Assembly (NCBI GenBank): GCA_047602425.1
Contig: JASGHG010000001.1
Coordinates: forward strand, 3,680,001 to 3,744,000
Origin: Nibricoccus sp.
GTDB lineage: Bacteria > Verrucomicrobiota > Verrucomicrobiia > Opitutales > Opitutaceae
Reading direction: 5' to 3'
Length of the DNA stretch: 64,000 nucleotides
Below the pieces are notes generated by a model. That model was not told the origin of the DNA. It worked only from the letters and a program-made list of their open reading frames with translations, and did no database searches. Positions within the stretch are counted from its first letter, which is position 1. The number at the start of each line of letters is the position of its first letter. A program made the translations under genes and the position numbers. This document shows, piece by piece, positions 1 through 64,000 of the stretch.

Positions 1-78
1 CACATTGAGGCGGGCGACTATGGCACGTGGCACCAAGCATGGATCGAGCGGTACGAGGCCGGACTGAGGGAGAAATAA
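1..78 (+). CDS. 3' end of a gene entering the window (HIEAGDYGTWHQAWIERYEAGLREK*); resembles a tRNA-guanine transglycosylase C-terminus
   Basis: Open frame 1 up to TAA at 76-78, followed by a hairpin; identity rests on only 25 aa. Confidence 0.35.
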   Translation, partial: HIEAGDYGTWHQAWIERYEAGLREK

Positions 79-104
79 AAAGCCCGCACGTATAAGTGCG
101 GGCT
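77..104 (-). terminator. Intrinsic terminator between convergent genes
   Basis: Stem AGCCCGCAC (81-89) / GTGCGGGCT (96-104), with an A-run at 77-81 (U-tail on the minus strand). Confidence 0.7.
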
Positions 105-130
105 AGGAAATTTTGCGCTGTTAACTCGTT

Positions 131-778
131 TTAGAAGCGAACGCGCACGCCGACGGTCAGACCGACTTCGATGTTCGAATCGTTCATGATATCGATGGCT
201 GCAATCTTTGTGAAAATGCCGATCTGCGATGTGGCCCAGGAATTCACCTCAACCGCGTAGTGCATCGATTGCGTGCTGGGATCGCGGTGACGGAGATCGT
301 CATGATAGGAAATAGAGGGCGTGATCGAGACGTACTTGTATGGGAATTCGGCACCAATACCAACGCTCCAGTTGATCCAGCTAGTCGAGTGATCCCGCAC
401 GTCACCAATGGAAAGGCCAAGGCCCGCCTGCAGGAAGGGCTTCACATCGTCTTCAATTTTATTGTAGACGCGCACGCCACCATCGAGATTAGTCAGGGTC
501 GTGGACCAATCGTCGGGTTTGTAGGACGTATAGCCAACGCCACCGATCAGATCCAGGCCTTTGCAGACCGGTAGATTGCCGCCTACGCCAATGCCGAAGA
601 TGTCGTCGGAGGAATGGCTGACATTCTGAAGGCTGAGGTAGCCTTCGCCATAGCGGCGGCCGATGGTGCCCTGGCCGTCTTGGTCGCCTTTAGGGAACAG
701 CGAACTGCCGGATTGTGCAAAAACAGTGGAGGCCGCCAGCAGCGCCACTGTGCCAATTAAGGTTTTGATGGTAGTCAT
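131..778 (-). CDS. Outer-membrane beta-barrel protein
   Basis: Signal peptide (AASTVFA), alternating beta-strand pattern, C-terminal Phe (VGVRVRF). Confidence 0.75.
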   Translation of the reverse strand: MTTIKTLIGTVALLAASTVFAQSGSSLFPKGDQDGQGTIGRRYGEGYLSLQNVSHSSDDIFGIGVGGNLPVCKGLDLIGGVGYTSYKPDDWSTTLTNLDGGVRVYNKIEDDVKPFLQAGLGLSIGDVRDHSTSWINWSVGIGAEFPYKYVSITPSISYHDDLRHRDPSTQSMHYAVEVNSWATSQIGIFTKIAAIDIMNDSNIEVGLTVGVRVRF

Positions 779-985
779 AGGTTAAATAGAACCGCCGTAA
801 TCAGGTTTAGGTTGTGCGATTTAGGAGTGTTTAAGGCTAATCATCCTATATTAAGCGCAATTCGAAAATTGGAGGTGGGGACTGGCAAAGTCGTCCGGAT
901 TGGTTTAAAAATGAGGCTCGGGGATTCCCCCGGTTTTTTTAACTTTTGCTGGCCTGATGACCCGCTTTTTCCATCGTAAGTTCCC

Positions 986-1912
986 ATGCGCATCCTTGTA
1001 ACCGGCGGTGCCGGATTTCTCGGTTCAAACCTCTGTGAACGCCTCCTAAATGACGGCCACGAGGTGATATGTATTGATAATTTCTTTACGGGCCGAAAGG
1101 CCAATATCGCGCATTTATTGCCGAATCCGAACTTCGAGCTGGTGCGCCATGACGTGATCGATCCGTTCAAATACGAGGTCGATCAGATCTACAATCTCGC
1201 CTGTCCCGCCTCGCCGCCGCACTACCAATACAACCCAATAAAAACCACCAAAACCTCGGTGATGGGCGCGATCAACTGCCTTGGCCTGGCCAAGCGCGTG
1301 AAGGCCCGGGTTTTTCAGGCGAGCACGTCCGAGGTGTATGGCGACCCTTCGGTGCATCCGCAGCCGGAAAGTTACTGGGGCAATGTCAACCCGATCGGCC
1401 GACGCTCGTGTTACGACGAGGGCAAACGCTGCGCGGAGACACTCTTCTTCGACTACCACCGTGAAAACAAGGTCGATATCCGCGTTGTCCGTATCTTCAA
1501 CACTTACGGCCCGCACATGCATCCGAACGACGGACGCGTGGTATCCAATTTCATCGTACAGGCGCTGAAGGGGCAGGATCTCACCATTTATGGCGATGGC
1601 TCGCAGACACGTTCGTTCTGTTATGTCGACGATCTGATCGAGGGCTTCGTGCGATTCATGGCGCAAAACGAAACAGTAGGGCCTTTGAACCTTGGTAATC
1701 CCGGCGAGTTTACGATGCTGCAACTGGCCGAGCTCACGCTGAAACTGGTCGGCAGCAAGTCGAAGATCGTGCACCAGCCGCTGCCCTCCGATGATCCGAA
1801 GCAACGCCGACCAGACATCACTCTCGCGCAGAACGTGCTGAAATGGGAACCGAAAGTTCCGTTGGAGGAAGGCCTAAAGCGCACGATCGCGTATTTCAAA
1901 ACGCAGATTTGA
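986..1912 (+). CDS. UDP-glucuronate decarboxylase (UDP-xylose synthase) family SDR
   Basis: GGAGFLG NAD motif, [26 protein letters not shown]. Confidence 0.93.
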
Positions 1913-2573
1913 GATTTGCCGTTGCCTCGATGCCTTTTGCGATTTGGTGAATCTCTGCGAGGACAACGTTGGGAGCTAACCGGGCGATATCGTGCCCTGT
2001 GTTTTCGATTATTTTGAAAACAGCAGTCGAAGTGAGGTTGCAATATTCCCTCAGCAGAGAGTGGCGGCTGCACAATAATCGAGACTGGATGTTTTGAGGC
2101 AGCCTCGTGGAAAGGTCGAACCTGCCGGCAGCAAACACATGCAGTTGTGTTTTGCCGATATATTTTAGTTTGGCTACCTCGCGGCAGGACCGAACCCAGG
2201 CTGGACCGAAGCCTGAGAAAAACAACGTCAAGCATTCCCGTTCTGAACTTGGCGGAGCAGACTCCAGAATGGCGATTGCTTCGTCGCCTTGGCGCGGGTG
2301 TGAGGGGTCGAGAAGCAGAACCGCGGCAAGGGCTCCCGGATACTGACCAGCATGCAGGAGCGCGGTGAAGCCTGCGAAAGAAGGTGCCACATAGACGGCC
2401 CGGCCATGTAGGTTTTCATCGACGAGCAGCTGGTGGAGCTCCGTGGCCGCCGCTTTGGAGTCGCAATGGAAACCTGTTGAACGTTTGAACACCCGGACGG
2501 CGGCGAAGCGTGCAACCGCCTCTTGGAGGTGGGCGCAGCTTTCATCTAAAACTACAGTGGCTGTCAGGGGCAT
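1896..2573 (-). CDS. Alpha/beta-hydrolase-like protein (degenerate)
   Basis: VYVAPSFAG elbow-like segment, [14 protein letters not shown] His motif; overlaps the convergent gene by 17 nt. Confidence 0.5.
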
Positions 2574-2679
2574 CGGATCGCGGTGGAAGATTTAGGCGAG
2601 TGATTCGGAAAAGGCGGTCGAAGAGAAACTCCGCCTCTTTTTGGCGGGGTTCGTAGGTTGAATAAGCAGGCTGTTTTTC

Positions 2680-4026
2680 TTAGCAGAGGAATAGCCAGCC
2701 GCTGAGAACGAGAATCGGCAGCAGGATCGGCAGGCTATATTTTATAGTGTAGCCGAAGAAGGTGGGAACTTTCACGCCCTCGGATTCGGCGATGGATTTG
2801 ACCATGAAGTTGGGGCCATTGCCGATATAAGTCATAGCGCCAAAAAACACCGCGCCCATACTGACGGCGATCACGAGCAGGCGGTCGGCGGGATGATCGA
2901 TGAGTGCGCGCACGACTTCGGCTTCCGTGACGGCGTTGGCTGGAAAGTCCGACGGGCGTTCCTTTAGCGCGGTGGCTTCGGCGAGGCGGAGGAAGGTCGC
3001 GTAGGTTGGGGCGTTGTCGAGCACCGAGGAGAGGCTGCCCGATGCAAAGTAATACTGTAGCGGCTTCTTCACGTGAAATTCGTCGCCGTGACGGTCGATG
3101 TAATTGAGGGCGGGCATCATGGTCGCAAAGATACCGACGAAAAGAAAAGCGACCTCCTTGATGGGACCGAAGCTGAAGGCATTTTGGCTGTGGACCGTTT
3201 TTGGGGTCAGAAAATAAGAGGCGGTAGCGGCGCCGAGCATCACGATTTCGCGGAGGAAGAATTTGTCGGGCAGAAACACGGCGCCAATGATGGCGACCAA
3301 GAAAAGGACGTTGATGCCGCCGTCGAAACGCCACGTTTCAGGTTTTTCCAATTCGGCCTGCAGCTTGCGCGGCATCTTTTTAAAGGACCATAGGTCGAAG
3401 GCATAAAAGGCGGCCAGGATCAGACCAACCGTGACCAGCCATTGGCGAATGACGTGTTCGATCAGCCAGAAGAAAGGAACTCCTTTGAGATAACCGAGGA
3501 AAAGCGGAGGATCGCCGATGGGGGTGAGCGCGCCGCCGACGTTGGAAACGATAAAGATGAAAAAGATGATATGATAAGCGGAAATGCGGATCTTGTTCAT
3601 GCGGATCCACGGGCGGACTAGAACCATCGACGCGCCGGTGGTACCGATAACGTTGGCGATTACCGTACCAATCGCTAGAAACAACACGTTGCCAAGCGGG
3701 GAGGCCTCGCCCTTGACGTTGATGTGGATGCCCCCGGCAACGACAAATAACGAACCAATAAGGGAGATGAACGAAATGTAGTCGGTTGCCGTTGTTAGCA
3801 GAGTGGGTTTTCCGCCTTCGAGTCCGAACGCATAATAAAGGGCAACGACTGCGGCGAGGCCGAAGGAAATGAACGGATAGTTGTGCTCCCAGAAGTGTTT
3901 TATCTTCGGTGGCGACAGGGGCATGATCGCGATCAGGAACAGCAGCAGTCCAAACGGAAAGATCAACCAAACCGGAACGTCCGGACTGGATTCCACGGTT
4001 GATGCGATGAGCATGGGCGACGCCAT
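2680..4026 (-). CDS. Putative Na+/H+ antiporter (ion transporter superfamily)
   Basis: Many TM helices; SNVGGALTPIGDPPLFLG, LDNAPTY and YIGNGPNFMV motifs. Confidence 0.85.
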   Translation of the reverse strand: MASPMLIASTVESSPDVPVWLIFPFGLLLFLIAIMPLSPPKIKHFWEHNYPFISFGLAAVVALYYAFGLEGGKPTLLTTATDYISFISLIGSLFVVAGGIHINVKGEASPLGNVLFLAIGTVIANVIGTTGASMVLVRPWIRMNKIRISAYHIIFFIFIVSNVGGALTPIGDPPLFLGYLKGVPFFWLIEHVIRQWLVTVGLILAAFYAFDLWSFKKMPRKLQAELEKPETWRFDGGINVLFLVAIIGAVFLPDKFFLREIVMLGAATASYFLTPKTVHSQNAFSFGPIKEVAFLFVGIFATMMPALNYIDRHGDEFHVKKPLQYYFASGSLSSVLDNAPTYATFLRLAEATALKERPSDFPANAVTEAEVVRALIDHPADRLLVIAVSMGAVFFGAMTYIGNGPNFMVKSIAESEGVKVPTFFGYTIKYSLPILLPILVLSGWLFLC

Positions 4027-4131
4027 AAGCGGCAGAGATTGGCGGCGGCCGGTTGGCTCTGCAATTTGATACAGCGACAGCCGTTACAGGCTTGGGAAAA
4101 ATGGACTACGAGGACCGCGAGACGAACAGGA

Positions 4132-4899
4132 CTAACCGATTTCCCGCAAGAGGGCGACCTGGCTGGCTTCGAGATTGAGGGAGTTGCCGTGGTCGTCGAC
4201 AAAGCTGAGCCGTCCTTCCGGATCGACGCCGCGAAAGGTTCCGGCAATTGGTTCGGTGCGGCTGTTGAGGGTGAGTTGCACGCGGCGCGGATCGCCCCAG
4301 CGGATGTTGATGTCTTCCACAATCTCGGCGAAGCGATCTTGTTCGACGAGGCCTTGCATGCGACGGAAGGCGCCGAGAGTGAGGCGGGCAACTTCGTCGA
4401 GGGTTACGGGCCGTCCGGCGAGTTCGGCCACGCCGACGGTGTGACCTGCGAGAGAGGCCTCTAGGGTATCGGGACGGTTGGCGATATTGATGCCAACGCC
4501 GATGACAACGGTTTCAGGTTGGTATTGCTCGACGAGCAGGCCGGCTAGTTTGCGGCGACCGTGCAGGATGTCATTGGGCCACCGGAGGCGCAGCCCTTCG
4601 ATACCGAGGCTACGGAGAGCTTCAATCACGGCCCAACCAGCGCCCAGAGGCAGAATGGACCACTTTTTTCGGGGTCCTGGCGCGGGAAGAACCGCGGAGA
4701 GCCAAAGGCCGCCGGCATCTGAGATCCACGCACGACCGGTGCGTCCGCGTCCGCCGGTTTGCACGTCGGCTCGCACGGCATGCCAGGGCGGGAGGGCACC
4801 GGCGATGGGGTTGGTGGATGGAAGCGTGGCGAATTCATGAAGCTGCCAGCCTTCAATGGCACGACAGCTTCGTTCGCTGAGTGGGCGATCCGCAGGCAT
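4132..4899 (-). CDS. birA: Biotin-protein ligase
   Basis: PSTN, QTGGRGRTGRAW, LRWPNDI, KLAGLLVE and VIGVGINI motifs; start taken at ATG 4899. Confidence 0.9.
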   Translation of the reverse strand: MPADRPLSERSCRAIEGWQLHEFATLPSTNPIAGALPPWHAVRADVQTGGRGRTGRAWISDAGGLWLSAVLPAPGPRKKWSILPLGAGWAVIEALRSLGIEGLRLRWPNDILHGRRKLAGLLVEQYQPETVVIGVGINIANRPDTLEASLAGHTVGVAELAGRPVTLDEVARLTLGAFRRMQGLVEQDRFAEIVEDINIRWGDPRRVQLTLNSRTEPIAGTFRGVDPEGRLSFVDDHGNSLNLEASQVALLREIG

Positions 4900-4937
4900 G
4901 TGCGGAGTGAACTGGGTTTGATTTGAGTAGGTGATAC

Positions 4938-6125
4938 TCAGATGATGCCGAGACCCTTGAGAACCGCCAGCATGATGGCGGCGGCCATGACCGAGCCGAC
5001 CTGACCGCCGGTGTTGGCACCCATGGCGTGCATGAGAAGGAAGTTCTGTTTGTTCCAACGCTGGCCTTCGGTTTGGACGAGACGAGCGGCCATCGGGTAA
5101 GCAGAAATGCCAGCGGCGCCGATCAGCGGATTAACTTTTCCACCGGAAAGCGCGTACCAGATTTTGCCGAGAAGCAATCCGCCTGCCGTATCGATGATGA
5201 TGGCGACAAGACCAAGGCCGAACACGAGCAGTGTTTGCATCTTGAGGAACTGGCCGCCAGCCATGGTGCCGCCGATGGCGAGGCCGAGGAAGAGCGTGGA
5301 GATATTGGCGATTTCGTTTTCGCTGCACTTGCAGAGGCGTTGAACGGCGCCGGTGACCTTCATGAAATTGCCGAGCATCACCATGCCCATGAGCGGAAGA
5401 CCCTTCGGCGCGATGAGGCCCGTGACGAGAGTGACAACGATTGGAAAAGCGATGAGGGCGGTCTGGGAAACTTTGCCTTTTACGCTGGGCATTTTGACCT
5501 GACGTTCTTTCTCGGTGGTCATCATGCGCATGATCGGCGGCTGGATGATCGGCACGAGCGCCATGTAAGAGTAGGCGGCCACGGCGAGCGCTCCGACCAT
5601 GGCGGTGTCGATCTTACCGAGACCGGCAAACATGTTGGAAACGTAAATGACCGTCGGACCGTCACAGGCGCCGATGGCGGCGATGGAGACGGCGGTTTCT
5701 TTGATCTGGGCGGGGTTGATGCCGGGCACAAAAGGCAGGACCAACAAGGCGAGCATGAGCGTGGCAAAAATGCCGAGCTGACCTGCGGCGCCGAAGAGCA
5801 GGAGCTTTGGTTCGGCGAGGAGCGGCTTGAAGTCCGTCATCGAGCCGATGCCGACGAAGATCAGCAGGGGGAACAGTTCGTTGCCGATGCCGAAGTCGTA
5901 CATCGTCTTGAGCACACCGCCTTGGTCCATGACCTCGCTGAGGGGGAGATTGACGAGGAAGCAGCCAAAGGCGATGGGCAACAGGAGGAGGGGCTCCACG
6001 TCCTTCGCGATCGCGAGGTAGAACATCACGCCGGCGATTGCCAGCATGATGAGATTGGACGGTCCAAAGTGGAGCATGCCTTCCGACAGACCGCGCAGCG
6101 CATTGAGAATGGTATCGAAGTTCAT
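4938..6125 (-). CDS. mmdB: Na+-translocating decarboxylase beta subunit
   Basis: EPLLLLPIAFG, DGPT, AAYSYMALVPIIQPP, NPLIGAAGISA and HAMGAN motifs of the OadB/MmdB family. Confidence 0.93.
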   Translation of the reverse strand: MNFDTILNALRGLSEGMLHFGPSNLIMLAIAGVMFYLAIAKDVEPLLLLPIAFGCFLVNLPLSEVMDQGGVLKTMYDFGIGNELFPLLIFVGIGSMTDFKPLLAEPKLLLFGAAGQLGIFATLMLALLVLPFVPGINPAQIKETAVSIAAIGACDGPTVIYVSNMFAGLGKIDTAMVGALAVAAYSYMALVPIIQPPIMRMMTTEKERQVKMPSVKGKVSQTALIAFPIVVTLVTGLIAPKGLPLMGMVMLGNFMKVTGAVQRLCKCSENEIANISTLFLGLAIGGTMAGGQFLKMQTLLVFGLGLVAIIIDTAGGLLLGKIWYALSGGKVNPLIGAAGISAYPMAARLVQTEGQRWNKQNFLLMHAMGANTGGQVGSVMAAAIMLAVLKGLGII

Positions 6126-6134
6126 CGGGAAGCT

Positions 6135-6278
6135 TTAGTTCTTTTTGTCGGTTTCACCTTCGTTCGCAGGAAAGAAATGCGTGAGGCCGCGCAATACCCA
6201 GGTAAGCGCGTAAAGCGTGATGAGCGTGCCACCCATGCCGACGATGAGCATGGTGATTCCAAATGTGAGGTTTTCCAT
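6135..6278 (-). CDS. Small OadG/gamma-type membrane subunit, 47 aa (not in the ORF track)
   Basis: Hand translation MENLTFGITMLIVGMGGTLITLYALTWVLRGLTHFFPANEGETDKKN; GMG-containing single TM immediately upstream of the beta subunit. Confidence 0.75.
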   Translation of the reverse strand: MENLTFGITMLIVGMGGTLITLYALTWVLRGLTHFFPANEGETDKKN

Positions 6279-6308
6279 AGTGATGTCTCTTGGTTTTGCT
6301 TGGGGCTT

Positions 6309-7304
6309 TTAGATTGAGGGCTCGCCGTCCGTCTTCGGTTCCATGGAGCGATCGTGCCACACCGACAGCACAATGGATACGCCCAGCACGAGGACGATAA
6401 CGAGCAGGGAAACAAAATTATGGCTGCGGAACCACACGTCGACCGAGTGGATCATGCCGGCGACCATCTTCCCGCCGATGAAGAAAAGGATGATGCTGAC
6501 GCCGTGTTTGAGGAATTTGAAAAGTCCCATGATGCCGCGGACTGCGAAGAAGAGTGCGTTGAGGCCGGTCACGGCGAAGACATTGGAAGTGATCGCAACA
6601 AACGGATCGGTGCTGATGCCCATGATCGCGGGGATCGAATCCATCGCGAACACCAAATCGATGCTCCCGATGACAAGGAATGCTAAGAAGAGGGGCGTCA
6701 TGCACAGTTTCCCATCATGGCGGGTGAAAAAGCGACGCTTGGATTGATCTTCCGCGTGGACCGGGAAAACTTTCGAAGCTGCCCAATAGAGAAGATTTTT
6801 CTCGGGGTGAACTTGTTCGTCTTCGTCGGCGGCCAGCATTTTCCAAGCGGTCCAAATCAACACGCCGCCGAGGGGGTAGAGCAGCCATTCGAATTTTTGC
6901 ACCAGCGCCAAACCGAAAACAATGAAAGCGATGCGCAATGCGATCGAAAGGTAGATGCGGATCTTGATAATCTTGGGCTGCGCCGCTTCGTGCACGCCCA
7001 TCAGCGAAAACGTCATGATGAACACGAACAAGTTGTCCACCGACAAGGAATATTCGGTCAGATAACCGGTGACGTATTGCATCGCGACGGGAGCGCCGCC
7101 CGGATGCAGAAAATAAATGGCGATGGCAAAGCTCAACGCCACGCAGATCCAGAGGCCGGTCCAACAGAGAGACTGTTTCACTCCTCCCGCGCTCTTGGTG
7201 TGGGTGACCACGAACAGGTCGATCGCCGAGATGACGATGAACATTGACCAAAAGATGATCCAGAGGAGGGTAAGCGAGTTCACGGTGGTAAAAACTGTAT
7301 CCAA
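6309..7304 (-). CDS. TerC/Alx family membrane protein (paralog 2)
   Basis: GYLTEYSLSVDNLFVF, DLVFAMDSIPA and TSNVFA motifs; TTG start. Confidence 0.9.
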   Translation of the reverse strand: MDTVFTTVNSLTLLWIIFWSMFIVISAIDLFVVTHTKSAGGVKQSLCWTGLWICVALSFAIAIYFLHPGGAPVAMQYVTGYLTEYSLSVDNLFVFIMTFSLMGVHEAAQPKIIKIRIYLSIALRIAFIVFGLALVQKFEWLLYPLGGVLIWTAWKMLAADEDEQVHPEKNLLYWAASKVFPVHAEDQSKRRFFTRHDGKLCMTPLFLAFLVIGSIDLVFAMDSIPAIMGISTDPFVAITSNVFAVTGLNALFFAVRGIMGLFKFLKHGVSIILFFIGGKMVAGMIHSVDVWFRSHNFVSLLVIVLVLGVSIVLSVWHDRSMEPKTDGEPSI

Positions 7305-7730
7305 AAAATGGAGGTATTATTTTTGGGTGGCGTTATTGGTTCGAGAAGGTCCTGGGATTCCTGTTTTTTGGACGTCGCGCAATCGCGGGTTTCCCCTGGT
7401 TCAGCGATGCCATTTTTCGAGGAGAGGGGTTCCTGAAAAAGGGAAGGGCCATGATGATCATCGTACTCCTGACCCCCGAAATGGGCTCTGCAGATCTTGC
7501 TGTACTATCCCCATTGTTTGCATTCCAAGTTTTCCAATATGTTGATCTTTATGATGAAAGAAATTTTCACTCTGCATAAGAAAATTTAATTCACCGGGGG
7601 CCCGACGGCCGCGGGTTGATTGCGAAATGGGACGCGGTTGCGCGGCGATTTCACGACGTTGCAATGACTTCGTCGCGGCCTTGCTTTCTGAGAAATTGCC
7701 GCCGGCTCAGGCGTCGCAATTTTCGGGCTT

Positions 7731-8699
7731 TTAGCGGACAGGCCGGGAGTTTTCCCGAACTTTTCGATCGTGCCAAACGGACAGACCGATTGAGATCGCG
7801 AGTACGGAAAGAATCACGAGCAGCGTGACGTAAGGTTTGCCCTGAAACCAGTCCTCCAGCGGCTGATAAATCGCCGCGATCATCTTCGCTCCGATGAAAA
7901 AGAGGATGAAACTGATGCCGTGTTTAAGGAACTTGAACATGCCTACCACGCTACGAATGGCGAGGTAGAGCGAGTTGAGCCCGAGGACCGCGAACAGATT
8001 GGAAGTGAGAACGACGATGGGATCCTGACTGATGCCCATGATGGCTGGAATGGAATCGACCGCGAAAATCACGTCGGTACTCCCAATCACCAGGAGTACG
8101 AGGAAGAGTGGCGTAACGTAGCTTTTCCCCTCCGCCTTGAAAAAAAGTCGTTGGGAACCCTCGGTATGGGCGCGAATCGGGAGGATGCGCGTGGCGAGTT
8201 TATATAATAGATTTTTTTCCGGCTGAACTTGGTCGCCATCACCGTCGGCGATCATCCGCCAAGCTGTCCAAACCAAGAGGACGCCGAACATGTGGACCAA
8301 CCAGTGAAAGCGTTCGATGAGAGCGATGCCGAAAAGGATGAAGATGATGCGCAGTACGATTGAGAAATAGATACCGAGCTTGATCAGCCTTGGCTGCGCG
8401 GCGTCGGACACGCCCATCACGGAAAAGATCAGGATGAAAACAAACAGGTTGTCGACTGACAGCGAGTATTCGGTGAGATAGCCGGTGATGTACTCGGTGC
8501 AGACGGTGCGTCCGTTTGCATGCAGATGGTAAATTGCTAGGGAAAATCCCAACCCAATCGCGATCCACAACGCTGTCCAGCGAAGCGCCGATTTCACGCT
8601 TACGGGGGTCTTCCGCCGTCCAACGATAAGGTAATCGATGACCGAGACCCCAACGAATGTTACCCAAAAGATGAGCCAGAGCAGAGTATTAGCGGACAT
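7731..8699 (-). CDS. TerC/Alx family membrane protein (paralog 1)
   Basis: GYLTEYSLSVDNLFVF, TDVIFAVDSIPA and TSNLFA motifs; start taken at ATG 8699. Confidence 0.9.
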   Translation of the reverse strand: MSANTLLWLIFWVTFVGVSVIDYLIVGRRKTPVSVKSALRWTALWIAIGLGFSLAIYHLHANGRTVCTEYITGYLTEYSLSVDNLFVFILIFSVMGVSDAAQPRLIKLGIYFSIVLRIIFILFGIALIERFHWLVHMFGVLLVWTAWRMIADGDGDQVQPEKNLLYKLATRILPIRAHTEGSQRLFFKAEGKSYVTPLFLVLLVIGSTDVIFAVDSIPAIMGISQDPIVVLTSNLFAVLGLNSLYLAIRSVVGMFKFLKHGISFILFFIGAKMIAAIYQPLEDWFQGKPYVTLLVILSVLAISIGLSVWHDRKVRENSRPVR

Positions 8700-8721
8700 C
8701 ACTTCATACTCCGGCTTTTGC

Positions 8722-9288
8722 TTAGCGAACCTTGTGAGAACTGAACACTTGGCGACGTCCTTCGACAGACCAGGCTTGGCGGTCTGAAGAAGCATGACCG
8801 ATGGACACAAGGCGGTAGCGGGCGCGCAGGGTGGTATGAATTGCCGCTGAAATGGTTGCGACCGTATGCGGAGGAATGGCTTCTCGTCCGTGGCCATTTA
8901 CCGCGGTGGACATGATCGGCATCGGGGGTGTGGTTTCGAGCGTTTCCACGCGGCGGTGCAAACTGCCGAAATCGCCCTCACGATGTTCGGTCCATTCGGT
9001 TTGCATGTTTTCCAGCCGATGATGGAGCTTGGAAATATCGTTGTTTCGAAGATCGCGGCATTGGGCCTCGAGCGTCTCCACTTTGCGTTGCAGAACCGCC
9101 GTCGCTTTCTCGATGGCGACATGGGCGGAATTTTCCACACTTCCCAGCTTGCGGTGGAGGGTGATCAACTTCCAAGTCACAGCAATAAAGGCGACGACGG
9201 CGACCGCGAGGAATACGGTCTTTAAATCAAGTTCGCTACTGGGCGCTTCGGCCAAAACTTGGGTGGAAAAAATCGACGGGCTTAACAT
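8722..9288 (-). CDS. MmdD/OadG-like subunit paralog with an inserted coiled coil
   Basis: Single TM, heptad region, then VATISAAI...WSVEGRRQVFSSHKVR, matching the C-terminus of 9970-10344. Confidence 0.7.
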   Translation of the reverse strand: MLSPSIFSTQVLAEAPSSELDLKTVFLAVAVVAFIAVTWKLITLHRKLGSVENSAHVAIEKATAVLQRKVETLEAQCRDLRNNDISKLHHRLENMQTEWTEHREGDFGSLHRRVETLETTPPMPIMSTAVNGHGREAIPPHTVATISAAIHTTLRARYRLVSIGHASSDRQAWSVEGRRQVFSSHKVR

Positions 9289-9505
9289 GGATTGGGGTGG
9301 GGACTGGGGTTGAGCTGGAGGAGAGCTCCGAAAACCTGCATGTAATTGATCGGAAAACAAGTCCGACTTTATAACCGGGCTATCTAGTCGTTTGCCTTAA
9401 CCTCTCGCCGCGGTGATCGTTCGCAGGCAGGGCATTCATTTTCAGGTGAAGTAAAGCGATATTGTCCTTTGTTATGTAACCGTGCGGTTGCCTAAATCAG
9501 GACAC

Positions 9506-9537
9506 AAAAAAACCGTCCGACTGGAAGGCCGGACGGT
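9506..9537 (-). terminator. Intrinsic terminator after the biotin-carrier gene
   Basis: Stem ACCGTCCG (9512-9519) / CGGACGGT (9530-9537) with an A7 run. Confidence 0.7.
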
Positions 9538-9553
9538 CGCTTTAAAATAAAAA

Positions 9554-9934
9554 TTAAGCAATGCGCAGGAGGACGGTGCCTTCTTCGACGCCATCGCCCG
9601 GAGCAATCAACGTGGCGGCGACTTTGCCAGCTGAAGGAGCGTAGATGTAGGTGTTCATCTTCATCGCTTCGATGGTGGCGACTTGGGCACCTTCTTTGAC
9701 GACATCGCCGACCTTCACATCGTAGGAGACGAGTTTGCCGGCGAGAGGACTGACGACGTCACCAGGGGCTGCTGGATTGACGGGGGCTTTTGGGGCGGGA
9801 GCCGCTGGCGCAGCGACAGGAGCAATGCTGGCGGGGGCGACGGGCATCGGCACCGCCGTTTGGGTGCCCTCGTCGAGAATTTCGACAAGAACTTCGTAGG
9901 CTTTGCCCTCAACTGTGACACGGAGTTTTTTCAT
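9554..9934 (-). CDS. mmdC: Biotin carboxyl carrier subunit of methylmalonyl-CoA decarboxylase
   Basis: EAMKM biotinylation motif, Ala/Pro linker, VTVEGKAYEV N-terminus. Confidence 0.9.
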   Translation of the reverse strand: MKKLRVTVEGKAYEVLVEILDEGTQTAVPMPVAPASIAPVAAPAAPAPKAPVNPAAPGDVVSPLAGKLVSYDVKVGDVVKEGAQVATIEAMKMNTYIYAPSAGKVAATLIAPGDGVEEGTVLLRIA

Positions 9935-9969
9935 ATGGACTAGATTGACTGGTTGTTCTGCGGGGGTGG

Positions 9970-10344
9970 TTAGCGGACCTTATGGGAAGAATAGATTTGA
10001 CGGCGGCCTTCGGCGGACCACTGGAGATGGCCCGGATCGACGACGACGGTGGAAGGTTTCACGGAGGCGATGCGGGCCTTGGAACCGAGCGTGACAGCGA
10101 CTGCTGCTGCTATGGCGGCGAACACTTCGACCGACGGGCCTTCCGCCGGCGCTGGCGTTGCAACACCAGCGGACGCCGTGGCGGTTTTTGCCGGTTGCGG
10201 CGCCGTCGCGAGCGAGCGCCTGAAGGCGATGATCGCATGGACGAAAGCGGTGAGGCTTCCGAGAATGACGAAGAACGCCACCCATTCGTTGTCGAAAAGC
10301 GACTGGCCGGCTTCGGCCAGCAAGGGTGAGAAAGAGGACATCAT
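9970..10344 (-). CDS. mmdD: Decarboxylase delta/gamma (OadG/MmdD-type) subunit
   Basis: TM plus Ala/Pro linker, AAIAAAV, WSAEGRRQIYSSH; lies between the alpha and biotin-carrier genes. Confidence 0.75.
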   Translation of the reverse strand: MMSSFSPLLAEAGQSLFDNEWVAFFVILGSLTAFVHAIIAFRRSLATAPQPAKTATASAGVATPAPAEGPSVEVFAAIAAAVAVTLGSKARIASVKPSTVVVDPGHLQWSAEGRRQIYSSHKVR

Positions 10345-10389
10345 GATTAGAGCCTCGCGCGATGACAGCGCGAGGCAGATTGAAGTCGG

Positions 10390-11943
10390 TTAGAGCGGAA
10401 TGTTGCCGTGCTTCTTGGGTGGACGGGTCTCGCGTTTCGCGAGCGTGTTGCGCAGGGCCATGGCAACGATGCCACGAGTCTGCGAGGGCTCGATGACGTC
10501 GGTGATGAGCGCCTTGCTGGCGGCCTCGTAAGGAGCGGCGAACTTGTCGCGATAGTCGGCGGACAATTCCTTTTCCTTTTTCTTCGGATCCGTTGCGGAC
10601 GAAATCTCGCGCTTGAAGAGAATCTTGACTGCACCTTCGGCGCCCATGACGGCGATTTCCGCGGTCGGCCAGGCGAAGACGAGGTCAGCGCCGAGATCGC
10701 TTGAGCACATGGCGAGGTAGGCACCACCGTAGGCTTTGCGCATGATGACGGTGATCTTCGGCACGGTCGCGGCCGCGTACGCGAAGAGCATTTTGGCGCC
10801 GTGGCGAATGATGCCGCCGCGTTCCTGTTGGATACCGGGCATGAAGCCGGGAACGTCGACCAAGGTGACGATCGGAATATTAAAGACGTTGCAGAAGCGG
10901 ATGAAGCGGGCGCCTTTGTCGGAGGAATCAATATCGAGCGTGCCGGCCTTGACCGTCGGCTGATTGGCGATGATGCCCGTAACAATTCCTTGGATACGGC
11001 AGAAGCCGACGACGATGTTTTTGGCGAAATCGCGCTGCACTTCGAGGAAATCGGCGTTGTCGACGAGGCGGGCGATGACCTTGTGCACGTCGAGCGGAGC
11101 TTTCGGGTCCTCGGGAACGATGTCGTTCATCGCGAGATCCGGTTCCATCGAGACCGAAGGGGTCGGATGGTGCGGAGGATCCATGACGTTGTTCGAGGGG
11201 AGGAACGAGTGCAGCTTCTTCGCGATCTCGAAGGCGTGCTGTTCGTTTTCGGCGACGAAATGGATGTTACCGCTGATGGTCGCGTGGGCGGCGGCGGAAC
11301 CGATTTCGTCCATCGTCACGGTTTGGCCGGTGGCGGCCTTGATGACCTCGGGTCCGCAGATGAACATCTGGGCGTTGGTCTTCGTCATGATGATGAAGTC
11401 GGTGAGGGCGGGCGAGTAAGCCGCGCCACCTGCGCACGGGCCGGCCAGAATCGAAATCTGCGGCACGACACCGGAGAGAAGGACGTTGCGGAAGAAGATA
11501 TTGCCGTAACCGGAGAGCGCGGCGTCGCCTTCCTGAATGCGGGCGCCACCGGAGTCGTTGATGCCAATGAAAGGCATGCCGGACTTCATCGCGTAATCCT
11601 GCAGATTGCAGATTTTCTTCGCGTGCATCGAGCCGAGCGAGCCACCGCCGACCGTGAAGTCCTGCGAGTAAGCCGCCACGGGACGGCCATCAATGTAGCC
11701 GATGCCGGTGATGACACCGTCGGCCGGGAAAACTTTATCGGCGAGGCCGAACTCGTGGCACTGGTGTTGGGCGTGGAGACCAAACTCCATGAAAGTGCCG
11801 GGCTGGAAAAGGGCCTCGAGGCGCTCGCGCGCGTTCATGAGTCCCTTCTTTTTGCGTTCGGCGAGTTTGTCTTTGCCGCCAGCTTCGTAGATGACTTTGC
11901 GCTTTTCTTCGAGCTGCTTCAGGAGGTCAGGCGAGATGGCCAT
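10390..11943 (-). CDS. mmdA: Acyl-CoA carboxyltransferase (methylmalonyl-CoA decarboxylase alpha subunit)
   Basis: DSGGARIQEG, GPCAGGAAY, VDVPGF, RKAYGGAY and KKHGNIPL motifs. Confidence 0.92.
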   Translation of the reverse strand: MAISPDLLKQLEEKRKVIYEAGGKDKLAERKKKGLMNARERLEALFQPGTFMEFGLHAQHQCHEFGLADKVFPADGVITGIGYIDGRPVAAYSQDFTVGGGSLGSMHAKKICNLQDYAMKSGMPFIGINDSGGARIQEGDAALSGYGNIFFRNVLLSGVVPQISILAGPCAGGAAYSPALTDFIIMTKTNAQMFICGPEVIKAATGQTVTMDEIGSAAAHATISGNIHFVAENEQHAFEIAKKLHSFLPSNNVMDPPHHPTPSVSMEPDLAMNDIVPEDPKAPLDVHKVIARLVDNADFLEVQRDFAKNIVVGFCRIQGIVTGIIANQPTVKAGTLDIDSSDKGARFIRFCNVFNIPIVTLVDVPGFMPGIQQERGGIIRHGAKMLFAYAAATVPKITVIMRKAYGGAYLAMCSSDLGADLVFAWPTAEIAVMGAEGAVKILFKREISSATDPKKKEKELSADYRDKFAAPYEAASKALITDVIEPSQTRGIVAMALRNTLAKRETRPPKKHGNIPL

Positions 11944-11983
11944 GATGGATAAATTAGGACGATGGAGGGGTTGAGGAAATAAC

Positions 11984-12391
11984 TCACGCCTTCGGTGCGC
12001 AGAACTCGGTCAGCACGCCGAAAGTAGACTTGGGATGAAGGAAGGCGACCAATTTTCCGGCCGCGCCTTCGAAAGGAACTTCGTGGAGCAATTTCACGCC
12101 GGTGCCGGCAGCCTGCTTGAGCTGACCGTTGATATCCGACGTGGCAAAAGCGATGTGGTGGATGCCGCCGGAAGGATTTTTCTCCAAAAACTTCGCGATT
12201 GGGCTTTCCGGGGAAGTCGGCTCGAGCAATTCGAGATGAACTTCGCCCGCGCTAAAGAAAGCGGTTTTGACTTTTTGCGAAGCGACTTCTTCGCGATGTT
12301 CGCAGCGCAGGCCGAGCGCTTTTTCGTAGTAGGGCAGGGCTTCGTCGATGGATTTGACAGCGATGCCGAGATGGTCGATGCGAGTGATCAT
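11984..12391 (-). CDS. mce: Methylmalonyl-CoA epimerase
   Basis: IDHLGIAV, GIHHIAF and FLHPKSTFGVLTE; start taken at ATG 12391. Confidence 0.92.
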   Translation of the reverse strand: MITRIDHLGIAVKSIDEALPYYEKALGLRCEHREEVASQKVKTAFFSAGEVHLELLEPTSPESPIAKFLEKNPSGGIHHIAFATSDINGQLKQAAGTGVKLLHEVPFEGAAGKLVAFLHPKSTFGVLTEFCAPKA

Positions 12392-12587
12392 TGGAAAGAG
12401 GATAAGATTCTTGCGAAAGCAGACTTCTGACGTGAGGTTCCCATTATTCCGGAAGCGGTCGGACCTTACTGCGCATCGCTTGGCGAAGCGTGGGCATTCT
12501 TTGGCAAAATCTGCGGAGCGAATTAGTAATTCTGTCCTTATAGTTTCACCTCTCGTTTCGAATATTTCAACCACGACTGACTCCATT

Positions 12588-14681
12588 ATGAGCCAAAATC
12601 CGGAAAACAGCCCCGCCCCGTCGCTTGACGCCGCGCGCGCCGCCTATACGCAATGGCGGACCGCCGTCGAGGCCGAACTGCAAGGCGCGCCATTTGATAA
12701 GAAGCTGGTGACACGTACTTTCGAAGGCGTGTCGCTTCAGCCCGTTTACACGCGTGCTGACGTGTCCGGACTGGCCAACCTGGCCTCGCAACCCGGTGAA
12801 GCACCATTCCTTCGCGGGTATTCGAGTAGCGGATACACAGCTGGAGCGTGGGAATTTTGTCAGGAAATCGCGGCCGCAAAATCGCTGGATTTTAACTGCG
12901 CATTATTAAAAGACCTTATGCGCGGACAGGACAGTGTCGCGCTTACGCCTGATCGGGCCACGCGTAACGGACAGGATGCTGACGCCGCTGCGGCTGCGGT
13001 GGGCATCGACGGCGTTTCGATTACCGACCTGAACGATCTTACTGCTGCTTTGCACGGTATCGGTCTGCAAGCGCTGCCGGTTCACATCCGTGCTGGTGCA
13101 AATCCGCTGCCAGTCGCTGCACTCTATCTCGCACACGCCGCCAAAACCAAAGTCTCGGCCGAAAAGCTGACGGGCTCGGTCACCGCCGATCCGCTTGGTG
13201 AACTCGCGGAACAGGGCAAACTCCCAGTCGCTTTGAACAGCGCCTACGATTCACTCGCTGCCTGGACGCAGTGGGCGGCGAAAAACGCTCCCGCTCTGGC
13301 CACGGTCGGTGTGAACGGTGCCCTCTGGCTCGAAGCCGGTGGCAATGCCGTGCAGGAACTCGCCTTCGCCATCGCGGCGGGTGCGGAATATTTCCGCGCA
13401 TTCGCTGCCCGCAAGGTCGATGCTGCGACCGCCGCGCCGCGCATGCGCTTCACCTTCGCAGTTGGCCCGCAGTTCTTCCTCGAAGTTTCAAAGTTCCGCG
13501 CGTTCCGCCTCCTCTGGAGCCGCGTCGCGCAGGGCTTCGGTGTCAAACCCGAGCAAGCCAAGGCCCGCATTCACGCCCGAACCAATCGCTGGAATAAAAC
13601 GCAGCTCGATCCGCATGTGAACATGCTCCGCGTCACCACCGAGGCGTTCTCGGCCGTGCTTGGAGGCATCGAAAGCCTGAGCATCGGCACGTTTGACGAG
13701 GTGCTTGGCGGTGGCGACGAGTTTTCTCGCCGCATCGCGCGCAATCTCCACACGCTCCTTTCCGAGGAGTTTCACACGATTGCCCCGGTTGATCCGGCGG
13801 GCGGTTCGTGGGTCGTGGAAAAAGTCACCGACGAACTCGCCCGTAAAGCCTGGGCTCTCTTCCAGGACATCGAGAAACAAGGCGGCCTCGCCGCTGCGCT
13901 TCGCTCAGGTTACGTTCAAAAGCTCGTGGCGACTTCCGCTGCGGAAAAGGACGACGCGATCAGCAAGCGCCGCTCCGGGCTCGTTGGGACGAACCTCTTC
14001 CCAAATCTAAAAGAAAAGCCGCTCTCCAAGCCCGTCTTTGACCAGGCCGCGTTTGCCTCCGCTCGCGCCACTGAGATCAAGGGCCGCCGCGCCGCTGCGC
14101 CGAAAGTTGCTGCGAACGATGTCGACGCGCTGATCAAGGCCGCCGCTGCCGGGGCCACGATCGGCCAGCTCGCTGCGCTCAGCGCCTCCGCTGCTGAAGC
14201 CGCGATTCCCGCGGTGAAAGCCAAGCGTGCTGCGGAAGGTTTCGAAGCCCTTCGCGCCGCCGCCGATGCGTTTGCCAAGAAAAACGGTTCTCGTCCGAAG
14301 GTCTTCCTCGCGAAGATCGGACCGGTCAAACAGCATAAACCCCGCGCTGACTTCACTGCTGGCTTTTTCGCGGTTGGCGGTTTTGAAGCGGTCGGCAAGG
14401 AGGCGTTCGAGACTGCCGAAGCTGCCGCGCAAGCTGCTGCCGCTTCCGGTGCGTCCGTCGCCGTGCTCTGCTCGACTGACGAAACGTATCCGACGCTCGT
14501 GCCCGCCTTCGCCTCTACGCTGAAGGCCGCCAAGCCCGGCATCACCGTTGTACTCGCGGGCCTGCCCGCCGACAAAGCCGTCACCGAGTCCTTCCAGAAG
14601 GCCGGCATCGACGACTTCATCCACATTCGCGCCAACGTCCGCGAACTCCTCGCCAACCTTCTCAAGAAGATCGGAGCCTGA
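12588..14681 (+). CDS. mutA: Methylmalonyl-CoA mutase small (beta) subunit
   Basis: Mutase-like ([23 protein letters not shown]) but lacks the DxHxxG B12 motif; directly upstream of the large subunit. Confidence 0.88.
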
Positions 14682-14686
14682 AACCC

Positions 14687-16822
<2,136 letters not shown>

Positions 16823-16846
16823 GTTCTAACAACCGCTAACCACTTC

Positions 16847-16885
16847 AACGTCGGTGACGGCTTCGGCTGTCACCGACGTTTTTTT
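16847..16885 (+). terminator. Strong intrinsic terminator
   Basis: 15-bp stem, TTCG loop, T-run ending at 16885. Confidence 0.9.
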
Positions 16886-17016
16886 GTGACTCGAAAGGAA
16901 GAGTTCGCCCGCTGATGAAATATAGGGGCTCTACATGCCCATTTCTGGAAACATTTGTGATCAACCTTGCCACGTGCGAGCCGTTGATCAGGGTCGAACC
17001 GAAGATCATAACTATT

Positions 17017-17478
17017 ATGCATTCAGAAATTGCGGGTTGGGTGTCGCAGAGTGAAAAAGTAACTGCATTTTTTGGCCATTGGCCTTCGTTCCATGATGCT
17101 GAAGTGGTTGAACTATCTTTATGGCGAGGCCGTATCCGTGAAGAGGAGAATGAATATATTTTTCCTGCTCTTACTTTAAAACTACATCACTGGCTTCTAA
17201 CGAACAAAACCGATGCCCAAGGATCTCTTGTTACTGAAAAACACGCAGTAACAACTTTCCGGTTTGATGGACTTGAGGATTTCCATGCCGATGGATTTAA
17301 TCACCAGAATGCAATTTTCTCTCTCTTGATTGAAAAGAAAAAGAAGACTGATTCCGAAACCTGTTACTACTTTGTTAAGCTTGAGCCTTCATTTGGGATT
17401 GATGCTCAATTCATTTGTAGCGGTATCACGGTGGTTGAATCGCTGGCAACGGATAAGGACGGTAATTTGGTTGAGTAG
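17017..17478 (+). CDS. Imm50-like immunity protein
   Basis: FGHWPSFHDAEV, FNHQNAI and FGIDAQFIC motifs; visibly more AT-rich than its neighbours. Confidence 0.7.
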   Translation: MHSEIAGWVSQSEKVTAFFGHWPSFHDAEVVELSLWRGRIREEENEYIFPALTLKLHHWLLTNKTDAQGSLVTEKHAVTTFRFDGLEDFHADGFNHQNAIFSLLIEKKKKTDSETCYYFVKLEPSFGIDAQFICSGITVVESLATDKDGNLVE

Positions 17479-17548
17479 GTCCTGTTAGGAATGGAACACG
17501 TTTTTCTGTGCGCTTGACCTTGCTCGTGTTTGGCGCGGCTCTTTTCAC

Positions 17549-18685
17549 ATGACAAAGAAGGAGCGCGAACACTGCCATCAGCCTCGGCCTGATTGGGTGC
17601 CGGAACAAGCCGGACCCGAGTTCACCACGCGCGTAATGGAAGGCGTTACACCGGCGGGTGTGGTAAGCACACATGCGCATACACCGCGTCGGCGTCAGCT
17701 TTCGTTGGACGATTACGTTGCTGGTATTCAGAACCGCGATACAGGCATACTGGCGCGCGCGATCACGCTGGTTGAAAGCAACGCCGCGGCGCACCAGGAA
17801 CTCGCGCAACAACTCCTCGCGCGGGTGTTGCCTCAGACGGGCAAAGCGCTGCGCGTGGGCTTGACCGGCATTCCGGGCGCGGGCAAGAGCACATTTGTCG
17901 AGGCGATGGGCACGTGGCTCTGCGACAAAGGTCATCGCGTCGCGGTGCTGGCGGTTGACCCGTCGAGCACGATTACCGGTGGCAGCATTCTCGGCGACAA
18001 GGTGCGCATGGAAAAACTTTCACGCCATGCCAACGCCTTCATTCGTCCTTCGCCGTCGGGTGGTTCGCTCGGCGGTGTGGCGCGCAAGAGTCGCGAGGCG
18101 ATGCTGCTCTGCGAGGCGGCGGGCTATGACGTGCTGTTGATCGAAACCGTTGGCGTGGGACAAAACGAAGTGACCGTGCGCTCGATGGTGGATTGTTTTC
18201 TCATGCTCATGATCGCGGGTGCGGGCGACGAGGTGCAGGGCATCAAGAAAGGCATCATGGAGCTCGCCGACCTCGTCGTTTTCAACAAGGCCGAAGGCGA
18301 CAACCGTCCGCGAGCGATGGCCGCGCAGGCCGAGATGATTCGCGTATTGCATTACCTGCGACCGGCGACCGAGGGCTGGACCACACCGGCATTATTGGCA
18401 TCGGCACTGACGGGCGACGGCATTCCGAAGGTGTGGGAAACGGTCGAAGAATTTTTCAAAACCGCGCGGCTCGGTGGAGCACTCGACGAACGCCGTCGTA
18501 CGCAAGCAATCTCGTGGATGCACTCGCTGATTCGCGAATCGCTGCAAACCGATTTCTACCACAACGCAGCCGTCGTTGCGCAGCGTGCCGAACTCGAAAC
18601 CGCGGTCGCCAACGGCCAAATGCCCGCGCTGGCCGCGGCGAAGCAGTTGCTCAGCGCCGCCCAAGCAAAGCCGCACGCCCGCTAA
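17549..18685 (+). CDS. meaB: Methylmalonyl-CoA mutase-associated GTPase
   Basis: GLTGIPGAGKST, AVDPSS, ILGDK, ETVGVGQ and NKAE motifs. Confidence 0.95.
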   Translation: MTKKEREHCHQPRPDWVPEQAGPEFTTRVMEGVTPAGVVSTHAHTPRRRQLSLDDYVAGIQNRDTGILARAITLVESNAAAHQELAQQLLARVLPQTGKALRVGLTGIPGAGKSTFVEAMGTWLCDKGHRVAVLAVDPSSTITGGSILGDKVRMEKLSRHANAFIRPSPSGGSLGGVARKSREAMLLCEAAGYDVLLIETVGVGQNEVTVRSMVDCFLMLMIAGAGDEVQGIKKGIMELADLVVFNKAEGDNRPRAMAAQAEMIRVLHYLRPATEGWTTPALLASALTGDGIPKVWETVEEFFKTARLGGALDERRRTQAISWMHSLIRESLQTDFYHNAAVVAQRAELETAVANGQMPALAAAKQLLSAAQAKPHAR

Positions 18686-18736
18686 ACCGGTTCCGGCTCA
18701 AAATTGCTCCAAACGTCCGTCCATTTCCGCGAAAAG

Positions 18737-18759
18737 TTTGTCACGTAATACGTGACAAA
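18737..18759. repeat. Dispersed perfect palindrome TTTGTCACGTA-A-TACGTGACAAA
   Basis: 11-bp arms; related copies at 38366, 32274, 32333 and ~43140. Confidence 0.8.
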
Positions 18760-18899
18760 TGGGTTTTGTAGGGGTGGATGGTGGCGGGTATATCGCGGAT
18801 AGGATTGTCAGGCTTCGCGCGCTTGGAACTTTATCCATGGCCGGTTTGGGCCGATACTGGATTGTCGGACGCTGAACGCGGCTGACACAAATTTCCATC

Positions 18900-19340
18900 A
18901 TGCCCAAACCTGCGTCAAAGACCACGCGTGTGATCTTGGTCTGTCTTTGTCTCTTGGGATTGGGTATTGGCTTGTTCTGGTGCGGTCATCGAACGCAGAT
19001 GGCCAAACAAGCTCAGAAAGCGGCTGCCTGGGAAAAGGACGCGGCGCGTCTCGTGATGATCAACGAGGGGACGTGCGAATGGCTTGTCACGATCTGGCCC
19101 GCAGGCGCTGACGACGGCAAACAATGGAAAATGCCCGTCGGACAATCCGCCGAGGCAATGCTAACGGCTGGCACTTATCGGGTGGAGCAGAAGCTTCTGG
19201 CAAACGTGGGCGACGCGCAGATGCGAAAGTTCGCACTGACGCTGGAGGCGGGGCAGGTTTACCGGTGGCGGTTGATTAATTTACTTTCGAGCGACGCGAA
19301 AGAGTGGGCGGTTTCTTTGGACGAGGAGGGCCGGCCATGA
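18900..19340 (+). CDS. Membrane-anchored hypothetical protein
   Basis: N-terminal TM, beta-rich domain; stop overlaps the next start (ATGA). Confidence 0.7.
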   Translation: MPKPASKTTRVILVCLCLLGLGIGLFWCGHRTQMAKQAQKAAAWEKDAARLVMINEGTCEWLVTIWPAGADDGKQWKMPVGQSAEAMLTAGTYRVEQKLLANVGDAQMRKFALTLEAGQVYRWRLINLLSSDAKEWAVSLDEEGRP

Positions 19341-22168
19341 GTGCGGGCGATTCCAAGCGTGCGGTGGCAGAGATTCGTTTTGGCGAAGATCGTGCTGGCG
19401 TGGCCAAGGTTGGCGGTCGGTCGATCCACCAATATTGGAGCATGCTTTCGCCGCATTTTCGCGATGTATTTTTGGCGCCGCAGCGACGTTCCGACGATGG
19501 CGGTGTGTCATGGACCTGGCGCGAGCCGGCGGAAAAACAACCGCTGACTGCGGCCGAATTGGCGGGCGTGCGTAACCGAATGGAACGCGCAAAAGAATCG
19601 TTCGAAGAAAATCCCGTAAGTCCGCTGATGAACGAGGCGCGCGGAGGCGGCGCGAGTTCACAGGAGATCGTCGATCAGCTCATGGTGCGCGTGAAGGCGC
19701 TCGCCGAGGGACTCGTGGGCAAGCCCGATGCGGCTTTGGCGGAGTATGTTTGTCGCACGGAAACCGGGGTGATGGTCCACAGCTGGGGGCTTGATGTGGC
19801 GGCTAAAATTTCCCATCCCGATTCGCAGGAGAGCGCGGTTAGCGGTAAGGTGATGTTCGGCGGAAACGGTTCGGCGGGCAACGACGTTGTGATTGAAAAC
19901 GCGCGAGGTTTGCGGGTGGCGAGAACGACGACGGACGAAAGGGGCGAGTTTAATTTCACCAAACTTGCGCCGGGCCGCTACCGCGTGCGCGTGATTTCGG
20001 GGCCGGGCGAATTTTCAAAGAAAGGGATTCTGGTTACCGTCGAACGAGGCGAAACCTCCCGCATCGAATTGCGCAGCACCTCCGATCCTGTGGCTTCCAC
20101 CGCCGGGGGAACGGAGGAAGCCGCGACCGAAAATGCGGCAGAGACGAATGCGCCGATTGTCGCGACGAAGCGTCGGACTTGGATTTGGGGTGCCGCGCTG
20201 GCGGCGCTGTTTCTCTTTGGCGGTGGTGGATGGATTTGGTTTTCCTATTTTAGATCGGCAAAATCGGACACGCAGACTACCCAGCGTGTTTCGACGCTGA
20301 CGCCGGAAAAGTTTTCCTCCGCAAAATCAGCTCCACCAGCTGAAGCACAGACATACGCGAGGAATCACAGTCCGGGTTCGGGGCTGGGAGCTGTGGTCGA
20401 CGGATCGGGGGACACGAAGCTGCCGACGGTGCGTCGCGAGACCCCCTCAATTGACGTGCCGACCTTGTCATCCAGTGCGGAGTTAGGCATGGGATCGGTT
20501 TCTAAAATAGGTACGCGCGTGGAACTTTCCGGCGTAAGTTCTGCGGATATAAATCCAAAGTCGTCGGGGTCGACGAGTGACTCCCGCGCAATGCCGAGTC
20601 CGACGAGCAGTCCTGACGCTTCATTGGAAAAACGGTCGAATTCAGCCGAACCATCAAGTGGAATGGATACCGATGCTCGCGTCAAAAATTCCACGGCGAC
20701 GAGTGTAGCCACTTCGCGCCCGGAAGCCGAATCACGCCCTCCAGCCGACGGCGCACCCGCCGAAGCATTGTCCGGGCATTTGCCGGTTGGCGCGATGGGT
20801 GCAATGCCGGAATCGCCAGCGGGCAGTGATACAGAAAGGAAGCAGGGCGTAGCGATAAATGCTGGTTTGGCTCCCGAAGATAAAAAGGCAGGCGCAGGCA
20901 AGGGGAGCGGACTTCCCATGGCTGTTCGTGCGGAGAAGAAGACGTCATCGGAAGATGCCGCTGGAGCTTCTTCGAATGGTAGAGCAGCTTCCGTCGGTGC
21001 CGGAGTTCAGCGGATTTCTGGACAGGGCCCGGAGGCGTCTGTTTCGGTGGTCGAAAAGCCTGTCAAAAAATCCCAAACTCCCATCGCAACTGACGTTGGA
21101 AATCCCGCGGGTCGCCCGAGTGATCTTTCCAGCGATCCCTCATCACCCGGAGATTCTGACGAAGTCGATGAAAAGCCGAATAATCGGAAAGAACCAAGGA
21201 CCGCTTCCAAGGCTTCCAAACCGGCTCCAAGTGAAGGGCCAGAAGGTGCCACAACTTCTTCTTCGGTTTCGTCTGCATCGGGGACAGGCACGCCCCGCAT
21301 GAGCGAATCGGCGGAGAGTGAACAACCAGAGACACCTGACACCGCCAATGGGTCTTCCGTGACATCATCGGACGCTGGTGCGCCGGACACTCCTGCCGGT
21401 GATAAAAATTCCAGTTCTACGGCCGGATTGAGCGCGCCTGAAAAGATTGGTGATGCAGCCCGTGGCACAGGCTTGCCTCAGAGCAAGTCGTTACCAGCCG
21501 GCATGCAGATCGTGGGCTCGGTGAAGCTTGGTCGGTGGAGTCTGGGCGTCGGACGCGATGCCATTGTGCCTACGATGCCCTTGCGAGAAGGGGCGACCGA
21601 TCTGGCCGAGGCATTGCGTCGAAAGATGAGTGAAGAACAAAAGGCGCGACTGCCTGCGACATTGAAACATCCAAAATTGTTGAGCGGATTCGCCTTCAAA
21701 TTTGCGAGCGGCGTCAAACCGCGCCCCTTGCGTTGGTCGGCTGGTGGGGAGCCCGGTTTGACTTTCGCAGTGGAAAATAATCGTGCCGAAATGGGATGGC
21801 TCCCATCCGAGCCGCCACGCCAGGCGGTGTTCACGCTGACATCCTCGGACGGTGCAGAGATGGCCCGGGTCGAATTTGACTCCACGGGACGAGCTACGGT
21901 GGCGGTGAAGTCAGAATTGCGGGCAATGTTTTTATTGGGCGTGTGGTATGCCGAGACTGAACGTCCAGTTTCAGGGGGCGCATCTCGTATCGCATGGCAA
22001 GTGGTTAGAGGACCGCTCGCCTCGACAGCTTGGACCTACGACAGTCGCTGGCGGGAAGGCGGTGGCTGCAGGTTGGAAGTTGTGCTCAATGGCGCGAATC
22101 CCGCGAACACGCGTATAGCGCTTGTCGACCAAGCAAGCGGTTGGCAATTGGCGACGGAGCTCGAATAA
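19337..22168 (+). CDS. Large bitopic protein: SrfA-like N-terminus, carboxypeptidase-regulatory-like domain, TM, long S/P/A-rich region
   Basis: TTTDERGEFNFTKLAPGRYRV motif; TM WIWGAALAALFLFGGGGWIWF; ~400-aa low-complexity stretch. Confidence 0.7.
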   Translation: MSAGDSKRAVAEIRFGEDRAGVAKVGGRSIHQYWSMLSPHFRDVFLAPQRRSDDGGVSWTWREPAEKQPLTAAELAGVRNRMERAKESFEENPVSPLMNEARGGGASSQEIVDQLMVRVKALAEGLVGKPDAALAEYVCRTETGVMVHSWGLDVAAKISHPDSQESAVSGKVMFGGNGSAGNDVVIENARGLRVARTTTDERGEFNFTKLAPGRYRVRVISGPGEFSKKGILVTVERGETSRIELRSTSDPVASTAGGTEEAATENAAETNAPIVATKRRTWIWGAALAALFLFGGGGWIWFSYFRSAKSDTQTTQRVSTLTPEKFSSAKSAPPAEAQTYARNHSPGSGLGAVVDGSGDTKLPTVRRETPSIDVPTLSSSAELGMGSVSKIGTRVELSGVSSADINPKSSGSTSDSRAMPSPTSSPDASLEKRSNSAEPSSGMDTDARVKNSTATSVATSRPEAESRPPADGAPAEALSGHLPVGAMGAMPESPAGSDTERKQGVAINAGLAPEDKKAGAGKGSGLPMAVRAEKKTSSEDAAGASSNGRAASVGAGVQRISGQGPEASVSVVEKPVKKSQTPIATDVGNPAGRPSDLSSDPSSPGDSDEVDEKPNNRKEPRTASKASKPAPSEGPEGATTSSSVSSASGTGTPRMSESAESEQPETPDTANGSSVTSSDAGAPDTPAGDKNSSSTAGLSAPEKIGDAARGTGLPQSKSLPAGMQIVGSVKLGRWSLGVGRDAIVPTMPLREGATDLAEALRRKMSEEQKARLPATLKHPKLLSGFAFKFASGVKPRPLRWSAGGEPGLTFAVENNRAEMGWLPSEPPRQAVFTLTSSDGAEMARVEFDSTGRATVAVKSELRAMFLLGVWYAETERPVSGGASRIAWQVVRGPLASTAWTYDSRWREGGGCRLEVVLNGANPANTRIALVDQASGWQLATELE

Positions 22169-22265
22169 GGCGAAGCGAAGTCGAAGAGCGACGGTAGAAC
22201 GTCGGGGAGCTGAGAGACGTCGGAGGTCGAAGACCGCTGGACCTGAAACTTAGCGGAGATCCGCC

Positions 22266-22566
22266 TCAGATTGGGTCGTAAATCTGTACGCGTGCCCAGA
22301 ATGAGCTGAATTCTTGGAGGAAAGCCTTGTGAAGCGGATCAATCTGATAGGCATCGTGAGATGCGATGTCTTTGAAGAGTACGGTGAGCGCAAAGGTATA
22401 ACTGCTGTCGCGAACCGGACGCTCAGGCAGAGTGGCGGGCGTTCCGACGTAAACGGCACTCTGCGGACTTGATGCCGCGCAGGGATTCAAGGCCCTTTTG
22501 CAGGGCAATACGCTGAGCGGAGGTGGTTTCAGGTTTTAGCCAGAAGAAAACGGAGTGTATGAGCAT
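22266..22566 (-). pseudogene. Frameshifted Dabb (stress-responsive A/B barrel) gene
   Basis: MLIHSVFFWLK...GIKSAE in one frame continues as AVYVGTPA...DAYQIDPLH...QIYD in another; shift near 22458. Confidence 0.75.
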
Positions 22567-22682
22567 GAAGCACTTGTCACAGGAGGGGCAGGACGTTGGC
22601 AAGCCGCGAAAACTAGGTTTTAAAAGGTCCTTTAGAATCCTTGACGCGGTCCGATTCAGCCTCAATTTCCCAACCTTCTGTT

Positions 22683-22756
22683 TGCCCGATGGTGTAATGG
22701 CAGCACCGGAGATTTTGGATCTCCTTGTCATGGTTCGAATCCATGTCGGGCAGCCA
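22683..22756 (+). tRNA. trnQ: tRNA-Gln(TTG)
   Basis: Acceptor TGCCCGA/TCGGGCA, anticodon stem GGAGA/TCTCC with TTG, T-arm CATGG-TTCGAAT-CCATG, encoded CCA. Confidence 0.95.
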
Positions 22757-24002
22757 GCTTGGGGAGGCCAAAAACAGTGTTATCCCCCTCTGATATAGCC
22801 TTTTGTGCCAGTTCTACCAACTGAGTCAAAACAGCCCTAAAAGGCCCTTGCGCACAACTAGACACACAATCTGTGCGTGCAGCTGTGTGTACTTCAGGAG
22901 CCAGCACCCACGGCAACTTTGCCACCTCGGCATGCAATCCGAGTGCGGCAACATCCGTGTAAACATTAGCCGTCAACGACGGGTCCGAGTGACCGAGCAT
23001 TTCCTGTGCGGCACGCTGACCGACACCCGACTGAGCGCCCCACGTCTGAAAAGTTTTTCGAAATGCATGAAAATGTAACACGCGACCAGACGCGTCACGC
23101 CGCTCAATACCAGCCCTCGCCATATCCGCCTGCAACGCGTCGTCAGATGGAAACCGAGCAAACACACCTAGATCACGCCGCCACCTCGTCACCTCAGCCT
23201 CACAACACAACAACTTTGCCAACTCCGGATGCAACGGCACAGTCCGCTTGTCCTTGTCCTTCGTCGTGCTTGCCCGGAACACGACGCACGGAGCATCCCC
23301 AAGGTTAACATCATCCCATAGCAACGCACGCGCCTCATTCGTACGAGCTCCAGTGTATGCAAGAAACAAATACACAAGCCGACGATAGGCAGGAGCCACC
23401 TCACAGAGTTTCGCCAACTCCGCTTGAGTGAACGCACGCGACACCCGAACCGCCTTCCCTCGAGTATCCACCATATCTACACCCCTGAGAGGATTGACCG
23501 CCAAACGCCCAAGCCGAACCAGCCAATTGAAGAAAGCATTCACCGACACCTGAAATTCTTTCTTCGTTTTTGCCGCACACGTAAGCTTTGCCCGCCACGC
23601 CACAAACGAAGTAGGGGAGACATCCGCAAGACGCGCCCACCCCGTCTCCCCAATGACCCGCTCGATGCGCCGCACACTCTCGACCACATGCGCAGCAGCA
23701 AGACCCCGCCCGTTCAAATCCGCCTTGTATTCAGAAACCAATGACACCAGCGACGCCGCAGCAGCAAAACGAATTGCCTCAGGTTGCACGATGCCTTCCG
23801 CCTCACATTGCTTCGCCGTCACCAAATCACGAAGACGCTTTTCTGCTACCTTTTTGTTCGACGTGTACAGCGACACCGTCACCGGTCGGTCACCAGCTTG
23901 CAGCGCGTACCGCCCAGAATACGACCGCGACAAGATACGCCTACCGGCCTTTCTACGACTCTGTTTGAAGACATACTGAATCACGCACTCATATGAATGC
24001 AA
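22728..24002 (-). CDS. Tyrosine recombinase/integrase whose 3' end crosses attL
   Basis: TGAR, TTKDK, HAFR, LGHS and VYT catalytic motifs; the last codons (LAARHGFEP*) read antisense through the tRNA; true start may be GTG 23984. Confidence 0.92.
   Translation of the reverse strand: MHSYECVIQYVFKQSRRKAGRRILSRSYSGRYALQAGDRPVTVSLYTSNKKVAEKRLRDLVTAKQCEAEGIVQPEAIRFAAAASLVSLVSEYKADLNGRGLAAAHVVESVRRIERVIGETGWARLADVSPTSFVAWRAKLTCAAKTKKEFQVSVNAFFNWLVRLGRLAVNPLRGVDMVDTRGKAVRVSRAFTQAELAKLCEVAPAYRRLVYLFLAYTGARTNEARALLWDDVNLGDAPCVVFRASTTKDKDKRTVPLHPELAKLLCCEAEVTRWRRDLGVFARFPSDDALQADMARAGIERRDASGRVLHFHAFRKTFQTWGAQSGVGQRAAQEMLGHSDPSLTANVYTDVAALGLHAEVAKLPWVLAPEVHTAARTDCVSSCAQGPFRAVLTQLVELAQKAISEGDNTVFGLPKLAARHGFEP
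22732..22757 (+). repeat. attL core
   Basis: GGTTCGAATCCATGTCGGGCAGCCAG, identical to 29637-29662. Confidence 0.95.
22851..22869 (+). repeat. Left putative integrase arm site (inverted relative to 29555-29573)
   Basis: CGCACAACTAGACACACAA; exact reverse complement at 29555-29573. Confidence 0.7.
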
Positions 24003-24045
24003 AAGAACTCACAAAAGCAAGTAGATTTTTGTAACATCATAAAGT

Positions 24046-24270
24046 ATGAAATCTCGCGTGCGTTCTAAGCCGCAAATAGCCGCCTCTTTACCCAAGCACA
24101 TCGCGGAAGAAATTCAGCGTTTCAGCACTGCACTTGATATCACAAAAGGTGAATACCTAGCGCTAATCGCTCGCAAATGGTATGCCGACAACTGTCCCCC
24201 GGTTAGCGATGAAGAAAAAAGACTCAGGGAAACAGCCGACCACCCAAAGCAGGTAAAAAAGCCAGCTTAA
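24046..24270 (+). CDS. Small DNA-binding protein, putative ribbon-helix-helix repressor
   Basis: 74 aa, basic N-terminus, strand-helix-helix pattern (QIAASLP...EEIQRF...ITKGEYLALIARKW); divergent from the integrase. Confidence 0.6.
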   Translation: MKSRVRSKPQIAASLPKHIAEEIQRFSTALDITKGEYLALIARKWYADNCPPVSDEEKRLRETADHPKQVKKPA

Positions 24271-24304
24271 CACCCGGATGCTGGCAACGCCCCAAGCAAA
24301 CACC

Positions 24305-24802
24305 ATGCGCCATCTGCTCTCACTGCTCCTATTTGCAGCAGTATCACTGACGGCCAGCGCCCGACTTGGAGAAAATGAGCAAGAGCTTATAAAACGATTC
24401 GGGCAACCTCTGTCACAGACACCGGAAAAGTTTTTCGCGCAAGGAAAATTCATAACCATCGGTACCGCTCTAACATTTCAACAAGAATCATGGCGAATAA
24501 CAGCCGTTTTAACAGAAAACCGTTGCTCGAAAATCACCTACACCCACCCCGGAGACTGGACCGAAAATCAATTCACAACGACTCTCACAGCAAATTGCCA
24601 AGCATCGAAATGGACCGACACGTCAAGCACTGACCAAGGATTCCGAAAACTATCGCGCAATTGGAAACGCGCTGACGGAGGAACCGCCTCGTGGACAATG
24701 GCAGGGACCAGTTTGGTAATCACAAACCCAGCCTACAACAGAACCAAAGAAAAAGCTGAAGCAAAAGCCAAAGCCGAGACCTCACGCATACCCAAAATCT
24801 AG
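24305..24802 (+). CDS. Secreted accessory protein of the prophage
   Basis: Signal peptide MRHLLSLLLFAAVSLTASA; co-oriented with the repressor. Confidence 0.7.
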   Translation: MRHLLSLLLFAAVSLTASARLGENEQELIKRFGQPLSQTPEKFFAQGKFITIGTALTFQQESWRITAVLTENRCSKITYTHPGDWTENQFTTTLTANCQASKWTDTSSTDQGFRKLSRNWKRADGGTASWTMAGTSLVITNPAYNRTKEKAEAKAKAETSRIPKI

Positions 24803-24806
24803 CAAC

Positions 24807-26132
24807 CTAACGCATAGAACTCGTTAGCGTTTCGGTGGTCTTCAGACGAGCAACGCCATCTACCACCGACCACGACCCCTCGTCCCGAGGCTTGTCGATC
24901 GCTTCGATTCTAGACATTTCCGTTCGCACAGGCATCTCCACACGTTCCGGATCCTTCGCTCGCTCCAAATAGACCCTCGTGCCGTCTACAACGGTCCCGG
25001 CTGCGTCTACACGCTGCAATTCCTTATCTCTATCCGTAACCGTACGACCGTCACTTAAAACAACCTGTACACGCCCCGCACGGATCAAATAACCACGAAC
25101 CAAAACCGGCTGGGGAAGGGGACGATTCGCAATATCCGAGGGCAAAGCGCTCGACGCAGCCGGCGTGTTGTTTGGTTTCAACTGCGCCAACTGGACCGAC
25201 GGCAGTCCCGTCACACTGTCCATTTGGACAGCGGGTCGGGCTGTCGGGTCTGTACCATTGCCAAGAGTAGGGGATGCCGTTGCGCTCGACGGCGCGCTCT
25301 TCTGAATTTGCTTGCCCAATAGCTTACCGCCAATCCATGGCGCAAACCAGGTCAAGGCACAAAGCAAAACCGCACCCGGTAAAACCAGAATAATCGGTAT
25401 GCCCGAGGCCCGCTTCCCTTTGTCCGCTTGCGATCCATGCACGCCAATCCCCTTCGCAGTGTCGTAACAAGACGCCGCGCCTTGCGTATCCAAATGATAG
25501 ATACGTTTTATAAATGGCTCAGAATTACGCGACGGCTCTTCGTTGTAATAACGCGCAACGAACCGACCACGACCTCTAAACATGCCAAACCGAGCTTGGT
25601 ACTCGTTACGGGAAATAATAAAATCCTCCGCCACAGATCGAAACTGTTTATCCAAATTCGAAGCCGCTTGCGTGATACACCACACGCGGTCGCTCAGCTT
25701 GCGATGTTGCGCCAGATAGATCAATGCCTCTGGACCAATTTCCGCCCACTTACGCGCGTTAAATTTCAACTGCGCTTCATCAATAACGTAAAAGACGCCT
25801 TGCGGGCAACCCTCAACACCCTCCATCACCTTTTCCGCTTCGACATCATCTAGTTTCTCAAGCGTTGAAAACTTTGGCACCGGCAAACGTTTCGGTCCAC
25901 GAACCAACCAAAACGACTGCACCTCATCACTACGGATCAGACAAACACGTTCAACCGTACGGAAATTTCGGCCGGGATACTTTTGTTGGAGGTATTCGTT
26001 AAGCCGTCCAACATCTAAAGGAAGGTTCGTAACGATGTTTCGATAGCCCTCCACGAGTTCCTTGATGATCTCCAAAAGAGCCAGGTACGACTTACCGCCA
26101 CCCGGTTTGCCCATGCCGATGTGAATACTCAT
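24807..26132 (-). CDS. zot: Zot/pI-like morphogenesis ATPase
   Basis: N-terminal Walker A GKPGGGKS, IVTNLP, Walker B YVIDEAQ, QHRK, ITQ, one TM, periplasmic tail. Confidence 0.92.
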   Translation of the reverse strand: MSIHIGMGKPGGGKSYLALLEIIKELVEGYRNIVTNLPLDVGRLNEYLQQKYPGRNFRTVERVCLIRSDEVQSFWLVRGPKRLPVPKFSTLEKLDDVEAEKVMEGVEGCPQGVFYVIDEAQLKFNARKWAEIGPEALIYLAQHRKLSDRVWCITQAASNLDKQFRSVAEDFIISRNEYQARFGMFRGRGRFVARYYNEEPSRNSEPFIKRIYHLDTQGAASCYDTAKGIGVHGSQADKGKRASGIPIILVLPGAVLLCALTWFAPWIGGKLLGKQIQKSAPSSATASPTLGNGTDPTARPAVQMDSVTGLPSVQLAQLKPNNTPAASSALPSDIANRPLPQPVLVRGYLIRAGRVQVVLSDGRTVTDRDKELQRVDAAGTVVDGTRVYLERAKDPERVEMPVRTEMSRIEAIDKPRDEGSWSVVDGVARLKTTETLTSSMR

Positions 26133-26135
26133 CGT

Positions 26136-26270
26136 TCACTCCTCCAACTTGTCAAAACGCTTTGCCCTCCTGATTGCCCAAACGTCGGCAATCAAAAACC
26201 CGAAAAGCGTACTAACCGAACCAACAAGCATCCAAAAAACAATACCCCAAATAGAATCAGCAATTATCAT
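26136..26270 (-). CDS. 44-aa single-TM putative minor virion protein (not in the ORF track)
   Basis: Hand translation MIIADSIWGIVFWMLVGSVSTLFGFLIADVWAIRRAKRFDKLEE; its end supplies the GGAGGA SD for zot. Confidence 0.65.
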   Translation of the reverse strand: MIIADSIWGIVFWMLVGSVSTLFGFLIADVWAIRRAKRFDKLEE

Positions 26271-26274
26271 AAAT

Positions 26275-26421
26275 TTATCTTTCGATGTTATCCGAACCAA
26301 CACGACGCACCCAACGAAGCCCTGTACGAGTCAAACGCACCAACGCTCCAAACATCATACCAAGGGCAAAAACTTTCGCCTCATCGGTAAGCGCCCATTC
26401 AGGAAGATTCTCAAAGTTCAT
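26275..26421 (-). CDS. 48-aa putative minor virion protein
   Basis: MNFENLPEWALTDEAKVFALGMMFGALVRLTRTGLRWVRRVGSDNIER; ATGA overlap with the upstream stop. Confidence 0.65.
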   Translation of the reverse strand: MNFENLPEWALTDEAKVFALGMMFGALVRLTRTGLRWVRRVGSDNIER

Positions 26422-27752
26422 GGCACAATAAACCGAATTGTAGCAGCCGCAGCCGCGAAGATTGACGAAGCATAGAGATTCCATCCAAAGCGCGCCACGA
26501 GGGTCAACACAATCGTCGCAACCGGAAAAAGCTTATCCAACATATACAAGGCCCCCGCAGCCATTCCCGTAGTTGGATTCGTGCCCGCCGCCGCTATGAT
26601 CGCAGACAAACTAATATCTCCGGTCAACCAAGACAACAAAGCCAAAGTAAATGTAGTCACCGCCACCGTTATTGCCGAAGCAGCAACCAACGCCGTCGCT
26701 TGCGCGCCCGTACCACTGACTATCGGATTCCCCTTCGCTTGCGGCAAAACACTGATCCCTTGCGTCCAGTCCTTAACCTGCGCTGACGCCCAAATGCCAA
26801 AAACAATTATACACGCCCAAGCAGTGGCCGACCGGAACCATTCACAAATCCCAGCGAAACGTTCATTCTTAAACGGATCAGCATCGACCGTAGCCCCGCC
26901 CATGTTTGCCGGAAAAACTATCGCGAAGTTCGGCGCACCACCGCCAACAGTCGGCTTCACGGGCTGACTAACAGAAGGATAATGAGCCCTAGCCACCGAT
27001 GCCGCCGCAGCCCCTTTTCCCTCCATTTGACTAGTACCCTCTTCACCTTTCTTCTGCGCAGCCTGTACAGCTTCCCACAACGAGTCGCCACCTGTACCCG
27101 TACCCGAAGAACCAGACGACCCCGAAGAGCTTGACGACGAACTCCCACCCGAACTTGACGAAGACGAAGATGACGACGAACCGCCTTCACCTCCCCCTGA
27201 ACTTCCGCTTGAAGACGAGGATGACGACGACGATGAAGAAGACGATGACGACGACGAGGAAGAGGACGAAGAACTAGACGAAGACGAACTGCCTTCAGGC
27301 GATAGATAATCAGTATAATTGACCGAAACCCGCTCAGTAGGATTTAAGTTACTATACGTAAACGCATTAATCCGTAACTCCGCACCTACCTGGTATTCGC
27401 TATCAAACAATATATCGTAATATCCGCTGGCTTGCTGCTCATACACTAAAGCGACCTCAAGACCATTCGCTTTCTTTATATATATCGAATAATACTGTCC
27501 CGGCCAACCCGGGGTACCCGAGTTTGTGCTCACCGCTGTAAATAACCGAGCCCCAGCCCCATTATTCGTCAACTCTGTGTGAGTCGTAACCGTAAATGTA
27601 ATATCCCTAATTTCATAGCCAGAACCATTCCAATAGTTAAACGGCACGACATACGAACCGCCACCACCAAAGACCTTCAAACATCCAAAGGCGACAAAAT
27701 AAAAGAAGACAACCAACAACCTGCTACAAAAATTAGGAATAGCATATTTCAT
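26418..27752 (-). CDS. pIII-like adsorption protein with a poly-Ser/Gly linker
   Basis: Signal peptide, Tyr-rich beta domain, long Ser/Gly linker, hydrophobic C-terminus; lies between the coat gene and zot. Confidence 0.8.
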   Translation of the reverse strand: MKYAIPNFCSRLLVVFFYFVAFGCLKVFGGGGSYVVPFNYWNGSGYEIRDITFTVTTHTELTNNGAGARLFTAVSTNSGTPGWPGQYYSIYIKKANGLEVALVYEQQASGYYDILFDSEYQVGAELRINAFTYSNLNPTERVSVNYTDYLSPEGSSSSSSSSSSSSSSSSSSSSSSSSSSSSGSSGGGEGGSSSSSSSSSSGGSSSSSSSGSSGSSGTGTGGDSLWEAVQAAQKKGEEGTSQMEGKGAAAASVARAHYPSVSQPVKPTVGGGAPNFAIVFPANMGGATVDADPFKNERFAGICEWFRSATAWACIIVFGIWASAQVKDWTQGISVLPQAKGNPIVSGTGAQATALVAASAITVAVTTFTLALLSWLTGDISLSAIIAAAGTNPTTGMAAGALYMLDKLFPVATIVLTLVARFGWNLYASSIFAAAAATIRFIVP

Positions 27753-27759
27753 GGGATTT

Positions 27760-27793
27760 AAAGGTTTAAAGCCGGGGTTTGCAGTCCCCCGGC
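27760..27793 (-). terminator. Hairpin/terminator after the major coat gene
   Basis: GCCGGGG/CCCCGGC stem (27771-27793) followed on the minus strand by TTTAAACCTTT. Confidence 0.6.
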
Positions 27794-27802
27794 ATAGCAT
27801 CG

Positions 27803-27919
27803 TTAGATGCGCTTGAGCCACTTGCGACCGAGGAAAAACCCGGTCACAGAGACGGCCAGAACAACGATAACGCCAAACAGCGTTGTTGCGGATGCAACCA
27901 TTGCAGTAATCTCAGTCAT
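27803..27919 (-). CDS. Major coat protein (pVIII-like), 38 aa (not in the ORF track)
   Basis: MTEITAMVASATTLFGVIVVLAVSVTGFFLGRKWLKRI: amphipathic N-terminus, TM core, basic C-terminus; upstream of the pIII-like gene. Confidence 0.8.
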   Translation of the reverse strand: MTEITAMVASATTLFGVIVVLAVSVTGFFLGRKWLKRI

Positions 27920-27936
27920 GTTTATGTTTCCCGGTT

Positions 27937-28065
27937 TTATTTTGTTATTTTTCGCCGCCACAACCAGACGCGGAAACTAATTCCGGCAGCGAATAGCACC
28001 CATAGTGGCCAACAGGTCAGCAAAAACTGCCGAACCATTTGCGATACTATAGACGCAAAAATCAT
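27937..28065 (-). CDS. 42-aa hydrophobic protein (pVII/pIX-like position)
   Basis: MIFASIVSQMVRQFLLTCWPLWVLFAAGISFRVWLWRRKITK. Confidence 0.55.
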   Translation of the reverse strand: MIFASIVSQMVRQFLLTCWPLWVLFAAGISFRVWLWRRKITK

Positions 28066-28067
28066 AC

Positions 28068-28304
28068 TCAGGTCAGAACCAACTCCCCCTGACCCTCCAA
28101 GAGCATCAAAGCCCCGTTTAAACGCGATATCTCCCCAGTAAGCGCAGTGATAGCCTGCTTTTCCGTAGACTCCCAAATTTCGGCATTTAAACAACTGCTA
28201 GGGGTAAGCAGCAGACGCTCACAACGCATCGTCTTTGCTTTTTCGAGATCAGCGATACGACGACGAATAGCACCAATTTTATTAGCTCTCTGGAATCGAT
28301 TCAT
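28068..28304 (-). CDS. 78-aa helical-hairpin hypothetical protein
   Basis: MNRFQRANKIGAIRRRIADLEK...ITALTGEISRLNGALMLLEGQGELVLT; heptad pattern. Confidence 0.55.
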   Translation of the reverse strand: MNRFQRANKIGAIRRRIADLEKAKTMRCERLLLTPSSCLNAEIWESTEKQAITALTGEISRLNGALMLLEGQGELVLT

Positions 28305-28334
28305 AACGACAGTTAGTTTTGTTTTGAACAAGGA

Positions 28335-28381
28335 AAGGCCGCGCATGCCGTCCGCTAGCGCGTCCGGCATGCGCGGGCCTT
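28335..28381. other. Strong GC-rich stem-loop directly after the SSB gene
   Basis: 12-bp perfect stem CCGCGCATGCCG (28339-28350) / CGGCATGCGCGG (28365-28376); loop contains the palindrome CGCTAGCG. Confidence 0.7.
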
Positions 28382-28686
28382 TATTTCTTCGATACTTCTG
28401 GACGCTCCAATTTGACATCGAGAGACAGAAGGCCGTTTGCCTTGAATCCCGGAACGACTTGCGCGACGACATCTTCGCCAGAGCGAAAGAGCAGGGGCAT
28501 TTCACCCTTTGCTTGATCGACTGACTGAGTGAGGTTGACGAAGGTCTCACCAGCGAGAACCTTGCCACGAACCATTTGATAGGCGCGACCCTTTGCAGAG
28601 ACGCCACCGATCATTTCGAAATCGCCAACCGCTTTACCGATCAGGAAGACGCCGGTTGGAAGTCCGGCAGGTAGTTTGATAGCCAT
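28381..28686 (-). CDS. pV-like single-stranded DNA-binding protein
   Basis: 101 aa, beta-rich; GGVSAKGRAYQM resembles the Ff pV DNA-binding hairpin; directly downstream of rep. Confidence 0.7.
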   Translation of the reverse strand: MAIKLPAGLPTGVFLIGKAVGDFEMIGGVSAKGRAYQMVRGKVLAGETFVNLTQSVDQAKGEMPLLFRSGEDVVAQVVPGFKANGLLSLDVKLERPEVSKK

Positions 28687-29498
28687 GTTTGTACTTTCGT
28701 TTCTATTTTATTGCGGTCGATTTTGAGGACATCCGCCCCGAGACCGTGCCGGAGCAGAAGTTGTGAAAACTCCACAAGTAACGCACCCCACGAATCCTGA
28801 CGGATTACAAAGAGCTGATGACGTTTTGAGCCGTCATCCAAAGTGGTCCGACCGACGACAAGCTTTGACCATTTCTGAATTCTCTCCCCGATTGTATCGG
28901 ATTTCCCGATACGTTCGTTTTGTGTGTCGCTGGACAGGTCATCACCAGCTTGGCGGGGGGACGCCTTTTCTTCTTTCTTTAGCTCATCGCCGGTCGAAGA
29001 GGGGAAGAATCCCATTGAGGTCTGAAAGAGCCTCATCTGGCTGCGATTGAGAACCCAATCGGGCAGATTTTCCGCAGCCTTGGAAACGTACTTAAAAAGG
29101 TAATCAAAGCGGGCATCTGTCACACCCTTGATTTCTGTCCGTCCCTTCGCCCACCGGTTGTGAATGTCTTCAGCTTCGATAGGACGCTTGTAGTCAACTA
29201 ACAGATGCCAGTGAGGCCACACCTTGCCGTTTTCATCCGGCTCATGGAACTCCAGTTTCCAACACCAACGCTTGATGCTGTAATCCTCGCGCAACCGGTC
29301 GATAAAATGCCGCATAGACCGTTTTCCGGCTTCATATGCAGCCTCTGGATCAGGAAACCGCTCACGGTCTAGCGTGAGGGTTATAAAACGCCAATTGCGC
29401 AGATTGTCCGGAAAACCACGGCGCACTAGCTGGCGAATCTTCGCTAGCGCCCCCAACTCCGTCCAAAAGCCCGGAACAACGTATGGAGAAATCGTCAT
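28641..29498 (-). CDS. HUH-superfamily rolling-circle replication initiator
   Basis: Motif I FITLT, motif II PHWHLLV, motif III YLFKYVSK; SD GGAGGG 6 nt before the ATG. Confidence 0.88.
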   Translation of the reverse strand: MTISPYVVPGFWTELGALAKIRQLVRRGFPDNLRNWRFITLTLDRERFPDPEAAYEAGKRSMRHFIDRLREDYSIKRWCWKLEFHEPDENGKVWPHWHLLVDYKRPIEAEDIHNRWAKGRTEIKGVTDARFDYLFKYVSKAAENLPDWVLNRSQMRLFQTSMGFFPSSTGDELKKEEKASPRQAGDDLSSDTQNERIGKSDTIGERIQKWSKLVVGRTTLDDGSKRHQLFVIRQDSWGALLVEFSQLLLRHGLGADVLKIDRNKIETKVQTWLSNYLPDFQPASS

Positions 29499-29554
29499 TT
29501 AACGCCCTCCACATCCGTCAAAGTTCGCCAAACAACCGCCAAAACTAAACGCGT

Positions 29555-29573
29555 TTGTGTGTCTAGTTGTGCG
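29555..29573 (-). repeat. Right putative integrase arm site
   Basis: TTGTGTGTCTAGTTGTGCG, the reverse complement of 22851-22869. Confidence 0.7.
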
Positions 29574-29636
29574 TAATACTCACCAGCCCAATCCTTAAGG
29601 CATGACTCGAAATCCTTTACCACCCCACTGAAACAA

Positions 29637-29662
29637 GGTTCGAATCCATGTCGGGCAGCCAG
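29637..29662 (+). repeat. attR core (duplicated tRNA-Gln 3' end)
   Basis: 26/26 identical to 22732-22757. Confidence 0.95.
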
Positions 29663-29835
29663 TTTGGCTATTCAGCCCATGGTGGAGGGCGGTTTTCCGG
29701 TGATTTTGATCAAAATGTAAGACACTCGTAACGTGGCGGCTCTTGTGCAGGGAGATTGGCCCGGTTATAGCTAGCGGTGTTGGGACAGTTCACCGTACTT
29801 AGCCAACGCTCAACCGAAAGGAGAAAGCAGCCGCC

Positions 29836-30027
29836 ATGATCAACCTCGAAGCAATCAGGGAAAAAATCGGCTCGGCAACCACTGTTGAGGAGTCGAAACA
29901 AATCGCCCGCTACCTGCTCGGCTATATCAGCGCCATGAACGACGATGTGGAGCCCGATCACGTCAACGGAAATTGGGAGGATCTCACGTTTCGTCTTCCG
30001 ACCGATCCGCTGCGTTTCCGGCAATAG
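29836..30027 (+). CDS. 63-aa hypothetical protein
   Basis: AAGGAG SD upstream; protein-like composition. Confidence 0.5.
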   Translation: MINLEAIREKIGSATTVEESKQIARYLLGYISAMNDDVEPDHVNGNWEDLTFRLPTDPLRFRQ

Positions 30028-30198
30028 CATCGACGGGTTTTGAGCCCCAACCAATGTTCTCTAGGCAGTGGTTGTTGATGGTTTTTGTTTTCGATCAAAA
30101 GGTTAGGGTATTGGCGGCGGAATAAGGGAAGATATTCTTTCAAGAACAAAATTTGCCGTAACTTTTGGCGGTCCTTTTACGTTATTAACGCTGACAAC

Positions 30199-30735
30199 AT
30201 GCCGGCCGGGCTTTTCAATATCGGCTCACTGGCTGCGTGGAGTCATCTTATGGGAGTTACCTTATCATACATCACATCAATAAAGCCTTTCGCGCGAGAT
30301 CGCAAAAGCCCCGGGGGCGCCGTCTGGTGGCGGGTGGCTGGTTGGGGAGCCGCATGGCATGTTTGGGCGCGGCGCGGGGCGGCAGTGACAATCTCGGTTG
30401 CTGCGATGACGGTGTTGGCCGAAGAAGATGAACTCAAAATGGACCGGGATTATGCGAATGAACCCGAACTTGGAACTTTAGCCAAAGTGGAACCCAACGA
30501 CGGCTCTTCCAAGATGATGGATTTCGTATTGGCTGAGGTGCGCAAGCGTTTGGAGCCGAATCCGGAAACTGAAATCGTGGAATTGAAAATCGATCCCGAT
30601 TATCACGGGGCTAAAGACACGTATCTGGTCAATGCAGTGCTCGATGCCCACGGCCGCACGCTTACGGTGGGTGTATTGGTTACGGTCAGACAGACGAACG
30701 ACAGATTACAAGCTGACGTCGGATACATCCAGTGA
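30199..30735 (+). CDS. Hypothetical protein (start uncertain)
   Basis: C-terminal ~110 aa look globular; the N-terminal part is doubtful. Confidence 0.4.
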   Translation: MPAGLFNIGSLAAWSHLMGVTLSYITSIKPFARDRKSPGGAVWWRVAGWGAAWHVWARRGAAVTISVAAMTVLAEEDELKMDRDYANEPELGTLAKVEPNDGSSKMMDFVLAEVRKRLEPNPETEIVELKIDPDYHGAKDTYLVNAVLDAHGRTLTVGVLVTVRQTNDRLQADVGYIQ

Positions 30736-30859
30736 GTTGAAGTGGAGTGCGGGAACGCGCTGCGATTGTTCGCCGCATGAACGTCCCGTGAACAGCGGGT
30801 GGTTCTACCATCTCGAGTGGTGTCTTATACAGTCCACTCCTTTTCTCGGGAAGAAAATC

Positions 30860-32152
30860 TCAGCGTTTCGTTGATTTGCCCTCGACCACAAACGGCGCAA
30901 AGAGGGCGGATTGGGCAGCGGGAAAACGGCCATGGATCGAGACGCCGTCATCACGTTGCTCTTCGCTTTGAATGTGGCCGAGAGCGTGGAGCTTGGCGAT
31001 GACATCGTAGCGCGAATGGGGGACGAACAATTCGACGGATCCAAATTCGTGGGCGATCAACTCGGCGAAGCGACCTTGCAATGCTTCGATTCCTGAACCG
31101 GTATGGGCACTGACGAAGAAACCGTCGGCGGCGAGATGACGGGCTTGGGCGCGCATGGTTTCGTCGGCCGAGTCATCTTTGTTGAAGACGGTGACAATGG
31201 TTTGGCCGGTGGCGCCGAGTTCCTCAAGCACACTGAGCGTGGTGGCGTGGTGGTGGGCAAAGTTGGGATTGGTGACATCGATGACATGCACCAGAAAATC
31301 GGCGACGAGCACCTCTTCCAGCGTGGCTTTGAAGGCTTCGACAAGCCCATGGGGCAGGCGGCGGATGAAGCCCACGGTGTCGGTCACGAGGAGTTTCTGA
31401 CGGTTGGGTAGTTGGAGCTGGCGCGTGGTTGGGTCGAGCGTGGCGAAGAGTTTGTCTTCCGCGAGCACGCTGGCGCCGGTGAGACGGTTGAGGAGCGAGG
31501 ATTTTCCGGCGTTGGTGTAGCCGACGATCGCGGCGGTGGGAACTGGCACGCGCATGCGGCGCCGGCGCTGAGTGTCGCGTTGTTTGACGACCGTGGCGAG
31601 TTCGTCACGGAGGTGCACGATACGATCGGCCACGATACGACGGTCTTGTTCGAGTTGAGTTTCGCCTTCGCCGCCCATGGCGCCTTTGCCGCGCTGACGC
31701 GAAAGATGGGTCCACGCCCGAGTGAGACGCGGGAGGGAATATTCCATCCGGGCGAGGGCAACTTGAAGGACGGCTTCGCGGGTGTGGGCGCGGTCGGCGA
31801 AGATTTCGAGGATAACCTCCTGGCGGTCGATCACGACAAGGCCGGAGATTTCTTCCCAGTTGCGTTGTTGGGCGGGGGAAAGGGCTTCGTCAAAAATGAT
31901 GACGTCGGCACCGTCGGCTTTGGCGAGGGCGATGAGTTCCTCGGTTTTGCCGCTACCGAGCAGGGTGGCGGGCGTGGGCGAACGGAGATTGACGAGCGTG
32001 GTGCGCGCAACCGTCATGCGAAGATTTTCGACGAGCTCGGTGAGTTCTGAGAGAAGTTCGGCGCCTTCGCCGGGGGCCATCTTCGGAGTTTGTACGCCGA
32101 TGAGGAAGGCGCGTTCGCGTTTGTCGGAGCGGGTAACGAGGAAGTCGGCCAT
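30860..32152 (-). CDS. hflX: Ribosome-associated GTPase HflX
   Basis: GYTNAGKSS, LFATLDPT, DTVGFI, NKDD and GEGETQLE motifs. Confidence 0.96.
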   Translation of the reverse strand: MADFLVTRSDKRERAFLIGVQTPKMAPGEGAELLSELTELVENLRMTVARTTLVNLRSPTPATLLGSGKTEELIALAKADGADVIIFDEALSPAQQRNWEEISGLVVIDRQEVILEIFADRAHTREAVLQVALARMEYSLPRLTRAWTHLSRQRGKGAMGGEGETQLEQDRRIVADRIVHLRDELATVVKQRDTQRRRRMRVPVPTAAIVGYTNAGKSSLLNRLTGASVLAEDKLFATLDPTTRQLQLPNRQKLLVTDTVGFIRRLPHGLVEAFKATLEEVLVADFLVHVIDVTNPNFAHHHATTLSVLEELGATGQTIVTVFNKDDSADETMRAQARHLAADGFFVSAHTGSGIEALQGRFAELIAHEFGSVELFVPHSRYDVIAKLHALGHIQSEEQRDDGVSIHGRFPAAQSALFAPFVVEGKSTKR

Positions 32153-32273
32153 TAATGAAGGGCGGTCAACTTGTCGCGCACTCGCCGGAATGGCGAGAGG
32201 GAAACACGAACGATAACACGGTGCTACGACCGCGAAATAGGGCCGGGATTTTTGCTAAGCCCGCCCTGCAATC

Positions 32274-32349
32274 TTGTCATTTAATAGATGACAACGGATC
32301 AATTTCCGCGGGGGCAACATAACCATAAGTTTGTCATCTAATAGATGAC
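32274..32349. repeat. Two tandem palindromes GTCAT(C/T)TA-A-TAGATGAC
   Basis: Copies at 32274-32294 and 32333-32349, 57 bp apart. Confidence 0.75.
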
Positions 32350-32827
32350 GAGCAGTGTGGGATGTTGTGGTTTGAGTGCGGAAGAAAGGAGGATTGGGCG
32401 GGAATTCTGGTGGGCGAAGGGATTTTTGGGGATGGCGGCGCGCCGGGAATCGGTTGCGCGCGCACGAGTTTCTGGGCGTTACGTTACCTCGTGTTTTCAA
32501 TTGCTGGTGAGCATGGGCTGGGGCCGGCGGTGCAGGCGTGCGCTTGGGGATCTGCATGGGCCTTCAAATGGAAGGAGTGGGCTTAATCGAATTTTGGGGA
32601 CGGCGGGAGGTTGGATTGCAATGCGATTCTCAACATCACTGGTGCGGAAGAATGCGATTTTCGCGAAAGAGGTGCGGCGTGGTGGAGAGCGACTGGCGGG
32701 GGACGCAGGCGGTGGTGCGGTGTTAGCTGAAGGTTTTACGGTACAGCGGTGTGGCGGTTGACGCTGGGTAGAAAGAGTTGTTGGTTCTTGGCTCTCCAAT
32801 CGAAACCGCCTTTCAATTTTGCCTTCA

Positions 32828-34405
32828 ATGTCCGGCCAACCCAATGTCTTGATCGTCGATCGCGATGCCCATGCGGCGGTGACGGTGGAAGGATTGCTTA
32901 AGGCGGCGGGCTATGAGCAGGTGGTGATCGCGCCGGATGCCGGTCGGGCTCATGCGTGCGCGCGTCCGGACTTGATGTTGTTTGCGCTCGACGCGGCCCA
33001 TATGTCCGCGCAATTGGTGCAAGCGCGCGAGCTGCAAAAACGTTGGCAGACTCCGACAATCTTTGTCGTCGACGATGGCGTTCGCGCTGAGATGGAGAAA
33101 ACAGGTTTGGTTTCACCGTCGGGTTACGTGACAAAACCGGTGGCGGCGCACGCGTTGCGTGTGGCGACCGATGCCGCCCAGCGGTTGCATCAGGTGGAAG
33201 CGCGCCTGCGCCGGATCGAATCACGACTTCAAGAAGTGCAACGTTTGCAGAGCGTCGGTGTGGTGGCGGGCGGAATCGCGCACGAATTCAACAACCTTCT
33301 CACAGGCATCTACGGTGCTGTGGCCGTCTCCCGCAAGGAACTGCCGGGCGATTCTCCCGTGGCGCGTCGTCTCGACACGATCGAAGCAGCGGCCACGCGG
33401 GCGGCGGATCTGACCCAACGTTTGAGCGTGCCGGCGGGCGATGCTTCGGCCAGTCGCGTCTTGTTGTCGCTCAACGAACTCGTGGAAGAATCGCTGGCTT
33501 TGTTGCGCGCCGACTTCAAACGGAACGTGAACCTGCAAACGGGCTTGGCGGAAAATCTACCGGCGATCAAGGCGAGCGACGCGCAGTTGCGGCAGGTGGT
33601 GCTGAATTTGGTCACCAACGCGGCGGAAGCCATCGGAGACAAGGCTGGCTGTATTCGCGTGCTGACTTACAGCAAGACTTTCGCGGTGCCGTTCGCCCAG
33701 GACGAACAGGAACTGAAACCCGGCGACTATGCGGTGCTCGAAGTCGCGGACAACGGCTGCGGCATGGATGAGATTACGCGGAGCCGGATTTTCGATCCAC
33801 TGTTTAGCACCAAAAACGCGAATCGCGGGCTGGGCTTGGCCACGGTGGCCCGCATCGTCCGGCGTCATCGCGGCCTGGTGGCGGTGGAAAGTTTTCGCGG
33901 GCAGGGCTCTTGCTTTAAAGTTTTTCTTCCCATCCAGGCCGGCACCATCCCCGCGTTCGACACCGCGCCGGGTTTGCCGGGAAGCGTTGTTTCGTCACCG
34001 CCTGTCAAGCCGGCCGAACCATCCGGCAGCGTCAATGGCACGATCATGGTGGTTGACGACGATGAAGGCGTACGCGTGATGGCGAAGTGGATCATCGAGA
34101 AAGCCGGCGGTTCGGTGGTGCTGGCGCGCGATGGCGACGAAGCCTTGCGGATCTACAAGGAGAGCCCGCAGATGTATAAACTTTTGCTCCTCGACCTGAC
34201 GATGCCACGCATGGGCGGTCTGGAGACGATGCAAAAAGTGCGGGCAATCCGACCCGACCAGCAAATCGTCATCGTGACTGGGCACAACGAAGGAGTGATC
34301 TCCGACGAAGTGCCGGAAGGCGCGGTCGGCTTTATGCAGAAGCCTTTCAATCCCGACCGGCTGCGGACGGTGTTGCGCAAATACGCTTCGACAAACGGTG
34401 CGTAA
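32828..34405 (+). CDS. Cytoplasmic hybrid histidine kinase (pseudo-REC, HisKA, HATPase, REC)
   Basis: AGGIAHEFNNLL H-box, NLVTNA, DNGCGM, GLGL; C-terminal LLDLTMP...QKPF. Confidence 0.9.
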   Translation: MSGQPNVLIVDRDAHAAVTVEGLLKAAGYEQVVIAPDAGRAHACARPDLMLFALDAAHMSAQLVQARELQKRWQTPTIFVVDDGVRAEMEKTGLVSPSGYVTKPVAAHALRVATDAAQRLHQVEARLRRIESRLQEVQRLQSVGVVAGGIAHEFNNLLTGIYGAVAVSRKELPGDSPVARRLDTIEAAATRAADLTQRLSVPAGDASASRVLLSLNELVEESLALLRADFKRNVNLQTGLAENLPAIKASDAQLRQVVLNLVTNAAEAIGDKAGCIRVLTYSKTFAVPFAQDEQELKPGDYAVLEVADNGCGMDEITRSRIFDPLFSTKNANRGLGLATVARIVRRHRGLVAVESFRGQGSCFKVFLPIQAGTIPAFDTAPGLPGSVVSSPPVKPAEPSGSVNGTIMVVDDDEGVRVMAKWIIEKAGGSVVLARDGDEALRIYKESPQMYKLLLLDLTMPRMGGLETMQKVRAIRPDQQIVIVTGHNEGVISDEVPEGAVGFMQKPFNPDRLRTVLRKYASTNGA

Positions 34406-34484
34406 GGGAGTTTTGCGCGCAGGATGAATCGGGTTGCAGGACAGGGTTGCACCGCGGCGATTCGCCCACCACGTTTCCCGGCTC

Positions 34485-36293
34485 ATGGCCCTTTTTAGCC
34501 TTCTCGACGTCAATCTCTGCTTCGGTGGTCCCGCGATCCTTGAAAACGTAAACTTTCAGGTGAACGAGGGCGAACGCGTCTGTTTGCTCGGTCGTAATGG
34601 CGCCGGGAAATCCACGCTGATGCGTGTCATCGCGGGCGAAATGAAGCCCGATACCGGCGCGGTTTTCCGGCAGCCCGGCTCGTTGTTCACGCGGCTCACG
34701 CAGGAGATTCCCAACGACATCACCGGCAGCGTGCACGACGTGGTTTGGTCGGGGCTGCGCCCGCCGCACGACCACGAGGAAGATTGGGAACGCGAAATTC
34801 GCGTCGAGCAACTGCTCGAACGCCTCAAGCTCCCTGGCAACGTCGCCTTCACCGAACTTTCGGGCGGACTCAAGCGCCGCACGCTCCTTGCGCGGGCTCT
34901 TGCCGGCCAGCCCGATCTGCTACTGCTCGATGAACCGACCAATCATCTAGATCTAGAATCGATCCTCTGGCTCGAAGAGTTTCTACTCACTGCAAAAATC
35001 GCGCTCTTCTTTGTCACGCACGATCGCACGTTCCTGAAAAAACTCGCGACCCGCATCGTCGAACTTGACCGCGGACGGCTCGCGAGTTGGGCGTGCGACT
35101 ACGATACTTACTTGATGCGCAAGGAAGAGGTCATTGCCGCCGAGGAAAAACAACAGGCCGCCTTCGACAAAAAACTCGCACAGGAGGAAGTCTGGATTCG
35201 CAAAGGCGTAAAAGCCCAGCGTTCGCGCGCCCAAGGCCGTATTCACGCGCTGATGAAGATGCGCGAAGAACGCGCCGCCCGCCGCGATCGCACGGGCAAC
35301 GTGACCTTGAAACTCGCCGAGGCTGACCGTTCCGGCATGAAAGTGATCGACGTTGAAAATATGTCGTACGCCTGGTCAAACGGCGAAACGCTCGTGCGCG
35401 ATCTCACCACCACGATCATGCGCGGCGACAAGATCGGCATTATCGGTCCCAACGGCGCGGGTAAAACCACGCTAATCAAACTCCTCCTCGGACAGCTCGC
35501 ACCGACCAGTGGCACCGTGAAACACGGCACGAATCTCGAAATCGTCTACTTCGACCAGATGCGAGAACAGATCGACGACAACAAGACCGTGGCCGACAAC
35601 ATCGCGAATGGCAATGCGACGGTCACCATCGATGGCCGCACGCGGCATGTCATCAGCTACCTTGAGGATTTCCTCTTTTCACCGGTTCGGGCCCGCACGC
35701 CTGCGCGCGTGCTCTCCGGGGGCGAACGCAATCGTCTGCTCCTTGCGCGTCTGTTCACCAAGCCCGCCAACGTCCTTGTGCTCGACGAACCCACCAACGA
35801 TCTCGATCTCGAAACGCTCGATCTGCTGGAGGATCTGCTTGTCGAATACCAGGGCACGATGCTCCTCGTGAGTCACGACCGCGATTTCCTGGACAACGTC
35901 GTCACCAGCACGCTCGTTTTCGAAGGCAACGGCCAGATCGGCGACTACAACGGCGGCTATGCCGACTGGGTCCGCGATAAGGAAAAGCGCGCCATCGCCG
36001 CAGCACTTCGGGCCGAGGCTGAGAAAAACAAAAACGAACCAAAGCCCGTTGCCAAATCTTCCGCCAGAAAACTTACCAACAAAGAGCGCAAGGAACTGGA
36101 TGAATTGCCCGCCAGGATCGAAGCAATGGAAACCGAACAGGCGGAACTCACCGCGAAACTGGGCGATCCTGTCTTCTACAAGAATCAGGCCGCGCAATTT
36201 GCCGAAGTGAAGAAACGCCTCGATGTCCTGGAACACGAACATGCCACCGCCTTTGCGCGCTGGGAGGAACTTGAGGCACTGAAAAATTCCTGA
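34485..36293 (+). CDS. uup: ABC-F family ATPase Uup
   Basis: Two ABC domains (GRNGAGKST, GPNGAGKTT, LDEPTN twice), EEVWIRKG linker, C-terminal coiled coil ending RWEELE. Confidence 0.9.
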   Translation: MALFSLLDVNLCFGGPAILENVNFQVNEGERVCLLGRNGAGKSTLMRVIAGEMKPDTGAVFRQPGSLFTRLTQEIPNDITGSVHDVVWSGLRPPHDHEEDWEREIRVEQLLERLKLPGNVAFTELSGGLKRRTLLARALAGQPDLLLLDEPTNHLDLESILWLEEFLLTAKIALFFVTHDRTFLKKLATRIVELDRGRLASWACDYDTYLMRKEEVIAAEEKQQAAFDKKLAQEEVWIRKGVKAQRSRAQGRIHALMKMREERAARRDRTGNVTLKLAEADRSGMKVIDVENMSYAWSNGETLVRDLTTTIMRGDKIGIIGPNGAGKTTLIKLLLGQLAPTSGTVKHGTNLEIVYFDQMREQIDDNKTVADNIANGNATVTIDGRTRHVISYLEDFLFSPVRARTPARVLSGGERNRLLLARLFTKPANVLVLDEPTNDLDLETLDLLEDLLVEYQGTMLLVSHDRDFLDNVVTSTLVFEGNGQIGDYNGGYADWVRDKEKRAIAAALRAEAEKNKNEPKPVAKSSARKLTNKERKELDELPARIEAMETEQAELTAKLGDPVFYKNQAAQFAEVKKRLDVLEHEHATAFARWEELEALKNS

Positions 36294-36394
36294 GCGATGG
36301 CCGGGTGGTGTTTTTTAGTTTTTCTTAGGAGCCTGCTTGCCGGCGATTTTGTTTCGGATCGCCTGCAAGCGGACGTCCGCCTTTGCTAGGCGAT

Positions 36395-37390
36395 ATGAAT
36401 CGCACCGACCGGCTTGTCGCGATGGTGATGCACCTGCAAGGCAGGCGGGTGGTGCGCGCGGAGGAGTTGGCGGCGCACTTCGAGATCAATGTGCGCACGG
36501 TTTACCGCGACATCGCGTCGCTGGCCGAGTCCGGCGTGCCAATTTGTGGCGAAGCGGGCGTGGGTTACACCTTGATGAAGGGCTATCATCTGCCGCCGGT
36601 CATGCTGACGGCGGAGGAAGCCATGGCGCTTTTTGTCGGTGGCGAAATGGTCAAGCAATTCGCCGACGCCTCCCTGCGTGCGCCGATGGCATCCGCACTC
36701 GCGAAGCTCCGTTCGGTTCTGCCGCGTGAACGTCAGGACGATCTCGACCGGCTTTCCGAGGCGACGGCGATTTTTGGCGAGTCGCGGCTGCCATCCGGCC
36801 TCGATCAACGCATGCTGCTGCCAATCCAGCAGGCCATTGTCGCACGTCGTGTGTTGAAGATGACCTATCGTGCGAAAGCTCGCGACGACGACACGATTCG
36901 TGAAATCGAACCACTCGGCGTAACCTATCACAGTGGGGCGTGGTATCTGGTGGCGTGGTGCCGACTGCGGAAGGATTTTCGCTATTTCAAAATCGAGCGC
37001 ATGCGTGCCTTGGAAATGTTGACCGAACGCTTTGCGCCGCGCCCGGATTTTTCATTGCGTGAACATCTGAGGGCGTGGCGTGACTCCGCCGAGCGTTTTG
37101 TTGTGCGTGTCTGGTTTTCGCCCGACGCAGTGGAGCGGGCCAAACGCGAGAGCCACGCGGAGATCAAGGAGGAGTTGGCGGCTCGCGGTGGCTTCGATGT
37201 GACGATGGAAACGTATTCGCTCGAATGGTTCGCTCGGTGGATTTTATCGTTTGGAGCGGATGCGGAAGCGCTGGCGCCGGCGAAGTTGCGAACGCTGGTC
37301 GAGAGCGAGGCGAAGGCGTTGCTTTGGCGCTATTCGAAGGCGAAAGACCGCGAAGCTCCGCCAAAACGCAAGCGGTTGTCTAATGTGTGA
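36395..37390 (+). CDS. YafY-type HTH-WYL transcriptional regulator
   Basis: MNRTDRL, RTVYRDI, WYLVAWCRLR and RYFKIER. Confidence 0.92.
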   Translation: MNRTDRLVAMVMHLQGRRVVRAEELAAHFEINVRTVYRDIASLAESGVPICGEAGVGYTLMKGYHLPPVMLTAEEAMALFVGGEMVKQFADASLRAPMASALAKLRSVLPRERQDDLDRLSEATAIFGESRLPSGLDQRMLLPIQQAIVARRVLKMTYRAKARDDDTIREIEPLGVTYHSGAWYLVAWCRLRKDFRYFKIERMRALEMLTERFAPRPDFSLREHLRAWRDSAERFVVRVWFSPDAVERAKRESHAEIKEELAARGGFDVTMETYSLEWFARWILSFGADAEALAPAKLRTLVESEAKALLWRYSKAKDREAPPKRKRLSNV

Positions 37391-37398
37391 GGAAAATC

Positions 37399-37424
37399 GC
37401 TCCTGACATAATGTTGTCAGGAGC
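37399..37424. promoter_or_regulatory. Putative operator of the WYL regulator
   Basis: Perfect inverted repeat GCTCCTGACA-N6-TGTCAGGAGC between the regulator and the VOC genes. Confidence 0.65.
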
Positions 37425-37476
37425 TTGTGGTAGGTTGGGCGTGTCCGAAACAACAACCTTCATTCGTTGATACATC

Positions 37477-37848
37477 ATGACTCGCGTCACAGAAATTGCT
37501 TTCACCGGTTATCCGGTCACCGACCTCGCCGCCGCCCGTGCATTTTACGAGGGCGTTTTGCAGCTTAAAACTTCGTCCGTGTTCGATTGTGGTGCAGGTC
37601 AATGGATCGAGTACGACATCGGCCCCGGGACGCTTGCCATCACCAACATGTCGCCGGAGTGGAAGCCTTCTGCGAGCGGTCCATCCGTAGCGCTGGAGGT
37701 CGCGGATTTCAACGAAGCGATAGCGGCTTTGCGGGCGGCATCCGCGAAGTTTGTGCTCGAACCAATGGAGAGCCCGGTCTGCCAACTGGCGGTGGTGCTC
37801 GATCCGGCGGGTAACTCACTGACGATCCACAAACGCAAGGCTGGCTGA
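37477..37848 (+). CDS. VOC/glyoxalase family protein
   Basis: VTDLAAARAFYEGVL, LEVADF and DPAGN. Confidence 0.88.
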   Translation: MTRVTEIAFTGYPVTDLAAARAFYEGVLQLKTSSVFDCGAGQWIEYDIGPGTLAITNMSPEWKPSASGPSVALEVADFNEAIAALRAASAKFVLEPMESPVCQLAVVLDPAGNSLTIHKRKAG

Positions 37849-37882
37849 GTAAAACCATCAACAACCACCAAGGGAGGAAATC

Positions 37883-38332
37883 ATGAGCATGAACGCAAAA
37901 AATAGAACACGGTCCCAGGGGCTTTTTTCCTTCGGGCTGGTGACGGAAAAGTTTTTTGAAACGTGGGATTTTTATACGGAGATGCTGGGATTTCGTACGC
38001 TCGATGAAAACGAGACCTGTGTGTTGCTCATGCATCCTTCTGGCGTGCGACTGGAGGTTCTTAAGCACGAAACCAACGAGCGTGACGCGGAGCTGGTGAG
38101 CGCGACGGATGGCCGCGGTTTTTGGCTCAACTTGGAGGTTGATGATGTGGAGGCCGAGTATCGACGCCTCTGCGCCGGCGGCGTGCAACTGGTGCATCCG
38201 CCGGAAGAGCGAACCAGCGGACGCCGAACTTTCACCGTGCGGGATCCGAACGGCGTTCTGATCAGCATCGCCAATCGTTGGGAGACACCAGTTTCCCTCT
38301 GTCAATGCAGCGCCGAGGTAGGGAATTCTTGA
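37883..38332 (+). CDS. VOC/glyoxalase family protein
   Basis: DFYTEMLGF, LEVDDVEAEY and FTVRDPNG. Confidence 0.85.
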   Translation: MSMNAKNRTRSQGLFSFGLVTEKFFETWDFYTEMLGFRTLDENETCVLLMHPSGVRLEVLKHETNERDAELVSATDGRGFWLNLEVDDVEAEYRRLCAGGVQLVHPPEERTSGRRTFTVRDPNGVLISIANRWETPVSLCQCSAEVGNS

Positions 38333-38365
38333 TACAGGCTTCCAACGACGCCGTAGAAGCTTGTG

Positions 38366-38394
38366 AAAAGTGTCACGTATTACGTGACACTTTT
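38366..38394. repeat. Dispersed perfect palindrome AAAAGTGTCACGTA-T-TACGTGACACTTTT
   Basis: 14-bp arms between convergent genes. Confidence 0.8.
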
Positions 38395-38465
38395 TGGGGC
38401 ATCAAACATCAGAACGAGGGCCGCGGTTGGTGAGCTGAGGAAGCTATTGGCGATTTGACCGAGGT

Positions 38466-39899
38466 TCAGGCGGGCAAGATCAGTTTTGCTCTGCAACCTC
38501 CCTCCGGGCGGTTTTCCAAGGTGATTTCACCGTGGTGAAGATGGGCGATTTCGCGGACGAAGCTGAGGCCGAGGCCGGTACCTTTGGCGCCCGTGTCGGG
38601 GCGGGGGAGGGAATAGAAACGTTCGAAGACTTTGTCGCGGGCGTAGTCGGGAAGGCCGGGGCCGCTGTCTTCGATTTTGACGCTGGCTTGGTGGGCGTGG
38701 CTGGTTATAGTAAGGACAATTACGGAGCCGGGAGAGGAAAACTCGGCGGCATTTTGAAGGAGATTGGCGAGGGCCTGCTGGAGGAGAAAGCGCTCTCCTT
38801 GCACGGTGACCGGGGCGGAGGCTCGGAGATCGACCGTGAGGCGGCGGGTGTGGAGCGTACCGGCAAGGCTGTCGATTACAGTGCGGGCGAGGGCGGCGAA
38901 TTCGACGGATTCGGTGGGGCCGAGGCCCTTGCGGGCTTCGAGTGCGGAAAGTTGGAGGAGTTTGTCGATGAGCTGCTGGATGCGGGCGGATTCGCGCTGG
39001 ATATTGGCGAGGAACTTTTCGCGCTGGTCGGCGGGCATGCCGTGTTCCTGAAGAAGTTCGGCGGCACCGCGGATGGCGGAGAGCGGAGCTTTGATTTCGT
39101 GAGTGAGCGTCTGGGTGTAACGCTCGACGTATTGCTTACCTTCGAGGGCGTCGCGCATCTCGTCGAAAGCCGTTTGAAGCGTGGTGACTTCGCGGCCGGC
39201 GAGACGGGGAAGTTTGGCAGGTTTGCCATCGCGGACGGCGCGGGCATAAGTGGTGAGACGCTCGATGGGCGTAGTGAGCCAGACGGAGAAGGCGAAGCCG
39301 GTGAGAATCACCAAGGCGCCACCGCCAAAACCGGCCCAGAGAATACGACGTCGGGCGACGGCAACGAGTTCATTGATGTAGCGCGTGGGTTTGCCCACGG
39401 TGAGGCAGCCGATGATTTGATTATTTGCTCGTATCGGGGCCGCGACATGGATGACGAGGGAGGCATCGTTGTCGGGGTCTGCACGGCTGCCGCGAGCGCC
39501 ATATTCGCCGGCGAGCGTGAGACGAACATCGCGCCAGAGGGAATAATCGTGGCCCTCATGCAGGCCGCGATTGGAATCGTAAATGACGATGCCCTTGGCG
39601 TCGGTGACGTAGATGCGGAGATCGATATCCGTTTTGCGGAGGGAATAAATGAGCGCGTTGACGGTGCGTTCGTAAGCGGGGTCGAAGAGGCGGTGGAGAG
39701 CGTCGGGGACCAGACGGGCATCGGAGACGGCCTCGGCTTCGGCGGCGGCGGCGAAGAGATTGGCGGCATCGACGAGGGATTCCTCCATCGATTCGAGGTA
39801 GCGCGGGCGGACGGAGTTCATGGCCCAACCGATCAGGTACCAAACGCCACCGCCAACGAGGAGGAGGTAGACAAGGAAAATGCGGGTGCGAATGGCCAT
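38466..39899 (-). CDS. creC: Sensor histidine kinase CreC
   Basis: SMEESLVD, DVRLTLAGEYGAR, LEGKQYVERY and THEIKAPL. Confidence 0.9.
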   Translation of the reverse strand: MAIRTRIFLVYLLLVGGGVWYLIGWAMNSVRPRYLESMEESLVDAANLFAAAAEAEAVSDARLVPDALHRLFDPAYERTVNALIYSLRKTDIDLRIYVTDAKGIVIYDSNRGLHEGHDYSLWRDVRLTLAGEYGARGSRADPDNDASLVIHVAAPIRANNQIIGCLTVGKPTRYINELVAVARRRILWAGFGGGALVILTGFAFSVWLTTPIERLTTYARAVRDGKPAKLPRLAGREVTTLQTAFDEMRDALEGKQYVERYTQTLTHEIKAPLSAIRGAAELLQEHGMPADQREKFLANIQRESARIQQLIDKLLQLSALEARKGLGPTESVEFAALARTVIDSLAGTLHTRRLTVDLRASAPVTVQGERFLLQQALANLLQNAAEFSSPGSVIVLTITSHAHQASVKIEDSGPGLPDYARDKVFERFYSLPRPDTGAKGTGLGLSFVREIAHLHHGEITLENRPEGGCRAKLILPA

Positions 39900-39921
39900 G
39901 GGTTTAATCGGGTCGAGTTGG

Positions 39922-40112
39922 GCCACGGAGGGCACAGAGCTCGGACACAGAGGTCACGGAGGAAGGAGGGGACGCCTAGGTGTTTTGGCTGCGAATGGAG
40001 GAGGAATATGGTGAAGAAAAGAAAACGAGAAAGATAAGAGAAAAGATGCGACTAACGGTTCAATGAATTGTTCTCTGTGCTCTTCGTGTCCGAGCTCCGT
40101 GTCCCCTGTGGC
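39922..40112. repeat. Inverted pair of 40-bp CAC(A/G)GAG-rich REP-like elements
   Basis: 39922-39961 versus the reverse complement of 40073-40112: 31/40 identical. Confidence 0.75.
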
Positions 40113-40132
40113 GAGAAAAAGTCGTGCTTTTC

Positions 40133-40876
40133 TTACTCTCTCAGGGAATACCCGAGGCCACGGTGGGTTTGGATGGGATCGGCGGTGTTGTCGATGGCGC
40201 GCAGTTTGGCGCGGAGCATTTTGATGTGGGCGTCGACAGTGCGATCGAGACTGGCGGCAGGTTCTTCCCATGCTGCGGTCATGAGCTGGTCGCGCGAGAA
40301 GACGCGCCCGGGATGGGCGAGCAAGGCCTTGAGCAGACGGAATTCGTAGCGGGTGAGGTCGAGCGGCTGGCCGCGATAGGCAATCTGGCAGCGGATTTCG
40401 TCGAGGGAGAAAGAGGACGTTTCGGGTTTGTGATTGGGAGTTTGGGTAGGAGAGAAAGGAGACGCGGACTGAGTGGCGACTGGCGTCAGAGCCGGTGGTG
40501 TTTTGCCATGACCGTTGGTTCGGCGAAGGATGGCTTTGACGCGGGCGGTGAGTTCGCGGGGACTGAAGGGTTTAACGAGATAGTCGTCACCGCCAATTTC
40601 GAGTCCCACGACGCGGTCGATCTCGGCGGCGCGAGCGGTGAGAAAGATAATCGGCACCTCGGAACGGGTGCGGATGCTTTTGCAGAATTCGAAACCCGAC
40701 CCGTCAGGCAGGCCGATATCGAGCACGACGAGGGCGAACGATTGGTTGGAGAGGGCAGCCAGTCCGGCCTGGCCGGTGGCGCACCAATGCGGGTCGAAAC
40801 CCTCGGTTTTCAGAGCATAGATGAGCGTGTCGGCAATGGCGGGCTCGTCTTCGATGATAAGAATTTTTTGGGGCAC
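40133..40876 (-). CDS. creB: OmpR-family response regulator CreB
   Basis: IEDEPAIADTL, LDIGLPD, DRTVDAHIK and THRGLGY; upstream of creC. Confidence 0.9.
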   Translation of the reverse strand: MPQKILIIEDEPAIADTLIYALKTEGFDPHWCATGQAGLAALSNQSFALVVLDIGLPDGSGFEFCKSIRTRSEVPIIFLTARAAEIDRVVGLEIGGDDYLVKPFSPRELTARVKAILRRTNGHGKTPPALTPVATQSASPFSPTQTPNHKPETSSFSLDEIRCQIAYRGQPLDLTRYEFRLLKALLAHPGRVFSRDQLMTAAWEEPAASLDRTVDAHIKMLRAKLRAIDNTADPIQTHRGLGYSLRE

Positions 40877-41135
40877 GCGGAAAAGTCGTACTCAAAGTGG
40901 TGGAGTGGTAGCGGAAGCAGGTCAATGCGGTGAGCAGTCCGACCTGCAAGTTGCGAGGCCGGTCTCGGGCGATGGCACGTTGATTCAATGGGCGGGAAGA
41001 GAGCGCGCAGCCGAAGATTTTAGAAAAAATTTACAACGCCAACTCTCCCGTCGTTTGGAGGAGAGGAAGAACCCCTAGACGCAGGCTTGGCACTTTAGAT
41101 TTGTGCGAAAAGAGCCGATAAAACCGGATACATCT

Positions 41136-41993
41136 ATGACTGGCACCACCACGGACACTGCGATTAAAGAACGAGTACTGCGTCTGGCGCGGAAACTGCC
41201 GACATCGCCCCATATTTTTGGGCGCTTGGGCATGTTATTGGGCAATATGGACGCTGACGTCGAAGACATTGTGAAACTGGCTTCGGTTGACGCCGGTCTG
41301 ACGGCTCGGGTGATCCGCATGAGCAACAGCGTATTTTTCCGTGGCGACACGGCGGTTAGCACCCTCGGCGAGGCGATTGGCCGCGTGGGTTTTCGCGAAG
41401 TGCACAAGATCGTTGGTGTGGCCATGACCGATCAGGTGTTCCAAAGCGGTTTGCCGGTTTATAACCTCACGGCGGCCCAAATGTGGGAAAACTCCGTGGT
41501 GACAGCGCTCGCGATGACCAAGCTCGCTGCGGCTTCAGCCGAAGACGAGGGCATGGCTTATACGGTGGGTCTGTTGCGCCCGGTGGGAAAATTGATTCTC
41601 GATACTTTGCTTCAGATCGAACAGCCCGGGGTGCAATGTCCGGAAACGGCAAACTTCGATCTGCCCTCGTGGGAACGCGCTTGGGCTGGCATTACCAGCA
41701 ACGACGTTGGCGCCATGATCCTTGAGGAATGGCGCATGCCCGAGAGCATGCACCACGCGGTGCGCGGACACTACAAACCCGATGATGCGGCGGGCCGCAT
41801 GGGTGCGCTTTTGCACCTCGCGTGCTGGGTCACTCGTGAGATGGGCAAAGGTTTCAATGCTGAAAACAAGCAGTGGGACGTGAGCGAAGACGTGCTGGTC
41901 CGCGCCGGAATCGCGGCTGAGGCCGTGCAGAATTGCGTGCCTGAAACGCAGGAAGCTCTCGAGGAACTGAAGACCCAACTGAAAGCCGGCTGA
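41136..41993 (+). CDS. HDOD domain protein (paralog 1)
   Basis: LPTSP, DAGLTARVIRMSNS, AIGRVGF, GLLRPVGKL and W..P...AVRGH. Confidence 0.88.
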   Translation: MTGTTTDTAIKERVLRLARKLPTSPHIFGRLGMLLGNMDADVEDIVKLASVDAGLTARVIRMSNSVFFRGDTAVSTLGEAIGRVGFREVHKIVGVAMTDQVFQSGLPVYNLTAAQMWENSVVTALAMTKLAAASAEDEGMAYTVGLLRPVGKLILDTLLQIEQPGVQCPETANFDLPSWERAWAGITSNDVGAMILEEWRMPESMHHAVRGHYKPDDAAGRMGALLHLACWVTREMGKGFNAENKQWDVSEDVLVRAGIAAEAVQNCVPETQEALEELKTQLKAG

Positions 41994-42134
41994 GTCTGTG
42001 GTTGGACCAACTTGTAGCGGTTTGGATGGTTATATCCTCCGCTTTATATAGTGCTGCCTGGCTGCCGCCGGACACTTCGTTAAAATTCGAATTTTAGCCT
42101 GTCCGCCGTAGGCCGATTTACCTAGTTATCTCCT

Positions 42135-42986
42135 ATGATGACTGCCCAAACCGCCCTCAGGGAACACATCCTGCGGCTGGCTCAAAAATTACCCACGTCC
42201 CCGCAGATTTTTGCGAAATTGTGCGTATTGCTGGACGACCTCAATTCCGATCCGGGTCGAGTGGTTGAACTCGTGGGCGTGGATACAGGACTGACTGCGC
42301 GCGTGCTGCGCCTCAGTAACAGTGTGTTTTTTCGCGGCAGCTTGTCGGTCGAATCGCTCAACGAAGCGATCAACCGCGTTGGTTTTCGCGAAGTTCATAA
42401 AATCGTCGGCATCGCGATGACGGAGCAGGCGTTCAAGGAAGGCCTGCCGGCTTATCATCTGGGCGCGAAGGAAATTTTTGAAAACTCCGTGGTCACCGCG
42501 CTCGCGATGGAACGCATCGCTGGCCAAGCCGGCGAAGACGAGCACGAGGCTTACACGGTCGGATTGCTCCGCCAGATTGGGAAACTTGTCCTCGGACGCA
42601 TTCTCGCGAAGGAGCGTCCCGGCACCACCAGCCCGATGGTCGGCGATATCGCCGCGTGGGAGCGGGCGGAGTTCAACACCACCAGTCACGAAACAACCGC
42701 TATCGTGCTTGAAGCGTGGAAACTTCCGCCAGCCGTCTGCAACGGCATCCGCCATCACCACAAGCCCGAGGCCCACGAAAAGGACGGCCCGCTTGGCGCG
42801 ATCATGCATCTGGGTTGTTGGGTAGCCGAACAACTCGGCAGAGGTTTGCCGTCCGAAGGCGCGATTTGGGAACCGACACCCGAACGACTGAAGCGTGCCG
42901 GAGTGAGCGAGAATTTTATCCGGGACTGCGTGGAGCAAACCGAGGTGGCGTTCGACAATTTGCGCCAACAACTCGGCATCGCCTGA
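42135..42986 (+). CDS. HDOD domain protein (paralog 2)
   Basis: LPTSP, DTGLTARVLRLSNS, AINRVGF, GLLRQIGKL and WKLP...IRHHH. Confidence 0.88.
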   Translation: MMTAQTALREHILRLAQKLPTSPQIFAKLCVLLDDLNSDPGRVVELVGVDTGLTARVLRLSNSVFFRGSLSVESLNEAINRVGFREVHKIVGIAMTEQAFKEGLPAYHLGAKEIFENSVVTALAMERIAGQAGEDEHEAYTVGLLRQIGKLVLGRILAKERPGTTSPMVGDIAAWERAEFNTTSHETTAIVLEAWKLPPAVCNGIRHHHKPEAHEKDGPLGAIMHLGCWVAEQLGRGLPSEGAIWEPTPERLKRAGVSENFIRDCVEQTEVAFDNLRQQLGIA

Positions 42987-43211
42987 GTCTCTACGGGACA
43001 AAATCCGACACCGCGCGCACTGCGAATGCAGCTTCGGCTTTGGAGCTGGCCATTAGATTTCCGACACGCACGATGAGTTGCCGGAATTTCACACGGGATG
43101 GATGGATAGAGATTTCCCTCAGTCAATTTCTGCGTGAAATTTGCCACGTAATACGCAGCTCCGTAGCACGCGTTAAGGTTTACTAAATAATCCCCTTAAA
43201 ACCAACCTCGC

Positions 43212-45029
43212 ATGAATAATAGGAATCCCGCAACTCCGCTTAGTACCAACCCCAAACTGCTGAAGTGGGTCGAAGAAATCGCCCAGCTCACCAAACCGGC
43301 TGCTATTCACTGGGTCGACGGATCCCAGGAGGAAAATGACGCCTTGTCCGACCTGCTCGTGAAGGCCGGCACTTACATCAAGCTCAACGAAAAACTCTGG
43401 CCTGGCTGCTACTACGCCAAGTCCGATCCGGGTGACGTCGCCCGCGTCGAAGAGCGCACCTACATTTGCTCGAAGAACAAAGACGACGCTGGTCCGACGA
43501 ACAACTGGGCCGATCCTGTCGAAATGAAAGCCAAGCTCAAGGAGCTTTGCGCTGGTTCGATGGCCGGCCGCACGATGTACGTCCTCGCTTACTCGATGGG
43601 CCCGATTGGCAGCCCGATCAGCCAGATCGGCGTCGAGCTGACCGACTCCGCCTATGTGGTCACCAACATGCGCATCATGGCCCGCATCGGTTCGGCCGTA
43701 CTAAAAGAAATCGACAAAGGCGCGTTCTTCGTTCCCTGCGTGCACACCGTTGGCGCTCCGCTGGCTCCCGGCCAGAAGGACGTCACCTGGCCCTGCAACA
43801 AGGAAAAATACATCACCCATTTCCCCGAAACCCGCGAAATTTGGTCCTTTGGATCTGGTTACGGTGGCAATGCCCTCCTCGGCAAAAAGTGCTACGCGCT
43901 GCGCATCGCTTCGACGATGGCCCGCGACGAGGGTTGGATGGCCGAGCACATGCTCATCCTCGGTGTTGAAAATCCGAAGGGCGAGAAGACCTATGTCGCC
44001 GCCGCTTTCCCGTCCGCTTGCGGCAAGACCAACTTTGCCATGCTCATCCCGCCCGCCAGCTTCAACGGCTGGAAGGTTTGGACCGTCGGCGACGACATTG
44101 CCTGGATCAAGCCCGGCAAAGACGGCCGTCTCTACGCGATCAATCCGGAAGCCGGTTTCTTCGGCGTGGCTCCCGGCACTTCCGACAGGACCAATCCGAA
44201 CGCGATGAAGTCGCTCGCGAAGAACACCATCTTCACGAACGTCGGCCTCACTCCCGAAGGTGGCGTCTGGTGGGAAGACATGACCCCCACGCCTCCGGCC
44301 AAATTGACCGACTGGCAGGGCAAGGAATGGACGCCTGAAATCGCGAAAGCGACCGGCGCGAAAGCCGCTCACCCGAATGCCCGCTTCACCGCTCCGGCTT
44401 CGCAGTGCCCGACGATCGACCCGGCTTGGGAAAATCCCGAAGGCGTGCCGATCAGCGCTTTCATCTTCGGTGGCCGCCGCGCCACCACGATGCCGCTCGT
44501 ATTCCAGTCCTTCAACTGGGCGCATGGCGTTTACCTCGGCGCCACGATGGGTTCCGAAATGACCGCTGCTGCCGCCGGCACCGTTGGCCAGGTACGCCGC
44601 GACCCGATGGCGATGCTGCCCTTCTGCGGTTACAACGTTTCTGACTACTTCGCCCACTGGCTGAAGATGCAGAAGAAGGTCAAATTCCTCCCGGCCATTT
44701 TCCATGTGAACTGGTTCCGCAAGAGTGCCGAAGGCAAGTTCCTCTGGCCGGGCTACAGCGACAACATGCGCGTGCTGAAGTGGATCGTCGACCGCGTCAA
44801 CGGCAAGACCGCCGCCGTCGAGACTGCCATCGGCCTCATCCCGAAGTACGAAGACATGGAATGGACCGGCTTGAACTTCTCCAAGGATGACTTCGAGAAG
44901 GTCATGTCCTTCGACAAAGAAGCTTGGACCACGGAAGTCGTCAGCCAGGAAGAATTCTTCTTCAAGCTGCGCGACCGCCTGCCCAAGCAGTTGATCAACG
45001 AGCGCCAGCAACTCATTGCCCGCCTGTAA
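43212..45029 (+). CDS. pckG: GTP-dependent phosphoenolpyruvate carboxykinase
   Basis: [36 protein letters not shown] and [13 protein letters not shown]. Confidence 0.97.
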
Positions 45030-45057
45030 GCTCTGTCGATTGGTTCGTTATTTTACC

Positions 45058-45090
45058 AGCGCTCCGGCAAAACGCCGGGGCGCTTTTTTT
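45058..45090 (+). terminator. Intrinsic terminator
   Basis: AGCGCTCCGGC / GCCGGGGCGCT stem followed by a T-run. Confidence 0.85.
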
Positions 45091-45091
45091 A

Positions 45092-45466
45092 TTATTTGGA
45101 ATCCGTGCCGCCGCTTTTGCCGGGATCAAACGTCTTCACATAGTTCGCCAGCAGTCGGCGGTCGGCTTCGGAAAGTTTTTCGCCGAAGGCCGGCATGCGC
45201 TCGTTGCCTCGTGCGTCCGGTTTACCATTGGTGATGGAATCAAAAACCCGCTCGGGTGTGAGTCGTGCCTGAAGGGTGGCCGACGTAAGGTCGACGATCT
45301 TCAGTTTTCGCCCCATTTTGGTGTGCCCCCGACCATCTTCACCGTGACAGCGAACGCAGTTCTCCACGAAGAGCTCGGCGCCTGCACCGGCCGCCGAGGC
45401 AGGCAATGCGACGGATCCGATTAAAACTATTAGGAAGAGCGTGTGGATTGGAAGCAGGCGAGACAT
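45092..45466 (-). CDS. Periplasmic monoheme cytochrome c
   Basis: Signal peptide, CVRCH, MPAF distal Met. Confidence 0.9.
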   Translation of the reverse strand: MSRLLPIHTLFLIVLIGSVALPASAAGAGAELFVENCVRCHGEDGRGHTKMGRKLKIVDLTSATLQARLTPERVFDSITNGKPDARGNERMPAFGEKLSEADRRLLANYVKTFDPGKSGGTDSK

Positions 45467-45474
45467 GAGGAATT

Positions 45475-47562
45475 TCAGAGTTGGTATTGAATTTTCGCAT
45501 ACACGATGTGCGCATGGAAGTCGTTGCGACCGGCGAAGGTTTTGTCGCGGTTGCTTGCGTAGGTGTATTTCAACGTGAACCGAACGCGCTCGGAGGGCTT
45601 GACGGTGTAGGTGAGCGACGCGTTATCCGTCTTTTGCTGCGAACCATAGGGCTGCGAGGTGCCGGAGTTGTCGTTGAAGCCATTCGCGTGATAGAGCGAA
45701 TAATCGGCGTAGACGTCGCTGGTTTTGGTCAGCGCATAGCCGACGGAGAACGATGCGTTGAAGTAGTTGTTGTCCGAATTGAGCACGATCGAGGCTGCAG
45801 GCGTGGCGAGTTGATCGTACACCAGGCTGCCGGAGCCGGTGAAGAAAAGCCGTGGCACCGGCGACCAATTGACGCTCTGGCTGATGATGTGCCCGGTGTA
45901 ACGTCCGCTTTGCGTAGCGGGGATTCCGTCAAAGCGCGCGAACGAGCGGCCAAACTGGGCGTCATAGCGGGTGACGAGGCTAAGTGTTGCGTGGGCCCGC
46001 CACGAAGCGCGGAGATTGAAGTCGTGAAGATCGAAACGATGATTGCGCACGAAAGCCGGATATCGGTCGGCGGTGCCCGGGAGCGTGCTGTCAATTGGAG
46101 CTTTATAATAGTTATCCTGGACGCGGAAGAAATATTCCGAGGCAAATGTGAGCTTGGGGCGTGCGTACCAGTTGGCCGAAAGCGCATATTTTTCGAAATG
46201 GCGCGCGTAGTCCGTGCTGCGCTGGATCGATGGAACACCCGTCGCTGTTGGATAAAGCATTTCATCCAAATCGCCGAGAGCGGAACGCCATTCGCCGCGC
46301 AGATTATAAGTCCAGGACGGGAGGCCAGTGTAGCGGACGTCGAGAGTACCGGTGAGCTGATCTTCCTGTTTTTCCGAAGTGGCACCGGTATCGATGGCAG
46401 AGGTGACCAAATTATTTTGGACATTGGTCGCAACGAAAGTCGAAAGCGTGTCCTGGTGAAGATGCTGGTAGCGGAGGTCGGCCCGGGTCGTCCAATTTTT
46501 AAACGGCACGTACACCGCATTCAGATTGCCGACGTACTGCTTCAGATGCGTGCTGCCATCCAATCCGAGATAACCGATATCGCCAGCTTGGCGACGCGCG
46601 AAAACCGGATCGTAGATCGCGTCGTTGGCGGCTCCGAAGATGCGATTGCCCTCAAGCGCGGTGTCGATTGACGAGTACAAACCTCCAGCGGAAACGCGGA
46701 AGTTTTGGTTGAATTCATGCTCGACGATGGCGTGGCTGCTAAACAAGTCGGAATCGACAACTTCTCGGGTGGTGGAGACACGTTCCGCTGCAGCTTCGCC
46801 GGGGCGGCGGGCACTGTAGCGACGATTGTCCTGCTCGCTGCGCTCGTAGCGGGCGGCGATTTCCCAACGCTGTGGACCGACGCTTCGGCTGATTTCGGCG
46901 ACAAGGATCTGCCGGATCTCGTCCATGCTCAAACTTGCGGGTACAATCGCTTTCGAGCCGGCACCGCCCGTGAGATTGGTTTCGCCCAACTCGGTGCTGG
47001 ATTTGGTCCCGCGTCGCCCGTGGCGTTCGTAGCGGAGGAGAATTTTTGGACGATCTTCTTTGGCCAGCCCGATTTCGAGCCAAAGCTGGTCGCGCTTGGT
47101 CGCCAGACCCGGGTCGTAAAGATTGAAAAACGTACCGGTGGGAAGAAACGTACGGCCGGTGCCATTGTAGTAAGTCGTGTACTCGTTGTAACCGAAGTTC
47201 GAATACAGCCCGCTCGTGTGATTCCAGCGCCCGGCAAAGCGATAGTCGTCATCTCCTGGTAGGAGGTGGCCGTCGAGCGAAAGAGTGTAGCGATTGTTTT
47301 CCCGCGAGTAGCGAAAATCTTCGAGCCCGCCGGAAAAACCCGTGCGTCGGCGGAAAAGCTCCTGGAAGGCGGCTTTATTACCGGAAACGCTGGCTTGTGT
47401 CGCGGACACGGCGACGAGGCTATTCGTGTCGATGGAGTTGTCTGCGTCGGTAGCGGCCTGCGCAAGCGCTGACACCGAACCAATTGCAAGGAATAGCCTC
47501 AGAGTCCATCGGGACAGTGGCGTTTTGTGCGGGAAGGAGCCGAAGATGGGCATATTTTGCAT
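45475..47562 (-). CDS. Large outer-membrane beta-barrel, MtrB/PioB-like porin
   Basis: Signal peptide, 695 aa of amphipathic strands, C-terminal IQYQL; directly downstream of the multiheme cytochrome. Confidence 0.75.
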   Translation of the reverse strand: MQNMPIFGSFPHKTPLSRWTLRLFLAIGSVSALAQAATDADNSIDTNSLVAVSATQASVSGNKAAFQELFRRRTGFSGGLEDFRYSRENNRYTLSLDGHLLPGDDDYRFAGRWNHTSGLYSNFGYNEYTTYYNGTGRTFLPTGTFFNLYDPGLATKRDQLWLEIGLAKEDRPKILLRYERHGRRGTKSSTELGETNLTGGAGSKAIVPASLSMDEIRQILVAEISRSVGPQRWEIAARYERSEQDNRRYSARRPGEAAAERVSTTREVVDSDLFSSHAIVEHEFNQNFRVSAGGLYSSIDTALEGNRIFGAANDAIYDPVFARRQAGDIGYLGLDGSTHLKQYVGNLNAVYVPFKNWTTRADLRYQHLHQDTLSTFVATNVQNNLVTSAIDTGATSEKQEDQLTGTLDVRYTGLPSWTYNLRGEWRSALGDLDEMLYPTATGVPSIQRSTDYARHFEKYALSANWYARPKLTFASEYFFRVQDNYYKAPIDSTLPGTADRYPAFVRNHRFDLHDFNLRASWRAHATLSLVTRYDAQFGRSFARFDGIPATQSGRYTGHIISQSVNWSPVPRLFFTGSGSLVYDQLATPAASIVLNSDNNYFNASFSVGYALTKTSDVYADYSLYHANGFNDNSGTSQPYGSQQKTDNASLTYTVKPSERVRFTLKYTYASNRDKTFAGRNDFHAHIVYAKIQYQL

Positions 47563-47576
47563 GTTAGGCCTTTCTT

Positions 47577-48365
47577 CTAGTAGCGGAGGGTGGAGTTAGC
47601 CTGTGAGCCGTGAATGGCTTCGTGGCAGCCGGCGCTCCAGCAGGTACCGCGGGAAATAAGCGGGGCGTGATTTACGCCGCCGATGAGGATCTGACCGGGG
47701 CCGGTCTGTTGTTGAAAATGGCACTGTAGGCAGAGCGCCTGGTTTCGCGCCTTGAGCATCTTCTCGTTCACCGAACCATGTGGATTGTGGCATTGTACAC
47801 AGCCCTCGCGGACGGCCTCGTGTTCGAATACGAACGGCCCATGCTGGGCCCGGTGGCATTTCACGCAGGTATCGTTTGCGGAGGCGAGCTGCGTGCCCTT
47901 GCCGAGCACAGCGTCGCCCTTGTGCGGATTGTGGCAATCTCCGCACGACATTTTGCCGGCGAGGATTGGGTGGGCGTGCGGAAGTGCGGCCTCGGATTTT
48001 TTGTCGAGATGGCACTGAAAACAAGCCTCTGGCGATTGTTTCGGGTTTACGATGGTGCCGGCTCCGCCTCCGCTCTTCACGTGCAGGCTGGCCGGCCCAT
48101 GGCAGCTTTCGCAGCCGGTTTCGGCGACCTTGGTGGTTGAAGCATTTAGATTGGCATGGGTTGCATCGTGAAAAGTGCCTGTGATGTTTTGGTGGCACTG
48201 GGCGCATTCCTGGCTGCCCACGAAGACCGCTCCGGCAATCCGGGGTGGAGCAACCACGCTTCGATTCACCGAGGTGCAGGCGATAAGGACGACGAGGGCG
48301 TAGTAAAAACCAGCGGAAAGAAGTAAATGTCTCCAGCGGCGGCGTGCGGGCGAGGTATTTTGCAT
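47577..48365 (-). CDS. MtrA/DmsE-like multiheme cytochrome c (7 CxxCH plus 1 CxxxxCH)
   Basis: CAQCH, CESCH, CFQCH, CGDCH, CVKCH, CVQCH, CLQCH, CWSAGCH; GPFVFEH and IHGS motifs; possible lipobox LIAC. Confidence 0.88.
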   Translation of the reverse strand: MQNTSPARRRWRHLLLSAGFYYALVVLIACTSVNRSVVAPPRIAGAVFVGSQECAQCHQNITGTFHDATHANLNASTTKVAETGCESCHGPASLHVKSGGGAGTIVNPKQSPEACFQCHLDKKSEAALPHAHPILAGKMSCGDCHNPHKGDAVLGKGTQLASANDTCVKCHRAQHGPFVFEHEAVREGCVQCHNPHGSVNEKMLKARNQALCLQCHFQQQTGPGQILIGGVNHAPLISRGTCWSAGCHEAIHGSQANSTLRY

Positions 48366-48480
48366 GCTCTTCACGGATTGGTGGCTTGTTGCCACTGAGA
48401 GCAAAACCGTGTCTTGCGCGGGCGAAAGACGCTTTAAGTAACCGAACCGTTACCCTTGCACAAACACCGTGTGCGGCGCG

Positions 48481-49728
48481 TCAAAAACGCAGCGTCAACT
48501 GTCCCGCCAGCACGTGACCGAAGTCCCTCCCGCTGTCTTCCGTGCGAATGAGCGAAAACTGAGCCTTGGCCTGAAGATGGGCGTTGATGCGGAAGACCGG
48601 AGCAAATTCTAGCGACGAAACATCGCGCCCCCATCGAATTTTTTCATCCGGCGCGACATGGATCTTTCCGTACAATTGCTGTCCCAGGCGGACCCCGCAG
48701 AAAAAACGCGCGGTGACTTTGTATCGGGTTTCCAAATACCACGAAAAGACCTCGGCTGCGTCCTGGTGCGGAATTTCAAATCGCGCCGCGAACGCCTCTG
48801 CCCAGACCTGCCAGTGATGCCAGGCAAAACTCGCATCCGCTCCGGTCGTGATCTGGCGGTAGTCGCGCAATTGGGCGCCACTTGGAAGGTGGGACCTGCT
48901 GTCGGATTCGAGATAAGTGCCGGTGCTCGCGGAGACGCCCAGTTCCCAGCTTGCATTTGGTTTGTAACCAAGGCGCGTGGCCAGCGCGGGCGTTTCCCGC
49001 AGGCCATGGGTGGTATTCCAACGGTAAGGACTGGCGGACAGGGCGGCATTTTTTACCTCGGCGGCGACACTGAACGGTCCGGAGAGCCAGAAAAGCGCCG
49101 CCCCCGAACTATAAGATGGGCCCCAAATAATCGGCTGGCGAAAATGTTGATCAGACTGTTCGCGATTCGCGGCCGGACGTGGGCGAACATGTGACCAGCG
49201 CAGTAAGTAGGAGGGGGACAAAGCGGGTTCACTTTCCCAAATGCCCGTCAAGTGGGAATAGGGAAGCGGCGCCGTGATGAAGGAGTTTTCCCAGGCGTTG
49301 TAACGCCGGGGCCAGGCGCCGACGACGGTGGCGAATTTGCCCGCTTGGATTGCAAAATCGCCGAGGGAGGCGCGTACTGCGCAGGCGCCGATCCTGGCGC
49401 GCAGGCCTTGGTCGCTGCCGGGGTCGTAGCCATCGTCAACCCGAACTTCGGTAAAGAAGTAAATGTATTTCCAAAAACGGGCGTCGAGCCAGAGCTTCAG
49501 TCTTCCTGCGTCCAGCTTCGTGTCTTCGGTGTAGACCGTACTTTCATAGGGCAACGTCAGTGAATAAGCCTCGGCTTCGACCGTGCCGCTCACCCGAAAG
49601 ACGAGATTCTCATCCTCTGAAGAAAAACGCAGGGTATCGCTTGCGCGGTCCAGCTTGTCGTCGAAAGAAGCGAAAGCCGAACCTGCGCAAACCAACAAGC
49701 CGAGCAATGGGGTGAGCAGGGGTTTCAT
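48481..49728 (-). CDS. Putative outer-membrane beta-barrel/porin
   Basis: Signal peptide, QAGKF motif, C-terminal QLTLRF. Confidence 0.7.
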   Translation of the reverse strand: MKPLLTPLLGLLVCAGSAFASFDDKLDRASDTLRFSSEDENLVFRVSGTVEAEAYSLTLPYESTVYTEDTKLDAGRLKLWLDARFWKYIYFFTEVRVDDGYDPGSDQGLRARIGACAVRASLGDFAIQAGKFATVVGAWPRRYNAWENSFITAPLPYSHLTGIWESEPALSPSYLLRWSHVRPRPAANREQSDQHFRQPIIWGPSYSSGAALFWLSGPFSVAAEVKNAALSASPYRWNTTHGLRETPALATRLGYKPNASWELGVSASTGTYLESDSRSHLPSGAQLRDYRQITTGADASFAWHHWQVWAEAFAARFEIPHQDAAEVFSWYLETRYKVTARFFCGVRLGQQLYGKIHVAPDEKIRWGRDVSSLEFAPVFRINAHLQAKAQFSLIRTEDSGRDFGHVLAGQLTLRF

Positions 49729-49748
49729 TTTTATGCCGGCGTGGGATC

Positions 49749-51485
49749 TTATTTCACACGGACAAAACTGACGGCGAATTCAGTCCAGTCGTCTTCGGAG
49801 TGCAAGAGTTTCAATTCCCCCTTGTGCAGGCGGGCGAGTTCGCGTGCGAGGTTCAACCCCAATCCGTGCCCGGGAATGTTTTCGCCGACGCTGCCGCGAT
49901 GAAAGCGCTCGAAAATGTGTTCGCGGGCTTCGGGTGCAATCGTCTGACCCGTATTGCCGATGATTAAATGGACCGTTGCATCGACCGTCTCCGCGCGGAC
50001 CTGAACGCGACCGTTCGGCCGGTTGTACTTGCAGGCATTTTCCAGCAGGTTTTGCAGAATCAAATTCACATAACGTTCTTCGCCGGAGATGTAGAGTCCT
50101 GGCGGAACGGTCGTAGAGACCCTGAGTTGCATGGAATCGGGCAGGGCGCCCAAGTCATCGATCCAGCGCGACAACAAAAGCGAAAGATCGACTGGCGAAA
50201 AATTAATCTGGAGCCGGCCCGCTTCCATCCGTGAGAGCAACAACAAGTCCTCGATGACGTTGGTGAGGCGGTAGGTTTGGTGAACGAGGGCATCGAGCTC
50301 GTTGCACTGATCTTGGGTAAGATGAGGTTTAGCCAGCAATTCCTCGAGGTCGGCTCTAAGGACTGCAACGGGGGTCTTCAGTTGATGCGAGGCATCGGCG
50401 GAAAAACGTACCGACCGCTGCAGTTCGCGGTTGGTGGCCTCCAAGGCCAATTCAGCCTGGAGACGTAGGGCGCGATTTTGCACGGAGTCCTGCACGATCG
50501 ATTCGACGGGCCTGGCCAGCCTCAAGGCGAAGAATCGGCTCAAAAAATATCCAACGGCTATCACCAATAATCCAGCCCCTATGATGCGCCAGCGCAGCAT
50601 GGTCAGTTGCTCGTGTAAACGGGTGAGCGGAAGAACGGAGATTTCCACGGCAACCGGGTAAAGCGAATGGGGATTTAGCGTCTGTCGAAAAAGAAGGCAG
50701 GGCTCGCCAAAAACATCGACTCGCAATCCCTCGTTTGAACCGTTTTCCCTTGCGAAGGCCGCTTTCACCGTCGCTTCAATCAAAGTCGTGTTCGCCACCG
50801 TTTGACCAAGCGGATAATAGCGGTCGAGTGTATAGACGCCGTTCTCGAATTTTTCGATTTTGGCGGGATCGACTGGATCGAAACCGAGAACGAGGGCGGC
50901 AATGGGCGTTCCCGTCTCCGTGGAGATCACAGGCATGGCCACAATTTCATACAACCGGTCCGCTCCGTTGCGTACGGATTGTGGGATATAACCGAGTTGA
51001 GATTGCGAGGGCAGTTCCGGCAGCGAAAGCCGGCTTTCCTCATCATCGGAGAGTGAACCAATCGCTCCGGCATCGGAGGGCGGGATCAGTTTACCATTGG
51101 TGCCGAGAAAGCGGTAAAACTTGGCTTTGAGTCCGGGTGTGGCGGCATTTTCCGGGGTTTCGATAATATCCCTCAATTCCTCGCGCGCACTCGGATAGAG
51201 AAGATCGAGCGCATTGTCTTCCAGCGCCGCGTGGATTCGCGCTTTCTTCACCAGCGTGCGGCAACGTTCCAAAATGGCCGCGCGGCGGATCTCCTGCGCG
51301 CGTCTCAACGAATCGATGCGTTCCTTGAACGCGACGTGAGTGGTTCGTTCGAAGTCGTCCGCCGCTCGCTTCTCGGCGAAATAGAGCACGCCCGCCGTGG
51401 CGCCGGTGACCGCCAGCATCAAGGCGAGAAGCACGCTGCGGCGAAAAAAATAGGCGCCCGGCTCCTTTGAGGGAATCGCTTTCAC
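49749..51485 (-). CDS. Membrane sensor histidine kinase
   Basis: Two TMs around a large periplasmic domain; FSADASHQLKTP, NLLENACKY, IFERF and GHGLGL. Confidence 0.92.
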   Translation of the reverse strand: MKAIPSKEPGAYFFRRSVLLALMLAVTGATAGVLYFAEKRAADDFERTTHVAFKERIDSLRRAQEIRRAAILERCRTLVKKARIHAALEDNALDLLYPSAREELRDIIETPENAATPGLKAKFYRFLGTNGKLIPPSDAGAIGSLSDDEESRLSLPELPSQSQLGYIPQSVRNGADRLYEIVAMPVISTETGTPIAALVLGFDPVDPAKIEKFENGVYTLDRYYPLGQTVANTTLIEATVKAAFARENGSNEGLRVDVFGEPCLLFRQTLNPHSLYPVAVEISVLPLTRLHEQLTMLRWRIIGAGLLVIAVGYFLSRFFALRLARPVESIVQDSVQNRALRLQAELALEATNRELQRSVRFSADASHQLKTPVAVLRADLEELLAKPHLTQDQCNELDALVHQTYRLTNVIEDLLLLSRMEAGRLQINFSPVDLSLLLSRWIDDLGALPDSMQLRVSTTVPPGLYISGEERYVNLILQNLLENACKYNRPNGRVQVRAETVDATVHLIIGNTGQTIAPEAREHIFERFHRGSVGENIPGHGLGLNLARELARLHKGELKLLHSEDDWTEFAVSFVRVK

Positions 51486-52141
51486 GGAAAGTCGCCGCGT
51501 ACCACCGAACCTGATGAAAGATCCACTTCCTTCTCAAGGGTGGTTTTGCTATTCAGCCAGGCCTTGAGCTTGTAGTGACCGGGCGGCAGCCCGGTCATCT
51601 TGAAAGTGCCGTCTGCGCCGGTCAGCACGAAGTGGGGCGTATCCAGCACGAGGATAATCGCCCGCATGTGCTCGTGAATTTCGCAGCGGAGCGTGACAAG
51701 GCCGGGTTTGTCGAAAATTTCAGAGGGAATCGGGCGTTCGTCAGGACGGTAACGCCCGAGATCGAACCGCTTGGCCGGAGAGTAGGAGAAGATATTGTGG
51801 AATGCCTTGTCTTCGTTGGGAAACTCGACGCGCGTGCCGACCTGAATCGGCAGAACGGCGGGAATGAAGGTATAATCTTTTTGAACAACCTGCGCTTTGG
51901 GAAGTTCGTTTGGTTTTGGAAAACTGCCTTCAAGATAGACCACGGCGGTAGGCGGATCGATGCTCACCACGCCGCTGTTTGTAATGACTTCGTAACGTTG
52001 CTGCATGACGGTCCGACGGGCGGCTTTTGGCAATTCGACGCGTCCTTCAATCGTGGCTGTGGACGGCTCTTCAGAACGGCCGAGGGAGGGCAGCGAAGAA
52101 AGAGCGAGAACGACGAGAATAGCTGGAGTTGGAATTTTCAT
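51482..52141 (-). CDS. Secreted cupredoxin-like protein with a C-terminal beta-sandwich
   Basis: FPNED..HNIFS and CEIHEHM (His...Cys-His-Met); GTGA overlap with the kinase start. Confidence 0.75.
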   Translation of the reverse strand: MKIPTPAILVVLALSSLPSLGRSEEPSTATIEGRVELPKAARRTVMQQRYEVITNSGVVSIDPPTAVVYLEGSFPKPNELPKAQVVQKDYTFIPAVLPIQVGTRVEFPNEDKAFHNIFSYSPAKRFDLGRYRPDERPIPSEIFDKPGLVTLRCEIHEHMRAIILVLDTPHFVLTGADGTFKMTGLPPGHYKLKAWLNSKTTLEKEVDLSSGSVVRGDFP

Positions 52142-52160
52142 CGAAAGGGACAGCGAAGCG

Positions 52161-52841
52161 TTAAGCGGGCGGAGGCCGGAGCGAATATCCCACGGAACGA
52201 ATGGTCGTGATCAGCGGCACCGAAAAGCCCTGGTCGATTTTTCGCCGCAGGCGGGCAATGAACATCTCGACGGTGCGTGTGTCGTATTCGTAGTCACGCT
52301 GCCAGACCCGCTCGCAAAGTTCGGTGCGGGAAAAAACGCGGCCGGGTTCTTGTATCAGCACTTGCAATACATCGAATTCCCGCGGCGAAAGCGTAATGGA
52401 CTGGCCCCCGCGGGAGACCTGCCGGTTGTGTACATCCATGACGAGATCCGCCACGCGATGAATGTCGCCGGTCGCGGGAGTCGTGCCGCGACGTCCGAGT
52501 GCCTCGATCCTGGCGCCCAATTCATCCATTGAAAATGGCTTTGAAAGATAATCGTCCGCGCCGGCCTTGAGGCCCTTCACGCGATGCTCGACCTCGGTGC
52601 GTGCGGTGAGGATGAGCACGCGGGCGGTGCGATTGGCTTCGCGCAACCGACCGAGAAGGGAAAGTCCATCCATGCCTGGCAGGTTCAAGTCGAGAACAAT
52701 GAGGTCGGGCGATTCGACAAGGGCTTTTTGCAACCCGGCGTTTCCGTCGTGCTGGGCGGTCACGAGATGTCCCTGGCGGCCCAGCGCTGACGCAATGTGC
52801 CGGGCGAGTTGGGGTTCGTCTTCGATCACGAGGATGCGCAT
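52161..52841 (-). CDS. OmpR-family response regulator
   Basis: ILVIEDE, LDLNLPGMDG, GADDYLSKPF and TIRSVGY. Confidence 0.92.
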   Translation of the reverse strand: MRILVIEDEPQLARHIASALGRQGHLVTAQHDGNAGLQKALVESPDLIVLDLNLPGMDGLSLLGRLREANRTARVLILTARTEVEHRVKGLKAGADDYLSKPFSMDELGARIEALGRRGTTPATGDIHRVADLVMDVHNRQVSRGGQSITLSPREFDVLQVLIQEPGRVFSRTELCERVWQRDYEYDTRTVEMFIARLRRKIDQGFSVPLITTIRSVGYSLRPPPA

Positions 52842-53049
52842 GACTTTGGGGATGCCGAATAGTTTGTGGGGCGCGGATACTGGAGGAGCAAAAAAGTTCA
52901 TGTTTGGTCAAAATGCAAACGTGAGCGCGTTCTTTGAGGCATCCCGCCGAAGGATGTCGACCGATAGAATGGTTCGGTAAAGCAGGTAACACGCCTGTTA
53001 CGATGTCGGGCTTTATACACGGCACACTCTGGACATCTTAGCATTGAAA

Positions 53050-53553
53050 ATGAATGCCGAGGTTTGCTTTCGTGTGCTCAAAAAGATCGCCGTAGGAATT
53101 ACGGTTGTCTTTGTGACGCTGCAATTTTTCCGGCCGGACCGCCCGCCGTTGCCGACTTCGTCGCAAGAGGACTTGATTACTGTCCATCCTCCACCGCCGG
53201 GAGTTCGGGAAACACTTGTGAGCGCCTGCTACGACTGCCATTCGAACCAGACGCGGTATCCATGGTATGCATCGATTCAGCCGGTTGCGTGGTTTTTGGA
53301 CCACCATGTGGAGGAGGGGCGAATGCACATCAATTTTTCGGAATTCGGGGGACTTCCACCGCGCCGGGCCTTGCAAGTATTGGAGGCTTGTGGTGACGAA
53401 GTCGCGGAGAAAGGCATGCCTTTGTGGAGTTACACGCTTGCCCATCCCGAGGCGCGGCTGACCGAGGCGCAGCGTGCGGACCTTGTAGCATGGGTGACGA
53501 AATTAGCGGACGAATCCCGGCAGAAACTCTCAAAACCCGAACCAATACCATGA
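53050..53553 (+). CDS. Heme-binding (Haem_bd-type) cytochrome c domain protein
   Basis: ACYDCHSNQTRYPWY, INFSE and MP..Y...HPEARL. Confidence 0.85.
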   Translation: MNAEVCFRVLKKIAVGITVVFVTLQFFRPDRPPLPTSSQEDLITVHPPPPGVRETLVSACYDCHSNQTRYPWYASIQPVAWFLDHHVEEGRMHINFSEFGGLPPRRALQVLEACGDEVAEKGMPLWSYTLAHPEARLTEAQRADLVAWVTKLADESRQKLSKPEPIP

Positions 53554-53716
53554 GGTATTGTCGAAAATTTTCAGCCGCACAAGCCCGGGTCCTGCCCGGC
53601 GCACCGAGACTACCTGCGCCGGACGCCAAGGAGGTCTTGAATCCTACGGCTGAAATAGAAAGGCGAGAGAGCGTGTGTGCTCTCTCGCCTGAGATTGAGA
53701 GGAAGAATTCCAGAGC

Positions 53717-54286
53717 TTAGCTCGCGGGGGCCGGGACCGGCGCAGGCTGGTTGTTGTCCATGTCGGCCTTATCTTTTTTCAGCTCTTTCACGTCTTGGTG
53801 ACGTTCGGCCTTGTCCTTCCTGAGTTCTTTGGCGTCCTGCTTGCGCTCTTTCTTTTCCTTGCGGAGCTCGCGCGCGTCCTTGTTGCGGTCGGCGCGGTCC
53901 TTGTGAAGGTCGGAGTGATCTTCTTTGAGATCCTTGCGATCCTCCTTCAGGTCGGCGCGATCTTCCTTGATGGCCTCCTTGTCGCCGGCTTTGAGGTCCT
54001 GTTTCAGGTCTTTCTTGTCCTGATGAATATCGACCCGATCGGATCGAACATCGGCGCGATCAGCACGGATTTCCTTTTGGTCGCCAACCAGTTCTTTTTT
54101 CTCGGCGTGAATTTCCTTCTGATCCTGGACCAATTCTTTTTTGTCCTGGTGGATTTCTTTTTGGTCTTTCGCGATCTCGTGTTTATCGCGGCGGATTTCT
54201 TTTTTCTCGCGACGCGTTTCGGCTTGGGCGGTGGCGAAGGCAACCGAACCGATTGTTAGGATGCAGAGCAGGGTTTTGATTTTCAT
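53717..54286 (-). CDS. Secreted, highly charged heptad-repeat protein
   Basis: Signal peptide followed by ~21 repeats approximating (D/E)-x-K-(E/D)-(I/L)-x-x. Confidence 0.8.
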   Translation of the reverse strand: MKIKTLLCILTIGSVAFATAQAETRREKKEIRRDKHEIAKDQKEIHQDKKELVQDQKEIHAEKKELVGDQKEIRADRADVRSDRVDIHQDKKDLKQDLKAGDKEAIKEDRADLKEDRKDLKEDHSDLHKDRADRNKDARELRKEKKERKQDAKELRKDKAERHQDVKELKKDKADMDNNQPAPVPAPAS

Positions 54287-54429
54287 GATTGGAATGTGTT
54301 AGGGACAACAGCTGACCGGCGTTTGGCGTTTAGGTTCAACGCCGGCGCGTTCTTTCTCCACATACGCGAACGCCGAACGAAATGTTACCGGCGAAATAAA
54401 AAACCCGGGCTACACGGGACAATATTCTA

Positions 54430-56463
54430 TCAGCGAAGCGCTTCCAGCACGGTGGATGGCGTCAGGAGCTCGGGCAGCGCGATGGGCTCGGCGACGCCGG
54501 GCTTGTAGATGAGATTGAACGGCACGGCGCTGCGGCCGTATTTTGCGAGTTCGGCGGTAATGGCTGGGTCCTGATTGGTCCAATCGCCTTTTAACATGAC
54601 GATGCCGCGTTCTTTGAATACCCGCTGCACTTCAGACGAACCGAAAACGACGCGTTTATTGGCCTGGCACGTGGCGCACCAGCGGGCGGTAAAGTCGACG
54701 TAGATCATTTTGCCCTGCGCCTGAGCCTCCGCTACGGCGGCTGGGCTCCATTTTTCCCACTTGAGGTCGGTTGGGGCGGCGGTGCGCGGCCAGCCGAACA
54801 AAGCGCCAGCAATAATAATCGCAGCACCTCCAATGAGACCGAAGCGGACGCGGCCGGGTTTTGCACCGGGTTGAGTGCAGCGTCCATACAGCCAAATCGC
54901 CAGCGCGATGAGGGTCAGGCCTAAGAGAGCGTTGAGGAGGGCGGTATCGGAGAGCTGTCCCGCAAGCACCCAGACTAGGTAGCCAACGGTTCCGTACAAA
55001 GGAAACGCCATGAATTGTTTGAAAGTCTCCATCCACGCACCGGGGCGGGGCAGGACTTTGATTGCGGCGGGAAAAATCGAGAGCAGCAGGTACGGAGTCG
55101 AGAGACCGATGGCGATTGCGGTGAAGATGGCGAAGGCCGCGGGGGTGGACATCGCGAGAGCTGCGCCGAGGGCGGGCGCAAGAAACGGGGCACTGCACGG
55201 TGTCGCGACCACCGTGGCGAGAATGCCGGTAAAAAAGGAGCCGGAATATCCCGACTTGGATTGAAGGTCGGAACCGACCGAGGTCGCGCGCAGGCCGAAT
55301 TCAAACACACCGCTCATGTTGAGGCCGAACACGAGCATGACGGCGGCAAGTGCGAAAACAAACGCGGGTGACTGGAGTTGAAAGCCCCAGCCTAACTGAC
55401 TGCCACCGGCACGAAGTATTGCGAGCAAGGTCGCGAGGGCCCAGAACGAGAGAAGTACGCCCGACGTAAAGATGAGGCCGTGGAGCGTGACCTTTTTGCG
55501 GTCGGAGCCGGCTTGGTTGACGAAGCCGAGAATCTTGATGCCGAGCACTGGAAAAACGCAGGGCATGAGGTTGAGGATCAATCCGCCGACGAACGCGAGC
55601 AGGAGCGTAGGCAAGAGACCTTTCGTAGAACCTTGTGTGGGAGCCGCGGCGGCGGAGAACGCCGTATCGATCGTAAGGCCGGAAGGGTGCGCCGGGTCGC
55701 CGTAGGCGAGCACGCCGAGGAGTTTCTCAGGTTTGCCATCGAACGACGGCGAAATGGGAAGTGTGAGGCGCAGTTGATTTCCGTTCTGCGCGACGGTTTG
55801 CGGGAGGTCATATTGAATCAGCGCGTCGGTGCTAAAGAAATGAGGATTGGGCAACGGCAATGAGCCACCGCTCAAGGCGAGCTCGACGGATTTGTCACGA
55901 CGGGTGGCGGTGACCGTCCAACCGGCCGGCTTCTGTGGGGCCGGGATTTTGGCCAATGCCTCCGATAGCGTTTTGTTGGTGGTGGGTTGTTCGCTTTTGA
56001 CTGGAAGGGAAAGGGAGACATCGGCTTCGCCGGGAATGCACGTTTCCTTGCACATCAGCCATTCGGCCTTGGCCTTGAGCTCAATTGTTTCCCCGATGGT
56101 CAGATTGGCGGGCGGCGTGAGCGTGAGGGGGAGAAGCAAGTCATCCTCATAACCGTTGCCGGTAACGGCGCCTGTGTGGTCTTTGAGCACCTTGGGCGTG
56201 GGCCATTGGATGTCGCTGGCGGCCCAGCCGGCGGGCAACTGCCACGTCAGCTTCGTTGGGTAGCCGGTTCCGGCATTGATCCAGTAGGTATGCCAATGCG
56301 GCTCGTGGATAAGGCGCAGTGCGACGGTGAATGGCCGCCCGGGTTGAATCGAAGTTTCTGAAGCGACGAGCGAGGCGGCAACTTGTGCGTGAAGGGCTGA
56401 GCCGAACAGGGGGAAACTGAGAAAGAAGGAGAGGGCGAGAAGGCGCAGCTTGGTAAGAGTCAT
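54430..56463 (-). CDS. dsbD: Thiol:disulfide interchange protein, DsbD family
   Basis: WHTYW and CKETC N-domain, NLMPCVFP and ATPCSAP TM cysteines, WCATC thioredoxin domain. Confidence 0.9.
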   Translation of the reverse strand: MTLTKLRLLALSFFLSFPLFGSALHAQVAASLVASETSIQPGRPFTVALRLIHEPHWHTYWINAGTGYPTKLTWQLPAGWAASDIQWPTPKVLKDHTGAVTGNGYEDDLLLPLTLTPPANLTIGETIELKAKAEWLMCKETCIPGEADVSLSLPVKSEQPTTNKTLSEALAKIPAPQKPAGWTVTATRRDKSVELALSGGSLPLPNPHFFSTDALIQYDLPQTVAQNGNQLRLTLPISPSFDGKPEKLLGVLAYGDPAHPSGLTIDTAFSAAAAPTQGSTKGLLPTLLLAFVGGLILNLMPCVFPVLGIKILGFVNQAGSDRKKVTLHGLIFTSGVLLSFWALATLLAILRAGGSQLGWGFQLQSPAFVFALAAVMLVFGLNMSGVFEFGLRATSVGSDLQSKSGYSGSFFTGILATVVATPCSAPFLAPALGAALAMSTPAAFAIFTAIAIGLSTPYLLLSIFPAAIKVLPRPGAWMETFKQFMAFPLYGTVGYLVWVLAGQLSDTALLNALLGLTLIALAIWLYGRCTQPGAKPGRVRFGLIGGAAIIIAGALFGWPRTAAPTDLKWEKWSPAAVAEAQAQGKMIYVDFTARWCATCQANKRVVFGSSEVQRVFKERGIVMLKGDWTNQDPAITAELAKYGRSAVPFNLIYKPGVAEPIALPELLTPSTVLEALR

Positions 56464-56824
56464 GATGGCGGGAGGATAAATTTCTACGCTACGATACCCT
56501 GATTTGCAAAATTTGTGCGGAAAAATATTTAGTAAAACCATTAGGTTTAAGGAGAGGTTCGTTTTATTGCTCACGCCGTTATTGAGAGTGCAAATCAATA
56601 ACGGACGCGGTTTCCAAGCGGGGTGGAGTGGTGATCGAGGCTTAGGTAGTTGAGACAGGGACTCAAGTGCGTTCAATACAGGCTCGGTGACCTCTTAAAA
56701 ATTAGCGATTAGATATTGTTAAGTTAAGAATAGGTCGGTCAATTGTTGGTAAAGATAATATTATATGGGGGAGTGAAATTGCTAATGGGAATAATTTGTC
56801 CCAATTGCGTTGTTTCACCCCACC

Positions 56825-58015
56825 ATGGATTTCGCGTCTTCACTCCATATGCCCCTGCGGGTTCGTGCTTCGGTTGTCGCATTGTGTTTGTTGTTCACGC
56901 ATCCGCGCGGAGCACGCGCCGAAGACAGCCTCAGCATCAAAGCGCAATCGTGGCAGGAGGATAAAGACCGCATTCGAGTCGATTCCCAATATGCCCAGAT
57001 CGAAAAAGACATTGGGACGGACACGCATCTGAAAGTGATGGGCCTGCTGGATTCGATCGCGGGGGCGACTCCGACGGGGGAGCGTCCGCCGGCAGGCAGC
57101 AAGATTGTGCCAAAGGCCGAAATGGAGGATCGTCGCAAGGCCTGGACGTCGGATCTTTCCCACCAGTTTTCCAGAATAAACCTATCGATTGGTTATGGCG
57201 TGAGCCGCGAGAGCGATTATGTATCCTACGGTTGGTCGGCCAACACGGTCACTGACTTTAACGATAAGAACACGACGGTAACACTCGGCTACGGAGGAAC
57301 GAAGGACACGATTTCCGAATGGAAACTGAACTGGACGAAGCAAAGGCATAAGGACGGGGCCGAATTTATCGCGGGCGTCACGCAACTGCTGAATCCCAAT
57401 ACGTCGGTGACGGCGAATGTTGTCTACGGAACATCCACGGGATTGATGAGCGATCCGTATAAAATCGTTTCGACGACGCGGCTCGATGTGGACCCGGGGT
57501 TTTATTACACACCGCCGGAAAATCGTCCGGAGGAGCGGCAGAAGATCAGCATTTTCCTCGGAATGAATCGTAACTTTGAACGGCTCAACGGCGCGGCCGA
57601 TATCTCATACCGGCATTATCACGACAGCTTCGGCATCACCAGCCATACCACGAGTTTGGTGTGGCTGCAGAAGTTCGGTGAACATCTGATCGTGCAGCCG
57701 TCCATTCGTTATTACCGGCAGTCGGCGGCGGATTTTTATTATTATAACCTGGATCGTTCGCGGATCACGACGTCCTACGAACCCCGGCTTGGGGAAACGG
57801 GTACGGGCAAGGCGCCGTTTTATTCTTCCGATTACCGGCTGTCGTATATGGAGACGATCGATCTGGGCATCAAAGTGGTGTGGAAAATCACCAGCTGGCT
57901 TTCGATCGATGCAAACTACGATCGCTACGTCATGAAGGGACTCGATGGGCTGACCCCAAAGGACGCCTATACCAACGCAAACATGTTCATGGGCGGGATA
58001 AAGCTGTCGCGCTAA
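56825..58015 (+). CDS. DUF3570-like outer-membrane beta-barrel
   Basis: DSIAGATP, SRESDY, DPYK, RYYRQSAADFY and SSDYRLS; upstream of apbE. Confidence 0.78.
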   Translation: MDFASSLHMPLRVRASVVALCLLFTHPRGARAEDSLSIKAQSWQEDKDRIRVDSQYAQIEKDIGTDTHLKVMGLLDSIAGATPTGERPPAGSKIVPKAEMEDRRKAWTSDLSHQFSRINLSIGYGVSRESDYVSYGWSANTVTDFNDKNTTVTLGYGGTKDTISEWKLNWTKQRHKDGAEFIAGVTQLLNPNTSVTANVVYGTSTGLMSDPYKIVSTTRLDVDPGFYYTPPENRPEERQKISIFLGMNRNFERLNGAADISYRHYHDSFGITSHTTSLVWLQKFGEHLIVQPSIRYYRQSAADFYYYNLDRSRITTSYEPRLGETGTGKAPFYSSDYRLSYMETIDLGIKVVWKITSWLSIDANYDRYVMKGLDGLTPKDAYTNANMFMGGIKLSR

Positions 58016-58029
58016 ACCGAACAACTAAA

Positions 58030-59025
58030 ATGGAGCTAACTGCACAAATCTCTGCCAACTCCCGGGCATCGGGGCGTACTTCGTCCGCGGTGAGTGAGGA
58101 GCTACGTGTGCTCGGGTGGAATGCGCTCGGTACGCGTTGCGAAGTGCAATATGTCTGTGGCGACGAACATGCGGCGCATATTTTTGAAAGCGAAGCGGTC
58201 AGTTGGGTGGCTGCGTTTGAGGCGAAATACTCGCGTTTTCGTTCGGATAGTCTGGTGAGCCGAATCAATGCGGCAGCGGGACTCGATTGGTTGCCGGTCG
58301 ATGCGGAGATGGAGATGTTTTTGGACCTAAGCGGCTCGTTGTATCAACTCACGCAAGGGGTCTTGGATGTGACGGCGCTTCCGCTGATGCGCCTGTGGGA
58401 TTATCGGGTAGCGATTCCGCGAATTCCCAGCGAGAACGAGATTTTAGCGGCGAAGCGATTGGTCGGCTTTCAGAAAATTCAACGCAGGCCCGGGCTCGTT
58501 CGTTTACCGGAGGTGGGCATGGCGCTCGACTTTGGCGGTTGGGGAAAAGAATACGCGGTCGACATTGTGGCGCAGATCGCACGCAAACATGGTATCGAAA
58601 GAGCGCTGATAGATTTCGGGCACGATATTTTTGCTTTGGGTGCCGTGCCGGGAAAACCGGCCTGGCATATTGGTCTGGAAGATCCGGCGCGTCCGGGTGC
58701 TGCCTGCTGGAGCAGTGTGGCGGCGCGTGACATAGGCGTGGCTTCTTCGGGCGACTATATCCGCGGATTTACGCTCAACGGAAAACGCTATGGTCACATC
58801 GTCGATCCGCGCACGGGCTGGCCGGTGGCAAATGGTTGTAGGCAGGTCAACGTGATCGCCAAGGCGTGCGTGCAGGCCGGCGCGCTATCGACGGCGGTTT
58901 TCATTCTCGGTCCGGAAGCGGGCCTTAAAATCGTGCAGGATCTCATGACCGCGGAAGCTTGCGTCGTGACCGATCAGGAGCGTTACCAAACCAGAGGATT
59001 TTATCGTTATGTCGTTACTAAATAA
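58030..59025 (+). CDS. apbE: FAD:protein FMN transferase
   Basis: SRFRSDS, LDFGGWGKEYAVD, ASSGDY and HIVDPRTG. Confidence 0.92.
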   Translation: MELTAQISANSRASGRTSSAVSEELRVLGWNALGTRCEVQYVCGDEHAAHIFESEAVSWVAAFEAKYSRFRSDSLVSRINAAAGLDWLPVDAEMEMFLDLSGSLYQLTQGVLDVTALPLMRLWDYRVAIPRIPSENEILAAKRLVGFQKIQRRPGLVRLPEVGMALDFGGWGKEYAVDIVAQIARKHGIERALIDFGHDIFALGAVPGKPAWHIGLEDPARPGAACWSSVAARDIGVASSGDYIRGFTLNGKRYGHIVDPRTGWPVANGCRQVNVIAKACVQAGALSTAVFILGPEAGLKIVQDLMTAEACVVTDQERYQTRGFYRYVVTK

Positions 59026-59512
59026 AAAAATCGCAGCCCTGTTTTTTTCACTGCTGGCGCTGGCTTCCACGGCCTTCGCTGACGTAAAAATCGGTACACC
59101 GTTTCCCGATCTGGGAACGTTTAATCTCGAAGGCACGTTGCCCGACACGGCCGGGCGCGTGGTGATGGTGGATTTTTGGGCGACGTGGTGTTCCCCGTGT
59201 AAAGCGTCTTTTCCTGCGTACTCGACCATGCAAAAAGACCTGGCCGATCGGGGCTTCACTCTGATCGCGGTGAGCGTCGACAAGAAACCTGAAGAGTACG
59301 CGGCCTTTCTAAAAAAATTCGCGCCCGGTTTTGTTACCGTGCGCGACGGCGCGCAGAAACTGGTTGCCACCGTCAAAGTGCCGGGCATGCCGACCTGTTA
59401 CCTGATCGATCGCAAAGGTGTGTTGCGTGAAATTCACACCGGGTATCACGGCGATGCCTCGGTGAAAGAACTGCGCGCAAAGATTCAAAAACTGTTGGAG
59501 GAACAGCCATGA
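59009..59512 (+). CDS. TlpA-family disulfide reductase
   Basis: Signal peptide, DFWATWCSPC, GMPT and LIDRKG. Confidence 0.9.
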   Translation: MSLLNKKIAALFFSLLALASTAFADVKIGTPFPDLGTFNLEGTLPDTAGRVVMVDFWATWCSPCKASFPAYSTMQKDLADRGFTLIAVSVDKKPEEYAAFLKKFAPGFVTVRDGAQKLVATVKVPGMPTCYLIDRKGVLREIHTGYHGDASVKELRAKIQKLLEEQP

Positions 59513-59736
59513 AACGAGCCGCCTTCCTCATCTTTTGTTTTTTCCTTGGCGGTGTAGGCTTGGTGTTGTCGGGTTGCACGACGGTGCAGCCTTGGGAGCG
59601 TGCGACGCTGGCCGACTACACCATGCGACCCGACCGCGACGGTCTCGCGACGGCCATGACGGAACATATTTATTTTTCGCGCGAAGCCTCCTCGGGAGGA
59701 CGCGGTGTCGGTGGCAGCGGTTGTGGCTGCAACTAA
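59509..59736 (+). CDS. DUF4266-like small lipoprotein
   Basis: Lipobox LSGC, VQPWER, SREA..GG and C-terminal GCGCN. Confidence 0.85.
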   Translation: MKRAAFLIFCFFLGGVGLVLSGCTTVQPWERATLADYTMRPDRDGLATAMTEHIYFSREASSGGRGVGGSGCGCN

Positions 59737-59772
59737 CTTTTAAGAAGAAACAAAAGAGGAGGCACATCTGTC

Positions 59773-62700
59773 ATGAATCTCTATTCGATCTATTTTCGGT
59801 TCCGCTGGGTGAACGTGCCCTCCGTTTTATTGGTGCTTTTGCTGCAACGCATGCCCGTGCTCCGGCTGTTCTTGCAGGCCGGGAACGTCTTTGAAAGCGG
59901 CGGCTGCGGAATGGTGATGAAATCGGTTTTCGCGCTTGCCGCGCTGGGTGCCTACAATTCCGTGGCAGGTGCGACGACTTTCAGTGTGACGCCGGCTGCG
60001 CCGACGAGCGGTCCGGCCGGCACGCAATTCTCCACCAGTGGGACCACGGACACGTCGATGAGCGTGAGTTTTTCGTTGTCGGGCGCTCCAGGCAGCCCGC
60101 GGTCGTGGAGCGTGATAGGTACGCTGCCAACCGGACTCAGCGTGACGGGAGGAAATCCGGTCAACGTGAGTTCGCCGTACAAGATGACTATCGCCGGTAC
60201 GCCGACGACACAGGGAAGTTGGACGGTGACGGTGAAGGCATGGGAGAAAGCCAATACGAGTGGCAATTCGGTGAGTGCCACGTGCGTGCTCACGATCACC
60301 GCGGGCACGACGACGAGCCCGCCGAGTTTTACCACGCAGCCCCAAAGCGCTTCCACCAATGTAGGTGGTTCGGTAACGTTTACGGCGGCAGCATCCGGCT
60401 CTCCAGCTCCGGTTTTGCAGTGGTATCATGACGGCACTTTGCTTTCGGGGAAGACGGCGGCTTCCCTTACCCTTGCGAACGTCCAAACAGCCGATGCCGG
60501 CTCCTACACAGTAACAGCGACAAATTCTGCGGGCTCGGTCACCTCAAGTGTGGTTGTGTTAACGGTATTGACCGCTCCGTCGATCACGGCCCAACCGCAA
60601 AATGCGACGGCGACGGTTGGCGGCTCGACGACACTGAGCGTGGTCGCCTCGGGCCCTGCTCCGCTTAGTTACCAATGGAAGAAAGGCGGCGCGGTCATCA
60701 GCGGTGCAACCACAGCGAACTACACCATTTCCAATGTCCAGACATCGGATGCAGGCAGTTACACAGTGACGGTGAGCAACAGTGTTGGTTCGGTCACGAG
60801 CAATACCGCCACTCTGACGGTCAACAGCACGCCCTCGATCACGAACCATCCCCAGAGCTTGTCAGTGGTGGTAGGCGACAGTGTGCTCTTCTCGGCGACG
60901 GCGACAGGAAGCGCGCCCTTGAGCTACCAGTGGCAAAAAGGTGGCGCGCCAATTGGTGGAGCGACGTCGGCGACTTATTCGATTCCCAGCGCGCAATTGA
61001 GCGATGCGGGCAACTATACCGTGGTGGTAACCAATGGTTCAGGCTCTGTGACCAGCAATGCGGCGATTTTGTCGGTTTTGGCCAGCGCTGTCGCACCGTC
61101 AATCACGACACAACCGCAAAGCGTCACCGTCACCGTGGGCGCCGGCGCAACTTTCACCGTCGCGGCCACAGGAACGGCCCCGTTGACTTATCAATGGAAG
61201 AAGGCTGGTGCGGCGATCAATGGTGCGACGTCCGCAACTTATACGATACCGGTCGCGCAGCTGACCGATGCCGGAAACTATACCGTGGTTATTACGAATG
61301 GTACGGGTTCAATCACTAGTTCGACGGCGACGCTCGCCGTCAGTCCCGCGCCCGCCGGACCCGTTATTGCGACTCAGCCGACCAGTCACTCGGTGGCCAG
61401 TGGCCACGATGTGAGCCTTGTGATATTCGCCACCGGATATCCGGCGCCTACCTACGCTTGGTATGTTTCGGCAGACAATGGAGCAACATGGACAGCGATT
61501 TCTGACGGAACCAACTACGCAGGGGCAACGACCTCGATCTTGACAGTGAAAAGCGCGACGTCGTCCCTGAATGGTTGCATGTATCGCTGTACGGCGACCA
61601 ATGCCACAGGATCGGTCAATAGCTTTGTCGCCACGCTTACTGTGAGCTCCACGGTTTTGCCTGCGCCTTCGGGATTGGTTGCAAGCGCGTCGGGGACGCT
61701 GACGGTTACCGATTCATCGAATAACACAATCCAGACCATAGGGACAAATTGGGTGATGACATCTCTCGCCGGCACTGCGGGCCAGCAAGGGTCGACCGAT
61801 GCGACGGGAGCGGCGGCCTTGTTCCGGCAGCCGAACGGCATCGCGATGGACAGCGCTGGAAACCTTTATGTCGCCGATACTGGGAATTCGATCATCAGGA
61901 GAATTTCCGCGGCGGGGGCCGTTACGACGGTGGCAGGCTCTTCCTCGAATCAAGGCTACCGCGACGGCGCCGGTACGACGGCATGGTTTAACTCGCCGGC
62001 CGCATTGACCGCCGATGGCGTCGGCAATGTCTACATCGCGGATTCCGGCAACGCGGTGATCCGTAAAATCGCGGTGGACGGAACCGTGATAACCTTGGCG
62101 GGCGCAGCTGGTTCGACTGGGACCGCGGACGGTGTGGGGAGTGCGGCGCGTTTCAACCAGCCCTCGGGCATTGTCGTCGACGGTGCGGGCAATCTCTTTG
62201 TCAGCGACACCTACAATCAGACGATCCGCAGAGTGACTGCGGCGGGCGTGGTCACCACACTGGCCGGGCTGGCCGGCGTGAGCGGCGCTACCGATGGTCC
62301 GGGCGCGTCGGCATCGTTTAATCAGCCGCGTGGTTTGTGTCTCGATGCCTCGGGAAATCTTTACGTGGCGGATACTGCGAATTCGGCGATACGAAAAGTG
62401 ACGCCGACAGGCGCGGTCACGACCTTTGCGGGGCTTTCGACCATCTCAGGTCTGCTCGACGGAACGGGGACCAATGCATGGTTTAATCAGCCACGCGACG
62501 TGAAGATCGATTCATCGGGCAATCTCTATGTGGCCGACACGGGCAATGCCGCCATCCGCAAAATCACTCCGACTGGCGTGGTGACAACCGCATCGCTTTC
62601 GGTAGCGAGCGCCAACCCGGGTGATGGTTTGTCTTCGTCTTCCGGTTCGGGAACTGCCGCGACTGAAAGCGGACCGGTGCCGGGAAAGGCTGGCGCGGGT

Positions 62701-62787
62701 GGCGTGCCAGGCTGGTTCGGCATAGGCTGGCTGATTTTAGCGATGAGTCGCTGGTTGATGCACCGCCGGCTTCGGCAGACGGGCTGA
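59773..62787 (+). CDS. Surface protein with tandem Ig-like domains, an NHL beta-propeller and a C-terminal sorting signal
   Basis: Five ITxQP-type...W...Y Ig units, six F.QP.G...GNLYVAD-type units, Gly-rich + TM + basic tail. Confidence 0.85.
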   Translation: MNLYSIYFRFRWVNVPSVLLVLLLQRMPVLRLFLQAGNVFESGGCGMVMKSVFALAALGAYNSVAGATTFSVTPAAPTSGPAGTQFSTSGTTDTSMSVSFSLSGAPGSPRSWSVIGTLPTGLSVTGGNPVNVSSPYKMTIAGTPTTQGSWTVTVKAWEKANTSGNSVSATCVLTITAGTTTSPPSFTTQPQSASTNVGGSVTFTAAASGSPAPVLQWYHDGTLLSGKTAASLTLANVQTADAGSYTVTATNSAGSVTSSVVVLTVLTAPSITAQPQNATATVGGSTTLSVVASGPAPLSYQWKKGGAVISGATTANYTISNVQTSDAGSYTVTVSNSVGSVTSNTATLTVNSTPSITNHPQSLSVVVGDSVLFSATATGSAPLSYQWQKGGAPIGGATSATYSIPSAQLSDAGNYTVVVTNGSGSVTSNAAILSVLASAVAPSITTQPQSVTVTVGAGATFTVAATGTAPLTYQWKKAGAAINGATSATYTIPVAQLTDAGNYTVVITNGTGSITSSTATLAVSPAPAGPVIATQPTSHSVASGHDVSLVIFATGYPAPTYAWYVSADNGATWTAISDGTNYAGATTSILTVKSATSSLNGCMYRCTATNATGSVNSFVATLTVSSTVLPAPSGLVASASGTLTVTDSSNNTIQTIGTNWVMTSLAGTAGQQGSTDATGAAALFRQPNGIAMDSAGNLYVADTGNSIIRRISAAGAVTTVAGSSSNQGYRDGAGTTAWFNSPAALTADGVGNVYIADSGNAVIRKIAVDGTVITLAGAAGSTGTADGVGSAARFNQPSGIVVDGAGNLFVSDTYNQTIRRVTAAGVVTTLAGLAGVSGATDGPGASASFNQPRGLCLDASGNLYVADTANSAIRKVTPTGAVTTFAGLSTISGLLDGTGTNAWFNQPRDVKIDSSGNLYVADTGNAAIRKITPTGVVTTASLSVASANPGDGLSSSSGSGTAATESGPVPGKAGAGGVPGWFGIGWLILAMSRWLMHRRLRQTG

Positions 62788-62809
62788 AACATTCTGGACG
62801 TTGGAGAAT

Positions 62810-62839
62810 AAAAAAGCCGCCCTTGGGGCGGCTTTTTTT
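62810..62839. terminator. Bidirectional intrinsic terminator
   Basis: A6-GCCGCCC / GGGCGGC-T7. Confidence 0.88.
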
Positions 62840-62860
62840 AGTGGAGACGAAAGGCAAATT

Positions 62861-63345
62861 TTAAGAGGCGAGCGCAAATCCCTGAAAATTCTGCTTAGGC
62901 GGCGAAGACGAATTTGGATCTTCCGAATGGCGCCGACCGGCGATCAGTTGATCGAGATCCCTGACGACCTGATGCAGTGTTTCAGCTTGAGATTGCAATT
63001 CGGTGGAAGCGCTGGCGGTCTCTTCGGCACTTGCGGCGTTGGATTGCATGACTTTTCCATGTCATTCATGGCGGCTCTCAGCTCGGCCATGAGCTTGAAG
63101 CCGTCGTCGAGTCCGTCCAGCCCACGTGTGGCGGAGACATCGCTCAGGAATTGTTGAACCTGTACCGTGTGGAGTTGCATCCCTTTGACCAGCAGCGCAG
63201 ATTGCAGTCCGCGCTCTTTTGCCGTGTGCACCGTTGTGCGGACCGACCCGGCGAGCAGGGAAAGCAGGACGATCACCAAAATGACTACAGCCATCGGAAT
63301 CACGATGCTTCCAACGAGCTTTGCTTTGAGGGACAACGACTTCAT
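62861..63345 (-). pseudogene. Methyl-accepting chemotaxis protein remnant (internal deletion plus frameshift)
   Basis: TM and VQVQQFLSDVSATRGLDG joined to MCP C-terminal QSNAASAEETASASTELQSQA in another frame. Confidence 0.75.
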
Positions 63346-63505
63346 GGCGGTATTGTCTCTAATTATCGGTTTTTTTGGCGGGCGGTGTAGGTATAAATAG
63401 GGTGGTTCACTTATGCCTATAGCACAGAGGAGGAAAGCGACGACTTAGGTTGGCCATTGTTGAGGCGGAAGGGGTGCTTTCGGCCATGTTTTCCCGGACG
63501 GCAAT

Positions 63506-63539
63506 AAAAAGGCCGCCCCGATAAAAGGGCGGCCTTTTT
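63506..63539 (-). terminator. Intrinsic terminator after the pyrophosphatase gene
   Basis: A5-GGCCGCCC / GGGCGGCC-T5. Confidence 0.85.
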
Positions 63540-63571
63540 GGTGTGTAACGGTCTGTGGGCTGGAAACTCGC

Positions 63572-64000
63572 TTAAGAGTTTTCGAATTGTTTTTCCATTT
63601 CCTGCAGTTCCTTCGACTCGCGTTTGCTCTGCCAGACGGCCCAGCCAATGGCGAAGGCGCAGACGAGGGCGACGAGTCCGCCGATGATGCGGGACTGGGT
63701 GCCAGTGAGAACGTTGAACTTGATCACGACGCCGAGGGCGAGCAGCGAGACCATGTTCATCACCTTGATGAGAGGATTGACGGCCGGGCCGGCGGTGTCC
63801 TTGAGCGGATCGCCAACGGTGTCGCCAGTAACGGCGGCCTTGTGCGACTCGGAGCCTTTGCCGCCGTAGTTGCCGTCTTCAATGAATTTCTTGGCATTGT
63901 CCCACGCGCCACCTGCATTCGCCATGAACACGGCGACGAGCTGACCGGTGAGAATCATGCCGGCGAGGAAACCGCCAAGAGCCTGAGTGCCGAGGAAGAA
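63572..64000 (-). CDS. hppA: Membrane-bound H+/Na+-translocating pyrophosphatase, 3' part (runs off the window)
   Basis: [11 protein letters not shown] and [14 protein letters not shown] motifs. Confidence 0.93.

Follow-up and report, generated by a model that had tools for sequence, protein, structure and literature searches.

An inovirus-like prophage of 6,905 bp occupies a tRNA-Gln gene in a 64,000-nt stretch of DNA from Nibricoccus sp. (GCA_047602425.1, JASGHG010000001.1, positions 3,680,001-3,744,000 of the forward strand). We refer to this whole stretch as the window, and all coordinates are given in it. A 26-bp sequence at 22732-22757 is repeated exactly at 29637-29662, and these are the only two copies in the 5.16-Mb genome. 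The excised circle would measure 6,905 bp. The locus is made up as follows.

22683..22756, + strand: host tRNA-Gln(TTG), called by ARAGORN; its 3' part is restored by the phage copy
22728..23984, - strand: tyrosine integrase (Int), prophage form, 418 aa; PF00589 2e-20; GTG 23984 start (424 aa from TTG 24002)
22732..22757: 26-bp att core on the tRNA side, covering T arm to CCA+1; its antisense reading supplies the final codons of the short Int
22848..22869: putative pair of arm-type sites within int; inverted copy of 29555-29576
23985..24045: AT-rich spacer separating int from the repressor-like gene, presumed control region; the 60 nt preceding int have a GC of 0.32
24046..24270, + strand: ribbon-helix-helix (RHH, CopG-like) protein, 74 aa, candidate repressor, divergent from int; Atlas feature score 0.95 to an RHH cluster
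24278..24802, + strand: 174-aa protein with an N-terminal hydrophobic stretch
24807..26132, - strand: pI-like morphogenesis ATPase (Zot family), 441 aa; PF05707 4.6e-12; phrog_197; phrog_1675 6e-9
26136..26303, - strand: small membrane protein, 44-55 aa
26275..26484, - strand: 69-aa ORF, possible minor virion protein by position
26418..27752, - strand: pIII-like adsorption protein of 444 aa with a signal-like N-terminus, a Ser/Gly linker and hydrophobic segments near the C-terminus
27803..27919, - strand: candidate major coat protein, 38 aa; acidic start, transmembrane segment, basic end
27937..28065, - strand: 42-aa hydrophobic ORF, possible minor coat protein
28068..28304, - strand: 78-aa ORF
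28310..28381, - strand: candidate rolling-circle origin, a GC-rich hairpin followed by a conserved motif
28381..28686, - strand: 101-aa ORF, ssb-like by position and size
28641..29498, - strand: HUH rolling-circle Rep, 285 aa; PF23343 1.9e-12; start overlaps the long-Int stop
29495..29636, - strand: stranded 46-codon C-terminal Int tail, holding the rep ribosome-binding site and a candidate arm-site pair
29555..29576: candidate arm-type site pair inside the tail; inverted copy of 22848-22869
29637..29662: second att core, exact repeat of 22732-22757

By its genes, the element appears to fit the inoviruses: it has a pI-like ATPase, a rolling-circle Rep and a length within their 5-15 kb range. 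The ATPase has one transmembrane segment (residues 245-263), and the HxH and YxxxK-type motifs of Rep are invariant in 17 aligned Reps. Pfam and PHROG searches gave no family match above threshold for the candidate coat and pIII-like proteins, which fit in size, hydropathy and order; the 38-aa coat candidate has homologs in pI-bearing relatives. Neither database matched the 101-aa ssb-like ORF, and a Pfam search with the 74-aa RHH-like protein found nothing. No xis-like gene lies before int in the element.

The integrase frame across attP

In the prophage, the int frame ends at a stop (22730-22728) made of tRNA-derived bases. When the ends are joined the frame continues for another 46 codons and closes at 29497-29495, where its stop shares bases with the rep ATG at 29498; the other two frames meet stops after 20 and 42 nt. 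An earlier note on this DNA had claimed that attP lies inside int, and this is borne out: the 26-bp core falls within the end of the gene and the frame is open after joining. Both forms of Int also keep the catalytic residues, as that note proposed. The catalytic motifs span residues 212-343, and the core encodes residues 410-418, downstream of all of them.

The sizes given there, 424 and 470 aa, need revision. Residue 7 of the 424-aa frame is a nearly invariant Met in 52 aligned sequences, and the database copy has 418 aa. Because homologs begin at the residue encoded at GTG 23984, this codon is probably the start, and the two isoforms are more likely 418 and 464 aa long. The predicted structure of a homolog (P0002) matches lambda Int (E 1e-8) and has three strands with one helix at its N-terminus, a possible arm-binding domain of the lambda type.

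Integration severs int shortly beyond its catalytic domain and one spacer helix. The final 46 codons are left stranded at the opposite end of the element, along with rep and its ribosome-binding site, and no gene of the element lies upstream of them.

The tail is conserved in relatives. P0002 comes from a 7,297-bp contig; its Int is 71% identical to this one, and its tail is 50% identical to this tail over 32 aa. A profile built from nine other tails ranked this tail first among 94,984 six-frame genome segments (E 0.013). Judged from protein sequences, 20 of 120 public homologs are long forms that run past the tRNA peptide into non-tRNA tails. In a second class of tails, invariant Leu positions use 4-5 codons. 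A fold search with this class returned generic helical matches only (best Z 5.4), and no homology between the two classes was found, as they gave no alignment and an hhalign probability of 0.4.

The tail also carries signs of constraint on the DNA. Segments 22848-22869 and 29555-29576 form a 22-nt inverted repeat (95%) with one copy on each arm, and many relatives have a motif similar to 29555-29576 about 70-82 nt from the T loop. Ala codons in the arm-site region of the tail are almost all GCA. Conservation of the tail is thus partly at the DNA level.

Conservation of the open frame and the int-rep overlap

How much can an open tail in one element tell us? Shuffling the tail of this element left the frame open in about 5% of trials. 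On sequence comparison, an open tail in a single element is weak evidence; together with the family data it is beyond chance. Among 103 loci where the frame is intact, Int reads antisense into a tRNA or tmRNA at 98; ARAGORN called 83 of these, and a tRNA-like peptide identified the other 15. The earlier note had suggested checking related prophages for a conserved open tail and stop-start overlap, and both are found, rather than tails interrupted by stops. The joined int frame is open in 30 distinct elements, this one included, and its stop overlaps a start in 23 of these related elements, which are not independent of one another. An overlap was scored when the int-frame stop and the start of an ORF of 40 aa or more stood at -4 or -1. 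As controls, other frames gave 0/60, and the figure for all stop triplets was 16%. Tails range from 95 to 454 nt among relatives.

The overlap recurs in a held-out set of more distant integrases (29-44% identity), with 11/16 against 1/32 in other frames. Fourteen held-out elements have a Rep; 10 show the strict overlap, and 13 do so when overlaps of -8 and -17 are counted. All 10 pI-bearing elements are coupled, and four of the seven uncoupled elements in the first set are without a recognised rep. Where unrelated small genes lie between tail and rep, the -4 chain is kept in L024, L025, L056, L069 and L100; in L023 the inserted gene has a 1-nt gap instead. The layout is maintained over 11 tRNA/tmRNA targets and in integrases down to 29% identity.

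A collection of viral contigs yielded no loci with integrase queries or a single rep query; a rep alignment as query found three pI-bearing contigs there, none with an integrase match. Annotated phages gave no rep match and only distant integrase matches.

A proposed switch and its alternatives

From this arrangement we think it likely that excision rebuilds an int-rep-ssb unit ending at the candidate origin hairpin, and that integration both cuts the unit and trims Int. In the circle, a transcript starting in or upstream of int would cross attP. Ribosomes ending the long Int would restart on rep by translational coupling, and Rep and SSB would then act on the origin hairpin directly downstream. 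In the prophage, rep would be deprived of this int-derived supply, preventing rolling-circle nicking inside the chromosome; in ICEBs1, rolling-circle replication within the chromosome is lethal. We are less sure of a further step, drawn by analogy with Mx8, in which the tail may be a helical extension that tunes Int, the long form favouring integration.

The hairpin at 28310-28381 is unusually stable (z -7.3), and the adjoining motif is kept in 12/12 aligned elements. An origin within the Int tail was considered and dropped, since the conserved origin-like motif sits after ssb. The earlier note had described a co-directional run on the circle from int through rep, ssb, the coat genes, pIII and zot, and had proposed that recombination gates both replication and morphogenesis. 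The run is real and the int-to-rep junction is selected, but a strong hairpin and a 76-bp gap separate ssb from the structural genes. Gating of the coat genes is unsupported, and the coat and assembly genes need not share the int-rep-ssb unit.

Where would transcription begin? Our promoter matrix was trained on 46 host tRNA upstream regions, and the scan has low power. Within that limit, the spacer between the repressor-like gene and int yielded no convincing promoter, its best score of 6.1 being at chance level. There was no match in this element's tail (4.3, p about 0.6) and no conserved site in the tails, upstream of int, at the int 3' end or inside int. Matches above chance occur in 3 of 24 tails (L035, L056, L072).

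Gating might be purely transcriptional, in the style of SNJ2 and Tn916: an outward promoter in int would drive the tail and rep on the circle, leaving the long Int and the overlap secondary. A -35-like site at 22829 inside int scores 11.1, third best on the element's gene strand, and SNJ2 is reported to have a start site inside int, 419 nt before the int stop (PMC13107129). Moreover, rep has its own ribosome-binding site, located in the tail. Over 22 elements its occlusion does not exceed that of controls (0.39 vs 0.39), so coupling may be helpful, not obligatory; in this element the site has a hairpin with a z of -1.0. Against a purely transcriptional gate, 61 int genes share no position-conserved promoter-like site (best column 9 of 42-45, mean 1.8%). 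An internal start yielding a separate attP-spanning peptide was also rejected, as the internal ATGs at the tRNA end are without a ribosome-binding site in 27 of 28 cases. The strict overlap is therefore best explained by ribosomes from the int start, and we regard gating by transcription alone as unlikely.

A second alternative reduces the system to an isoform switch like that of Mx8. Here rep would be served by its own promoter in the tail or P arm, subject to repression or activation in the manner of Pf4, and compact packing would account for the overlap. Tails are indeed conserved as protein, a few have promoter matches, gene overlaps are common in small genomes, and the Pf4 rep is described as having its own Xis-activated promoter (PMC7379572, PMC7549136). 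Yet this element's tail has no such match, and the shortest tails measure 95 nt; elements with unrelated inserted genes have re-formed the -4 chain; and the overlap tends to vanish where rep is lost. We find this account quite improbable. Highly implausible is an inherited layout with no switch role, the tail being only a P arm read through since the ancestral int happened to span attP: arm sites do lie at fixed distances in tails that vary in length and sequence, but the open frame and overlap persist across all those targets and that divergence, and invariant residues use degenerate codons.

A bolder reading can be offered, tentatively and with more doubt than confidence. The Int frame itself would be the switch, Rep coming only from ribosomes that had translated the full attP-spanning Int. 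A single recombination would cut the ribosome supply and remove a directionality domain from Int. Xis-less inoviruses of this clade would then run lysogeny with one recombinase and a repressor, and the module would be phylum-wide, serving inoviruses and non-viral rolling-circle elements.

Relation to known systems

We found no inovirus in the published literature with attP inside its own int and coupled to rep. The switch logic, as the cited accounts present it, is already known from SNJ2 (PMC13107129) and Tn916 (PMC11658703), and the tail swap from Mx8. SNJ2, a haloarchaeal pleolipovirus, has been shown experimentally to gate replication by an excision-joined int-rep operon. It too is a small tRNA-integrating virus whose int and rep lie at opposite prophage ends and are joined by an attP-spanning coding sequence, and its operon ends at a hairpin origin, where we see a candidate hairpin and conserved motif after ssb. 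In the SNJ2 account, however, int remains uncut and attP is spanned by a gene apart from it, ORF26, whereas here the frame across attP is Int's own tail. The SNJ2 Rep is Rep-Arvir (Rep_trans fold); ours is an HUH Rep (PF23343) with a stop-start overlap, in a bacterial inovirus.

Mx8, a Myxococcus phage, likewise has attP in the 3' part of a tyrosine int and a tRNA target, and integration swaps the Int C-terminus with the active site complete (PMC6070905, PMC4383910). It is a tailed dsDNA phage, and those accounts describe no replication gene coupled to the int stop. No Myxococcus record was among 72 tblastn matches; Mx8 may be absent from that collection. In Tn916, integration parts the replication genes from their promoter and they are expressed through the joined ends (PMC11658703, PMC9956884), but as described there it is conjugative, its att lies outside int, and control is by promoter, terminator and antiterminator with no overlapping int tail.

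Others share single parts of the layout. Pf4 and Pf5 are inoviruses with their own tyrosine integrase, a tRNA target and a divergent repressor; their rep lies upstream of int, and the sources cited above for the Pf4 promoter do not describe attP inside int. XacF1 is an inovirus with attP in a coding region split by integration, but it uses host XerC/D at dif, and the gene that is split, ORF12, encodes a regulator instead of an integrase and has no tie to rep (PMC5666396). The suicidal integrases of the SSV1 type also hold the att site inside the integrase gene, but there the split parts int(N) from the catalytic int(C) (PMC8371274); here the prophage form keeps its catalytic domain complete.

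For an element capable of both integration and rolling-circle replication, the two must never coincide. This family appears to have that exclusion built into a gene junction, here in filamentous phages from a phylum whose phages are little studied. The layout explains a class of small hypothetical ORFs beside tRNA fragments (2,798 profile matches) as stranded integrase tails. It also adds Verrucomicrobiota integrases with at least 11 tRNA/tmRNA targets among them, and a small system in which the setting of direction by an integrase tail can be tested. The layout combines two devices known separately, the tail swap of Mx8 and the excision-built operon of SNJ2 and Tn916.

The integrase frame across the att site

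The element is integrated in the sole tRNA gene of the window:

22683-22756, tRNA-Gln(TTG)

The last 26 bp (3') of this gene recur exactly at 29637-29662, with no third copy genome-wide, and the element between the repeats measures 6,905 bp. Its integrase gene, int, encodes a product that matches PF00589 and is read antisense into tRNA-Gln, where its stop (22730-22728) is made of tRNA bases. When the repeats are joined in silico, the int frame gains 46 codons and the new stop overlaps the ATG of an HUH Rep gene (PF23343) by 4 nt. The remaining two frames reach stops at 20 and 42 nt. The exact repeat and the frame after joining bear out the earlier note's claim that attP lies inside int, with 46 added codons and a stop overlapping the rep start. 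It had also proposed two Int isoforms that keep the catalytic residues, and all catalytic motifs indeed fall within residues 212-343, far ahead of the att core at 410-418. For their lengths, 418 and 464 aa are likelier than the 424 and 470 aa of the note, since the start is probably GTG 23984. The closest Int homolog has a predicted three-domain, lambda-like structure. The two copies of a 22-nt inverted repeat, one within the 3' region of int and one within the 46-codon tail, are placed as arm-type sites are.

The element encodes a pI/Zot-family ATPase and a pIII-like protein, together with a coat-like protein of 38 aa and small membrane ORFs; judged by these genes, it appears to be inovirus-like. 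A CopG-like RHH gene is divergent from int; no xis-like gene was found upstream of int in the window element. A hairpin (z -7.3) lies 3' of the ssb-like gene, and a motif downstream of it is kept in 12/12 aligned elements, viral and non-viral; together they are the likely replication origin. On the host side, the gene just upstream of tRNA-Gln (window 19304-22168, + strand) encodes a low-complexity protein of 954 aa that includes a carboxypeptidase-regulatory-like domain, and the host genome carries two similar tRNA arrays of 16 and 22 genes (G000:C1:2388522-2391778 and 2425174-2431080).

Coupling of int to rep among relatives

The first set comprised 136 sequences, the window and fetched loci, of which 112 had an int C-terminal match and stop and 103 an intact frame. 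Among these 103, 83 overlap an ARAGORN tRNA/tmRNA antisense, 15 end in a tRNA-like peptide and 5 do neither. Both att ends were found in 35 junctions; 30 were kept after removal of three duplicates, one 17-bp repeat without a tRNA and one frameshifted int. We called a junction coupled if the int-frame stop overlapped an ATG or GTG by -4 or -1 and the ORF was at least 40 aa long. The int frame is coupled in 23/30 elements (22/29 without the window element), the other frames in 0/60, and all stop triplets within the elements in 883/5,484. Coupled tails measure 95-454 nt. All pI-bearing elements are coupled (10/10). The seven uncoupled elements include four without a recognised rep, one with a 19-nt overlap, one leading to a frameshifted rep and one with a distant, weak rep.

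Unrelated small genes can stand between tail and rep. The chain of -4 overlaps runs unbroken to rep in L024, L025, L056, L069 and L100; in L023 its second step is a 1-nt gap, L110 has a gap, and L031 and L075 have inserted genes and no recognised rep. The tail at L069:130-570 has 147 residues, with Cys-X-X-Cys repeats and a weak DnaJ zinc-finger match; tails can thus acquire extra domains with frame and overlap retained. Another genome of the window's genus has, at tRNA-Gln, a remnant of 2,276 bp (L022:8869-11173, the same as L014). An internal deletion there has made rep and int into a single frame of 674 aa; the att ends and the tail are intact, and so is the -4 overlap.

A held-out set came from a phylum-wide search that found the integrase in 39/401 genomes. 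From 34 fetched regions we obtained 20 junctions and kept 16, dropping two non-tRNA repeats within tandem integrases, one duplicate of L013 and one broken element. These integrases are 29-44% identical to the window Int. Strict coupling holds for 11/16 in the int frame and 1/32 in the other frames. The earlier note had said that stops in the tails of homologous elements would refute its reading; the relatives, when checked, did not refute it, the int frame staying open after joining in the 30 elements of the first set. Among the 14 Rep-bearing held-out elements, 10 are strictly coupled, 3 have -8 or -17 overlaps and 1 is uncoupled; Rep was called by Pfam, with several matches under the curated cut-off and one Rep_trans-like. 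At L207:8414-10086 the coupled chain ends at a Rep_trans-like protein (weak Pfam match) in place of HUH Rep, and the junction may outlast exchange of the replication module.

Coupling spans 11 tRNA/tmRNA targets. We give no p-value because related elements are not independent. Homologs and loci with names belong to Opitutaceae and other Verrucomicrobiota. A single subclade of a FastTree tree, unrooted in principle, contains all 10 of the elements with pI, interspersed with non-viral ones. Non-viral relatives (L013, L015, L083, L100, L117, L133) carry defence-type cargo (TIR, Zeta, AbiEii, HipA, nSTAND3, OLD-like ATPase), and in several an HTH_17 xis-like gene shares 4 nt with the start of int. 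These relatives could be plasmid-like elements, or else satellites of inoviruses.

The tail as protein

The long Int form exists. Of 120 Int homologs listed, 91 stop no more than 16 residues from the tRNA peptide, 21 continue and 8 are unclassified. Read-through along tRNA-Tyr accounts for one of the 21; the other 20 are long forms (17 Logan, 3 JGI), known as proteins alone, each possibly from a circle, a tandem or a mis-join. The tail of P0002, an Int homolog from a 7,297-bp contig, is homologous to the window Int tail. A genome contig also holds a long form: at L181:13374-16314 an integrase with a tail of a second class lies directly ahead of a second, divergent integrase ending in tRNA-Met. 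Two tandem elements occur at tRNA-Asn in L184 (G047:C1:3027000-3046999); their integrases read this tRNA in different frames, so neither enters the other's tail.

The tail is under selection as protein. With a profile built from nine other tails, the window tail ranks first genome-wide (E 0.013). The second class has invariant Leu and Trp residues, the Leu codons varied and the arm-repeat Ala codons almost fixed, and is predicted to fold as a helix pair. Its profile matched 2,798 representatives, of which the best 150 are all short ORFs.

A probable replication switch and its precedents

We have demonstrated the geometry of the int-attP-rep layout, its conservation and its coding selection; the layout is real and conserved, and is probably a recombination-gated replication switch. 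On the circle, transcription would cross attP and ribosomes would pass from long Int to rep. In the prophage rep would be silent, a proposal whose rationale is established for ICEBs1, where rolling-circle replication while integrated kills the host (PMC9956884). The short and long Int forms may differ in function. Promoter scans, using a low-power matrix, located no transcription start for the int-rep unit, with a promoter-like match in 3/24 tails, and occlusion of the rep ribosome-binding site was not seen family-wide. The hairpin and gap after ssb suggest that the structural genes are possibly independent of the int-rep-ssb unit. In the prophage, read-through from the host tRNA could enter int antisense. 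Terminator-like hairpins by the tRNA occur on the element side (window 22758-22830 and relatives) in 4/29 and on the host side in 12/29.

How does this compare with known systems? Experiment shows that excision of SNJ2 builds an int-attP-rep operon with a hairpin origin at its end (PMC13107129), Tn916 keeps a promoter apart from its replication genes (PMC11658703), and ICEKp1 changes between int promoters according to its state (PMC13023037). Mx8 has attP within int (PMC6070905, PMC4383910), and SSV-type integrases lose their catalytic part (PMC8371274). Among inoviruses, XacF1 has a split regulator gene (PMC5666396) and Pf4 rep is driven by its own promoter (PMC7379572, PMC7549136). Term searches of the main text of the inovirus survey PMC6813254 and of PMC12715192 did not find this layout, and a literature search covering few subscription papers found no inovirus, and no family in Verrucomicrobiota, in which attP lies within int and int is coupled to rep. 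Two known devices, the Int tail swap of Mx8 and the excision-built replication operon of SNJ2 and Tn916, appear to be fused here in one bacterial inovirus clade.
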